A DNA stretch of 38,329 nt, taken from UHGV virus genome UHGV-1488451; one strand, written 5' to 3'. The notes under the pieces are model-generated. The model was not told the DNA's origin and ran no database searches. It saw only the letters and a list, made by a program, of their open reading frames with translations. Source of the stretch: a virus. The translations under genes were made by a program, and so were the position numbers. How positions within the stretch are numbered: position 1 is the stretch's first letter; every line of letters starts with the position of its first letter. Positions 1 through 38,329 of the stretch are shown piece after piece.

Positions 1-72
1 GGACACCCACGCGTCGCCGGACACCCACGCGTCGCCGAACACCCACGCGTCGCCGGACACCCACGCGTCGCC
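1..72 (-). repeat. Four more 18-bp units of the same array at the left window edge
   Basis: Units at 1-18, 19-36, 37-54 and 55-72 encode GDAWVS/GDAWVS/GDAWVF/GDAWVS on the minus strand. Confidence 0.9.
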
Positions 73-124
73 GGACAAGTTCGATTCCTTTTCAATGAAA
101 CCGCCGAGTTCGCCTTTATCCACA
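1..124. repeat. Left copy of imperfect terminal direct repeat (wrap-around of the circular map)
   Basis: nt 1-124 align base-for-base with 38206-38329. By eye there are 3 mismatches (window nt 15, 45, 69) and an exact match over 70-124. Confidence 0.9.
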
Positions 125-222
125 TATCGGCTTGGGATGTTCTCGGTGGCTTGAATACGGTACAGCGTGCGGCCAAAGACCGTGATTGTTTCGTCAGTGA
201 GGCGGTACTTTCTTTCGCTCAT
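1..222 (-). CDS. 5' portion of the same hexapeptide-repeat protein (internal-start version), truncated by the window edge
   Basis: ATG at 222 is preceded by aaaaaggaaagaata (SD-like AAGGAAAG). It encodes MSERKYRLTDETITVFGRTLYRIQATENIPSRYVDKGELGGFIEKESNLS followed by repeats. Confidence 0.75.
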   Translation of the reverse strand, partial: MSERKYRLTDETITVFGRTLYRIQATENIPSRYVDKGELGGFIEKESNLSGDAWVSGDAWVFGDAWVSGDAWVS

Positions 223-645
223 TATTCTTTCCTTTTTGGTGAATCTTTCGATGCATCGGTTGATGTCGTCGATGGTGATGTTTCCCCAGGGTTCGTTGAT
301 GTCCCTGTCAAGTTGCGGGGTTCGTGCGGGGAGTGTTCCTCCTAATGCGTATGGACGTTGGTTGTTTTTTGGGGTGAATTTCATCGGGTGCGGCATGTTG
401 GATGCGCTGGCATGGTTGCTGAAAGTTCCTGGGATGATTTGCAGCAGCCCGACCCCGTGTTCTACTGGGGCGTTTTGGTCTCGAATAGGCGCTATTGCGG
501 GGCCTGATTCGGCTTGGATTTCCTCGAGCACCCGTTTTATGTGGATTGCGTTTAGGATTCTTTGGCAAATGAGAGCTGTTGCTTTGATTTTGAGAAGTTG
601 TTGCATTGCTGTTAGCGGCTCAAAACTGCGGATGGTGTTAGGCAT
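1..645 (-). CDS. Longest version of the same ORF: an SLT-like lytic transglycosylase module (223-645) reads in frame, with no stop, into the repeat protein
   Basis: I translated the frame codon by codon and found no stop from 819 down to nt 1. ATG candidates are at 765, 645 and 606. The 645-223 segment encodes ...EEIQAESGPAIAPIRDQNAPVEHGVGLLQIIPGTFSNH...DRDINEPWGN. It shares E-S-G and the exact 12-aa string GVGLLQIIPGTF with the SLT domain of the tape measure. The true start is uncertain and the SD before 645 is poorly spaced. Confidence 0.45.
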   Translation of the reverse strand, partial: MPNTIRSFEPLTAMQQLLKIKATALICQRILNAIHIKRVLEEIQAESGPAIAPIRDQNAPVEHGVGLLQIIPGTFSNHASASNMPHPMKFTPKNNQRPYALGGTLPARTPQLDRDINEPWGNITIDDINRCIERFTKKERIMSERKYRLTDETITVFGRTLYRIQATENIPSRYVDKGELGGFIEKESNLSGDAWVSGDAWVFGDAWVSGDAWVS

Positions 646-1025
646 GCTCCGTGGATGGTGCCGATGTTGGGGTTGGGGGTGAGGGCGTTTCGAATGGGGC
701 GGGCATTTTCTTTGGTCTTTCTTTGGTAGTGGTTTTGATGGTTTGAGGCCCCCTGTGTTGTTCATCCACTGTGGGGGCTTTGTGGCGTGGCGCGGGGTTG
801 CACCGCGCTTTTGTGCTGCTCACGCCTTTGCTGTGTTCTTTCTCGTGTTCGTTCCCTCCGGTTTTTGTCCGGGTTCCTGGTGTCCTTGCCGATGCTTTGC
901 GAGAGCTTCGTCACGTTATCCCAACGTGAGGTAAGTATCTTTCACGAGGCAGCTAATTAAATTTTCACACATCATAAGGTTCTTTTTATCTTCCGCTTGT
1001 GTTGCTCTTAGCGGGCGATGACTTC

Positions 1026-1054
1026 ATTTAAGACCAGCTGATCGAATCTTGCAA
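1026..1054 (-). promoter_or_regulatory. Candidate leftward early promoter (TTGCAA-17 nt-TTAAAT on the minus strand)
   Basis: The minus strand reads ttgcaa gattcgatcagctggtc ttaaat. The call rests on a sigma-70-like pattern only. Confidence 0.35.
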
Positions 1055-1131
1055 CAGCCACCATCAAATGCCACCCCCGACCGCTACCCCCATTTGATTA
1101 AAAAACATTAATCTACCTGCCTCATTGCATA

Positions 1132-1151
1132 GTGACCTCAAATGAGGTTAC
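1132..1151. promoter_or_regulatory. Operator-like 20-bp near-palindrome gtgacctcaaatgaggttac
   Basis: It shows dyad symmetry, mismatched at 4 of 20 positions against its own reverse complement, i.e. 2 of the 10 symmetric base pairs (8 of 10 pair). It lies 10 nt upstream of the repressor ATG, with an extra half-site cctcatt at 1120-1126. Confidence 0.45.
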
Positions 1152-1160
1152 GCTGTAGGC

Positions 1161-1535
1161 ATGAGACACAAAGACTGGGTAGAAAACCTTATTGGCCCCG
1201 ACTCCATGCGCACAGCAGCAGCCAAACTTGGCCTATCCCCCGGCGCAGTGTCCCAGCAGATTAGCCGTGGAAGTTTGAAGCCAGACATGGTGATCGCGCT
1301 TTGCCGCGCTTATGGGCGGTCACCGATTGATGGGCTTGTAGAGACCGGGTTTCTTGAGCGGTTCGAGGCGGGCGCAGCTAGCCCTGCTTCGGCGCTTAGG
1401 GAGGCGACGAATCAGCAGATTCTTGGTGAGATTATGCGGCGTTCCGATGCTGATGCGGTGCGGCTATTTAGGGCTGAGGATGAGGATGTGGCGGTGTCGT
1501 CGCAGGTGAGGGCGGATGGTCCTTACAGTGATTGA
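1161..1535 (+). CDS. Immunity repressor-like HTH DNA-binding protein
   Basis: 124 aa with the HTH-like segment MRTAAAKLGLSPGAVSQQISRGSLKPDMVIALCRAYG. It is divergent from the early array and upstream of the xis/int module. A possible TTGCAT-18-TACGCT promoter would make the mRNA leaderless, which is speculative. Confidence 0.65.
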   Translation: MRHKDWVENLIGPDSMRTAAAKLGLSPGAVSQQISRGSLKPDMVIALCRAYGRSPIDGLVETGFLERFEAGAASPASALREATNQQILGEIMRRSDADAVRLFRAEDEDVAVSSQVRADGPYSD

Positions 1536-1577
1536 CTGTAGTTACCCCTTTATTGGTGGGGTTGCTGAACTGCCATC

Positions 1578-1606
1578 TTGTTAATTGCAGAGTGGCGCTG
1601 TAATAT
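1578..1606 (+). promoter_or_regulatory. Near-consensus promoter TTGTTA-17 nt-TAATAT upstream of the moron-like cassette
   Basis: ttgtta lies at 1578-1583, a 17-nt spacer follows, and taatat lies at 1601-1606. The element sits in a locally AT-rich patch after the repressor stop. Confidence 0.5.
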
Positions 1607-1664
1607 AAATCTTGTAAGGCAAACAAGCCTCACGCCCACCTCAAACCCGAAAGGACCAAGACCA

Positions 1665-2000
1665 ATGACCACCATCACCCTCAACAACCTCGACTGGAAC
1701 ATCGCCCCCGCTGAATGGGGCATCGCATACGGCGAAATGGCAAGCCTCCCCACAGAAGAATCCACCCACAACGGCCCACAGTTCATTGTCGATTTCGATC
1801 TTGACGGCACCCGCAAAGCACGCCTCGCAGTAGACCCAACCATTGCTGGAATGAGCCGCGAAAAGGGCATGGCATTCAGCGACGACACCAACGATTGGCC
1901 AGTACTCGATGCACTGTTTGGGCGCGAACAATGGCAGCAATGGCTTGCTGACAAGACCGAGGAAATGCGCGCCCTAGACTCCGAAGACCTCGACGACTAA
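1665..2000 (+). CDS. Hypothetical acidic protein (111 aa), lysogeny-region cargo
   Basis: ATG at 1665 is preceded by aaaggaccaagacca (SD AAAGGA). The track ORF at 1578 extends upstream over the promoter. I recognise no family. Confidence 0.65.
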   Translation: MTTITLNNLDWNIAPAEWGIAYGEMASLPTEESTHNGPQFIVDFDLDGTRKARLAVDPTIAGMSREKGMAFSDDTNDWPVLDALFGREQWQQWLADKTEEMRALDSEDLDD

Positions 2001-2014
2001 CCACCATGCAAACC

Positions 2015-2034
2015 CCGGGGGCTTCGGCCCCTGG
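2015..2034 (+). terminator. Stable hairpin with UUCG tetraloop after the 111-aa ORF (no clear U-tract)
   Basis: ccgggggc-ttcg-gcccctgg forms an 8-bp stem including one G-U pair. It is followed by attaagg, so terminator function is doubtful. Confidence 0.35.
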
Positions 2035-2049
2035 ATTAAGGAACCAACA

Positions 2050-2346
2050 ATGAACACCCCCTACACCTTCAAGCACGTCATGTCAGGACGCTGGGAAGTC
2101 ATCCACAAAGGCAAAGCATTCGCAGTCATCGAGAGAAGCACCTGCTATTCCTCAAAAGACGGCATCATGGAATCAGCTGAATTGTGGGTAATCATTGACC
2201 CCGTAACTGAAATTCACCAGCAAGGGAAACTCCTGAACACCCTCTACCCGACTGAGTGGGGGCACCGCACCTACCGCGAGGCAGCAGCCACTGCCTGGGA
2301 AAACTACCAGAAATACGGCGCACCTGTTCCCATCGGACGAAACTAA
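2050..2346 (+). CDS. Hypothetical protein (98 aa), lysogeny-region cargo
   Basis: ORF with SD aaggaa 6 nt upstream of the ATG. I recognise no family. Confidence 0.65.
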   Translation: MNTPYTFKHVMSGRWEVIHKGKAFAVIERSTCYSSKDGIMESAELWVIIDPVTEIHQQGKLLNTLYPTEWGHRTYREAAATAWENYQKYGAPVPIGRN

Positions 2347-2353
2347 ACCAGAC

Positions 2354-2377
2354 CCCCGCCACCATGCGGGGTTTCAT
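2354..2377 (+). terminator. Hairpin plus T-run after the 98-aa ORF
   Basis: ccccgc (2354-2359) pairs with gcgggg (2366-2371) across the loop caccat, followed by tttcat. Confidence 0.5.
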
Positions 2378-2392
2378 GAAAAGGAAGCAATA

Positions 2393-2557
2393 ATGAACTG
2401 CGATATTCTTATCCTCGTTGTTATTATATCGAACTTAGCCATGCTGGCGGTATTATATCCGCGCGAAATGGATAGGGTACTCGATTCGTATATAGAAACT
2501 ATCCGCAATTGGATTCAGGCTATCTGCAAAATTTACAGGAAGGTGCACCGTGGATAA
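2393..2557 (+). CDS. Small AT-rich ORF encoding a 54-aa predicted single-pass membrane peptide
   Basis: It is not in the ORF track because it is under 60 aa. ATG 2393 follows aaaaggaagcaata (SD AAGGAAG). The product is MNCDILILVVIISNLAMLAVLYPREMDRVLDSYIETIRNWIQAICKIYRKVHRG, with a hydrophobic N-terminus and basic C-terminus. My hand count gives about 41 percent G+C (68/165), far below the flanks. Confidence 0.55.
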   Translation: MNCDILILVVIISNLAMLAVLYPREMDRVLDSYIETIRNWIQAICKIYRKVHRG

Positions 2558-2659
2558 TCAAACCCGAAACTCTGATGGTGTTTCTCGCCACAATCCCGCT
2601 TTGCCCACCAGTTCCCCGGCGGAGCGCGGGCGCATGGTTTATGATCAGGGGTGCCGCGT

Positions 2660-2893
2660 ATGACCACCCCGCTCGTCGAAATCACGCTACCCGGCGGCGG
2701 GGTGGCCTGGTCCATCACCGCAGTGCTTGACCACACCGGCCTATCACAATCATCATTCACCGCATACGTTGCACGCGGACAAGCCCCCGCCCCCACCCAT
2801 CATGTTGAGCGCACTAGGCTATGGGACGCTAAGGAAATCAAAGCCTGGTGGGCAACCCGCCCCGGAAAACCCGGCCGCCCCGCACGAACCTAA
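2660..2893 (+). CDS. xis: AlpA/excisionase-family HTH protein, likely Xis
   Basis: TGLSQSSFTAYVARGQAPAPTHHVERTRLWDAKEIKAWW matches the AlpA/Xis pattern. It lies immediately upstream of int on the same strand. ATG 2660 is preferred over the track GTG at 2651. Confidence 0.65.
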   Translation: MTTPLVEITLPGGGVAWSITAVLDHTGLSQSSFTAYVARGQAPAPTHHVERTRLWDAKEIKAWWATRPGKPGRPART

Positions 2894-2896
2894 CCC

Positions 2897-2926
2897 AGCC
2901 CCCACCCCGCACGGTGGGGGCTTTCC
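2897..2926 (+). terminator. Hairpin (10-bp stem) plus TTTCC after xis-like gene
   Basis: agcccccacc (2897-2906) pairs with ggtgggggct (2913-2922). A second hairpin, tccgcat/atgcgga, lies at 2924-2946. Confidence 0.5.
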
Positions 2927-3010
2927 GCATGACAAAACAATGCGGACACAAAACCCCCAATAATTAAATAAAAACCACATCTGACCTGCAACAATGCAAG
3001 GACAAAAACA

Positions 3011-4135
3011 ATGGCATCAATCAAACGATATGACACCGCCAAAGGAACAAAATGGCGCGTCCAATACCGCACCCCAGACGGCAAAAGCCGCACCAAAACC
3101 GGATTCCGCACCAAAAGCGAAGCCGAAAGATGGGTGGCCACACACACCACCTCCATCATCAATGGCACCTGGGTTGACCCCAACGCAGGCAACATAACCA
3201 TCCAGGCCCTCGGCACACGATGGATGGAAACCCGCACCCACCTGAAACCCTCAACAGCACGCGTCGAAGCCCTCGACTACAAAAACCACGTCCTCCCACA
3301 CTGGGGGCACCGGCGCATCAAAACTATCAAACCGTCGGAAGTGCAAGCCTGGGTGTCAGCCAGCGCCCAATCACCCTCAACCACCAGGCACCACCATGCG
3401 ATCTTGTCGAAGATTCTAGACATGGCCGTCCTCGACAACCTCATACCCGCGAACCCGGCTAAAAGCGTCACCCTGCCCCGCAAGAACAACCCAACAAAGG
3501 TGTACCTCACCATCAGCCAATTGAAGCGCCTAGCGGACGAGGCAACGGTTCGGGGTGAGCTGATCTGGCTGTTGGGAACCACTGGCCTTAGGTGGGGTGA
3601 GGCCGCTGGCTTGCAGGCGCAAGACTTGGACCCGCTGAACGGGCGCATCAGGGTGGCGAGGAACGCAGTAACGGTAGGGGGCGAGGTGGTTGTCGGAACC
3701 CCGAAAACTCATGAGCGGCGCACAGTGGCTTGCCCTGGGCATGTGATGGGGATGCTTGAAGATGCGGCACGTGGTAAGCCGCGCACCGGGTGGTTGTGGG
3801 AGTCGCCTGCGGGCGGGCCTATGCGGCTTCCGGGGAAGGGTTCTTTTTTTCATTCGGCGTTGGGGCGCGTGCGCGCCGAAGACCCGTCGTTTCCTTCGTT
3901 GACTATTCATGGTCTTAGGCATGTGGCAGCCGGACTTTTAGTTTCGGCGGGGGCGAATGTGAAGGTGGTGCAAAAGCAGCTTGGACACAAGTCTGCGGCT
4001 ATGACGTTGGATGTGTATGCGGAGTTGTTTGACGATGACTTGGATGCGGTGCGTGGGGCGTTGGATGCTTTGGTGGGTTCTTTGGGGAATGTCGTCAAAT
4101 TGTCGTCAAATCGGGGTTTTGGTGACGCGGTTTAG
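3011..4135 (+). CDS. int: Tyrosine integrase (phage integrase family)
   Basis: 374 aa with an N-terminal SAM-like/arm-binding region (KWRVQYRTPDGKSRTKTGFRTKSEAERW). The C-terminal catalytic motifs are LRWGEA...HGLRHVAAGLL...LGHKSAAMTLDVYAELF. Confidence 0.95.
   Translation: MASIKRYDTAKGTKWRVQYRTPDGKSRTKTGFRTKSEAERWVATHTTSIINGTWVDPNAGNITIQALGTRWMETRTHLKPSTARVEALDYKNHVLPHWGHRRIKTIKPSEVQAWVSASAQSPSTTRHHHAILSKILDMAVLDNLIPANPAKSVTLPRKNNPTKVYLTISQLKRLADEATVRGELIWLLGTTGLRWGEAAGLQAQDLDPLNGRIRVARNAVTVGGEVVVGTPKTHERRTVACPGHVMGMLEDAARGKPRTGWLWESPAGGPMRLPGKGSFFHSALGRVRAEDPSFPSLTIHGLRHVAAGLLVSAGANVKVVQKQLGHKSAAMTLDVYAELFDDDLDAVRGALDALVGSLGNVVKLSSNRGFGDAV
4088..4110 (+). repeat. Arm-type repeat copy 1: aatgtcgtcaaattgtcgtcaaa (two tandem TGTCGTCAAA motifs), inside the int 3' end
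   Basis: Exact 23-bp match to 4298-4320. Confidence 0.85.
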
Positions 4136-4156
4136 GGGTTTGACCTTGGGTTTTTT

Positions 4157-4184
4157 TGGTGCCCCCAGTCGGACTCGAACCGAC
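4157..4184 (-). other. tRNA 3'-end fragment (T-arm + acceptor 3' strand + ACCA), presumed attP core; not a functional tRNA gene
   Basis: The minus strand reads gtcgg-ttcgagt-ccgac tgggggc acca. No matching 5' acceptor strand (gccccca) occurs about 70 nt upstream. Confidence 0.75.
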
Positions 4185-4297
4185 TTTCTGGGTTTTGTCC
4201 ATACCGTTGTTTACCTGCATGTTTGCTGGTCAAGTGCGGTTTTTGCCGTGTAGCAACCCTGTTGAATTTGCGTGTATTTACGTGTGTTTTAGTGTGA

Positions 4298-4320
4298 AAT
4301 GTCGTCAAATTGTCGTCAAA
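4298..4320 (+). repeat. Arm-type repeat copy 2: aatgtcgtcaaattgtcgtcaaa
   Basis: Exact 23-bp match to 4088-4110, on the other side of the tRNA-like core. Confidence 0.85.
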
Positions 4321-4340
4321 AATGACCCCACCCCGAAACG

Positions 4341-4383
4341 CAAAAAACGCCCCCGCAACCACCAACAACGGTGGCGCGGGGGC
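4341..4383 (-). terminator. Strong rho-independent terminator ending the late/lysis operon
   Basis: The minus strand reads gcccccgc..ccacc..ggtgg..gcgggggc followed by gttttttgcg. The stems are at 4349-4356 and 4376-4383. Confidence 0.8.
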
Positions 4384-4399
4384 GCATCTTCACAAGGGG

Positions 4400-4912
4400 C
4401 TAAACCTCATCACGAGCCTGCTTAGCAAGCTCCCGAATGTCCGCCTGAATTATCTGCGGAATCACCGGCAAATCATCCGGACGCTTACCCGGCCACTTCC
4501 TCGACGCCCATTCCTCACGAGCCGCGATATGCTTCACAGCCGTGCGGTGACGTTGGTTGATGTCCGTCATGCGGGTGGTCAGGTCGGTGATCTGGGTGTC
4601 TTGATTGGTTAGCTTGGTGTGCATGTCTGTGACTTGCTGTGCGAGCCGGTCATGTTGCGCGGTCACGGTGTTCAGGGTGGTTTCCATCACCCCGACGGTG
4701 GCGGTTAGGTTGTTCACAATTTGTTGTGACTCGTCCAAGACTAGGCGTCTTTCCTCCACCTTCCCGTCAGCGTGCCCTTTGCGGTGCGCTGTCCACGCGG
4801 CAAGAATCACACTCACAGCGGTGGCGATGCCACCCACCCAGCCAACGATCTCACTGATGCTCACGGCCTCAGCCACCTGCGGTGGCGGCATTTGTGCCGC
4901 CAACCACCACAT
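4400..4912 (-). CDS. Membrane-anchored coiled-coil protein, last gene of the lysis cassette (function unknown)
   Basis: 170 aa with an N-terminal TM segment (IVGWVGGIATAVSVILAAW) and a long heptad-like T/Q-rich helix. It follows the holin. Confidence 0.7.
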   Translation of the reverse strand: MWWLAAQMPPPQVAEAVSISEIVGWVGGIATAVSVILAAWTAHRKGHADGKVEERRLVLDESQQIVNNLTATVGVMETTLNTVTAQHDRLAQQVTDMHTKLTNQDTQITDLTTRMTDINQRHRTAVKHIAAREEWASRKWPGKRPDDLPVIPQIIQADIRELAKQARDEV

Positions 4913-4915
4913 GGC

Positions 4916-5263
4916 TTACCCCTGGTGAGAGTCAAACGTTGGAAGCGGTGCCTCCTGAGAAGCCGCATCAACTGCGGCTGCCTCATCAGACACACGCTCC
5001 ACAACCGACGGAGTGATGCTGCCCTTCATGGAAGCCTGAATGACAACACCTGCGGCACCTGCGATGACAGCCACGACAGCGGCAACATCAGCGGGCAGCT
5101 GGCCAGCCATGAGGCCAACAACACTCAGCACCTGCAGCACCGCCTGGGCAGCTGCGACCAGGGTGTTCTTGCGGCGCGCGAACCACGGCTGCTCAGCAAG
5201 CAGGTTCGTTGCGGCCTCTTCGATGATCTGCACGGACTTGGAATTCAGGTTATGGCGTGCCAT
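4916..5263 (-). CDS. Putative holin
   Basis: 115 aa with two hydrophobic segments (LVAAAQAVLQVLSVVGLMAG, VAAVVAVIAGAAGVVI). It lies immediately downstream of the endolysin with overlapping stop/start context. Confidence 0.65.
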   Translation of the reverse strand: MARHNLNSKSVQIIEEAATNLLAEQPWFARRKNTLVAAAQAVLQVLSVVGLMAGQLPADVAAVVAVIAGAAGVVIQASMKGSITPSVVERVSDEAAAVDAASQEAPLPTFDSHQG

Positions 5264-5264
5264 T

Positions 5265-6743
5265 TTATTTTCCCTTCATGGTTTGGATTTGCTGTTGAAT
5301 GTTGGCGATGTCGCGCCGGGCGGCGGCGACACCATCCACGAGGGTGAGGTTTTCACCCTTCGAGTTCTGGCCCAACTGCGGCCAGGGGCCAAGCTGACCG
5401 CTGATGTATTCCACTTGTTGGATTAGTCGGTCAAGCTTTTTGTTGGTTTCCTGCGCCGCGACTTTGGCGTCGTTCAGCGCGGCGACTTGCTCATGTCCGA
5501 ATAGGGACACTGGTCCTCCTTTGATTTGGATGTTTGGGTTTGCGGGTGCGGTCGAGTAGGCGTAGCCCTTCGGCAGTATCAGCGAGGCCAGCTGGTCAAG
5601 GCTGATCCAGTAGCCGTATGGGCTGAACCATGAATCCGCTATCCACACGGCACGCCCCTGGTCACCGTCTCGATATCCCATTGCGGCAATGTAGTGGTAC
5701 ACCACGCCCCCGCCATAGGCTGGGGAGACGGAGCCGTACACGCCGCGCGGGTAGTTCGACGGTGGAGCAACGATGTTGCAGATGACACCATGACCAGCTT
5801 TGACTGAGGTTTTGATGTCGTTCCACAGGCGTTCCTGCTGGTCCGCCGTTGGTGGGTCATTAGGCATCTCTACTGACTGGTATTCAGCCCCTGGGATGTG
5901 TTTGTTCAGCACCTTCGGGAAGAACCCAATCCAGTCTGTGCCGTTGACTGTGGTGCCCAGCTCCACAGCGAAATCGCCTTCCGGCTTGAGAACACCGGTG
6001 GCGGCGAACACCACAGTCTGGGTGGATGCGGGCCCGCAATTGTAGTAGGTGTCCTGTACCACGGCCTCACGGCTGTAGGGGATTTCTACTTCTTCACCAG
6101 CCTGGTTGACCAGGGTTTCACCCGCGCCGCCGCCGGTTGAACCTTCAGGAAGCAGTGACTCCCCCAAGGTCAGGCAGAAGTCGAAGCGGCGTTGCCGGTC
6201 GTCGATTCCGTTGGTTCCTCCATTGATCGCGCGGGTTGCGGCTTTGAATCCTTCGTACCGCTGCCAGCCCTCTAGGTTCGGGTCTGCTGCCTGGTCAGCA
6301 AATTCATTGAGCAGTGGCCGAGCCACCACCCAGTACCAAGCAGCAGCCATGAATCCCCACTTCGGGGTGGCCACCAAATCCGGGTCATTCACAAACAGGT
6401 TCGGGTCGCTGGTGATTCCACGATCATGGCACCATCGACCGAACGACCCGTAGTTGTTCCGTCCCGTGAGCTGTATGGGGCCGCGACCATGGAAACGTGC
6501 ACCATCACCAGGGTAGACGTTGCCGAGATCGCCACGGCCCTCATAGTTGCTGGTGAAGTAGTCATACCCGCCAAGTTCCTGCATGAATTGCAGGCCCACG
6601 GACTCATGTCCGATCTGCGCGCACCACATTGCTGCGCGCGCCACGGTCGTGATGTCCGCGAACTTCATGGCTTCATTCATGGGTTGCACAAACGCCGAAT
6701 CGACGTTGGAACCCATTGCTCGGTTAAGTGTTCCTAGGTCCAT
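5265..6743 (-). CDS. Multidomain endolysin: N-terminal GH19 (chitinase-like) muramidase plus papain/C39-like cysteine peptidase plus C-terminal tail
   Basis: GH19 motifs are QIGHESVGL and FHGRGPIQLTGRNNY. The peptidase motifs are YYNCGPAS and a later YHYIAAMGY His region. ATG 6743 follows aaaggag; the track GTG at 6749 is too close to the SD. Confidence 0.88.
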   Translation of the reverse strand: MDLGTLNRAMGSNVDSAFVQPMNEAMKFADITTVARAAMWCAQIGHESVGLQFMQELGGYDYFTSNYEGRGDLGNVYPGDGARFHGRGPIQLTGRNNYGSFGRWCHDRGITSDPNLFVNDPDLVATPKWGFMAAAWYWVVARPLLNEFADQAADPNLEGWQRYEGFKAATRAINGGTNGIDDRQRRFDFCLTLGESLLPEGSTGGGAGETLVNQAGEEVEIPYSREAVVQDTYYNCGPASTQTVVFAATGVLKPEGDFAVELGTTVNGTDWIGFFPKVLNKHIPGAEYQSVEMPNDPPTADQQERLWNDIKTSVKAGHGVICNIVAPPSNYPRGVYGSVSPAYGGGVVYHYIAAMGYRDGDQGRAVWIADSWFSPYGYWISLDQLASLILPKGYAYSTAPANPNIQIKGGPVSLFGHEQVAALNDAKVAAQETNKKLDRLIQQVEYISGQLGPWPQLGQNSKGENLTLVDGVAAARRDIANIQQQIQTMKGK

Positions 6744-6772
6744 ATTCACTCCTTTCGCTGTTGTTTGTGCTC

Positions 6773-9760
6773 CTACCCGTATTCGATGGGGAGGATGTAG
6801 TTTCCTTCACGACGCACCCATGCGATGGTTTCGCGCAGTACATCGGGGTCCGGTGCGTTGTCCCACGGGTTGTTCCATTCGGATTCACTACCCAGCTCAC
6901 CGGTGAATGTGTCAGTGGTGAGCCAGATTTGCCCAACGTTCGATACGCTGGCACGCTTGAGTACTTGTTTGGCCTGCTCAACATCGTTTACGTTGTGTAC
7001 CGCGTGCCAGAACCTCAGCGGGTTATGCCCTCTGTAGTGCCCAGGACAAATAGTCTCGTCGTCAATGTAGCGTTGCGCGGATTGTTCGAAAGCCATGAGC
7101 GTATCCGCCGCACCCAGCATGCCCTCAACAGTGTTGCCGCCCGGGTTCGCTGTGATGTAGAAGGCGCTTCCGTACTTTTTGCGGAGTTCCTGGTACAGCG
7201 TTACATAGCCTTGCACTTTGTTTGCCTGGTCGCCCCAGCCATTGACAGCCTCATCAAGGAACACACCGTGAATACGGTGACGCCCGTACCAGTCTATGAA
7301 CTGGTCGATCTCCTTGATGATCTCGGAGTGGCTGCGACCGCCCCACTGGGTGAGCACGTAGGCGATGTTGACCATGCCGAGCGCCGCAGTGGTGGTTAGC
7401 GTCAACTCGTAGTCGTTCTCTTTCTTCGTGCCCACACCACTATGAGGGTTGGCGATGAACGGCCCTGCGATCTGCGGATTGTGAAGGTAGTTGGCGGTGA
7501 CGTCGCGCGCGTGCTCAACCGCCTCCCAATATTTAGGCCAAGAATAGGTGACCGGCGCAAGCCTGCGTGCCCCACGCGTCCACAACTGGAATGGGTGAAT
7601 ATGCAAACCAGGGGTAGGCCCCTCGCGGGTTTCCAACGCTTTCAACAAAGGCGAAGCCTCACTAGCCGCCGGAGCAGGCGCGGGCGCGGGAGGAAGTTTC
7701 TTCAACCGCTCATCAACAACCTCACCAGCCAAAACCCGAACACGCTCCTCATCAGGCTTATCAAGAAGCTTCTTCCACTCCTCAATCGTGATGATCATAT
7801 CCGGGCGCGCCGGGTTGAAATTCCCATTGAAGATGAAATCCTTCTTCACAGTGCCTTCCTGGGCGTTGTTACCAATGATGGTGTTGCCGCCAACCTGCTC
7901 CTTCTTCGTTCCCTTGCGCAACACAATCTTCACCATGTGCGCGCAGTCAGCCTTGGGGTTGTCCTGCGCGTAGCTGTTGCCAATGACGGTGCAGCCGATG
8001 GGGTCTTCCAGTGCGACGGCCGCCCAGTCTTTAGGGCCGTCTGCGGGTGGGCGTAGTTGGTTTTCAAGGCCCACGTTCCAGATGTCGTTGCCTTGGATTT
8101 TTGTGCCGTGCCCGGAGCAGGCGATGCCGTGGTTCCAGGTTTCGCCGATGGTGTTGGCCATGACCACGCTGTACCCGCCCACGCTGATTCCGTTGTCCTT
8201 GGACACGGGGAGCATGTTGCCGGTGATGTTCGTGCGGTAGCACTTGATGGTGAAGCCGATAGGCTCGAAAGCGATTGACTGGTTCTCGGCCATGACCACA
8301 CTGTTCCCAGACACGAGGGTGTCTTTCGGTGCGCCCTGAATCAATGTCTCAGGCCGCAAAGCCGGGTCGGTAGTATCACGCCCACCAATGCCCATGCCGC
8401 AGGATGCGCGGCGAATCTGGTTGCCAATGATCTGGTTGCGGTTCGACTCGTCTTTGATCATGATGCCGAACCCGGATGCACCCTCCTGCGCCGTGTTCTG
8501 CTTCAAACCGCTACCATCAGTCCAGCAGTTCAGAACCAGGGAATCGTTCGTTCCGTTGCCGGTTGGCTTCTCTTTCCGCACAAACCCCTGCAAAAGGAAC
8601 GCATTTGCGCCGGAGTTCATGACCCCGATCTGAACCATCTTCACGTAATCAGCGTTCGTGATCTGCAGCGCCGTGGCAGGCCGCTCACCCGTCACCCAGT
8701 CCATGTCGATAACAAACCCGGACATGTAGCCGCGCCGCAGATTGCCGCCACTGGTTGACTGCATGGCGTTCTTCCCGACGCCGCGTTTCATCTTCAACAC
8801 CGTGGCGTCACCCTGCCCCATCATGACCTTGCCGGAAAGCTTGTCGAGGTTAATCGTGTTCGACAACCCCCACTCACCAGCAGGCAACTGGATTACCTTC
8901 TTCGACGCGTCGTTAATGGCTGCCTGCAAAGCAGTGGTGATGTCAGTGCCCTCGGCTGGTTTGACGTTGATGACACCAGCATCACCTGCGGCTGTGACGA
9001 TTTCCTTGATCTGGGTTTCCACCAGCTTCGTAACAGCCTTGTTGACTTCCTCGGAGATCTTGTTTCCAACTGCCTGCTGGATAGCCTCAGGTGTGGGGGC
9101 CGCGCCACCGCCGCCTTGCGGGTGTTGCCGGAAGTATTCTTCCACGGCCTTGCCGATTTTCTCCGGGTCAACGCCTTCGCCTGCGGGGAGCTTCCCGATT
9201 TGCCTAGTGATCTCGTCACGCACCAGGCCGCTGAGGTCGTTCATTGCCTGCTGCACAGCGTCCTGGGAGGCTGCGCTTGCGGCTTGTTTCGCCTGGTTGA
9301 CGGCTTCGCGTGCTTCGTCTCGTGCGGCGATGGTGTCTTTCTTCACCTGCTCAACCGTGCTTGCCGCCTGCTGTGCTTGGGTGACGGCTTCTTCGGCTTT
9401 GCGTTTGCTTTCCGACGCGGCGGTGGCTGCCTGCTGCGCTTCACCCACGACAGCGGGCGGGTACTCTGTTTGCGCGCCGATCAGGTTGGCTAGGTTCGCC
9501 TCACCTGATTCAGGCAGTGTCACAGTCCACGAGGTTCCATGCACAGTGCCGCCTTCAAGCGTCACTGTGACAGGCCCGGGGAACATGTCAGGGCTGCGGA
9601 AAACCCCACCGGTGCCTTCCATGTGGATTCGCCGCAGTTCCCGCGTGACCACCGTTCCACCCTCGACACGTTCACCCGATGACTGCAGCACCACATAGCA
9701 GTCAGGGCCGTCAAAAGGTTGCTTGGTGATGCTCTTCAAATCACCAGTCAAAATAGTCAT
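6773..9760 (-). CDS. Tail fibre/spike with coiled coil, pectate-lyase-like beta-helix and C-terminal spherulin-4 (GH135-like) domain
   Basis: The central region (VIQLPAGEWGLSNTINL...MGQGDATVLKM... with repeated G-N-x-I/V turns) resembles a right-handed beta-helix. The C-terminal part (FIANPHSGVG...VNIAYVLTQWGGRS...IDWYGRHRIHGVFLDE) fits the Spherulation-specific family 4 pattern. Start ATG 9760 follows taggaaggtgcta; the track ATG at 9781 abuts a terminator T-run and lacks an SD. Confidence 0.8.
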   Translation of the reverse strand: MTILTGDLKSITKQPFDGPDCYVVLQSSGERVEGGTVVTRELRRIHMEGTGGVFRSPDMFPGPVTVTLEGGTVHGTSWTVTLPESGEANLANLIGAQTEYPPAVVGEAQQAATAASESKRKAEEAVTQAQQAASTVEQVKKDTIAARDEAREAVNQAKQAASAASQDAVQQAMNDLSGLVRDEITRQIGKLPAGEGVDPEKIGKAVEEYFRQHPQGGGGAAPTPEAIQQAVGNKISEEVNKAVTKLVETQIKEIVTAAGDAGVINVKPAEGTDITTALQAAINDASKKVIQLPAGEWGLSNTINLDKLSGKVMMGQGDATVLKMKRGVGKNAMQSTSGGNLRRGYMSGFVIDMDWVTGERPATALQITNADYVKMVQIGVMNSGANAFLLQGFVRKEKPTGNGTNDSLVLNCWTDGSGLKQNTAQEGASGFGIMIKDESNRNQIIGNQIRRASCGMGIGGRDTTDPALRPETLIQGAPKDTLVSGNSVVMAENQSIAFEPIGFTIKCYRTNITGNMLPVSKDNGISVGGYSVVMANTIGETWNHGIACSGHGTKIQGNDIWNVGLENQLRPPADGPKDWAAVALEDPIGCTVIGNSYAQDNPKADCAHMVKIVLRKGTKKEQVGGNTIIGNNAQEGTVKKDFIFNGNFNPARPDMIITIEEWKKLLDKPDEERVRVLAGEVVDERLKKLPPAPAPAPAASEASPLLKALETREGPTPGLHIHPFQLWTRGARRLAPVTYSWPKYWEAVEHARDVTANYLHNPQIAGPFIANPHSGVGTKKENDYELTLTTTAALGMVNIAYVLTQWGGRSHSEIIKEIDQFIDWYGRHRIHGVFLDEAVNGWGDQANKVQGYVTLYQELRKKYGSAFYITANPGGNTVEGMLGAADTLMAFEQSAQRYIDDETICPGHYRGHNPLRFWHAVHNVNDVEQAKQVLKRASVSNVGQIWLTTDTFTGELGSESEWNNPWDNAPDPDVLRETIAWVRREGNYILPIEYG

Positions 9761-9781
9761 TAGCACCTTCCTAAAGCGCAT

Positions 9782-9816
9782 AAAAACAAGGCACCCAACT
9801 TGATTAGTGAGTGCCT
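9782..9816 (-). terminator. Hairpin plus T-run between the minor tail genes and the fibre gene
   Basis: The minus strand reads aggcac-(16 nt)-gtgcct tgttttta. The stems are at 9789-9794 and 9811-9816. Confidence 0.55.
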
Positions 9817-9842
9817 AAAATAATGAGTAGAAACAATGCGGG

Positions 9843-10568
9843 CTAGCGCGTACGCCCCGTAGCCGTTCCTTTGCCGCCGTCAATCTCCCTATTCAGGTGC
9901 CACACCATCAAGTGGTTTCTGTCAGCACCACCGTAGAACTCACGAGACAAAGATATATTGTGCGTGATAACTACCTGTACCGTGTAGCCAACATCAGGCA
10001 CAGCCACCACGGTGGACAAGATGGAATGGTCCTTCTCACGCGACGTGATGTAGCCACGCTTGACGTGCCACATTTCGCCGGTGCGAGTTTTCACTTCGAT
10101 CTGCCATTCCACCACATGGGAAGATGCGATAGCGATAAGGCCAGACACGCTAATCATGGCATCGATACGCCACACGCCTTTATCCATGAGTCGGATAGCA
10201 TGGGGAATGCGCTCAAACTCGACGCCGCGCGAACCCACAAGCATTTCGTCAAAAGGAAAAACACCATGAATACTCTTCTCCCCGCTGGACATGAACAGCG
10301 TGCCGGTCTCCTCCAGAGGGGATTTGAGTTCTTCGATGCGGCTTTGCAGCGCAGCCTGTCCATCGCGGTAGACTTGCGAAGCGCTAACAATTGGCTTGAA
10401 AATCGCCCCGCCGATGCCGCGTAGGGCGTCGCCGATGCCTTTGATGAGGCCGTTAAAACCCTGGGCTAGCAGGTTGCCCATGTCGCCGCCTGCGTGTTCC
10501 AGGGCTTTGCCCATTGTTTGTGGGGAGCCGTCCCATTTGGGTTGGTACTTGTCTGGCGAAATGCCCAT
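9843..10568 (-). CDS. Minor tail/baseplate-region protein (unknown function)
   Basis: 241-aa ORF in the tail module with a G-rich N-terminus and a beta-rich C-terminal half. I recognise no family. Confidence 0.7.
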   Translation of the reverse strand: MGISPDKYQPKWDGSPQTMGKALEHAGGDMGNLLAQGFNGLIKGIGDALRGIGGAIFKPIVSASQVYRDGQAALQSRIEELKSPLEETGTLFMSSGEKSIHGVFPFDEMLVGSRGVEFERIPHAIRLMDKGVWRIDAMISVSGLIAIASSHVVEWQIEVKTRTGEMWHVKRGYITSREKDHSILSTVVAVPDVGYTVQVVITHNISLSREFYGGADRNHLMVWHLNREIDGGKGTATGRTR

Positions 10569-10570
10569 GA

Positions 10571-11146
10571 CTATTCCTCGCTACCCTTTTCGTCACTGTT
10601 ATTTTTTTGCAGTTCCGCCAACAACAAAGCCCGCTGCTTCGCCGTCAACTTCGACACATCAATCGGAGCCGCAGCATCCTCCACAACCTGCACGGCACCT
10701 TGCCGCTCCTCCAAAGCACCAATCCAACGCCCATCCTCATTCGGGGAACCAACACCACCCAAAGCATCAAACTTGATCTGCGGCCCAACATGCACAGTCC
10801 ACGACCAAACCCCCTCAGGCAAAGTGCCCTTCATCAACCCAGTACGCGGGTCAAGCGACAACCCCGGAGGCAACACCGGACACCACACCGCAGCCAACGA
10901 ACCACCAGGAACCAACTCATCAACCTCACGCGAATCATCCCACCCACGCGAATACTCCACCGTAGTTGGCTCCTGATCATGCAACTTCACCCCCACAAGA
11001 TCAAACAAAAACCTGCACAAATCATTAATCAGATCAATGTCCATGTTGAACCCCAGGGGCTTAATCAACAAAGGCGCATACGGGTGCATGCCCTCAGGCA
11101 CCGGATAAGGCCACATGAAATCCAACTGCTTATTACCAGTAGACAC
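10571..11146 (-). CDS. Minor tail protein with putative Ig-like (He_PIG-type) segment
   Basis: 191 aa. The LPPGLSLDPRTGLMKGTLP motif is typical of putative Ig domains. The GTG start has the SD agaaggg. Confidence 0.7.
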   Translation of the reverse strand: MSTGNKQLDFMWPYPVPEGMHPYAPLLIKPLGFNMDIDLINDLCRFLFDLVGVKLHDQEPTTVEYSRGWDDSREVDELVPGGSLAAVWCPVLPPGLSLDPRTGLMKGTLPEGVWSWTVHVGPQIKFDALGGVGSPNEDGRWIGALEERQGAVQVVEDAAAPIDVSKLTAKQRALLLAELQKNNSDEKGSEE

Positions 11147-11158
11147 AACAAAACCCTT

Positions 11159-12757
11159 CTAAGGAATCAAAGTCTTAATACGATCAGTCGCCGCCGCCAA
11201 AGTCTTCAACGACCGCTCCAACGACCGTGCCGAAGACTCACGCAAACGCGGGTCACCCAACCCAATATCAACATCATCACCACCACGACCAGGCTTAATC
11301 GTCACCGACTGAACAAACGTCGCAAAGTTCACACCACGCGAACGAAACACCGCTTGATCACCCACACGATAATCACGCCCAAACAAATACGGGGAACCGT
11401 CACCAGCCTCAAAAGCCACCGACACTTTCCCCTGCGTCTCCTGCAAAGCGGTAAACGCTTGCTGCAGCGTCGACAAGCTGAAACCCTCACCAGGCTTCAC
11501 CAAACCCCGGTACCGGTATTTACCTAGCGCGTCCTCACGTGACCACGCCCGGAACTCCGACCAAGCGAACAGTTTGTCCTTCAAAGCGTTAGCTTGCAAC
11601 GTGCCCAGGAACGCGCCACCAGCAGCAGACAACGCGGCAAACGGGGGGAACAACGCCCCAATCGCCGCGCCGATACCCTGCCACAACGCCTGCGAACCAG
11701 CCGCAATGAGACTGTTCACAATCTGCGGGGACTTGCCCCCCACGATCACGGCACTATCAGTGGCCTTGCGTAGAACAACCTTCGACGACACGCCCCGCAT
11801 GTGGTCACCATCCCACACGCACCAGGCTTTAGGGTTGTCACCATTGAATGCGGTGTCGTCGATAACAATGGCCTTTGACACATTGTCACCAGCGATTTTC
11901 TCCTTCACGCCCCTGATGACGTCGCCAACCCCGCCGGTGGACGACGCAAAGTTCCTGGCCTTCACGTCAATCACAATGGTGGGGTTCTTTAACGTGGCAT
12001 GGTTCCTGAACGGCTGCGGGTCACCGGGTAGCCAGAGTTCAGCGACCAGTTGCAGCCCGGCCGCATCCAACGTTGCTTTGAACATGTCCCCAGCAATATT
12101 GAATCGACTGTCAAGCACAGTCCATTCGGTGTTTTCCGACTCGTGCACAGGGTTCACAATCAACGGCCACCACTCAGGCCGCAGGTCACGCCATGTTGAC
12201 GCTGACCATACATCCCAGTTCTTCAGCAACTGCGGCTGAAAATCCTTAGCCAGGTTGCGGAACAGGTAGTTTTTGATAACCCTGAGCGAATCACCAGCCT
12301 GCACATCCGACCATTTCAGCTGAGCCACAATCGGCGCGCCTGGTGATGCCCACAACGGCAAGTGATTAAACAGCTCCCACAAGCCTTCACCATGCACTGT
12401 GAACACGTCACCGTCAGAATCTGAGTTGATCTCCACCTCAACGACACGGTATGCGAAACGATAGTGCTTCGTTTCAACAACCACCCAAAGGGATTCATTC
12501 AACACACGGTTCAGGTCAGGGGTGTTGGTGTCCTCATCCGCGAACATCAACGTCCGCACCGCCGGGTGAGTGCCAGGCAAATCAATCTGCATCTTGCCCG
12601 GCGCGTTGCACTCGTCGCCAAACTGCGTGCCCTCGAGAAACCCAGACAGCGACACCAAAGGCTCCATGTTCTTATCGAACAGCCACACAGTGCGGCCACC
12701 GGAATCATGCACGCTTTTCTGCGACTTGCCCCAAAGCTCCCATGCGAAAGCCACCAA
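11159..12757 (-). CDS. Tail-tip protein (Tal / prophage-tail family, position-based)
   Basis: 532 aa, immediately after the Dit-like gene. The size and position are typical of a siphovirus Tal N-terminal structural module. Confidence 0.7.
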   Translation of the reverse strand: MVAFAWELWGKSQKSVHDSGGRTVWLFDKNMEPLVSLSGFLEGTQFGDECNAPGKMQIDLPGTHPAVRTLMFADEDTNTPDLNRVLNESLWVVVETKHYRFAYRVVEVEINSDSDGDVFTVHGEGLWELFNHLPLWASPGAPIVAQLKWSDVQAGDSLRVIKNYLFRNLAKDFQPQLLKNWDVWSASTWRDLRPEWWPLIVNPVHESENTEWTVLDSRFNIAGDMFKATLDAAGLQLVAELWLPGDPQPFRNHATLKNPTIVIDVKARNFASSTGGVGDVIRGVKEKIAGDNVSKAIVIDDTAFNGDNPKAWCVWDGDHMRGVSSKVVLRKATDSAVIVGGKSPQIVNSLIAAGSQALWQGIGAAIGALFPPFAALSAAGGAFLGTLQANALKDKLFAWSEFRAWSREDALGKYRYRGLVKPGEGFSLSTLQQAFTALQETQGKVSVAFEAGDGSPYLFGRDYRVGDQAVFRSRGVNFATFVQSVTIKPGRGGDDVDIGLGDPRLRESSARSLERSLKTLAAATDRIKTLIP

Positions 12758-12758
12758 A

Positions 12759-13544
12759 TCACCTCCACATCGACGTGAACAATGGGGTCACCATGCCGGT
12801 AGCCCCACCACCAAAAACCCACGTGGCCCTACCACCAGGGGGGATAGGCTGCGGAAACACACGCCCCCGCAACCTACGCCACAAATCCGGGGCGGGCTCA
12901 CCACCAACCGTGATCATTGAGGCTTTAGCCGGGTCAGTGTCCAACACCGCCACCCTGTTACCAGTGTGGGGCAATTCCACCTGCCCCACACCAGGGGCGG
13001 TCACCGTTGTAACCCCGTTGCCCTGCCACCTGACGCGCGGCCACAAAGGCAAATCACCAGGGTTATGAATCACAACCTCCCCAGTGTGGCGGGTAGTTTC
13101 ACCACGCCAACACCCCTCATAGCAGACAACAGGCACATCAACCGTGAACGACCGCAAACCCAACGTGGCGGGAGAAACCCCAGGGTCAGGCACACGGTCT
13201 TTCACCAACAACCTGCACGACAATGCTGTCTTACCGGGCACAACAACCCGCAAAACAGACTCATCAAACGGAGTCACATTCCGCACAAACAACCGCCACG
13301 ACTCCGCAAGCGGAGCATCCTCAGCATGGAAACCCAGTTTCAGGGTGCCCTCCATCTTGTCGATGCTCCACCCAATCGGCGTGGCACCCACCTGTGTTGT
13401 CGTTGCCCTGGTCTTCACGTCAACCTTCGCAGACAATTCAGGTGGCCCCATCAACCACATGCCCCTACGGCCATGCGCATACCGGGTGAGTGCCCACGTC
13501 ACCCCCGCACTATCGTCAAGTGAAACGTTGTACAGGGATTCCAT
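12759..13544 (-). CDS. Distal tail protein (Dit-like)
   Basis: About 261 aa, directly downstream of the tape measure. ATG 13544 has the SD aaggag 9 nt upstream. Confidence 0.7.
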   Translation of the reverse strand: MESLYNVSLDDSAGVTWALTRYAHGRRGMWLMGPPELSAKVDVKTRATTTQVGATPIGWSIDKMEGTLKLGFHAEDAPLAESWRLFVRNVTPFDESVLRVVVPGKTALSCRLLVKDRVPDPGVSPATLGLRSFTVDVPVVCYEGCWRGETTRHTGEVVIHNPGDLPLWPRVRWQGNGVTTVTAPGVGQVELPHTGNRVAVLDTDPAKASMITVGGEPAPDLWRRLRGRVFPQPIPPGGRATWVFGGGATGMVTPLFTSMWR

Positions 13545-13560
13545 GAACACTCACTCCTTG

Positions 13561-16500
13561 CTATGTGAGAACAGTGGGCGCGCCACCAACATGACGCTCA
13601 CCCTTGATCTTTTTCAGGTCTTTGGTGTTCACCTCGACCTTGCCCTCCACAGCCTCCACACGCTGCCGCAGGACTTCCTCACCATCCACGTTCACCACCA
13701 GGGTTAGCTGACCACCATCGCCCTTATCGGCGATTTGTTTCAGCACACCCCACTGGTCGTTAGTGAGAATCGCTTCCGGCTTGCCGGACAGGTTCACCGC
13801 CGCACCCTCATGAGGCAGCACACCGCCCTGGTCATACAGGCGTGTACCACCACGGGCACGCTGACCAGCCCAACCAGCGAGGTTCACCAACCCGTGTGCC
13901 GCGTCGATGTCCTCCATCAGGCTAGCCAAACCACCAAACCCATCATCACCACCATTAAAAGCGGCACCGAGTTCACCCCACGCGGCACCAGCATCAGCGG
14001 CCTTGTTGACAAGGAACTTGGCGCGCTCCTCACCAACAACACCAGCTGTTGCGCCGTACCCGTAGTCGCCACCGTTGAAGGCGGTCGTGAACTCCTCGGC
14101 CACGTTCGCGGCCAGGCTGTTGCGCACCATGCGGCCGAAATTACCGGTGGCGTTCACCAGTGTTTTCGCGTGCGTGTCGCCGATCAGCTGGCCGAGCCCG
14201 CCGAAGCCGTCATCACCGCCGTGGAACGCTGTTGTGAGTTCTTCACGTGCAGCATCCACGGGGTTGATCTGCGGCCCTGTTGGGTTAATGTCCTGCGGGT
14301 TTTCCGGTTTTGCGTCGGCAACTGCGGCTGCGGCACCATCAACCCCGGAAGCAGCGGTGTTAGAATCGCCTGCCTGTTTGGCCTGCTCTTCTTCCTTCTT
14401 CTTCTGGTCGCGGGTGAACCAATCCGGTACAGGCGCAAGCTTGTCCGGTGGGGTTGTGGCCAGCTTCTTGATCAGGCCGTTTCCGCCGCCGATGAACTCG
14501 AAGAACGCGTCTTGTGCAAGTGCGTCCGGGGACTTGTTGCCAAGGGTTTTCCAGAACACTTCGTTGGCGATGCCAGCGCCGTAGGCCCCGGCGTCTTGCC
14601 AGCGTTTTACTTCGTTCTGGGCGTTGACGATTCCTTGGTGTGCGGCTAGTGCCGCGACTACTGCGGGGTGGTCTTCTTCGAGGTGGGTTGCGTCTGCGCC
14701 GAGGTATTCGCCGGTGTTGATGACGTGCATGAGTGCGTCTGCGGCTTGTTTCCAGGCTGCGGGGCCTTTGTTGCCGAGTTCGACGAGGGCTGGGATTGCG
14801 TTTCGGAGGTCTCCGAAGTTGCGTTCCAGCATGTCCCACTGTTCAGCGGTTAGGACAGCCTCTGGCTTTCCTGTGTGGTTCCAGTAGGTGCCGAACCCTC
14901 CTGGGGTGGGTTTGAGCCAGCCGCCGGAATCGTAGCCATGTCCATGACCCCACATTGTGGTCAAATCAGTGCCGTACCTGCTCTTGTAGTAGCGGAGCGC
15001 GGCGTTCATATTGGCCCACGGGTCACGCCTATCGTTCGGCAATTCGGGGTCACGGTTGGCTGCGAATGTGCCGGGGATGATCTGCAGCAAGCCAACGCCC
15101 GCACTGTCGCCAGTTCCGTTGACGTCGACAATCTGCTGTGCAATACCCGGGTTGCCACCAGACTCAGACTGAATCTGGGCCAGCATGGCGTTGACCTGCG
15201 CCGGGTCATCAGCATTAAAGCCTTGACGACGCATCGCGGCCATTGCCATTTCGCGCCACGACTCGGCATTACCAGCCACACCAGCGGCACCGGAGAAGGT
15301 GCCCACCTTCGACTTGATAAAGTCCCAAGCCTTGTCAGCGAGGGTTTTAGCGATAGCTCCGGGGAGCTTGCCGAAGTCGCCGTGCTGCTCCTTGCCTGGG
15401 AAGTCGCCGATCTTATTGATCGCCGCGTCCCACAGGCCCTTGACCATTGCTCCGAGGTTGAAGCCGCCACCGCCACCAGCGCCACCTGAAATGAACTCCC
15501 CAAGGAACTCCTTCAAAGTGTAGGTGTGGTTGAACAGGCTGTTATCGGAGCCACGTGCCGCACCGCCGATCTGCACGCCGTGATCGCCCGCCGATTCCAA
15601 GTTAACCCCGTCGATAGTGCCCGCCATGTGGCCGTTCTCGCCGCCGCCTTTGCCGGACAGCACGCCAATGGTCACGCGGCCAGACAAGCCGGGGACGAAC
15701 CCGAAGTTACCAAAGTTACTTTCGGTGTTGAAGATACGTCCTGCGCGCAGCGAACCGCCGTTCAGGAACTGCGTAATGCCTGACCACAGGCCCGAGCAAT
15801 CCCAGCTGGGGTTGCCGGTGCCCCCATACTGATAGGGCTTGCCGTGCTCAGATTTGAGTTCATTGAACAAGGCCGCAATGCGCTCAGTCAGGTGATCGCG
15901 CTGATCAGTGCCGCCATTAGGGAACACGCCGCCCTTAGCGAACGCAAGGGCACGGTACACGCCGCCGCGCGCGAACGCGGCACCCTCACCCAGCATCTTC
16001 TTGACGCGGCTCACGCCACCACCAATGGCGGCTTTGTTCAGCGCATCAACAGCAGGCTTACCGCCCATAGCCTTAGTGACCTCTGGGCGCATGATCGCCT
16101 CACCGCCGGACAAGCCAAGCAGCCCGCCAGTGGGGCTGTAGAAATGGTGAATATCCTTACCAGGACTGTAACCAGGCAGGACACCACCGGTTGCGAAATG
16201 ATGCTCTGGGAGTTCACCAAGGCCAACCAGCTTGGCCACCGTGTTCCAGGCTTTCCTGATGCCACCGTTGTAGACCGTGTTGACCACGAACTCAACAGGT
16301 TTTTTCGTCTTGTCCTTGATGCCGTCCCAGATGCGGCCGATATTATCGACGGTCTGACTGAACCAGTCTTTGACTTTCGTCAACCCGTCTTTCAGCCCGT
16401 TGAACACCGGGTGCACCACATTATCAGCAACCCAGCGTATGCCGTTGCCGAGGGCTTCCCACGTTGGTTTGATGTAGCCGTTCCAGATGCTGGAGAAGAA

Positions 16501-19500
16501 GTCCCCCAACGCCTGCAAACCGGCCTGCATCAGGTTCCACGTTGGTGTAACAACCGTGTCGAACACCCACTTGATGCCAGCGCCAAGACCGTTCCACACA
16601 GCCTTGATGAACTCGACCATCGGGTTAAACACATTGTTGGCCAGCCATGTGATTCCCGCGATCATTAAATCCCAGGTGGGTTTGATGATCGTGTCCCACG
16701 CGAATCGAATGGCAAGGCTCAGGCCGTCCCACTCGAATTTGATGAAACCGAAAATCGGCATGAGGACGTTGTTCCACATGAAGTTTGCCGCGCCTTGCAG
16801 CAAATCCCACGCGGGTTTAATCACGTTGTCCCAACCAGCTTTGATGCCCCATGACAGGGCTTCCCAGGCCAGCAGCAGCGGTGTCAGCACGATCGTTCCG
16901 ATCAGCGCCAGGCCAAACTTCGCCGCGTACTCCAACGCGTCCCACGCCGGTTTGATCAGCGTGTTCCACGCCCAGGCGATGCCAGCGGAAATAGCATTCC
17001 ACGTGTCACCCAGGAACTGGATACCAACACGCACAGCATCAGCCAAGTAGTTGCCCACCCATTGGATGACCACACCAACCACACTGATTAGCGGGTTGAA
17101 ACCATTGGTGATAATCCACGACAAAATGTTCGTGGCCTGCGACAAAATCCACGCTAATCCCTCAACGGCTTTCACCGCCCCAAGGATTGCGCCCACCACC
17201 ACGCCACCAACAATGATACCGATGGTTTGCAGCACCGGCATCAGCACCGGTTCAAGCAGGTTCCACAGCTGCACAAGCAGATTCCACAAGCCTTGCAGCG
17301 CACCCCACACAGCACCCGTGATCGTCTGGCCAAGACTATTCAAAGTCGTGGCCAAGGTCGTGACAGTGTTCCACAGGCTCGTGAAAGTGCCACTCAGCGA
17401 ATCCACAATTATGCCGCGAATCCACTCCATTGCATTACCGACGGTGGTGAAAGCATCAGCAATCATCTGCGCTTTGTCCGCGCCGAAAAGGGCGGTCAGC
17501 CCGCCGATGCCAGCATCATCGCCCTGGAACGCGGCGAACAGCTCACCAATGGATGCCTTCACATTCTGGAACGCAACGCCCATGCGCTCAGCAAAATCAA
17601 CAATCGCCTGGGCTTTATCAGCCCCGAAGATCGCCATGAGGCCACCAAACCCGGCGTCGCCGCCGTTGAAAGCCTCAGTGATTTCACCCCACGCGGCTTT
17701 CAGGTTGCTGAACAGAGTGAACACCGGCTGTAGGGCTTGCCCCATGAAGCTGGTGAACTCGCCCCAAATCCGCTTGCCCGTCTCGGTCTTCGTGAAGAAC
17801 AAGACCAGGGCACCAACAACGGCGGCTATGCCAGCGACAATCAAGCCTATGGGGTTGATCAGCATGGCTGTGTTCAAGCCCATTTGTGCGGCCGTGGCCT
17901 GCAAAGTGCCCGCGCGCTGCGCCGCAAGCAGGGCAGGCAAAACTTTCATCTGCGCTGCAAACGAACTAATCGCAGACACCGCAAACAAACCAGCCTGCGC
18001 CGCCCGCAAAGCAGCCATGCCAGCAACAACACCACCAACAGCGCCGCCAATAACAACCAGCAAATCCTTATTGCGGCCCAGCCACTCAGCCACAGCAGGA
18101 AGCTGATTAGTCAACGCGCCAATGGAGTTCCCCAGACGATCACCCCACGCCGAAAGCGTAGGCTCAGCCAAGGCGTACAGCTGCAGCTGCAAATCATCAA
18201 TCGCGTTTCCGATACGGTCCATCACACCATTCAGGCCAGCGAGCTTAGCCCCCGCAGTTTCACCAGCGGAGCCTTGCCGGTCGAGAGAAGCACGCAGCTT
18301 ATCAAACCCCTCGACACCACTGTTCGCCGCAGTAGTCGCAAACGATACAGCCTCACGCCCAAACGCGGTTGCAGCAGCGGCGGTAAACGCACTCTCACCC
18401 ATGCGGTCCTGCGCGGCCGCCAGCTGCGCGGTGATTTCCCGCATACCCACGAACTTGCCTTGCGCATCGAACGCATTGACACCCATCTCAGCAAGCGCCT
18501 TAGCGCCTTCTTTTGACGGGTTAGTAAGCGACAGCAACGCCGAACGCATCGCCGTACCAGCCTCGGAACCCTTGATGCCAAGGTTGGCGAACAAGCCAAG
18601 ATACGTACTCGCATCCTGCAAAGACACACCCAGAGTGGAGGCAATAGGTGCCGTGTACTTGATGGAGTCGCCTAGCTCAGTCAAGCCTGTAGCACTGTTA
18701 TTAGCGGTGTTAGTCAACACGTCAGCAACAAGTGACGCATCCTTAGCCGCCAGGTGGAAACCATTCAACGCCGCGATCTGAATATCAGCAGCAGTGCCAG
18801 CATCAACCTGAGCAGCACCCGCAAGCTGAATGGAACCCTTTGCCGCGTCCATAGCATCAGACACCGACAAACCACCCTTAGCCAACGCCAGCATCGCATC
18901 AGTAGCAGATGCGGCACTAGTGCCAGCCAGGGTTTCATCGTTGCCAAGGTCGCGGGCACGCTGCGACACCATCTTCATAGTGTCCCCAGTCGAACCCGTC
19001 ACAGCCTGCAACGACCCCATCACCTGCGACAGCTCACGGCCTTTACCAATGGCATCACCAAAAAACGCGGCACCACCAGCAACACCAAGACCACCAGCAA
19101 TAACCCCACCAAGACGACCAACCGTCCCCACAAGGGAACTAATCTTCCCGCCCACACTATCCACATCACCAGAAAGGCTCAGCGCCCAAGCCTTCGACTT
19201 CTCAGCCGCGCCAGTGAACGTGAAACCAGTCTTCTTAACCTGGTCCCCAACATGCCCAGCAGCCTCAGCAGCCTTACGCTGCGACGCTGCGGCGTCCTCC
19301 ATTGTGGCCTTGTACAGTTTCTCCTTGGCGCTCACCTGGTCGTTGGCGTTCGCTAAATCAACCTTAGCTTTCTTAAGCTCCCCCTCCGACTTCACCAAAG
19401 CAAGTGACGCACGGTCAGACTGGCGTTTAGCAGTCTCTAGCTCACGCTCCGCGCGCTGAACCTCCTTCGAGTCAGCGTCATTAGCGTTACGCGCGTCCTG

Positions 19501-20076
19501 AAGTTTCTTCTCCGCAGCCGCGACTTTCTCATTAGCTGCGGCGACTTTATCCCGCTGCTCCCCCACAGCAAGATCAGCGGCCTTTACCTTCCCCGATGCC
19601 TCAGCTGCGGCAATACGAGCCTTCCCAAGGTTATCCTCAGTACGTGCCACCTGAGCCGCGGTTGCGACGCCGCCCTCACGAATAGCCTTAAGGTCAGTCT
19701 CACCACGTGCGACCTGGGCGGTAGCCTGATCAAGCTTGGCTTTGGCCACTGCCGCATCAGACTCCGCGCGCGCCACCTGCGACGCCGTGGCCGTGCTGCT
19801 GTTACGCGCCTGCTGCAGTCGCTCCTCAGCCACCGCAACATCCTGCGCCGCCTGCGCCTCAGCCTTACGGGCCGCAGCAACCACGCGGGTTTGCTTCTCG
19901 ACGCCCTCAGCCAGCGCGGCACCGGCGTTCTGGCCGGACTTCTCAAAGCTCTTCTCGATCAGGGCGCCAGCATCATCAGCAGCCTTCGACGCGCCCTTCA
20001 CCACCTCAGCGGCGAAACCACGCATCGAAGCATTAACCGGAACCCACACAGTAGACGCCACCGCGCCACACTCCAA
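13561..20076 (-). CDS. Tape measure protein with embedded NlpC/P60 peptidase and SLT lytic transglycosylase domains
   Basis: 2171 aa with coiled-coil Ala/Lys-rich N-terminal and TM-rich regions and W-x repeats (IKPAWD/IKPTWD). The NlpC/P60 motifs GKPYQYGGTGNPSWDCSGLW...GHMAG lie at about nt 15520-15870. The SLT motifs QSESGGNP...GVGLLQIIPGTF lie at about nt 14950-15200. There are also five AFNGGDDGFGGL-type repeats. The start may be GTG 20061. Confidence 0.93.
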   Translation of the reverse strand: MECGAVASTVWVPVNASMRGFAAEVVKGASKAADDAGALIEKSFEKSGQNAGAALAEGVEKQTRVVAAARKAEAQAAQDVAVAEERLQQARNSSTATASQVARAESDAAVAKAKLDQATAQVARGETDLKAIREGGVATAAQVARTEDNLGKARIAAAEASGKVKAADLAVGEQRDKVAAANEKVAAAEKKLQDARNANDADSKEVQRAERELETAKRQSDRASLALVKSEGELKKAKVDLANANDQVSAKEKLYKATMEDAAASQRKAAEAAGHVGDQVKKTGFTFTGAAEKSKAWALSLSGDVDSVGGKISSLVGTVGRLGGVIAGGLGVAGGAAFFGDAIGKGRELSQVMGSLQAVTGSTGDTMKMVSQRARDLGNDETLAGTSAASATDAMLALAKGGLSVSDAMDAAKGSIQLAGAAQVDAGTAADIQIAALNGFHLAAKDASLVADVLTNTANNSATGLTELGDSIKYTAPIASTLGVSLQDASTYLGLFANLGIKGSEAGTAMRSALLSLTNPSKEGAKALAEMGVNAFDAQGKFVGMREITAQLAAAQDRMGESAFTAAAATAFGREAVSFATTAANSGVEGFDKLRASLDRQGSAGETAGAKLAGLNGVMDRIGNAIDDLQLQLYALAEPTLSAWGDRLGNSIGALTNQLPAVAEWLGRNKDLLVVIGGAVGGVVAGMAALRAAQAGLFAVSAISSFAAQMKVLPALLAAQRAGTLQATAAQMGLNTAMLINPIGLIVAGIAAVVGALVLFFTKTETGKRIWGEFTSFMGQALQPVFTLFSNLKAAWGEITEAFNGGDAGFGGLMAIFGADKAQAIVDFAERMGVAFQNVKASIGELFAAFQGDDAGIGGLTALFGADKAQMIADAFTTVGNAMEWIRGIIVDSLSGTFTSLWNTVTTLATTLNSLGQTITGAVWGALQGLWNLLVQLWNLLEPVLMPVLQTIGIIVGGVVVGAILGAVKAVEGLAWILSQATNILSWIITNGFNPLISVVGVVIQWVGNYLADAVRVGIQFLGDTWNAISAGIAWAWNTLIKPAWDALEYAAKFGLALIGTIVLTPLLLAWEALSWGIKAGWDNVIKPAWDLLQGAANFMWNNVLMPIFGFIKFEWDGLSLAIRFAWDTIIKPTWDLMIAGITWLANNVFNPMVEFIKAVWNGLGAGIKWVFDTVVTPTWNLMQAGLQALGDFFSSIWNGYIKPTWEALGNGIRWVADNVVHPVFNGLKDGLTKVKDWFSQTVDNIGRIWDGIKDKTKKPVEFVVNTVYNGGIRKAWNTVAKLVGLGELPEHHFATGGVLPGYSPGKDIHHFYSPTGGLLGLSGGEAIMRPEVTKAMGGKPAVDALNKAAIGGGVSRVKKMLGEGAAFARGGVYRALAFAKGGVFPNGGTDQRDHLTERIAALFNELKSEHGKPYQYGGTGNPSWDCSGLWSGITQFLNGGSLRAGRIFNTESNFGNFGFVPGLSGRVTIGVLSGKGGGENGHMAGTIDGVNLESAGDHGVQIGGAARGSDNSLFNHTYTLKEFLGEFISGGAGGGGGFNLGAMVKGLWDAAINKIGDFPGKEQHGDFGKLPGAIAKTLADKAWDFIKSKVGTFSGAAGVAGNAESWREMAMAAMRRQGFNADDPAQVNAMLAQIQSESGGNPGIAQQIVDVNGTGDSAGVGLLQIIPGTFAANRDPELPNDRRDPWANMNAALRYYKSRYGTDLTTMWGHGHGYDSGGWLKPTPGGFGTYWNHTGKPEAVLTAEQWDMLERNFGDLRNAIPALVELGNKGPAAWKQAADALMHVINTGEYLGADATHLEEDHPAVVAALAAHQGIVNAQNEVKRWQDAGAYGAGIANEVFWKTLGNKSPDALAQDAFFEFIGGGNGLIKKLATTPPDKLAPVPDWFTRDQKKKEEEQAKQAGDSNTAASGVDGAAAAVADAKPENPQDINPTGPQINPVDAAREELTTAFHGGDDGFGGLGQLIGDTHAKTLVNATGNFGRMVRNSLAANVAEEFTTAFNGGDYGYGATAGVVGEERAKFLVNKAADAGAAWGELGAAFNGGDDGFGGLASLMEDIDAAHGLVNLAGWAGQRARGGTRLYDQGGVLPHEGAAVNLSGKPEAILTNDQWGVLKQIADKGDGGQLTLVVNVDGEEVLRQRVEAVEGKVEVNTKDLKKIKGERHVGGAPTVLT

Positions 20077-20502
20077 TCAGATTTCAAGACTCTTCAAATA
20101 CGCAAGTGCCTCCTCCTGGGTGTGATCACCCAGGGAACCAATGCGTGAAGAATTAGCGTTCTTAATCTCCGACCACGGATAGGCAGGTGTTTCTTCGGCC
20201 GGCATTTTTGCTTTGCTGTTTCCGTTCACGCGGGCCAGCAAAACCTGTGTTTCCCACGTCGCCCACAACAGCCGCCACAACAGGGAGTCGGTAATGCCGT
20301 AGGGCTTGCCGTCGGTTTGATGCCAACGCGCCGGGGAATCCTTAGGCAGGTTCTCAACAAGGACGCGGAGTTTCCGCAAGGTGATCTCACCCCGCCAGAA
20401 CTCCGCCATAACATCCCTGTGGTACGCCTGCTCTAGTGACGCTTCGAGGACTTCCGCGCCACCGCACGACGCTGCAAGCGATTCAACGGTGAAGATTTTC
20501 CC
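20077..20502 (-). CDS. Tail assembly chaperone extension (GT-like), reached by -1 frameshift from the upstream ORF
   Basis: The downstream ORF is in the -1 frame relative to the G-like ORF. That frame is open from the slippery site through 20077, which I checked codon by codon. Confidence 0.75.
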   Translation of the reverse strand, partial: GKIFTVESLAASCGGAEVLEASLEQAYHRDVMAEFWRGEITLRKLRVLVENLPKDSPARWHQTDGKPYGITDSLLWRLLWATWETQVLLARVNGNSKAKMPAEETPAYPWSEIKNANSSRIGSLGDHTQEEALAYLKSLEI

Positions 20503-20795
20503 TCACTGTTGACAGCCTCCATAGCTTTGCGATGCTCAGCGAACACCAAGCCCCACAGAGACGACGAGCCACCAGCCTCGAGGAACCGGTCGTACTCTTC
20601 CTCACCCATGAACCAGGCACACAAATCAGGCCCGTACTCTGGCAGGTCATTCAGCTCATCCAACTGGGCATCATTCAGGAACATCGGGTCAGCGAAAGTA
20701 AAGGTTTCACCCTTGAATGTGAAGGCGATACGGTCACCCTCAATGCCGGTGGCTTCCTTCCGCTGAGCGATCAAAGTATCCAAATCATAGGACAT
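20433..20795 (-). CDS. Tail assembly chaperone (G-like)
   Basis: 120 aa from ATG 20795 (SD ggaagggg), located between the major tail and tape measure genes and acidic. Confidence 0.8.
   Translation of the reverse strand: MSYDLDTLIAQRKEATGIEGDRIAFTFKGETFTFADPMFLNDAQLDELNDLPEYGPDLCAWFMGEEEYDRFLEAGGSSSLWGLVFAEHRKAMEAVNSEGKSSPLNRLQRRAVARKSSKRH
20496..20502 (-). promoter_or_regulatory. Programmed -1 frameshift slippery heptamer G GGA AAA
   Basis: The minus strand reads gggaaaa in X XXY YYZ register within the G-like ORF (gaG GGA AAA tct). It is analogous to the lambda G/GT site GGGAAAG. Confidence 0.7.
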
Positions 20796-20883
20796 GGCAG
20801 ACCCCTTCCAAAGTCTCACAAGCAGGCCAAACAACAAAAGGTTGGTGGGGGCGGGCCTGCCAAACACTCCCCCACCACCACCT

Positions 20884-20914
20884 AAAATGCTGGCCTTTGA
20901 TAACCCGGGGCCAG
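20884..20914 (-). terminator. Hairpin plus short T-run after the major tail gene (possible attenuator)
   Basis: The minus strand reads ctggcc-(13 nt)-ggccag cattttagg. A second hairpin, ggtggggg/cccccacc, lies at 20845-20876. Confidence 0.35.
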
Positions 20915-20947
20915 CAAGAAACCGGGGATTCGAACAACAATCAGACG

Positions 20948-21865
20948 CTAAGCATCAGCAATGACAAGCTGCAGTTTCTGCGTCGCAGTGCGCTTTTTAC
21001 CATCCTCCACCTTGAAGGTGATCTCAGTGGTACTAGCAGCCGTCGGGCTGCCCGTGATCTTGCCGTCCTTGTTCAGACTCAGGCCAGCGGGCAGGGCGGG
21101 CGTGCCGTCAACAGACCAGTTGTAGGGGGCCTCACCACCAAGTGCAGCAAGGGTGACGGAATACTCCTGGCCCTTCGTGCCAGCAGGCAGCTGCTGGGTC
21201 TGCACCTTAAGCGGCACAGCACCATCATCAGATGAAGACGTGGCGCCCTTAGCGCCGGAACCATCCCAGCCAGCGGAGAACAGCCACCGCGCGGTCTTGC
21301 CGGACAGCTGCTGATCTGCGTATTCCTTGCCAGCGGGGAAACCAGTCAGGGTGATTTCCAGGCCGATAGCGTCTTCACGCTTGAACGTCATGCCGGAGCG
21401 GCCGGTAACCTGAGCATCAAGCAGGGTGATGCGCATGGCCTTGTCGCCGTCAACGACGTCGAGCACGCACTGTTGGTGCTCAAACTCAGGCAGGTTGCCT
21501 TCATCGAAGTACCAGGAACCGTCGTCGTTGACCTTGATCTGACCACCGGGGACACCAAAGTACAGGCTCGCGTTGTCACGCGTGAACTGCCACAGAGTGA
21601 CCTTGATTGCCTTCACAGACTTCGTGATGTCACGACGAATAGGCAGGGCCTCCTGCCACGGAATGAACTCGTTAGTGTCCTCGTCGAAACTGATTTCCAC
21701 ACCATCCGGGCTGATGTAACCACGGTTCAGGTAGATGCTGGTGTCGTACTTTTCCTTGAAATCGGTCATGACTTTGGTGCCGATTGCTGCGGTTCGCAGC
21801 GCACCGGTGACACCGACGCGCAGGGCGGCGGCTTCGAATCCTTCGAGGGTTGCCTGTTCGGCCAT
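20948..21865 (-). CDS. Major tail protein with C-terminal Ig-like domain
   Basis: 305 aa from ATG 21865 (SD aggagg). The C-terminus reads LPAGTKGQEYSVTLAALGGEAPYNWSVDGTPALPAGLSLNKDGKITGSP, a putative Ig domain. Confidence 0.85.
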   Translation of the reverse strand: MAEQATLEGFEAAALRVGVTGALRTAAIGTKVMTDFKEKYDTSIYLNRGYISPDGVEISFDEDTNEFIPWQEALPIRRDITKSVKAIKVTLWQFTRDNASLYFGVPGGQIKVNDDGSWYFDEGNLPEFEHQQCVLDVVDGDKAMRITLLDAQVTGRSGMTFKREDAIGLEITLTGFPAGKEYADQQLSGKTARWLFSAGWDGSGAKGATSSSDDGAVPLKVQTQQLPAGTKGQEYSVTLAALGGEAPYNWSVDGTPALPAGLSLNKDGKITGSPTAASTTEITFKVEDGKKRTATQKLQLVIADA

Positions 21866-21932
21866 TTGTTTTCCTCCTGTTGCGGAATGCCCCACCCGGG
21901 TTTCGGATGGGGCGTAGATTTGCTTACTTTCT

Positions 21933-22337
21933 CTATGTGGGCACGTGAAGTGTCACTGTGACACCAAGGCGGCGTATGTGCGGGTTGTAGTCAGGCCGCG
22001 TCGAGAACCCGGGGCAATCAACATAAGTCACATTCGCCCCTGCATAGTTCGGGAGATTATGCATCAACTGCCTAATCAAAACCCCAGTGGGATGAGCCAA
22101 CGCCCGCGACGCCGCGAACACGTCAATGTCCAACACGACGAAATCCCGAACGGGCCCACGCCCACCCCACGCGACAACCTCCTCACCTGGGAGCAGGTCA
22201 ACCATCACATACGGCAACTGCTGGTCAAGCTCCCCAGGCGGGGGCATACGGTCAGCCACAGTCACATCAGGCAAGGTGGAGGAAAGCATCTCAATCACCA
22301 TGCGCAAAGTATCTGACCAGGCGCGATCATTCATCAA
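21933..22337 (-). CDS. Tail terminator / tail-completion protein (position-based)
   Basis: 134-aa ORF directly upstream of the major tail gene. Confidence 0.6.
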   Translation of the reverse strand: MMNDRAWSDTLRMVIEMLSSTLPDVTVADRMPPPGELDQQLPYVMVDLLPGEEVVAWGGRGPVRDFVVLDIDVFAASRALAHPTGVLIRQLMHNLPNYAGANVTYVDCPGFSTRPDYNPHIRRLGVTVTLHVPT

Positions 22338-22338
22338 C

Positions 22339-22629
22339 TTACTTCACCTCCCTTGCCGCACGCCGTAAGGCGCGTATGCGCTTCTTCTCCGACGTGCCGT
22401 ACTCTTCATCGCTTTCGGAAACCACGTCGTATGAGGCACGGCCGTTCGCGTGGTATCGACGCCGAACATCAATGACGGCTTCACCGCCTTCACGCAGGGT
22501 TATTTGCCTAGCGCGCGCCGCGATCTTCGCTGCCTGCTGCTCAGTGCCACCCACAACCTGATCTGTATCCATGACCTGCTTGAACAGGTCATCTAGGTCA
22601 AGCTCAACCCGGGTTGATTCCCTACCCAT
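22339..22629 (-). CDS. Head-tail joining protein (HK97 gp10-like position)
   Basis: 96-aa ORF in the neck module, with start/stop coupling to its neighbours. Confidence 0.55.
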   Translation of the reverse strand: MGRESTRVELDLDDLFKQVMDTDQVVGGTEQQAAKIAARARQITLREGGEAVIDVRRRYHANGRASYDVVSESDEEYGTSEKKRIRALRRAAREVK

Positions 22630-22978
22630 GAATCACCTTCAACCTGGCCTCCACATGATGCACCCGGCCAGTAAACGGGTCAGGCCATTTCATCGGAGTG
22701 CCGTCGACATCCAACACCAGTGAGCCACCAACCCGCACACGGTCACCCGCCCGCAGGTCAATATCAAACCCAATCTGGGTGTACAGCATGAACACCGTTG
22801 TCAGAGTGCCAGCACGGCCAGAATCCTCCGACGTGGAAACCGGCTGCACACTCACCAAATGCGGATACGCGATAACCTCCGGGTCGTCAAACGACGCGGT
22901 TCCACGCTTCGGGTTATAAGGGTCTCGCACCAACTTGGGGCGCAGAACCTCCACCGACTGATTGAAAATCAAGCTCAT
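22622..22978 (-). CDS. Head closure / head-tail adaptor protein
   Basis: 118 aa. The pattern VEVLRP...DPYN...VQP...DRV resembles the Phage_H_T_join family. Confidence 0.7.
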   Translation of the reverse strand: MSLIFNQSVEVLRPKLVRDPYNPKRGTASFDDPEVIAYPHLVSVQPVSTSEDSGRAGTLTTVFMLYTQIGFDIDLRAGDRVRVGGSLVLDVDGTPMKWPDPFTGRVHHVEARLKVIHG

Positions 22979-23478
22979 GGCAACGGCCCCAACTTATACA
23001 GGTCAACGATGCGCCACTCCGACGACTGCGGCGTCGCACCAGTCGCAGCACCAACACTGATACTGCCAACACTGATGTTCCCCGCAGGGCGCATGGACCT
23101 AGCTGCCATTTCCAACGCCACAGCTGCTAAATCAGGTGCCGCATCATGACCGTGCGTAATCGTCACGGCGACATTCCTGAACCCACATGGGAAACCCCCA
23201 CGCCGATGCAGCAGACCATCATCCGACCAGCCGATCTTATCGATGCCAATCTGTTCACCATTCACAGTGAGCGCCGTGACGTCGACGAGTCGTTTCGTTG
23301 GGAGAATCATGGTCTCATCCCCAGTGCCGTCTAAGCGCAGGGTTTCCGTTCGGCGTGGCCACACATGCCAGCCGCAGAGTTGCCGGATGGTGGCCACGGC
23401 CTTGTCGATCTGGTCTTGTGTGGGGCGTTCACCGCCAACAGCCGTGGCCATGCTTGGGATTAGACCGTGGTCATTCAC
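22975..23478 (-). CDS. Head-tail connector (gp6-like) protein
   Basis: 167 aa with a strong SD (aaggaggtg). It is the first neck gene after the capsid region. Confidence 0.65.
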   Translation of the reverse strand: MNDHGLIPSMATAVGGERPTQDQIDKAVATIRQLCGWHVWPRRTETLRLDGTGDETMILPTKRLVDVTALTVNGEQIGIDKIGWSDDGLLHRRGGFPCGFRNVAVTITHGHDAAPDLAAVALEMAARSMRPAGNISVGSISVGAATGATPQSSEWRIVDLYKLGPLP

Positions 23479-23489
23479 CCCACACCTCC

Positions 23490-23723
23490 TTACTCGGCGG
23501 CCTCAGCCTCAGCATCAGTAGTGTCTGCGGCTGCGGCTGCTTTCTTGGTTGTACGTTTCGGGGTTGCCTCCACTGGCTCAGTAACCTCAGCCTCCGCCGG
23601 TGCCGCAGAGGAATCATCCTCAACCAGCACAGCATCAGGGAAATCACGCTGCTGGTGAATCTCAGTCAGCAGCAGCACCGTCTCAAACCCATCATGAAAC
23701 GTCACACGATACGGACGCAACAT
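23490..23723 (-). CDS. Small hypothetical protein after the capsid gene (Ala/Glu-rich tail)
   Basis: 77-aa ORF tightly coupled to the capsid stop. Confidence 0.55.
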   Translation of the reverse strand: MLRPYRVTFHDGFETVLLLTEIHQQRDFPDAVLVEDDSSAAPAEAEVTEPVEATPKRTTKKAAAAADTTDAEAEAAE

Positions 23724-23725
23724 GA

Positions 23726-24940
23726 CTACGCACCCGCCGTCAGCGTCACCTTGACGAAAGCCGAAGGCAGCGGAACCATCAGACCGATACGCTCCTCAGC
23801 ACGCAAAGTAACAAGGTTCTTCTCGAAATCATCAGCGTTGGTGTTCGAGGAATCCACACGCAAACCACCCTTGCGGAGGATGGTGGAACCCTGACGGAAC
23901 GCACCCACAAGGGCGGTACCCTTCGGAATGTTGTTCGTCACAACAGTACGGTAGCCCCACACCGGCGGGTCAACCAGAATGCCACCAACACCGTACTGAC
24001 CCTGGAACGGGCCACCAGCAATGTACTGGCCGTTACCGTCCTTAGCGAGACGCAGAACCTCATAGTCAGCGGTGTTCATGATGATGCCGTCAGCAGTCAG
24101 CGGGGTTGCCTGAGCAACCTTAGAGATCGCACTGTACAGGTCATCAAACCAATTGGCTTTCTTAGCAGACGTCACCGTCTGAATGCCGGAGCGGTTCAGG
24201 ATGCCACGCACATTGCTGCCCGTGCCGTCGCCGCTGATCAGCTGCTTTTCCTCCACAACGGAAAGCTCGTAGATGAGCTGGTTGTTAATCCAGTCAGCCA
24301 CGAACCCGAAGTCCGCGATCATCTCGTCGGAAAGCTTCGTCAACGCGGCGATCTTCGACAGAGATTCAGTCACAATGTCAAGATCAGCGAACCGGACATA
24401 GGGTTTCTGCGCCCCCTCAGCCACAGACGCAGGCGCACCCTCGGCGATGCGGTTGGCCTTCTCCACCAAATATTTGATGGTGGGGAGGTCCACATTCGCG
24501 GAACCCATCAGGTCAGCGGCAACCAGCTTCTCACGACGCTGGTTAACAATGCTGCGCTGGTACATGGTGCCGAAACCATCAACCAGCGGGGTTGTCTTAG
24601 CCGGGTCGCCAGCGGCCTTGAACTCAGGTGCGGAAATCTCCAGGCGTCGGGAACCTTGCTGCTTAAGGCTTTCGCCAGCAGACTTCACGAAATGCTCACC
24701 CAGGGATTTAGCCTCAGGCTGCAGCGGGGTTTCACCGGTGTCGATGTTGCGCAGCTTCTCGAAAACCGAGTTGGCTTCCTTCACCTTTGCAAGTTCAGCG
24801 TCGAGGGCTTCGGCCTCGTGGAGGGCTTCTTTCAGTTCGGCGAGCTGCGCATCTGTCACCTCCTCGCCAAACTGCGAGTAGAGGCTTTTTGCATGGTCAA
24901 ACGCGGCGTCACGACGCTTACGCAGGGTTTTGTTACCCAT
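23726..24940 (-). CDS. Major capsid protein, HK97 fold, with N-terminal delta/scaffold-like domain
   Basis: 404 aa. The first ~100 aa are coiled-coil-like and the remainder is typical of the HK97 family (e.g. LISGDGTGSNVRGILN, RAEERIGL). Confidence 0.93.
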   Translation of the reverse strand: MGNKTLRKRRDAAFDHAKSLYSQFGEEVTDAQLAELKEALHEAEALDAELAKVKEANSVFEKLRNIDTGETPLQPEAKSLGEHFVKSAGESLKQQGSRRLEISAPEFKAAGDPAKTTPLVDGFGTMYQRSIVNQRREKLVAADLMGSANVDLPTIKYLVEKANRIAEGAPASVAEGAQKPYVRFADLDIVTESLSKIAALTKLSDEMIADFGFVADWINNQLIYELSVVEEKQLISGDGTGSNVRGILNRSGIQTVTSAKKANWFDDLYSAISKVAQATPLTADGIIMNTADYEVLRLAKDGNGQYIAGGPFQGQYGVGGILVDPPVWGYRTVVTNNIPKGTALVGAFRQGSTILRKGGLRVDSSNTNADDFEKNLVTLRAEERIGLMVPLPSAFVKVTLTAGA

Positions 24941-25629
24941 TAGTGTTTCTCCTTTTCCAAGATCATGAGGCGGGCACCCAGCTTGTTCAGGGCGCCCTGG
25001 TTATCGCCGCTCTTCTTGGCGGCATGAGAAAACCCCGGGGGTGGTGTTCCCTCGGGGCTAGTGTCGTTTCCGGTCAGCGCGTCACGCATTGATTTCAGCA
25101 TCAACGCCATTGCCTTCGACATTTCCGCGCCGGACTCGGCGGCTTTCACCGCGAGCACTTCGGTTTCCTGGTTCGCGCCGATAGGAACGACACTGACCTC
25201 GTACAGGCGCACCTTGCGAATCTCGAAAACCCAATTGTCGTTGTCTTTCATTTCCGCGCCTTCGACAACATCAAACGCGAAACTCATTTGCGACAAGCGG
25301 CGCTCTTTCAGCAGACGGTAAACCTGGCTAGCTTTCTCATTATCCAGGTCAAGCTTCGCACGGATTTTCAAACCATGATCATCCTCAACAGCCTCAACCA
25401 CCGTGCCAATATTGCTGAACGGGTCTCGGAAATCATGGCCATACAGCAAAGGCAGCTGATTACCGGATTCCTCCCACTCCTTCAACGTGTCCGCAAACGC
25501 GCCCTTACGGATAACATCACCGTAAGAATCCACATTATCGAACACACTTGCATAGGCGACAATCTCGCCCGCCTCAACCTCAACATCATCAGGCTCTTTA
25601 ACCCGAACCTTCAAATCCTTCAACTTCAT
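24940..25629 (-). CDS. Prohead (HK97-type, S78) maturation protease, internal-start product
   Basis: ATG 25629 is preceded by gagaaaggaggtgttgccctt, a strong SD. The product is MKLKDLKVRVKEPDD...AYASVFDNVDSYGDVIRKGAF...LLYGHD... Confidence 0.88.
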   Translation of the reverse strand: MKLKDLKVRVKEPDDVEVEAGEIVAYASVFDNVDSYGDVIRKGAFADTLKEWEESGNQLPLLYGHDFRDPFSNIGTVVEAVEDDHGLKIRAKLDLDNEKASQVYRLLKERRLSQMSFAFDVVEGAEMKDNDNWVFEIRKVRLYEVSVVPIGANQETEVLAVKAAESGAEMSKAMALMLKSMRDALTGNDTSPEGTPPPGFSHAAKKSGDNQGALNKLGARLMILEKEKH

Positions 25630-26088
25630 AAGGGCAACACCTCCTTTCTCACCCCCAGGCAACTCCGGGGGATTCTCATACCAAGCATCAATCCGCGCCA
25701 ACACATCATCAGACGCGCCAGCCTCAGTAGCACGCTCCACACAAACATCGCGCCCAGGGTCAACCAAATGGAACACCGCACCAGCCCCCTCAAACTTGCT
25801 GACAAGCGCAGCAGGTGGATTCTCCGACACAAACCACAACTCATCAACAATCGTCTCAGGGTCAAGCAGCCACCCCACCAAGCCCCTACGCATAGCCAAC
25901 ACCGCATCAACAACACCAGGCGGAACATCAGCCTCCGGCTTGTCGACGCCCCCCACCACCGCAGCAACCGCATCAAAATCAAAACGCGGCACCCCAGCGC
26001 TAGCATTCTCCGCAACAAACACAGACTTGCCAGCAAACGGGGGGCCAACCACAACGTTAACCGCCACCGTCATCACCTCCATCAACAC
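24940..26088 (-). CDS. Full ORF: N-terminal P-loop NTPase domain (~150 aa) fused in frame to the prohead protease
   Basis: A single 382-aa ORF with no stop. It has Walker A VVVGPPFAGKS and a Walker-B-like ELWFVSE. The start GTG 26088/ATG 26082 follows aggag and overlaps the portal 3' end. Confidence 0.6.
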   Translation of the reverse strand: MLMEVMTVAVNVVVGPPFAGKSVFVAENASAGVPRFDFDAVAAVVGGVDKPEADVPPGVVDAVLAMRRGLVGWLLDPETIVDELWFVSENPPAALVSKFEGAGAVFHLVDPGRDVCVERATEAGASDDVLARIDAWYENPPELPGGEKGGVALMKLKDLKVRVKEPDDVEVEAGEIVAYASVFDNVDSYGDVIRKGAFADTLKEWEESGNQLPLLYGHDFRDPFSNIGTVVEAVEDDHGLKIRAKLDLDNEKASQVYRLLKERRLSQMSFAFDVVEGAEMKDNDNWVFEIRKVRLYEVSVVPIGANQETEVLAVKAAESGAEMSKAMALMLKSMRDALTGNDTSPEGTPPPGFSHAAKKSGDNQGALNKLGARLMILEKEKH

Positions 26089-27310
26089 TAGGGGGCTCCT
26101 CCCCCGGGTCCACCGCAGTGTTCAACGGCACCAACAAATCATCCCCACCGTCAACCGAAGGCAGGTTGTTCATCGCACGCGCCTCATTACGTGTCATCCA
26201 CGGGCCACCAACAGCGGTACTGGTGACCTGCGCCTTTTCCTCAAACGAGGCGCGCAGCTTCTCCTCAATGTTGAACTCAAAGTAAACGTCGTCTTCAACG
26301 CCGAGCTTTTCCAGCAGGAACACGTTCAGCGTGTCCTCAATCTGTTTGATGATCGGGCCGAGGGAATCCCCGTAGAGACTCTTCCGAAACTCCCTGACGT
26401 TTGAATAGTTCGCATTATCCAGCAAACCAACCATCGTCGGATTGACCTGGAAAACACTAGCCACCGTCGCAAGGGACAACTTGGCCACATCAACGACATC
26501 CTCATCAGACGCTTTAAGATGCATCGACTTGAAAGACATGCCGTCCTCAAGAATCGGAGTGCCACCCGCACCAGAACCACGCCCCGAATACTGCGACTGC
26601 CAAGCCGCCTTAAACCGGCGACGGTCCATACCCTCCCAACGCGGAGCACCCGCAGGACGCTCAATCACACCACTAATACGCGGCCCGTTCTTCCACAACT
26701 GACCACGATACGCAGCAGATTCCAACTGCTCCTTAAGCAAGTCTTTCAGCGTGCGCACCTTCGAAGCACCACGTTTATAACTCCCCGGGGAATAGCCATG
26801 CACACGAATGATCTTCTCCGCCGGAATCTCCAACGGCTCACCAGTCTTATCATCCGTAATCACAATGGATTTCAACGTCCATTTATCTTCCCACCGCAGA
26901 CGATGAACCCACGTCGGAGAAACAGGGTAAATCTCCGGGCCGTCACCAGCGTCACTGATCACCCAAATGAACTCGTCATACAGGCACAGGTCCATGACAG
27001 ACGCATACAGCAGATCATAGAAAACCTGCCCCGCATTGGCCTTCTTCACTAGCCTCGCCAGCGGGCCGGTTCGCACACGCTCACGCCCACCATCCTCAGC
27101 ATGACGATAAACATGAACCCCAATCGACGCGATATTCCGGGCAATGAAATCCGTGACCGTCCGAAGGTGCGGTTGGGAATCCCAAAGCTGCTCCACACTG
27201 AAACCATCAATCGACGCCGCCAACGATTCAAGAATCGGCAACGCCAAACCCTCAGGCTCAGGAACAGACACCGCCGTCGGAAGAAACCCCAAACGCTGCA
27301 AAATCCCCAC
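26057..27310 (-). CDS. Portal protein (HK97 family)
   Basis: 417 aa between TerL and the protease. GTG start with the SD aggaggtga. Confidence 0.92.
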   Translation of the reverse strand: MGILQRLGFLPTAVSVPEPEGLALPILESLAASIDGFSVEQLWDSQPHLRTVTDFIARNIASIGVHVYRHAEDGGRERVRTGPLARLVKKANAGQVFYDLLYASVMDLCLYDEFIWVISDAGDGPEIYPVSPTWVHRLRWEDKWTLKSIVITDDKTGEPLEIPAEKIIRVHGYSPGSYKRGASKVRTLKDLLKEQLESAAYRGQLWKNGPRISGVIERPAGAPRWEGMDRRRFKAAWQSQYSGRGSGAGGTPILEDGMSFKSMHLKASDEDVVDVAKLSLATVASVFQVNPTMVGLLDNANYSNVREFRKSLYGDSLGPIIKQIEDTLNVFLLEKLGVEDDVYFEFNIEEKLRASFEEKAQVTSTAVGGPWMTRNEARAMNNLPSVDGGDDLLVPLNTAVDPGEEPPSVDGGDDGGG

Positions 27311-27323
27311 CAGAAATCACCTC

Positions 27324-28943
27324 CTAAACAATCAACAAATAATCATCATCACTATCATCTTCACCAGCGTAAATATCATCGAAATCAGGCTCCTCACCCC
27401 CAAAGAAATCCTCATCCGCATACGCCGAACGCCGCTCCTCAGGCTCATGCCCAAGCAACCACCACGCCACATTGCACGCCACCAAAGGCGAAACATCATT
27501 ACGACTACCCGACCTATCCCAAATGAACAGGTCACCAGCCTTCTTATCCTGCGCACCCTCAACAGCCAGATCAAGAACAGGCTGCGAACGATGCCGAAGC
27601 TCACCAGTCGCAATCGCATCAAAAAACCCAAGCACAGACGAAGACATATCCCCACCCTGCCAAGGCACCACCGTCAAACCAGCCTCCTCCAACAACGGAG
27701 CCAAACCAGCAGCCGGAGCACCCTTCACCTGCATTGCTACACGACCATCAAACCAATCGACGGCCCCAACACGAGCTGCGAACCACTCGGCAACCCATCT
27801 AAAACCGGCTCGTTGGGCGACGACTTCAACGTGCGTTCGCCCATCATCACGAACACCAGCGACCGCGACATAGGCGAACTTGCCGTCCACCGCGACATCA
27901 ACCGCCGCCGCCACAGGATTCCCCTCCGCAACACGGGAACCAGCATCAGCGCAAGCACCCCACACGTCAGCAGGAATCTTCCCCGGCTCCAGGGACTCCA
28001 CCCACACACACATTTTCTCAGTGCGGAAACCATCGGGATTCTTCGTCTCCTTCGCCTCAGCCAACAAATTCTTCAAAGTGATGCCGCCCCAACCCATCGA
28101 CGGGTTAGCCTGACGCAGCGCATCAACGTCCGTTATCTCCGCGTCCTGCGACGCTGACCACGAGAACAACGCCGTGGCCATGTCCTCAGTGTCCCCAAGG
28201 TTGATGCGCTCAACCGCTGAATCACGCAGGGATTTCAGCACAATCGAGCGGGCGTCACCAGCGTTGGAGAACCCCCACAATTGCGACTCTGGGCGCGCCG
28301 CAATGGTTGGCTCAATCGAGTTCCAGCCGTCCCACGTAAGCAGCTCACGCATCTCATCAATGAATGCCGTGTCAGCCGAAGCTGAACGCCCACCTTTACG
28401 GTCAGCAGTAGTCACCGACCATGTGGGCAAAGTGCCGAACACATCCAAGCGGCCAGGCACAGGAACCTTGCACAACTCAATCTGCTTGCTACCGTTCGTT
28501 TCCCGCATCCAAGCGCCGTTGAACTCGTTGTCCTTCGGCCTCGGGTCGTTCGGCAAGTACTCACGTAGCACCTCATTATGAGCGGCGATCTTAAACGCGT
28601 CTTTCAACGTGTCCTCAGCAACAGTAAGTTTCTGAGCTGCGGAAACAATCTCCGATGCGCCGAACACAAACAAACGCCACAAGCCGATCACAACCATCAG
28701 CGTTGTCTTGCCGTTCTGGCGGGCCACCTCAACTATGACGCGCTTAAACCGGAAGTCAGTGCCGTCGAGGTTCAGTTCCAGGCCGTGAATCAACAGCCAT
28801 TTTTGCCACGGGTACAGGCGAATACCTAGGAACTCCGCAAACTCAATGGCCTCAAACCCCTTCGACGTCTCCGGGGTTAGTGGGCGCAACGGCGGGGGAA
28901 ACAGGCGCGGCTGCTCGAAGCCCTTAACCTGCTCGACCACCAC
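27324..28943 (-). CDS. terL: Terminase large subunit
   Basis: 539 aa with an ATPase Walker A-like VARQNGKT, a Walker B-like AFIDE, and a C-terminal nuclease region. Confidence 0.93.
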   Translation of the reverse strand: MVVEQVKGFEQPRLFPPPLRPLTPETSKGFEAIEFAEFLGIRLYPWQKWLLIHGLELNLDGTDFRFKRVIVEVARQNGKTTLMVVIGLWRLFVFGASEIVSAAQKLTVAEDTLKDAFKIAAHNEVLREYLPNDPRPKDNEFNGAWMRETNGSKQIELCKVPVPGRLDVFGTLPTWSVTTADRKGGRSASADTAFIDEMRELLTWDGWNSIEPTIAARPESQLWGFSNAGDARSIVLKSLRDSAVERINLGDTEDMATALFSWSASQDAEITDVDALRQANPSMGWGGITLKNLLAEAKETKNPDGFRTEKMCVWVESLEPGKIPADVWGACADAGSRVAEGNPVAAAVDVAVDGKFAYVAVAGVRDDGRTHVEVVAQRAGFRWVAEWFAARVGAVDWFDGRVAMQVKGAPAAGLAPLLEEAGLTVVPWQGGDMSSSVLGFFDAIATGELRHRSQPVLDLAVEGAQDKKAGDLFIWDRSGSRNDVSPLVACNVAWWLLGHEPEERRSAYADEDFFGGEEPDFDDIYAGEDDSDDDYLLIV

Positions 28944-29232
28944 CGGCCGCCTTCATACGCTCCATCACCGAAACAACCGCCACAGGGCGGTCACGGTCCT
29001 CAGGAATTCCCCGCGCCTCCGGCGTGCACCCCAACGCCCCCAACGCCTTCAACAAATGAGGCCCCAAATACAACGCCTTTGTGCGGTCATACCCAGCATC
29101 AACAGGCACGAAATCAATCTGCCGAGCATACGACAGCGCCAGCTCCTGCAATGCCTTATCTGCACCGGTGACGTTCTCGCCACGCGCCTCAATTGAATCA
29201 AGTACAGCCTGTTCAAGCGGCCCAACAGTCAT
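28924..29232 (-). CDS. terS: Terminase small subunit (position-based)
   Basis: 102 aa from ATG 29232 (SD ggaaggag). It overlaps the terL start by 20 nt. The track start at 29319 lacks an SD. Confidence 0.7.
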   Translation of the reverse strand: MTVGPLEQAVLDSIEARGENVTGADKALQELALSYARQIDFVPVDAGYDRTKALYLGPHLLKALGALGCTPEARGIPEDRDRPVAVVSVMERMKAAGGGRAG

Positions 29233-29364
29233 GATTAAAGCTCCTTCCAGAAACCAGGTCTTGCGCGCGCGATACCCCCAAAAACGAGTGGGGGGAGAGG
29301 ACAGGCCCACCCGGCTCAAATGTCCTGGTCAGGTGTGCTGGTGATTTGCTACCCCCTACCGTTG

Positions 29365-29649
29365 TTACCAGGTTTGGCTGGGTTGTCCGAGGGTTGGTTG
29401 GGGTGGTTGGTTGTGGCGTGCGCGGTTGCAGTTGGTGTGTGTTGGTTTGATGTTGTTGGGGTCGTTTTCGAGGTGTGGGTGTGTGCTTGTGGGGTGGATG
29501 TGGTCGAGGTCGCATGCGTTTGGGGTGTGTGGTGGTGCGGTGTAGTCGATTGGTTGGCCGCAGAGGTAGCAGGGGGTGTTGTTTTCTGCGTGTTGTTGGC
29601 GGAGTTGTTGGCGGAGTTTTTTGTTTGCGCGGGTTTCTTTGAATGGCAT
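29365..29649 (-). CDS. HNH endonuclease (terminase-associated type)
   Basis: 94 aa with CYLCGQPI...DLDHIHP...NIKPTHTNCN. It lies adjacent to the terminase genes, as in cos-type HK97-like phages. Confidence 0.88.
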   Translation of the reverse strand: MPFKETRANKKLRQQLRQQHAENNTPCYLCGQPIDYTAPPHTPNACDLDHIHPTSTHPHLENDPNNIKPTHTNCNRARHNQPPQPTLGQPSQTW

Positions 29650-29669
29650 GGGGTTTTGGGGGTTGATAT

Positions 29670-29700
29670 GGGTAAACCCCCATGCTTTTTGGCATGGGGG
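29670..29700 (-). terminator. Rho-independent terminator separating the early/middle genes from the HNH-terminase late block
   Basis: The minus strand reads cccccatgc-caaaaa-gcatggggg followed by tttaccc. The stem is 9 bp. Confidence 0.7.
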
Positions 29701-29740
29701 TTGTCTGCGACTGAGTTTAGCAGTGTGGTTGCCCGTTTTG

Positions 29741-30310
29741 TCAATGTGACAGTTTTTTATCTATGTCTGTTTGTGAGTATTTGAGTGTGCCGTCGAGGCT
29801 GTGGTGTGCTCTGATGTGTCCTCGTGCTCTCCAGTGGTGGATTTGTTTGCGGGTGATGTTGTGGCCTTGTTGCCATGCGTGGTCGATGGCTTGTTGGATG
29901 GTGAGCCATTGGCCGTGGGGGTTGATGGGTGGTTCGCGGTGGTGGCGTTGGGTGAGGTCTTGTTCGATGGTGCGTAGTCCTTGTTCGATGGTGTCGGGTT
30001 CGGGGTGGTGGTTGATGAGGTGGGTGTTGTGGCTGAGCCAGGTGCACCAGCGTGAGAGTGGTTGGTTGGCTGCGCTGGCTGGGAGGTGGATGTTTGCGTG
30101 TTTGAGGATTTGGTGGATGATGTCGCGGAGTTCGTCTTCGGTGGTGATTTTGTTTTCGAGTTGGGTGAGGTTGAGGGGTGGGCGTGGTCCGGGGGTGGTG
30201 TGGCCTCCTTCTTTGGGGATGGTGGAGTCGATGTGTGTGGGGTGGAGGTCGGTTTCGAGTTCGTGGGTGAGGGTGGCGAGGTTGGTGAGGATTTTGTTGA
30301 TGGTGATCAT
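29741..30310 (-). CDS. Hypothetical protein with C-terminal MerR/excisionase-type HTH
   Basis: 189 aa. The C-terminus WLTIQQAIDHAWQQGHNITRKQIHHWRARGHI...YSQTDI fits HTH_17-like proteins. The composition is His/Thr/Pro-rich. Confidence 0.6.
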   Translation of the reverse strand: MITINKILTNLATLTHELETDLHPTHIDSTIPKEGGHTTPGPRPPLNLTQLENKITTEDELRDIIHQILKHANIHLPASAANQPLSRWCTWLSHNTHLINHHPEPDTIEQGLRTIEQDLTQRHHREPPINPHGQWLTIQQAIDHAWQQGHNITRKQIHHWRARGHIRAHHSLDGTLKYSQTDIDKKLSH

Positions 30311-30558
30311 GGTTTGGGTTCTTGGAGTTCTTTGGTGGCTTTGGTGGTGAGGATGATGGAGCCGTAGGTGTCGAAGGCTAGGTATCCGTGGTCGATGAGG
30401 ATGTTGGTCATGGTGTGGTTGATGCGTTTGCCGGAGGCGAAGCGTCGGAGGGCGTTGATGTGGTTGGGGGTCATTGGTTTGTGTCTTTCTTGGTGGTGAG
30501 GTGGGTGATTGTTCCGGGGTGGGTGAGGGTGCTTATGGCGGTGGTGATGATGATGCAC
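30307..30558 (-). CDS. Small hypothetical protein (start uncertain: 30558 or 30474)
   Basis: The 83-aa ORF has a first 28 aa (MHHHHHRHKHPHPP...) that may be untranslated leader. The ATG at 30474 gives a 55-aa product. Confidence 0.5.
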   Translation of the reverse strand: MHHHHHRHKHPHPPRNNHPPHHQERHKPMTPNHINALRRFASGKRINHTMTNILIDHGYLAFDTYGSIILTTKATKELQEPKP

Positions 30559-30574
30559 GCGATGATGGTGAGGG

Positions 30575-31108
30575 TCATTGTTCGTCTTTCTGGATTTCGT
30601 ATCGTTCTTCTTGGTGGTCGCGTTCGAGCCTGTCTGCGCGTTCCCAGTCTGGGAGGGTGTCGTCGTTGGTGTCGTCGTGGGGGTAGGGGTGTGCCATGTG
30701 GGTTTCTTTCTGGGTGAGGTGGATGTGTGCGCCGGGTGTTTCGCCGGGGTGTGCGTAGCGTTTGTGGGTTATCCAGGTTGTGATTTGGCTGTCGTCGTTG
30801 ATTGCTCCTGATTGGGTGAGGGCGTCGCCGAGGGCGCGTTGTAGTTTGTCGAGGTCGGGGGTTTTGGTGTGTGGTTCGGTTTTGTTTTTGAGGCGTTTGG
30901 GGCGGGGGAAGATGAAGATTGCGGTGATGGTGATTGGTCCTTGGATTGGGGGTTTGTGGTTGTGGGTGAGGGTTGCGGTTTGGGTGAGGGCTTTGCGCCA
31001 GGCGGGTAGGTGTTTGCTGGATTCGATACTGCGGCCGCCGCCGATGTAGCGTTTGGAGCCTTGGGGTCTGGGGGTGCCTGGGGTGAAGAATGTGAGCGTT
31101 TGGGTCAT
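30575..31108 (-). CDS. rusA: RusA-family Holliday junction resolvase
   Basis: 177 aa with FFTPGTPRPQGSKR...PDLDKLQRALGDALTQSGAINDDSQI, typical RusA motifs. Confidence 0.88.
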   Translation of the reverse strand: MTQTLTFFTPGTPRPQGSKRYIGGGRSIESSKHLPAWRKALTQTATLTHNHKPPIQGPITITAIFIFPRPKRLKNKTEPHTKTPDLDKLQRALGDALTQSGAINDDSQITTWITHKRYAHPGETPGAHIHLTQKETHMAHPYPHDDTNDDTLPDWERADRLERDHQEERYEIQKDEQ

Positions 31109-31238
31109 TGGAACATGCTTTCTATGTGGGGGTGGTGGTTTGTTTTGGGTTGGGGGTGGGTGTTATTTTCGCGCGTGAGGCTTGGGGCGGGTTGGTGGCG
31201 CCTGGTGGCCTGTTGGGCGGAGCGTGGTCACAACAGTC

Positions 31239-32378
31239 TCAAAACGGGGGTTTTGCGGCGTTGGAATTGCCGAACCATACACGACTACCCGCCGAGGGGT
31301 TTTCGGGCGTGTGAGGCGGCAATGAGGGCGGATTTGGGGCATTCTCGTTTCGTCTGGCCGCCCGGAGTTGAGCGTATTCCGGTGGGAGGTCCACCGGCTC
31401 GGGGGGTGTCCGATGGTCGCATTTGCGGGCTACGCTGCGGTTTTCCGGCGAATCCGGGTCGATTCCTCGGGTCGGGACCAGGACAAAACCCCGCTCGTCG
31501 CACCACGGGCAAGCGTCGATTTCGGCGCGTCGTGCCTGCTTGGCTTGGGTTTTCTGGTCCTGGAACCAGCGTCTGGCGGCTGCGCAGGCCCCGCAGGGTG
31601 GCACCTGGTCGCGTGGCAGCCCGGCGTGTTCGCGGCATCGGGGGTCATCCGGCGTGGACCAATCGGCGGGTGTGTCGCCGGTCACGGTTGGGGTGTTGGG
31701 GGGCGGCGCGTCAGCGGCCGCCGAACCCTGGTCGAAACTCGGGGCGGGGGCGTGTGCGCTTGCGCTCTCGCTCGGAAGATTTTCTCTCTTAAGCTCCCCT
31801 TTATTGGTATTGGTCGGGCGCAGGTCCGGGCGCGCGCGTCGCGCGCGAGGAGTGGACATGCGGGTGGCGTCCGGGGTGGACATTTCGGCGTTTTCGCTGG
31901 TAGAGGAAAAATCGCTCGACCTATTCGGATTCATTTCGTTTTCATTTCGATTTCGATTCGCGTTCGATTCGGATTCATTTCGATTTCGATTCGGATTCAT
32001 TTCGCGTTCGGATAGGTCGAGCCTCCCTGTTTCAGTATCGGCGTTGCAGCCCCTCCTGCGGGCCTTTGACTCGCGTTCAATACGGCGTCGATTCGAGCGT
32101 TGTTCGCGGGTCTGCTGATAGTCCCCCCAGTCCCTAAAAGTGAACACGATCACACCATTTTCATTGACTGATTGCGTCCACAACCCCGCATCAACAAGCG
32201 CCTGAATCTGAACCGCGCTCCCCCGCAAAGCCCGCACCTGCTGACGAGGAATCACCCCATCAGTCTCAAATTCAGCGCACCAACTCCCAGCCTTCGCCCA
32301 TAAACCCACCGCAGCATTAGGAAGGGAGGAAATCTTAGGATGCGCATGAAAACGGTCGTCAATCATGAACCAGCTCAT
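31239..32378 (-). CDS. Putative replication initiator / DNA-binding protein with internal iteron-encoding low-complexity linker and Cys-rich C-terminus
   Basis: About 379 aa from ATG 32378 (MSWFMIDDRFHAHPK...GLWAKAGSWCAE... wHTH-like N-terminus). The linker is NPNRNRNESESNANRNRNENEMNPNR, and the C-terminus carries CGAC...CPWC motifs. Confidence 0.65.
   Translation of the reverse strand: MSWFMIDDRFHAHPKISSLPNAAVGLWAKAGSWCAEFETDGVIPRQQVRALRGSAVQIQALVDAGLWTQSVNENGVIVFTFRDWGDYQQTREQRSNRRRIERESKARRRGCNADTETGRLDLSEREMNPNRNRNESESNANRNRNENEMNPNRSSDFSSTSENAEMSTPDATRMSTPRARRARPDLRPTNTNKGELKRENLPSESASAHAPAPSFDQGSAAADAPPPNTPTVTGDTPADWSTPDDPRCREHAGLPRDQVPPCGACAAARRWFQDQKTQAKQARRAEIDACPWCDERGFVLVPTRGIDPDSPENRSVARKCDHRTPPEPVDLPPEYAQLRAARRNENAPNPPSLPPHTPENPSAGSRVWFGNSNAAKPPF
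31923..32010. repeat. Iteron-like repeats with 22-bp phasing (candidate origin of replication inside the replication gene)
   Basis: The 16-mer attcggattcatttcg occurs at 31923, 31967 and 31989 (spacing 44 and 22 nt). Degenerate copies and two cgcgttcg motifs lie between them. Confidence 0.6.
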
Positions 32379-32540
32379 TACGCACCGAGTCCAACATTCA
32401 AGCAGACAACACTGATTGACCTGCACGTTTCCTTATCCAGGAACAAGCCGTACCGGCGAACAGCGAAAATGGCGATGCCTTGCGGCGTGAACAAATTCAC
32501 CCATTCAGGTTTCGGGGCATTCATTTCCCTTATCTTTCAT

Positions 32541-32575
32541 CAAAACCACCCCCACAACACACGCTGCGGGGGTGG
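32541..32575 (-). terminator. Rho-independent terminator after ssb
   Basis: The minus strand reads ccaccccc-(14 nt)-gggggtgg followed by ttttg. Confidence 0.7.
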
Positions 32576-32590
32576 CAAAAACAAATACTG

Positions 32591-33028
32591 TTAGAACGGA
32601 GGTTCGCCCGTATCCTGCGGGGTGGCCGGGGGTGAAGAACCCCACGCGCCCCCCTGCTGAGAAGGCGCATACCCAGGGCGCGCCTGCGAACCAGCAACCT
32701 CAACATCAGCCACAGACTGCAACGCATCAACCGCCATGACCTTAATCATCGACCGTTGACTACCGTCCTTGGCTTCCCACTCCTCAGTGACCAGCTTTCC
32801 AACCACCGTGACCTTAGAACCCTTCCTCAGGTAGGACATTGGTTCAGCAGCCTCACCCCACAAGGTGACTTGGATGAACAACTGGTTTGTGGTCTCCCAC
32901 TCACCAGTCGGGGTTTTCCTGCTGTCGGAGCACGCGAGGCGGAAGGTGCTGCATGGTTTGCCGTTGGAGGTGAACCGGAGTTCAGGGTCGCTGACCAGTC
33001 TTCCGGGGAAATGCTGGTACGGAATCAT
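32591..33028 (-). CDS. ssb: Single-stranded DNA-binding protein
   Basis: 145 aa with OB-fold motifs (GRLVSDPELRFTSNGKP...VTLWGEAAE), a Gly/Pro/Gln-rich tail and a terminal acidic EPPF tip. Confidence 0.92.
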   Translation of the reverse strand: MIPYQHFPGRLVSDPELRFTSNGKPCSTFRLACSDSRKTPTGEWETTNQLFIQVTLWGEAAEPMSYLRKGSKVTVVGKLVTEEWEAKDGSQRSMIKVMAVDALQSVADVEVAGSQARPGYAPSQQGGAWGSSPPATPQDTGEPPF

Positions 33029-33894
33029 GGCATGCCTCCCTCGGCTTCGGCCGCGAGGGCTTCCATCTCAGCAAGGGTGTTGTAGCGCTCACTGTAGGCG
33101 TGCTCTGCGGCTTCGCGCTGCGGGTGATCGGCGGGGATTCCCCTGGCTTGCTCGGCCACCGTGTTCAGGTCGTCGATGCTGGCTGCGGTGTTGAATGCCG
33201 CGATGATGCTGTCAACGTCGATCTGTGGTGCCTGCTTGGATTCGAGGGCGGCTTTCACGCCTGAGGCGCCGCGCTGCTGGCGGGGCTTGTCGAGGCGTGT
33301 GGCCTTGGCCTGCACGCGGCTTTCCTCGAGCTGCAAATCCTCAGCCGTGTAGGTGATTCCCAACAACACGTCGGGGGCCAGTTTGCGGCACACCTCGGAT
33401 AGTGCCTTGGCGTAAAGCATGGCTTGCGGGTCGCTTTGGTACTTCTTGTTTGAGGTGTAGCCTGCACGCTTTGCCCGGTCGATGGTCCATGTACTGGTTT
33501 CCTGCTCACCCTTCGGCGAGGTTCCAGTCACCGTGACGCTTTCATCTGTGGACTCAATGGTGTCAAACCTGTAGCCGCGCGCCTTCAAAAGCCCAGACAT
33601 AGTGCGCGCGTAGATCGCGGGTGTGCCGTGCACAACGAAAATCTGCTGCAGGGACTGCAGGGGCTTCAACCCCAATTCAGCACCGTAGAGTATTGCCGCT
33701 GCTCCGTTTTCCGGCTTGCCCTTGTAGGTCTGTGGCACCATGTCGGTGCTGCACAATGCCACCGCTAGTTTGTGGGCGGTTTCCATTGCCTGTGCTTGCC
33801 GCATTAGCAGGTCTATGGCGTCGTCACTGACGTCGCCGGTGGGCATTACCTCAGCCTCGGCGGGTGGGGTGATGCGGTCGATTTCCTGGCTCAC
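33025..33894 (-). CDS. recT: RecT-family single-strand annealing recombinase
   Basis: 289 aa with VPQTYKGKPENGAAAILYGAELGLKPLQSLQQIFVVHGTPAIYA, typical of RecT. Confidence 0.88.
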   Translation of the reverse strand: MSQEIDRITPPAEAEVMPTGDVSDDAIDLLMRQAQAMETAHKLAVALCSTDMVPQTYKGKPENGAAAILYGAELGLKPLQSLQQIFVVHGTPAIYARTMSGLLKARGYRFDTIESTDESVTVTGTSPKGEQETSTWTIDRAKRAGYTSNKKYQSDPQAMLYAKALSEVCRKLAPDVLLGITYTAEDLQLEESRVQAKATRLDKPRQQRGASGVKAALESKQAPQIDVDSIIAAFNTAASIDDLNTVAEQARGIPADHPQREAAEHAYSERYNTLAEMEALAAEAEGGMP

Positions 33895-34322
33895 TGGTTG
33901 CCCTCCTTATTGGGGTTTACGACGTAGATTTCGTAGCCTCGGCCGTAGAACCCGTTGTCTTCGTAGCCTTTGGCGGTGATGATTTCGGTGGCCTTGACTT
34001 CAGACTCTGCCCACACGAACACTCGAACGATGTGGTCGCCGATTGCGTTGTAATCCTGGGTGAGGTCTTCTTCGGCGATCTTCACGCCGGTGATTGCATG
34101 GTCGTAGGGCGCAAGGCGGCTTATCCACCAGTTCCCCGCGCTGCAGCCTCCGCAGCCCTCGTTGCCTACGGTGTAAAGTCGGACACCGTTGTCGAGGATG
34201 AGGGCTTCATCGTCGTCATCGACTTCAACGATTTTACGGCCGATGAGAAGTTCTTTGAGGTCTTCGAGGCTTTCACCATCGATTTTCTTATCCCAGTCGC
34301 CTTCGTAGTGGTTGAAGGTCAT
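33891..34322 (-). CDS. Hypothetical protein (143 aa, CGGC motif)
   Basis: ORF with the SD aaaggag, lying between the exonuclease and recT. I recognise no family. Confidence 0.6.
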   Translation of the reverse strand: MTFNHYEGDWDKKIDGESLEDLKELLIGRKIVEVDDDDEALILDNGVRLYTVGNEGCGGCSAGNWWISRLAPYDHAITGVKIAEEDLTQDYNAIGDHIVRVFVWAESEVKATEIITAKGYEDNGFYGRGYEIYVVNPNKEGNQ

Positions 34323-34579
34323 TGTTCAAGCTCCTTTGCTTCCGTAATGCCGTCTTTGGTGAGCAGGTGGGTTACACCACGGGGGTGGTTGTCCATGTTG
34401 ATTGCGGCGGGCTGGAAAATCCCCACCCATTCGCCGCTTATGTGCTTTTTCACCAGGTCTTGGCACTGCATGTACGTTTCGGCCTGCACCGCCAAGATCA
34501 TGTCAGGGTGGGCGGGCGCCCACTCAGGGTGCGTGTTTTTACGGTACTTCTCGTGAAATATCACGTAAAGGGTTTTCAT
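34319..34579 (-). CDS. Hypothetical protein (86 aa)
   Basis: ORF translationally coupled to its neighbours. I recognise no family. Confidence 0.55.
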   Translation of the reverse strand: MKTLYVIFHEKYRKNTHPEWAPAHPDMILAVQAETYMQCQDLVKKHISGEWVGIFQPAAINMDNHPRGVTHLLTKDGITEAKELEQ

Positions 34580-35586
34580 AGCTTTGCTTTCAGGTTCGGG
34601 CGCAGCATGACCCCACCGCGTGAGGTTGCTGCGCGGGTAGCGATGGTGGTTTCACCCATGAGGGCTTTTTTGGCGTTGCCCATGCGGTCAAGCAGCCTGG
34701 TTTTCGCCGCTGTCGCTGCCTGCGCGGCGGCTTTCTCCATGCGCAGGGCGGTGAGGATTTCTTCGGCCTCGGCAGGGGTGAGCTGCACTTCCTCATCCGG
34801 GTTGATGTCCGTATGCAGGCCCCGCACTGTTTGGTAGGTGCTGGTCGTGTCATCAAGCGGCGGCGGAGTGTCTTCCTGCAGGGATGCCCACCAGCCTTTG
34901 GCCACGTCCACCAGCCCGTCGAACAGGTCAGCGTCCCAGGGGATTTCATGTTCCTCGGCTTGGTGGAACGGCCCCAGCACAAGAACACTTGCCTGGTGAA
35001 TGCCGCTGACTCCCATTTGCCACACCACTTGCGTGTGGTAATCCGCTGGCACACTGTCTGGTTCGCCGGGTTTCCCCCAGTCGTCGAGGCTTCTAGCGGT
35101 TTTGCATTCCAGGATTCGGAATGCCCTGCCCCTGCGTGCCCTGCGGTCGAGTGTGGCCAGGTTGGGGAATGGCAGGTCATCACGGGTGTAGGCGACTTCC
35201 CCGGCGTTTAGTTGCCATGTTTTGGGTTGGCGGCGTGCCCACCAGTCAGCTAGCGCCAACTCGGCGGCGTGCCCCCAGTCCGCAATGTCTTGTTTCATCG
35301 GGGTTGGCGGGATTCGGCCGGCCATTTCGTGCCACAGGGTGTATTGGCTGGTGAATCTGCTGACTCCGAGGATTGCTGGGATTTTCGACGCGGTGATCAT
35401 TCCCCGCCATTCGTCGGAGCCTGGCGGCGGGGGATTCTTGACGGTTCGGCTTGTCATCGTCACAGCACCAGGATTAGCGACAGTGTGAAGATCAGGGTGC
35501 ATAGCGCACCGAGGATTGCGATGCTGATGACTGGTGGTGGTTCTTGGAATCGTTGTGGGGGTTTGCGGTGGGTCATAGTAGTTCAC
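34576..35586 (-). CDS. YqaJ/lambda-exonuclease-like PD-(D/E)xK recombination exonuclease (start uncertain)
   Basis: GSDEWRGMITASKIPAILGVS...WGHAAE...LDRR...ILECKT motifs are present. The N-terminal ~45 aa of the track ORF look like low-complexity leader; the internal Met at aa 44 is possible. Confidence 0.85.
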   Translation of the reverse strand: MNYYDPPQTPTTIPRTTTSHQHRNPRCAMHPDLHTVANPGAVTMTSRTVKNPPPPGSDEWRGMITASKIPAILGVSRFTSQYTLWHEMAGRIPPTPMKQDIADWGHAAELALADWWARRQPKTWQLNAGEVAYTRDDLPFPNLATLDRRARRGRAFRILECKTARSLDDWGKPGEPDSVPADYHTQVVWQMGVSGIHQASVLVLGPFHQAEEHEIPWDADLFDGLVDVAKGWWASLQEDTPPPLDDTTSTYQTVRGLHTDINPDEEVQLTPAEAEEILTALRMEKAAAQAATAAKTRLLDRMGNAKKALMGETTIATRAATSRGGVMLRPNLKAKL

Positions 35587-35848
35587 CTACTTCGAATGTG
35601 CGGTCAATGTATTTGGTGGGGTTGAGTACGACATCGGCTAGGGTGTCGTGAAAGCCGCAGAGGAACAGGTCACTGTCCGGGGCTTGTTTGCGGTCGCAGC
35701 CGGTGTAACAGCATGTCTTCTCCTCTGCCCCTGGTTTTGGGCAGGGGTTGGGGGCTAGCATGAGTTCGATTTTCCGGCGGATTGCGGCTACCCTGCTCGG
35801 GGCTATTACCCTGCGCCCTGGGCGTTGGGGTGCCTCGTCGTCTAGCAT
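35573..35848 (-). CDS. Small Cys-rich hypothetical protein
   Basis: 91-aa ORF with C-x-(7)-CC-x3-C...C-x2-H, possibly zinc-binding. Confidence 0.55.
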   Translation of the reverse strand: MLDDEAPQRPGRRVIAPSRVAAIRRKIELMLAPNPCPKPGAEEKTCCYTGCDRKQAPDSDLFLCGFHDTLADVVLNPTKYIDRTFEVGELL

Positions 35849-35985
35849 GCTGTGAGGTCTTCCATGTGCAGCACGTCTATGAGGTTAACCAGGGCGTTTT
35901 TGATGTTCTGGTTGCTGTCGATCTCCGGCTGGTACACCTTGTGGAGGATGTGCACGGCGTCTTGGAGCTGTTCGAGTTTGCTCAT
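35842..35985 (-). CDS. Small hypothetical ORF (47 aa), not in the track
   Basis: It fills the gap between neighbouring genes. The product is MSKLEQLQDAVHILHKVYQPEIDSNQNIKNALVNLIDVLHMEDLTAC. Its stop overlaps the next ATG (atgctag). Confidence 0.45.
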   Translation of the reverse strand: MSKLEQLQDAVHILHKVYQPEIDSNQNIKNALVNLIDVLHMEDLTAC

Positions 35986-35988
35986 CAC

Positions 35989-36249
35989 TTATCCCACCCA
36001 CTCCCTGGCCATGAGGCCGAGCATGAACGCGACCAGCACCATCGCCCCGATGCTGAGTGCCCCGAGGATTTCCCCCACGGTCATTTCCTCATTGGTGGAG
36101 CCGTGTTTCGGTGCGCGGCTTTCGCGTTCGGTGAGCACCCCAACCGCGCGGGCAAGCGCGGTTTCCGGGTCGTTTTCTTTCGCCCTCATGGCTTGCCCCG
36201 CAGGGTGCCGAAGACGGGCAAGCTCATACTCAAACTGCTTATCGGTCAT
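35989..36249 (-). CDS. Small protein with C-terminal transmembrane segment
   Basis: 86 aa with the SD gaaggaa. The C-terminus ILGALSIGAMVLVAFMLGLMA is hydrophobic. Confidence 0.6.
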   Translation of the reverse strand: MTDKQFEYELARLRHPAGQAMRAKENDPETALARAVGVLTERESRAPKHGSTNEEMTVGEILGALSIGAMVLVAFMLGLMAREWVG

Positions 36250-36473
36250 GCTGTTTCCTTCATGTATTCAATGGCTGTGCGGTAGCTGATCAGGATGCGC
36301 GCTCCGGGGCGGCGTTGGCTTGCGGGGAGTTCGCCGGAGCGAATCAGGTTGCGGATGGTGCTGTGGTGGAACCCGGTTAGCCTGCAGAACTCTCCGACGG
36401 TGAGCCATGTTTTCTTTTCCCCGAACAGGGCTTCAATGTCGTCGAGGGTTTGCTTTTCGATTTGGTCTAGCAT
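36246..36473 (-). CDS. Excisionase-family helix-turn-helix DNA-binding protein (early operon)
   Basis: 75 aa. WLTVGEFCRLTGFHHSTIRNLIRSGELPA...ILISYRTAIEYM matches the excisionase-type HTH pattern. Confidence 0.75.
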   Translation of the reverse strand: MLDQIEKQTLDDIEALFGEKKTWLTVGEFCRLTGFHHSTIRNLIRSGELPASQRRPGARILISYRTAIEYMKETA

Positions 36474-37390
36474 TAGTTGCTCTCCTCAAACATGTCGTTG
36501 ATTGCGAAGAAGCCTTGGTTGCGTTCGATTGGGAGGTTTTTGCGTTCCCCGATGTTTTCCCGCCGGACTGTGACCGTGCCGAAGCAGTCGCCGTTGTTGG
36601 CGACGAATGGTGTGAGGGTGCTTTCGGTTGAGGTGGTGAGGATGGTGGCGTCTTTGATGTGCTTGATGCGTGTGGTGTTGATGCGCATTGGGGGCACAAT
36701 ATCGGGGGCTTTGGCGTTGAATGCGGCTTGCGCTCGGTGGATTACACCATCAATCCAGTCGTGTTTGCTTGCCCGGAACACGCGGTATTTCATTTGGTGT
36801 TTGGTTGCGGCGATGAGTTTACGGCGCGTGACGAACAGGGTGATTGACTGTTTTGATTTGGGGATTTTCGCCACCCATGTGTTGAGGATGTGCAGCTCTT
36901 CGGCGGGTAGCAGGATTTCCGTGTCGTGTGGGAGGCTGTCGTCAAGCATCCCCACCCTGTGTGTCACTGTGACGTTTTTATCTGTGGCGATGATGAACGC
37001 CTCGGAGTCCTTCACTATGAGCTTCATCTGCTGAACTTCATCATCCCCGTCGGTTTCCTTCGACGTCGCAACCGGATACACCGCAGCCAAAGCCTGCTTC
37101 AAAACCGGCTGCTCGCACCGCACAATCGCAAACCCGCGATCAAGGTTCTTGTCCTCCAGATCGCCCCGGAGAACCGCCCACTCGAACACCCCTTGCAGGT
37201 GCTCGAAGCGCGCGTCGATGAACTGCTTGCACTCGTCAGGCAGCATGCCGCGTTCAATCAGTTTGCCGGGGTTGTTCATCACCCATTGTTGAATGATCTT
37301 CTCGATGTCTTCGGTTTGGATGTTGAGCTTTGGGTATGCGCTTCGGAAGGCTTCGAGTGTTTCTTCGGTGGTGTAGGTATAGTGGGGCAT
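36473..37390 (-). CDS. Hypothetical early protein (305 aa); weak by-eye resemblance to a sliding-clamp-like repeated beta domain
   Basis: ATG 37390 follows a strong SD (ccaaggaggagaca). The track start at 37495 overlaps the terminator. The functional guess is low confidence. Confidence 0.6.
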   Translation of the reverse strand: MPHYTYTTEETLEAFRSAYPKLNIQTEDIEKIIQQWVMNNPGKLIERGMLPDECKQFIDARFEHLQGVFEWAVLRGDLEDKNLDRGFAIVRCEQPVLKQALAAVYPVATSKETDGDDEVQQMKLIVKDSEAFIIATDKNVTVTHRVGMLDDSLPHDTEILLPAEELHILNTWVAKIPKSKQSITLFVTRRKLIAATKHQMKYRVFRASKHDWIDGVIHRAQAAFNAKAPDIVPPMRINTTRIKHIKDATILTTSTESTLTPFVANNGDCFGTVTVRRENIGERKNLPIERNQGFFAINDMFEESN

Positions 37391-37407
37391 TGTCTCCTCC
37401 TTGGAGT

Positions 37408-37456
37408 CGAAAAGGGCACCTGAACCAGTGATTGGCGTTACAAGTTTCAGGTGCCC
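37408..37456 (-). terminator. Strong rho-independent terminator early in the early operon
   Basis: The minus strand reads gggcacctgaa-(21 nt)-ttcaggtgccc, an 11-bp perfect stem at 37414-37424 and 37446-37456, followed by ttttcgac. Confidence 0.8.
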
Positions 37457-37481
37457 GCGTTTGTGTGTGAAGGGTTTTAGG

Positions 37482-37727
37482 TTAGATGTTGACAAGATCG
37501 AACCACCCGACCAGGTAGTCTGAGTCGCCCATCATGGTTGCAATGCGGAGGGCGTCGGCGGCGGTGACGTATTTCCGGCCATGCCTAAAAAGCTCCAAAT
37601 CCGATACCTGGTATCCGAGTGTGGCCGCCAACCGTTCATCGGTGTTCAGGTTCAGCATGTGCGCAATGTTTTCTAGCGCGCCGCGCCGGAATCGGTATTT
37701 AGGCGCGGTCATTGTCATCACTGTCAT
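37482..37727 (-). CDS. Small HTH-like early regulator (Cro/antirepressor-position)
   Basis: 81 aa with the SD aaaggagaag. NLNTDERLAATLGYQVSDLELFRHGRKYVTAADALRIATMMG looks XRE-like. Confidence 0.6.
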   Translation of the reverse strand: MTVMTMTAPKYRFRRGALENIAHMLNLNTDERLAATLGYQVSDLELFRHGRKYVTAADALRIATMMGDSDYLVGWFDLVNI

Positions 37728-38329
37728 TGGCTTCTCCTTTGTCTTCCTTCTCTGGTTTCCATGATTCGGCGCGAATGGCGATCATGTCGTGGATTGCTTG
37801 GTATTCGGCTTGCCAGCGTTCTTGTGTGGCTTCGTCGTGGCGCTTCCAGTAGTTGGCGCGGCGTTCGGCGACGGCTTGCATCATTGTGGTTAGGGTGCCT
37901 TCCCAGCATCCGATGCAGACGAATATTTCATCGGTTCCGGTGTGCGCCGCAGTTACCCAGCGGCTTTCTACTCCTGCAGGGCCAGCAACGAAGATGTGTT
38001 GTTTTTGGAACACCTCCGCGTTGCCGGACACCCGCGCGTTGCCGGACACCCACGCGTTGCCGGACACCCGCGCGTTGCCGGACACCCACGCGTTGCCGGA
38101 CACCCGCGCGTCGCCGGACACCCACGCGTTGCCGGACACCCACGCGTCGCCGGACACCCACGCGTCGCCGAACACCCACGCGTCGCCGAACACCCGCGCG
38201 TCGCCGGACACCCACGCGTTGCCGGACACCCACGCGTCGCCGAACACCCGCGCGTCGCCGGACACCCACGCGTTGCCGGACAAGTTCGATTCCTTTTCAA
38301 TGAAACCGCCGAGTTCGCCTTTATCCACA
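37699..38329 (-). CDS. Hexapeptide-repeat (beta-solenoid-like) protein of unknown function, 3' portion; the 5' end lies across the window wrap
   Basis: This is a 209-aa ORF running off the window edge. It has the lead-in DKGELGGFIEKESNLS, then 15 hexapeptide repeats, then a non-repeat C-terminal domain with a CIGCW motif. This repeat architecture with an N-terminal YRLTDETI...LYRI lead-in recurs in phage proteins usually annotated as hypothetical or polymer-forming; that statement is from recall, not a search. Confidence 0.8.
   Translation of the reverse strand, partial: VDKGELGGFIEKESNLSGNAWVSGDARVFGDAWVSGNAWVSGDARVFGDAWVFGDAWVSGDAWVSGNAWVSGDARVSGNAWVSGNARVSGNAWVSGNARVSGNAEVFQKQHIFVAGPAGVESRWVTAAHTGTDEIFVCIGCWEGTLTTMMQAVAERRANYWKRHDEATQERWQAEYQAIHDMIAIRAESWKPEKEDKGEANDSDDNDRA
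38008..38277 (-). repeat. 15 x 18-bp head-to-tail tandem repeat array, in-frame coding (hexapeptide G-D/N-A-W/R-V-S/F)
   Basis: The plus-strand unit is ggacacccacgcgtcgcc. 14 of 15 units differ only at unit positions 2 (g/a), 9 (a/g) and 15 (c/t). The last unit, gaacacctccgcgttgcc, encodes GNAEVF. Confidence 0.95.
38206..38329. repeat. Right copy of imperfect terminal direct repeat
   Basis: Counterpart of nt 1-124. The mismatches fall only at the variable positions of the 18-bp repeat unit. Confidence 0.9.

Follow-up and report, generated by a model that had tools for sequence, protein, structure and literature searches.

A P-loop kinase-like domain fused in frame to an HK97-type prohead protease, with a putative internal start at the junction, in Corynebacterium-type siphophages

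In the window (the whole stretch of DNA analysed, 38,329 nucleotides, UHGV virus genome UHGV-1488451), one late gene of a temperate, Corynebacterium-type siphophage joins an N-terminal P-loop domain to the prohead protease in a single open frame. The fusion is genuine and maintained, not an artefact, and comparison of 45 such fusions indicates that an internal Shine-Dalgarno (SD) sequence and start codon are conserved at the nucleotide level, with a predicted strength equal to that of the upstream start. We infer, with moderate confidence, that the gene yields two co-terminal products, and that the long one would take the kinase-like domain, possibly as an active enzyme, into the procapsid.

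Organization of the fusion gene

An ORF check of the minus strand found a single 382-aa frame without an internal stop, as an earlier note on this DNA had claimed, although its start had to be moved to GTG 26067, giving a product of 375 aa. The N-termini of homologues follow the pattern M-x-x-x-V-V-x-GPP, and the window protein reads MAVNVVVGPP... from GTG 26067; this codon is therefore the likely start, and the GGAGG 8 nt upstream of it falls within the 3' end of the portal gene. The 5' end of the ORF overlaps the portal gene, whose stop TAA lies at 26057-26059, while the start of the major capsid protein (MCP) gene overlaps the protease stop (TAATG). The fusion gene is thus flanked by the portal and HK97-fold MCP genes, which is the position of a prohead protease (Table 1).

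The C-terminal module matched PF04586 (Peptidase_S78) over aa 167-315 with an E value of 4.8e-37 and 128 bits against a cut-off of 21, and TIGR01543 (HK97 proheadase) with 150 bits against a cut-off of 59. H218 (in LLYGHD) and S269 (in QMSFAF), which we take to be the catalytic His and Ser of Peptidase_S78 proteases, are invariant in 34/34 aligned relatives. In alignments with protease-only homologues of Arthrobacter and Mycobacterium phages, the match opens at query residue 153, and these homologues begin at the equivalent of Met154. Hence, the HK97-type protease that the earlier note had placed from aa 154 onward is borne out by both profiles and by the stand-alone homologues. The terminal amphipathic helix of the tail reads ...LGARLMILEKEKH. 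The C-terminal segment of HK97 gp4 reportedly takes the protease into the assembling procapsid, and by this precedent the tail is a candidate scaffold-like or capsid-targeting segment. In the full-length AF2 model (pTM 0.48), two well-folded domains were obtained whose relative arrangement is not fixed, and no contact was predicted between the N-domain and the protease.

Table 1. Features of the fusion gene and its neighbours in the window
Feature	Position	Strand	Remarks
Portal gene	26057..27310	-	directly upstream; stop lies where the fusion gene begins
Mechanical ORF	24940..26088	-	extends 5' to GTG 26088
GGAGG Shine-Dalgarno of long product	26076..26080	-	8 nt 5' of GTG 26067; dG -13.6
Likely long product: P-loop domain, linker, S78 protease and C-terminal tail, 375 aa	24940..26067	-	GTG 26067 to stop TAA 24940-24942
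N-terminal P-loop, polynucleotide-kinase-like domain, aa 8-141	25666..26067	-	ends with conserved W136-Y137-x-N-P-P
Walker A / P-loop GPPFAGKS, aa 15-22	26023..26046	-	alignment of relatives
Disordered inter-domain linker, aa 148-167	25588..25647	-	pLDDT below 50 (full-length AF2)
Putative internal Shine-Dalgarno AAAGGAGGTG	25638..25647	-	encodes K148-G149-G150-V151; dG -18.4 kcal/mol
Internal ATG (Met154)	25627..25629	-	10 nt after GGAGG; 8 nt after AAAGGAGGTG; predicted protease-alone start
Predicted nested short form: prohead protease plus C-terminal tail, 229 aa	24940..25629	-	same frame, same stop
Peptidase_S78 (HK97-type) prohead protease domain, aa 167-315	25144..25590	-	PF04586 and TIGR01543 matches
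C-terminal tail	24946..25131	-	helix 320-338, disordered 341-361, conserved amphipathic terminal helix 363-381
HK97-fold major capsid protein gene	23726..24940	-	directly downstream

Conservation of the fusion

The same open frame occurs in more than 100 protein clusters, mostly from Corynebacterium prophages and phages. Among the best 120 clusters, 119 are 319-421 aa long and include both modules, at identities as low as 42%, and the only short entry comes from a 1-kb contig. BFK20 gp5 and phi673/phi674 gp4 are named fused homologues, and full-length tblastn matches were obtained in phages BFK20, phi673/phi674 and LGCM-V. Contigs 95-97% identical to the window also carry the open frame, with independent isolates, prophages and metagenomes represented. 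PHROG 9644 covers aa 9-320, that is, both modules. The linker varies in length among relatives, yet the frame stays open; this persistence across a disordered, length-variable linker therefore argues for selection on the fused form. The GenBank note on BFK20 gp5 records its 'experimentally confirmed presence among structural proteins', leaving the detected region of gp5 unstated. BFK20 and phi673/phi674 are related cos phages with 13-nt 3' overhangs.

The earlier note had named stops or frameshifts found consistently in homologues as the sign of an artefact; this expectation is contradicted by the homologues, as nearly all those of Corynebacterium type are fused, although separate genes occur in some distant relatives (L074 and L081). 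Two near-identical contigs, L067 (fused) and L069 (split), differ by a 1-nt indel in an A-run at the junction that toggles the form. The arrangement is not unique to the window: published phage genomes and PHROG 9644 already contain it, without comment. The same note knew of no described role for such a fusion; our full-text literature search found no description of a kinase-protease fusion.

A putative internal start at the junction

The linker houses a putative internal ribosome-binding site and start codon, AGAAAGGAGGTGTTGCCCTT-ATG, at 25627-25649 on the minus strand. What the earlier note had read as a near-perfect SD before Met154 was confirmed by its predicted duplex with the 16S 3' end, at -18.4 kcal/mol; across the ORF family, the remaining in-frame codons of start type have a median near -3.5. 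Conservation of this signal was assessed in 45 non-redundant S78 fusions by comparing a symmetric region around the junction with 734 matched control regions from the same ORFs. The in-frame ATG/GTG codons at the junction showed a median anti-SD duplex energy of -10.6 kcal/mol, whereas the controls gave -1.0, and duplexes of -8 kcal/mol or lower were found in 69% of the junction regions and 4.9% of the controls (Mann-Whitney p = 5e-22). The junction median is close to that of the N-domain's own start (-10.55).

The SD core is retained although the junction peptides differ (KGG, VGG, KEG, GRK, IRRS and KER), and the Gly codons just 5' of the junction start are GGA/GGG in 63% of cases versus a background of 37% (p = 3e-5). 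The two products that had been proposed for this locus thus gain strong comparative support from the conserved junction SD and start and from the biased Gly codons, and the in-frame start with its ribosome-binding site is of the kind found in nested genes of the lambda C/Nu3 type. A programmed frameshift in the linker of the window was set aside, as a slippery heptamer is absent there; one is present only in the L067 lineage.

The N-terminal domain has a kinase-like fold

The N-domain was modelled by AF2 with a pLDDT of 93.8, its best structural neighbours are nucleic-acid 5'-OH kinases, and hhalign matched it to T4 polynucleotide kinase (T4 Pnk) with a probability of 90.6%. It therefore resembles the T4-type polynucleotide kinase fold, and the earlier guess of a kinase or AAA_33-like domain was right at the level of the fold. 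Judged by these neighbours, the candidate substrate would be a nucleic-acid 5'-OH end or a nucleotide.

The Walker A motif pointed out earlier holds, with G15, P17, G20 and K21 invariant in 34/34 aligned relatives and S22 present in 33/34; in the hhalign alignment, K21/S22 fall on K15/S16 of the T4 Pnk P-loop. The proposed Walker-B-like stretch DELWFVSE fared differently: LWFVS is a predicted beta strand with a conserved W85, but its flanking acidic residues are variable. Conservation of acidic residues is seen instead at D37 and D39, C-terminal to strand 2; hhalign places D39 (33/34) opposite the T4 Pnk general base Asp35, and D37 (34/34) lies two residues earlier. In all, the invariant or nearly invariant positions are K21/S22, D37/D39, R67, DPG110-112, R119 and W136-Y137.

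Several catalytic residues of T4 Pnk lack an equivalent in the window domain. The essential Arg38 is aligned with Ala, Asp85, which is likewise essential and closes strand 3, is aligned with S88 at a variable position, and the lid residue Arg126, which contacts the NTP beta-phosphate, has no counterpart. R119 aligns to T4 Pnk Arg122; a second lid Arg, R125 in 31/34 relatives, is Ala in the window and its two closest clusters. Kinase activity is therefore uncertain, given the missing Arg38 and Asp85 counterparts and second lid Arg, and the window domain may bind NTP without kinase action. Mammalian Pnkp likewise has no counterpart of T4 Pnk Arg38 (PMC2831316). In the present family, the invariant R67 could replace it.

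The window protein gave no match to Pfam AAA_33 (PF13671) at E <= 1, short of the gathering threshold of 27 bits. Among the best 150 family representatives, 101 matched AAA_33 at E <= 1e-3, a few of them above 27 bits, and the family sits close to AAA_33 as a divergent branch. Searches of the N-domain against PDB, NCBIfam and PADLOC returned sub-threshold P-loop matches only, with no curated family and no defence-system link.

Partners of the N-domain family

A word-indexed protein search with the N-domain alone gave no matches, and an exhaustive HMMER profile search recovered a family of 2,878 clusters (50% identity) at E <= 1e-3. Among the best 150 of these, 61 carry S78, seven a ClpP-type protease and one a Mu-like protease, so that protease fusions make up about 46%; two representatives carry a DUF4355 scaffold, one a portal and some a capsid domain. 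The domain is hence physically linked to procapsid-entering proteins of several kinds. The portal fusion is C-terminal (P0223), and triple fusions of N-domain, S78 and capsid were also found (P0125, P0231 and L029). When fused to a protease, the N-domain is almost always N-terminal to it. In L104, an unfused copy, and in P0178 it follows the protease.

Other members lie in the packaging module. Fusions of the N-domain to an HNH nuclease directly precede terS/terL, where the packaging HNH of the HK97 gp74 type is placed, and stand-alone copies also occur upstream of terL. One fusion to a 2H phosphoesterase was found, together with fusions to collagen-repeat proteins. Unfused copies sit between the portal and protease/capsid genes in L074 (portal-MuF / N-domain / S78 / MCP), L081 (portal / N-domain / S78-MCP) and L104. 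A match to phrog_4581 raised the possibility that the N-domain is a terminase small subunit; this was set aside, as the match covers the P-loop module only and a separate terS candidate is present in the window at 28924-29319, with no HNH gene beside it among the ORFs scanned.

Proposed function and alternatives

In the explanation that we favour, translation that begins at GTG 26067 and is coupled to the portal gene's end would make the 375-aa long form, composed of the polynucleotide-kinase-like P-loop NTP-binding domain, a flexible linker of about 20 residues, the protease and the helical tail. Ribosomes entering at the internal site (AAAGGAGGTG, 8 nt, ATG 25629) would make the ordinary 229-aa protease alone, and the short form would probably be the more abundant because the internal SD is stronger and is paired with an ATG. 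The C-terminal segment common to both forms would permit entry into the assembling procapsid, as in HK97, so a fraction of the procapsid-core molecules would bring the kinase-like domain inside, where autoproteolysis could release it. Such cargo delivery is made more plausible by the recurrent fusion of the domain to unrelated procapsid-core proteins and by the structural-protein note on BFK20 gp5. The HNH-fused copies and those upstream of terL are not expected inside capsids, and encapsidation therefore cannot be the sole mode of the domain.

A first alternative, which we judge unlikely, is that two independent neighbour genes have been joined by a tolerated loss of the stop, the domain acting in the cytoplasm and the physical link having no role; the internal start would keep the protease supply normal and the linker would perhaps be cut. 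The split genes of L074 and L081, the one-base switch between L067 and L069 and the presence of the N-domain elsewhere in the packaging module all fit this account, and tightly packed late genes whose stops and starts overlap fuse easily, as in P0223 and the triple fusions. However, since the internal start would preserve the protease, frequent breakage would be predicted for a neutral fusion, while the frame remains open over a disordered linker of variable length in the more than 100 clusters, at identities as low as 42%, and fusions to proteases are nearly half of the best 150 representatives. The independent joining of the domain to scaffolds and to proteases from three unrelated families likewise argues against a roleless link.

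It is also possible, but distinctly improbable in our estimate, that the domain serves the genome ends or the packaging machinery, with fusion to the protease, portal, scaffold or HNH bringing it close to the end of the DNA, at the portal vertex or at the cos site. Its task could be 5'-end phosphorylation, end binding or protection, or nucleotide handling for the terminase. The 5'-OH kinases among its structural neighbours are consistent with this, as are the HNH fusions upstream of terS/terL, the portal and 2H phosphoesterase fusions and the cos ends of the relatives BFK20 and phi673/phi674. On the other hand, HNH and terminase cleavage usually yields 5'-phosphate ends, so that a kinase would be unneeded, the T4 Pnk acceptor-site residues Arg38 and Asp85 have no counterparts, and no HNH gene adjoins terS in the window among the ORFs scanned.

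There is little to recommend a third reading, in which the N-domain would serve the protease as a pro-domain with a regulatory or chaperone-like role, an NTP-dependent switch that would hold the protease inactive or correctly dosed until procapsid assembly. Its nearly constant place N-terminal to the protease, behind a flexible linker, and the loss of some kinase catalytic residues in the window copy would suit a binding or switch role. The conserved internal start, however, yields a predicted protease devoid of the domain, AF2 predicts no inter-domain contact, and the domain is also found by itself, following the protease or joined to HNH, portal and collagen-repeat proteins. Finally, a missed stop or frameshift from sequencing or assembly, which the homopolymer indel in the L067/L069 pair might bring to mind, has a negligible probability in view of the same frame in the complete genomes of BFK20, phi673, phi674 and LGCM-V and in the contigs nearly identical to the window.

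The delivery of the kinase-like domain into procapsids could be extended, as a tentative and rather doubtful proposal, to the whole P-loop family of about 2,900 clusters. The family might be a dedicated capsid-interior passenger of HK97-like phages, loaded by fusion to whichever procapsid-core protein a given phage employs (S78, ClpP-type or Mu-type protease, scaffold or portal), released by the protease, and acting on packaged genome ends or ejected with the DNA to modify a nucleic-acid end or host target as infection begins, for end healing or protection or for counter-defence. The conserved internal start would then set the ratio of passenger-bearing to plain protease.

Comparison with known systems

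In lambda C/Nu3, and similarly in P2 gpO, an in-frame internal start gives two co-terminal proteins whose common C-terminal part enters the procapsid. The fusion gene is similar in having a predicted in-frame internal SD and start within a head-assembly gene. In lambda, however, the protease is the longer product and the scaffold the shorter one, whereas here the predicted shorter product is the protease including its tail, and the longer one carries an additional, unrelated enzyme-like domain at its N-terminus. The C-terminal 229 aa belong to the same family as HK97 gp4, lie between portal and HK97-fold capsid genes and possess a helical tail, but an N-terminal P-loop domain is absent from HK97 gp4 and from most S78 proteases.

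Compared with the kinase domain of T4 Pnk (PDB 1LY1/1LTQ) and bacterial Pnkp kinases, the window domain shows only about 15% identity, has no phosphatase or ligase partner domain and is encoded in the head-assembly module, not among early or repair genes. Accessory domains are attached to head-interior proteins in MuF-family polymorphic toxins and in T4 internal proteins with a capsid-targeting sequence. The fusion, if encapsidated, would resemble these in carrying an enzymatic domain on a head-interior protein encoded beside the portal, and in L074 a portal-MuF fusion adjoins a stand-alone N-domain. It differs from them in that the carrier is a maturation protease (scaffold or portal in relatives) and the passenger a P-loop kinase-fold domain. 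Fusions of prohead protease and major capsid protein (NCBIfam NF045541) likewise illustrate that head-module genes fuse readily, but they join two canonical head proteins without an extra enzymatic module.

Prohead proteases are viewed as self-destroying assembly enzymes, and to our knowledge few internal or ejected proteins are known for siphophages of Actinobacteria, some Firmicutes and Chloroflexi. If an enzyme-like passenger is conserved on the protease, it would point to a general protein-loading route for the heads of such siphophages. The family is an uncharacterised one with catalytic-looking invariants and a strong genomic signature, which offers a tractable biochemical target of about 135 residues. 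The junction is a well-supported natural case of a predicted nested in-frame start kept after gene fusion, which is relevant to annotation, and the flexible linker with the protease tail could act as a natural cargo-loading handle in capsid engineering.

In existing annotation, the fusion genes are labelled only 'prohead protease', and one stand-alone copy of the N-domain is labelled 'terminase small subunit'.

Gene order and start of the fusion gene

Read from the minus strand, the window has the look of a complete temperate siphophage. Besides the genes listed in the table, it carries a replication initiator, RusA, a head-tail adaptor and a 2,171-aa tape measure.

Coordinates of selected genes in the window
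Feature	Position	Strand	Remark
Integrase	3011-4135	+	
HK97-fold major capsid gene	23726-24940	-	
P-loop/protease ORF	24940-26088	-	between portal and major capsid genes
Portal	26057-27310	-	
Large terminase	27324-28943		
Small terminase (terS)	28924-29319		candidate

As the earlier note had stated, the P-loop/protease ORF contains no internal stop. It shares its first 32 bases with the portal gene, and at its other end TAATG contains both the stop codon of the protease and the start codon of the capsid gene. GTG 26067 is the likely start of the long form, giving 375 aa, as judged from the homologue alignment (M-x-x-x-V-V-x-GPP) and from the GGAGG that precedes it by 8 nt. At its C-terminus (26057-26170) the portal carries an acidic motif twice, PSVDGGDD ... 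PSVDGGDDGGG, and the start region of the fusion gene lies within the second copy.

Fusion across homologues

The protease assignment of the same note was clearly matched at aa 167-315 (Pfam Peptidase_S78, hereafter S78, E 4.8e-37; TIGR01543, 150 bits against a cut-off of 59), and H218 and S269 were invariant in the relatives' alignment. The full-length structure model gave two well-folded domains joined by a disordered linker (aa 148-167), their relative geometry not being fixed (pTM 0.48). In the tail, disorder separates a helix (320-338) from a conserved terminal helix (363-381).

The fusion itself is genuine, and a survey of homologues revealed no consistent stop or frameshift at the junction. 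By tblastn, the full-length arrangement was found in Corynebacterium phages BFK20 (gp5), phi673/phi674 (gp4) and the LGCM-V series. In a large protein collection, more than 100 clusters of 319-421 aa, most of them from Corynebacterium, covered both modules down to 42% identity; the sole 229-aa entry among the cluster matches came from a 1-kb contig. Both modules are already included in PHROG 9644 ('head maturation protease'), which spans aa 9-320. Beyond Actinobacteria, the fusion was also present in Anaerovoracaceae, Faecousia and Anaerolineales MAGs. Because the linker stays in frame throughout the homologues despite its disorder and variable length, the alignments argue for selection on the fused protein.

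Two viral contigs, L067 (2950-4100) and L069 (1560-2720), are identical at 1149 of 1150 nt across the gene and differ in a linker A-run (A6 versus A5), which leaves a 353-aa fusion in one and, in the other, separate frames for a 146-aa protein and the protease. In the fused form the run is part of an in-frame A_AAA_AAC heptamer, matching the classical slippery pattern for -1 frameshifting, and the internal AAGGAG..ATG follows some 30 nt later. Possible explanations for the one-base difference are a natural toggle, a frameshift site or an error in sequencing.

Probable internal start at the protease module

The consensus SD and ATG noticed earlier at the protease start (Met154) proved to be conserved. 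In 45 non-redundant S78 fusions from genome and viral contigs, we located the residue aligned to the first position of the protease profile and scored how well the 18 nt before it pair with the 3' end of 16S rRNA, using 734 equal-sized windows from the same ORFs as controls. The junction median was -10.6 kcal/mol versus -1.0 in the controls (Mann-Whitney p = 5e-22), and 69% of junction windows reached -8 kcal/mol or lower versus 4.9% of controls. The GGAG(G) core was kept through differing peptides (KGG, VGG, KEG, GRK, IRRS and KER), and Gly codons in the seven upstream codons were GGA/GGG in 63% of cases versus 37% elsewhere (p = 3e-5). At the junction the signal matches in strength the start of the N-terminal domain (medians -10.6 and -10.55); for the window itself, the internal ATG start (-18.4) is stronger than the GTG start of the long form (-13.6). 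In Arthrobacter and Mycobacterium phages, homologues consisting of the protease alone have their first residue at the position of the internal start. Taken together, these sequence features make a functional internal initiation site very likely, and hence a short 229-aa protease is predicted besides the long form.

Fold and active site of the N-terminal domain

The N-terminal part of the window protein (N-domain) received no assignment in Pfam, NCBIfam or PADLOC. A high-confidence model (pLDDT 93.8, pTM 0.88) was built on a 23-sequence alignment, and the profile-sequence alignment with residues 1-160 of T4 polynucleotide kinase (T4 Pnk; sequence checked against 1LY1) gave a probability of 90.6%. 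Opposite K15/S16, the general base Asp35 and Arg122, this alignment places K21/S22, D39 and R119, respectively. T4 kinase activity depends on six essential residues, Lys15, Ser16, Asp35, Arg38, Asp85 and Arg126 (PMC2831316); no counterparts of Arg38 and Asp85 were found in the N-domain by the same alignment. The N-domain thus has a polynucleotide-kinase-like (PNK-like) fold and a partly PNK-like active site, which makes it a candidate rather than an established PNK-family enzyme. The earlier kinase-like guess holds for the fold. The proposed Walker B (DELWFVSE) falls on a predicted beta strand, although conservation does not extend to the acidic residues in it.

Conservation is instead found at D37, D39, R67, D110-P-G, R119 and W136-Y137. 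The family's second lid arginine, R125, lies in a conserved G-R-P motif and is present in 31/34 sequences; in the window (codon 125 of the ORF, 25714-25716) and in the two clusters closest to it, P0002 and P0003, the position is Ala. Catalytic activity may have been lost or altered in this clade, and is uncertain for the window's copy.

Domain family and fusion partners

In an exhaustive profile search, 2,878 clusters built at 50% identity matched the N-domain at E <= 1e-3; with a cut-off of E <= 1e-10, 1,537 remained. Among the best 150 of the 2,878, partners were Peptidase_S78 (61), ClpP-type protease (7), Mu-like protease (1), DUF4355 scaffold domain (2), HNH nuclease (5-6), collagen repeats (5), portal (1) and 2H phosphoesterase (1); three also had a capsid domain, two of them being the individually confirmed N-domain-protease-capsid triple fusions P0125 and P0231. 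The remainder were stand-alone proteins of about 135-190 aa. Fusions to ClpP-type prohead proteases (PF00574, unrelated to S78) were confirmed at L034:2950-4125 and L079:281-1465, in both of which an internal Met follows a GG-rich linker. Three architectures are unusual: in P0223 (529 aa) the N-domain is joined to the C-terminus of a portal protein, in P0178 (424 aa) it separates an S78 protease from the protease's C-terminal tail (both checked individually), and in P0121 (429 aa) the P-loop domain is tandemly duplicated.

Unfused copies lay in the corresponding position, the orders being portal-MuF, N-domain, S78, capsid (L074); portal, N-domain, S78-capsid (L081); and portal, S78, N-domain, capsid (L104). 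In L074 a portal-MuF fusion (910-2925, 672 aa) is directly upstream of the stand-alone N-domain gene, so that two head-internal accessory modules adjoin. A second recurrent site is just upstream of terS/terL, that of packaging-associated HNH proteins in cos phages. Here the N-domain is often followed, within one protein of about 250 aa, by an HNH endonuclease (L039:2989-3726, L077:2974-3717, L083, L112 and L116, with L039 and L116 checked individually). The long collagen-like Gly-X-Y repeats, found in L089 (2920-4047) and in the five cluster representatives, do not obviously fit either a procapsid-core or a packaging theme.

Proposed loading into the procapsid

Neutral read-through of neighbouring genes is a possible origin of the fusion, but it fits both the frame maintenance and the convergent fusions poorly. 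We lean towards a two-product, piggy-back loading model, which we consider fairly probable. The long form would take the N-domain into the shell as a passenger attached to a procapsid-core protein, and the conserved internal start would be a simple means of setting passenger dose. The N-domain's repeated, independent attachment to unrelated procapsid-core proteins would be expected for a passenger needed inside the shell. Encapsidation of the HK97 protease is reportedly directed by its C-terminal part (Duda, Oh and Hendrix, 2013). The BFK20 GenBank record lists gp5 as 'experimentally confirmed' among structural proteins, which is unusual for a self-digesting protease, and does not specify the part detected. 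An exclusively capsid-internal role is argued against by the copies linked to HNH or lying near the terminase, which suggest a task at DNA ends or in packaging.

Precedents exist for head genes nested in frame, for head proteins with enzyme passengers and for fusions in the head module. The novelty would lie in the combination, a maturation protease that bears a PNK-like domain yet keeps its internal start, and in the family size; full-text literature searches returned no description of the N-domain or its protease fusion. The phi673/phi674 paper names gp4 head maturation protease, with nothing further, and its mass fingerprinting identified only capsid and tail proteins. A stand-alone homologue, Mycobacterium phage Weirdo19 gp84 (L002:3004-3492), is annotated 'terminase small subunit', as is phrog_4581; the label is probably a misannotation that was propagated within the PHROG family.

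Follow-up and report, generated by a model that had tools for sequence, protein, structure and literature searches.

In HK97-type packaging, in which the HNH protein gp74 and terminase act at cos, genes and site follow one another in the order HNH, cos, terS, terL, portal, S78 protease, and capsid, and phages in which an HNH gene sits beside cos and the terminase genes are well established (PMC3592412; PMC9410871). The 13-nt overhang of the corynephages phi673/674 was determined by run-off sequencing (PMC6132909). For BFK20, the sequence record annotates a 13-nt 3' cos located 80 nt past the HNH stop. Among 292 matches, nearly all actinophages whose ends are determined carry the HNH homologue as their last gene, 70–400 bp short of the right end. 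In BFK20 and phi673/674, cos occupies the same place as in the phage analyzed here, from HNH (45–52% identical) to terS, with the same boxes (ACGGTAGGGGG, CC(T/G)CTC(C/T)CCCCAC, and ATCGCGCGCGC) and an overhang that is likewise G-rich and starts (T/A)GA. These lytic phages differ from the present one in the sequence of the overhang and in the absence of a strand-composition flip at cos, GT3 (the G+T fraction at third codon positions) being 0.53–0.59 on both sides. The enterobacterial phage HK97 shares the gene order, but its proteins are only distantly related to those of this phage.

The DNA analyzed (the window, 38,329 nt in its entirety) is virus genome UHGV-1488451. Positions 1–124 match 38206–38329 at 98% identity in this circularly closed assembly, and the overlap leaves a unique length of 38,205 nt. 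The calls of terL, terS, and HNH in the preliminary description, all on the minus strand, were correct (Table 1). The three genes are adjacent in the order HNH, terS, terL, as in HK97-like packaging modules, and downstream of terL follow a portal protein (PF04860, E 8e-74), an S78 protease (PF04586, 5e-37), and an HK97-fold capsid protein (PF05065, 6e-39). The terL product is 47–76% identical to those of BFK20 and two related loci, L006 and L084. Replication and recombination genes encode an initiator, SSB, RecT, a YqaJ-type exonuclease, and RusA, while a tRNA scan returned none. UHGV-1488451 is probably a temperate HK97-like siphophage with cos. The phage is common in human oral metagenomes, and its exact terS sequence was found in 361 blocks of the assembly collection. 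Its host is probably Corynebacterium; comparison of terL with one genome per GTDB species gave a top match of only 39% identity and thus identified neither a host nor a close prophage.

Table 1 Features of UHGV-1488451 around the predicted cos region and at the second domain boundary
Feature	Position	Strand	Evidence or remark
Second domain boundary	1536–1664		Peak of cumulative G+T skew at 1,601
terL, large terminase subunit, 539 aa	27324–28943	-	TerL_ATPase match, borderline; coding strand G+T-rich, GT3 0.74
terS, small terminase subunit, 102 aa	28924–29232	-	Pfam Terminase_6, E 1e-17; ATG at 29232, GGAAGGAG just before
HNH–terS intergenic gap, predicted cos region	29233–29364		Aligned with BFK20, phi673, IME1320_01, L084
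ATCGCGCGCGC box	29263–29273	-	Identical in BFK20 and phi673; palindrome I2
CCTGT-CCTCTCCCCCCAC box	29288–29305	-	Directly after predicted overhang
Predicted 13-nt 3'-protruding cohesive end, 5'-TGAGCCGGGTGGG-3'	29306–29318	-	Alignment
ACGGTAGGGGG box	29352–29362	-	Just past HNH stop, right-end side of predicted cos
HNH endonuclease, 94 aa	29365–29649	-	Pfam HNH, E 3e-6; phrog_338, E 1e-23
Extreme-skew block	29370–31228		Change points; 78% G+T on plus strand
GC-rich hairpin CCCCCATGC-CAAAAA-GCATGGGGG, then TTT	29677–29700	-	Between g189 and HNH
g189	29741–30310	-	phrog_12885, E 5e-22; C-terminal helix-turn-helix-like segment; GT3 0.05
g83 open frame	30307–30558	-	Split as 37-aa and 55-aa genes in other assemblies; GT3 0.14
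RusA-like Holliday-junction resolvase, 177 aa	30575–31108	-	Pfam RusA, E 1e-14; GT3 0.06
Replication initiation protein, 395 aa	31239–32426	-	phrog_2447, E 4e-41

The preliminary description had proposed that the physical ends of the virion DNA lie between HNH and terS, and comparison with relatives whose ends are mapped supports this; by homology, cos very probably lies within the gap. Four boxes are common to the gap and the mapped corynephage cos sites (ACGGTAGGGGG, ATT/TGA..., CCTCTCCCCCCAC, and ATCGCGCGCGC). The first of these reads ACGGTAGGGGG in BFK20, AGGGTAGGGG in L084, and AAGGGTAGG in the independent prophage IME1320_01. The predicted overhang TGAGCCGGGTGGG aligns with the mapped, different overhangs TGAAGGGGGCGAA of BFK20 and AGAAGGGGGCGGA of phi673/674, which are directly followed by ACTTT-CCGCTCTCCCCAC and, in phi673, ACTCT-CCTCTCCCCCCAC; CCTGT-CCTCTCCCCCCAC would correspondingly open the double-stranded part of the left end. 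The ATCGCGCGCGC box, on the terS side of the predicted cos, is a candidate terS-binding (cosB-like) element. The plus-strand nick is predicted at 29318/29319 and, if the overhang is 13 nt long, the minus-strand nick at 29306/29305, so that HNH would be the last and terS the first gene of the virion DNA. The left boundary of the putative overhang is fixed by two metagenome contigs. That of the related phage L085 ends in ...GGCCAGT plus Illumina adapter at the homologous left-boundary nucleotide, and that of L003, whose terL is 99% identical, starts with a fold-back in which the strand terminus corresponds to plus-strand position 29318; both termini match what end repair or snap-back of a 3' overhang would produce. 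The right boundary, and with it the length, was inferred from the alignment. Folded as single-stranded DNA, the gap scored no better than shuffles (z = 0.79), and its only repeat is one of 12 nt in two copies. A permissive Rfam search of 28.8–32.6 kb gave one chance-level match and none in the gap, and scans for sigma-70 promoters and intrinsic terminators gave no excess over shuffles.

As first described, the sharpest genome-scale change in strand composition falls at this gap. The largest change in G+T lay between 29,285 and 29,327 at all window sizes from 300 to 2000 nt (29,327, 29,321, 29,321, and 29,285 for flanks of 300, 500, 1000, and 2000 nt), with a difference of 0.36–0.43 as compared to 0.23–0.30 at the next-largest position in the genome. 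The cumulative G+T (keto) skew reaches its lowest value in the genome at 29,320 and peaks at 1,601, and the maximum-likelihood change point was placed at 29,370, where plus-strand G+T rises from 0.43 to 0.78; the chance of a global extreme falling in one given 132-bp gap is ∼0.35%. The reported compositions also held, the plus strand being A+C-rich over terL and terS (A.26, C.36, G.21, T.17) and G+T-rich past the gap (A.09, C.13, G.44, T.34). The extreme enrichment runs through HNH as stated but not through the whole early region, since it stops sharply at 31,228, beyond which G+T is weakly enriched (0.52–0.60), reversed at 32.0–32.9 kb, and moderate from 33 kb round to 1.6 kb. Similarly, the proposed division into two arms was roughly right, with domain boundaries at 29,320 and 1,601, although both domains are heterogeneous. 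The boundary at 1,601 lies outside the divergent region 223–1160 and is flanked by co-oriented plus-strand genes at 1161–1535 (GT3 0.66) and 1665–2000 (GT3 0.26).

Two aspects had escaped the preliminary description, namely that the composition flips without a change of coding strand and that the oddity is a discrete 1.86-kb block. Both terS and HNH, each with a family match, are encoded on the minus strand, and the flip is therefore not a coding-strand change; third-position bias inverts from terS to HNH (GT3 0.79 to 0.02). A switch in transcription direction was rejected as the cause on the same grounds. The plus strand is G+T-rich rightward and the minus strand G+T-rich leftward of 29,320, such that in each arm the strand with its 5' end at the predicted cos is the G+T-rich one. 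The flip is a regional DNA-level strand bias, opposite in sign on the two genome ends, and we consider it likely to be a DNA-level end or junction effect rather than an effect of transcription. Codon adaptation was also rejected. Spacers in the block are as skewed as its genes (G+T 0.73–0.85), which argues against it, and the late genes favor T even in the two-fold families ending in C or T (GAT, CAT, TAT, ATT), which argues against translational selection. An assembly or sequencing artifact was rejected in view of recovery of the block at 95–97% identity in independent samples. No relevant literature report was found of a strand-bias flip at cos or of an early/late keto-skew contrast in phages.

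The extreme-skew block comprises HNH, g189, g83, and RusA, all co-oriented, together with their spacers. GT3 is 0.02–0.14 in the block versus 0.72–0.79 from terS through the protease gene, and the skew of the block exceeds that of all 22,168 1-kb windows in 134 related loci. Of 543 block codons, 510 (94%) end in A or C, synonymous sites are ∼95% A or C, and valine is absent from 539 codons, the encoded proteins being shifted toward Thr, Pro, His, Gln, Asn, and Lys. Palindromes of 4 and 6 nt, though still present, are fewer than in any window of the same size, and no G-quadruplex motif with runs of three G was found on the G-rich strand. All HNH codons but an ATG and a TGG have A or C in third position (92 of 94), and the codon alignment shows that the Cys and His-Asn-His motifs are kept. 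The hairpin between g189 and HNH is terminator-like; one population variant (L144) carries the loop in inverted orientation. A positional counterpart of g189, 188 aa long and upstream of HNH, is present in L084; IMG/VR held no relatives of g189 or RusA. Only the 45-aa C-terminal part of g83 has a relative (in L006), and its His-rich N terminus is probably a by-product of stop-free A/C-rich sequence. Among 120 RusA homologues, with a median valine content of 8.4%, only those of the window's lineage are without valine; the closest RusA outside the lineage is 65% identical and of normal composition, and homologues encoded far from packaging genes have GT3 of 0.30–0.52. The initiator gene adjoins the block at its inner edge and contains 11/22-bp iteron-like tandem repeats (31923–32010), a probable ori located 2.6 kb from the flip. 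Gene calls in 10 of 10 sibling contigs place antisense ORFs over both HNH and g189; because the bias misleads gene callers in this way, the HNH of this phage group is probably absent from many annotations.

The preliminary description had suggested comparing the skew in related phages. Same-sign but weaker flips occur in many actinobacterial prophages and are absent from lytic relatives. In 44 of the 74 loci compared, HNH had a lower GT3 than terL, and in 27 the difference exceeded 0.2. In IME1320_01, the global skew minimum (17,100) falls inside its own 118-bp HNH–terS gap, and GT3 changes from 0.09 to 0.62–0.70 across the junction; the corresponding change in L084 is from 0.22 to 0.74. Isolated phages with mapped ends (BFK20, phi673, NS-I, Upyo, and Vulpecula) exhibit little or no flip. 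Strong bias is confined to HNH in IME1320_01 and several other loci, and Bifidobacteriaceae prophages (L128, L102) carry A+C-rich early blocks that are distant from terL. One locus with a Mu-like portal and no HNH (L142) displays a flip at the same early/late junction, suggesting that a fixed virion end may be dispensable. In the 12 population sequences compared, nearly all variants that create G or T in the block were singletons (24 of 26, or 18 of 20 when one loop inversion is discounted), whereas A-to-C and C-to-A changes attain intermediate frequencies (p = 2e-4); A↔C transversions account for 47 of the 91 polymorphisms. This pattern shows that the force behind the bias acts now and that the bias is maintained rather than relaxing. 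The excess of singletons is as compatible with purifying selection as with hypermutation.

The explanation that we favor overall, with modest confidence, combines a cos site in the gap, a DNA-level bias, and mutation pressure anchored at the DNA end. In this scheme, the terminase/HNH machinery would introduce staggered nicks that leave the 13-nt 3' overhang on the minus strand, and an ongoing strand-specific mutation pressure would start from the resulting end, the 5'-ended strand being repeatedly displaced or resynthesized from the cos nick or packaging cut to approximately the replication-initiator gene. Two possible routes are error-prone fill-in synthesis favoring G:T mispairs and prolonged single-strandedness with C-to-T and A-to-G deamination, as in the mitochondrial heavy strand. 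Depletion of C and A from one strand would render the coding strand A+C-rich. Over the 1.86-kb block at the right end, the bias is saturated and valine is gone from the proteins. Taken by itself, the specific end-anchored mutational cause is tentative and somewhat doubtful. At its inner edge (31,228), which falls within a spacer, the block ends abruptly, in the manner of a module junction or transcription-unit boundary more than of a distance-dependent decay. Deamination of a resected 3' tail was rejected, as it predicts the opposite polarity. A further extension is that cos doubles as the start of strand-displacement or repair synthesis, running in most infection or packaging cycles from the plus-strand nick to the initiator/ori near 31.2 kb, with the 5'-ended strand peeled off or replaced and thereby turned into either persistent single-stranded DNA or a product of recurrent error-prone fill-in; we regard this as speculative and unlikely.

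Three known systems resemble parts of this picture. The heavy strand of vertebrate mitochondrial DNA is G+T-rich through deamination while single-stranded. As in the phage block, one strand is poor in C and A, synonymous sites are near saturation, and protein composition is shifted; the phage bias is stronger and limited to 1.86 kb beside a phage DNA end, and its single-stranded intermediate is hypothetical. Linear genomes such as those of adenovirus and phi29 replicate by strand displacement from both termini, and their terminal 5'-ended strand is G+T-rich, a skew polarity reportedly described for such genomes by Grigoriev in 1999. The phage is similar in that at each predicted end the strand with the 5' terminus is G+T-rich. 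It differs in having predicted cohesive ends and an initiator with iterons, in a switch at 72% of genome length instead of the middle, and in that neither a terminal protein nor a protein-primed DNA polymerase was found in the gene tables of sibling contigs, which span the entire early region and contain no match to a polymerase family. In lambda, according to work attributed to Stahl and co-workers, cos serves as the entry for Red exonuclease, and recombination concentrates at the right end, which terminase leaves free. The present phage likewise has a YqaJ-type exonuclease, RecT, SSB, and RusA, and its extreme bias lies on the side of cos that terminase is expected to leave exposed, but deamination of a 3' tail gives the wrong sign, and the one route that agrees is resynthesis of the degraded 5'-ended strand.

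Selection on the transcript or the DNA, in place of mutation, is an unlikely source of the bias. In the transcript version, block mRNA without G or U would be C-rich and unfoldable, a substrate for Rho or RNase E, and would keep HNH and RusA low; in the DNA version, palindromes would be selected out of this portion of the DNA, the first to enter the cell. The singleton state of G/T-creating variants and the upward drift of A↔C variants are consistent with selection, as are the tendency of early and lysogeny genes on either strand to be A+C-rich (e.g., 1665–2893 on the plus strand), the same contrast in L142 at an early/late junction that lacks the HNH–cos arrangement, the block's position as the poorest in short palindromes, and the fact that two of its four products are nucleases. 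However, the bias appears too strong for expression tuning, given the A/C-ending codons, the loss of all valine, and the equally skewed spacers. Palindromes are only reduced, and shielding 1.9 kb does not shield the genome; the repressor-like plus-strand gene at 1161–1535 is biased opposite to its co-oriented neighbors, and no promoter, terminator, or RNA motif stands out. Import of the four-gene block from a differently composed lineage, the flip being a recombination junction that happens to abut cos, where right and left arms usually meet, would fit the sharpness of both edges, of which the inner one is in a spacer, and the location of RusA elsewhere in L084 and L006, with discordant HNH and terL identities to relatives. 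It would also fit the lower divergence between the window and L083 in the block (20/kb versus 54/kb in upstream DNA) and the frequent breakage of assemblies at block edges (L008, L158, L083). Such mosaicism is nonetheless quite unlikely, as no donor emerged from IMG/VR or from the nearest outside RusA, the bias is currently maintained, and the same-sign contrast is present at the same junction in many unrelated lineages; moreover, it merely shifts the origin of the bias to another phage.

A classical replication-origin skew, with forks leaving the vicinity of cos and meeting near 1.6 kb and with G+T-rich leading strands, accounts for the signs of both switches (origin at the 29.3-kb minimum, terminus at the 1.6-kb maximum), for the placement of the second switch away from a transcription switch, and for the similar layout of IME1320_01. 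The initiator gene and iteron-like repeats are nevertheless 2.6 kb off, at 31.9–32.0 kb, and not at the switch, the amplitude (GC skew up to 0.67, AT skew down to -0.71) greatly exceeds that of known replication skews, the two arms differ strongly in length (10.5 versus 27.7 kb), and the skew reverses inside the domains at 32–33 kb and 4–9.5 kb, making this reading improbable. A fork moving from the iteron region toward cos was rejected, since it predicts the opposite sign in the block. If the gap were not cos, packaging would be headful or the ends would lie elsewhere, and the flip would be an early/late boundary. The window and many sibling contigs do assemble as circular or unit-length molecules unbroken at the gap, and L142 combines a similar flip with a different packaging module. 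Against this stand the box-for-box homology with two mapped cos sites, the adapter-terminated and fold-back contigs that end at the predicted nick, the right-end location of HNH in nearly all phages with mapped ends, and the HK97-type head genes, and we judge this alternative very improbable.

The analysis yields a concrete prediction of genome ends for a very common human-oral phage. Two co-oriented genes 130 bp apart have nearly opposite synonymous usage (GT3 0.79 versus 0.02), a contrast that transcription direction, codon adaptation, and ordinary replication skew all fail to explain, and HNH and RusA would be functional enzymes without a single valine. The same-sign contrast between HNH and terS is shared by many actinobacterial prophages and could therefore come to mark the start of packaging from sequence alone. 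If the cause is mutational, the bias could report on DNA-end processing in vivo. Should cos indeed double as a start of displacement or repair synthesis, the phage would provide a counterpart of the mitochondrial heavy-strand asymmetry, one that erases valine from four proteins, and the strand-bias flip would serve as a predictor, from sequence, of packaging cut sites in temperate actinophages.

Cumulative G+T skew along the UHGV-1488451 window reaches its global minimum at position 29,320 and peaks at 1,601, and a two-segment likelihood fit placed the change point at 29,370, where plus-strand G+T rises from 0.43 to 0.78. For all flanking windows from 300 to 2000 nt, the largest G+T change genome-wide fell at 29,285–29,327 (0.36–0.43, versus 0.23–0.30 for the runner-up), in agreement with the preliminary description, which had located the sharpest genome-scale skew flip in the 132-bp HNH–terS intergenic gap (29233–29364). 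Its claim that extreme G+T richness runs through the whole early region was, however, overstated: the extreme segment ends equally sharply at 31,228, beyond which the skew is weak and reverses at 32.0–32.9 kb before settling at a moderate level between 33 kb and, past the circular junction, 1.6 kb. The segment 29,370–31,228, hereafter the block, comprises HNH, g189, an 83-codon open frame, RusA, and their spacers.

Because bases 1–124 recur at 38206–38329 with 98% identity, the window represents a circularized assembly, the genome being 38,205 bp long. Almost all genes lie on the minus strand, and the presence of a tyrosine integrase and a repressor-like gene identifies a temperate phage. An identical TerS protein is found in 361 assembly-collection blocks, mostly contigs of ∼38 kb; sibling contigs derive from human oral metagenomes, and the closest named HNH and RusA relatives are from Corynebacterium phages and Corynebacteriaceae. 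The iteron-like repeats are the probable ori, 0.7 kb past the inner edge of the block. The 18-bp unit CGCGTTGCCGGACACCCA is tandemly repeated ∼19 times across the point where the assembly closes (38017–38282 and 1–77), within a minus-strand early gene of ∼218 aa in which the array would encode a hexapeptide repeat; this array may be the reason that the contig opened at that point.

Annotated features of the UHGV-1488451 window
Feature	Position	Strand	Remarks
terL	27324-28943	minus	
terS	28924-29232	minus	Terminase_6, E 1e-17
HNH	29365-29649	minus	Pfam HNH; phrog_338, E 1e-23
g189	29741-30310	minus	phrog_12885
83-codon open frame (g83)	30307-30558	minus	
RusA	30575-31108	minus	
Replication-initiation protein	31239-32426		phrog_2447, E 4e-41
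Iteron-like 11/22-bp tandem repeats	31923-32010		inside replication-initiation gene
SSB, RecT, YqaJ exonuclease			beyond replication-initiation gene
HK97-like head genes			portal PF04860, S78 protease, capsid PF05065
Repressor-like gene	1161-1535	plus	
Tyrosine integrase	3011-4135	plus	

Both neighbors of the gap, terS and HNH, are encoded on the same strand, which rules out a coding-strand switch as the source of the flip. Measured on the coding strand, third-position G+T (GT3) was 0.79, 0.74, 0.78, and 0.72 in terS, terL, portal, and protease on the late side, and 0.02, 0.05, 0.14, and 0.06 in HNH, g189, the 83-codon frame, and RusA on the block side. Codons ending in A or C account for 510 of 543 in the block, with ATG and TGG as the only exceptions in HNH. 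Codon positions one and two are shifted as well: 49% of block residues are Thr, His, Pro, Gln, Asn, or Lys, and Val is encoded by none of 539 codons (probability ∼1e-14 to 1e-21 if Val were as frequent as usual), being absent from RusA solely in the window's lineage among 120 RusA homologues. HNH and RusA retain their catalytic motifs despite the bias. A translation-level cause was ruled out, since the non-coding spacers of the block are skewed like its genes (0.73–0.85) and the late genes use the T-ending codons GAT, CAT, TAT, and ATT in preference to the C-ending forms that are usually optimal; the bias is therefore a property of the DNA or RNA segment. In extremeness the block exceeds all 22,168 1-kb windows from 134 related loci, and independent samples reproduce it at 95–97% identity.

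Sequence made up of A and C only, or of G and T only, contains no stop codons, and long antisense ORFs are consequently open across 29320–30717 of the plus strand (e.g., 29320–29784; 154 aa, rich in Gly, Val, Trp, and Cys). The automatic gene caller picked antisense ORFs over HNH and g189 in 10 of 10 sibling contigs (loci L146–L155; L144 likewise has antisense ORFs), so that HNH is probably missing from the annotation of many copies of this type of phage. The 5′ part of the 83-codon frame (30475–30558) starts with MHHHHHRHKHPHPPRNNHPPHH; other assemblies split the frame into genes of 37 and 55 aa, with a relative for the C-terminal part only, and its His-rich stretch is probably an untranslated A/C-rich spacer read as an ORF. 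Several independent assemblies break at or inside the block, near 31.2 kb, within RusA, or 80 nt beyond HNH (contigs L008, L158, and L083), which suggests either that coverage of the skewed DNA drops or that strains vary in this region.

Position, sequence, and physical ends in relatives agree in placing a putative cos site in the gap. Of 292 phage records encoding an HNH homologous to the window's, nearly all that have determined ends place this gene last or next to last, 70–400 bp from the right end, and the location of HNH beside cos and terminase has been documented (PMC3592412). The record of Corynebacterium phage BFK20 annotates a 13-nt 3′-protruding cos, TGAAGGGGGCGAA, 80 nt past the HNH stop, and run-off sequencing of Corynebacterium phages phi673/674 gave the overhang AGAAGGGGGCGGA-3′ (PMC6132909). 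In gene orientation the gap reads ...ACGGTAGGGGG...GGACATT/TGAGCCGGGTGGG/CCTGT CCTCTCCCCCCAC...ATCGCGCGCGC..., and in alignment its flanking boxes are each common to BFK20 and phi673/674. This predicts an overhang at 29306–29318 of the minus strand, from which we infer overhang length and termini in UHGV-1488451. Contig L085, from a phage with an HNH 67% identical to the window's, ends ...GGCCAGT followed by Illumina adapter AGATCGGAAGAGCGTCGTGTAG, at a break aligning to 29319/29318 that its sibling L084 reads through; such a terminus is expected once a 3′ overhang has undergone end repair. Contig L003 (terL 99% identical) opens with plus-strand 29288–29318 fused to the minus strand from 29297, a snap-back with its strand terminus at 29318. 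The earlier proposal that the flip marks the genome ends thus gains support from both BFK20/phi673 homology and the L085 and L003 ends. The window's predicted cos would be a new member of the HNH-associated, HK97-like kind represented by BFK20 and phi673, and in that respect ordinary.

On each side of cos, the G+T-rich strand is the one with its 5′ end at cos, a polarity shared with replication origins and with linear genomes in which strand-displacement synthesis proceeds inward from each end. The second boundary, at 1,601, lies between co-oriented plus-strand genes of opposite bias (1161–1535, GT3 0.66; 1665–2000, GT3 0.26), which favors a domain defined by DNA strand over a rule based purely on the coding strand. 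This boundary is outside the divergent gene-free region 223–1160, unlike the second switch of IME1320_01, a C. simulans prophage, which coincides with divergent promoters. The ∼940 bp of 223–1160 contain no called gene, are flanked by the divergent early operon and the repressor-like gene, and have 63% G+T on the plus strand, placing them in the skew domain that includes the early region.

The flip recurs in some relatives. GT3 changes from 0.09 in HNH to 0.62–0.70 in IME1320_01, whose global skew minimum (17,100) is inside its own gap, and from 0.22–0.23 to 0.74–0.75 in L084. Among 74 loci with HNH no more than 1.5 kb upstream of terL, HNH GT3 was below terL GT3 in 44, by more than 0.2 in 27; sources of flip loci include Arthrobacter, Microbacterium, Gordonia, and Corynebacterium prophages and metagenome-assembled genomes. 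No flip was present in a large Collinsella group of this survey or, unlike the window, at the cos of lytic BFK20 and phi673, and little in NS-I, Upyo, and the temperate Vulpecula. In several loci the bias is restricted to HNH. RusA homologues distant from packaging genes have ordinary composition (GT3 0.30–0.52), which speaks for a position effect. Bifidobacteriaceae prophages contain A+C-rich early blocks distant from terL: coding-strand G+T is just 0.25–0.29 at 4–7 kb upstream of terL in an Alloscardovia MAG (L128, 2500–5500) and a Bifidobacterium imperatoris prophage (L102/L080, 5400–6700), so other Actinobacteria likewise have strongly A+C-coded early genes at a distance from the packaging site. 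An unrelated Corynebacteriaceae-type phage with a Mu-like portal and without HNH beside terS (L142, ENA ERZ27280916) shifts in GT3 from 0.22–0.24 to 0.78–0.80 where its packaging genes start (13895–17743), and the early/late contrast may thus not need a fixed cos end.

Across 12 population sequences of the block (∼97% identical), A↔C transversions made up 47 of 91 polymorphisms. Variants creating G or T were singletons in 24 of 26 cases (18 of 20 minus one hairpin-loop inversion), distributed over nine genomes, whereas A↔C and G/T-removing variants segregated at intermediate frequencies (p = 2e-4 and 3e-5); terS and terL showed no such contrast in these sequences. The bias is therefore maintained in place and is not a decaying relic. 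A GC-rich hairpin in the g189–HNH spacer (29677–29700) has its loop inverted in variant L144 (CAAAAA versus TTTTTG), which looks like a hairpin-loop flip.

As the cause of the bias we tentatively prefer repeated displacement or resynthesis of the 5′-ended strand from cos, starting at the cos nick or packaging cut. G/T enrichment would follow from fill-in by a proofreading-free polymerase favoring G:T mispairs, or from C-to-T and A-to-G deamination during prolonged single-strandedness, as occurs on the mitochondrial heavy strand. Rare events would already be enough to swamp normal replication errors, and the inner edge may correspond to a barrier or priming site near the initiator or ori. Polarity excluded two variants, deamination acting on a resected 3′ tail and a fork moving from the iteron region toward cos.

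A rather unlikely cause is selection, acting either for a C-rich transcript free of G/U and of structure or for a palindrome-poor leading end; the variant frequencies fit purifying selection and very fast back-mutation alike. Maintenance of the bias in place weakens a pure imported-module reading, and we consider such mosaicism unlikely. A true replication origin at cos would produce the observed flip polarity and seems quite improbable, and a gap holding no cos at all, given the homologous boxes and contig ends, is highly improbable. Literature searches yielded no earlier description of such a co-located flip, saturated on one side and accompanied by an unchanged coding strand. The main interest of UHGV-1488451 lies in the block rather than in the cos call.
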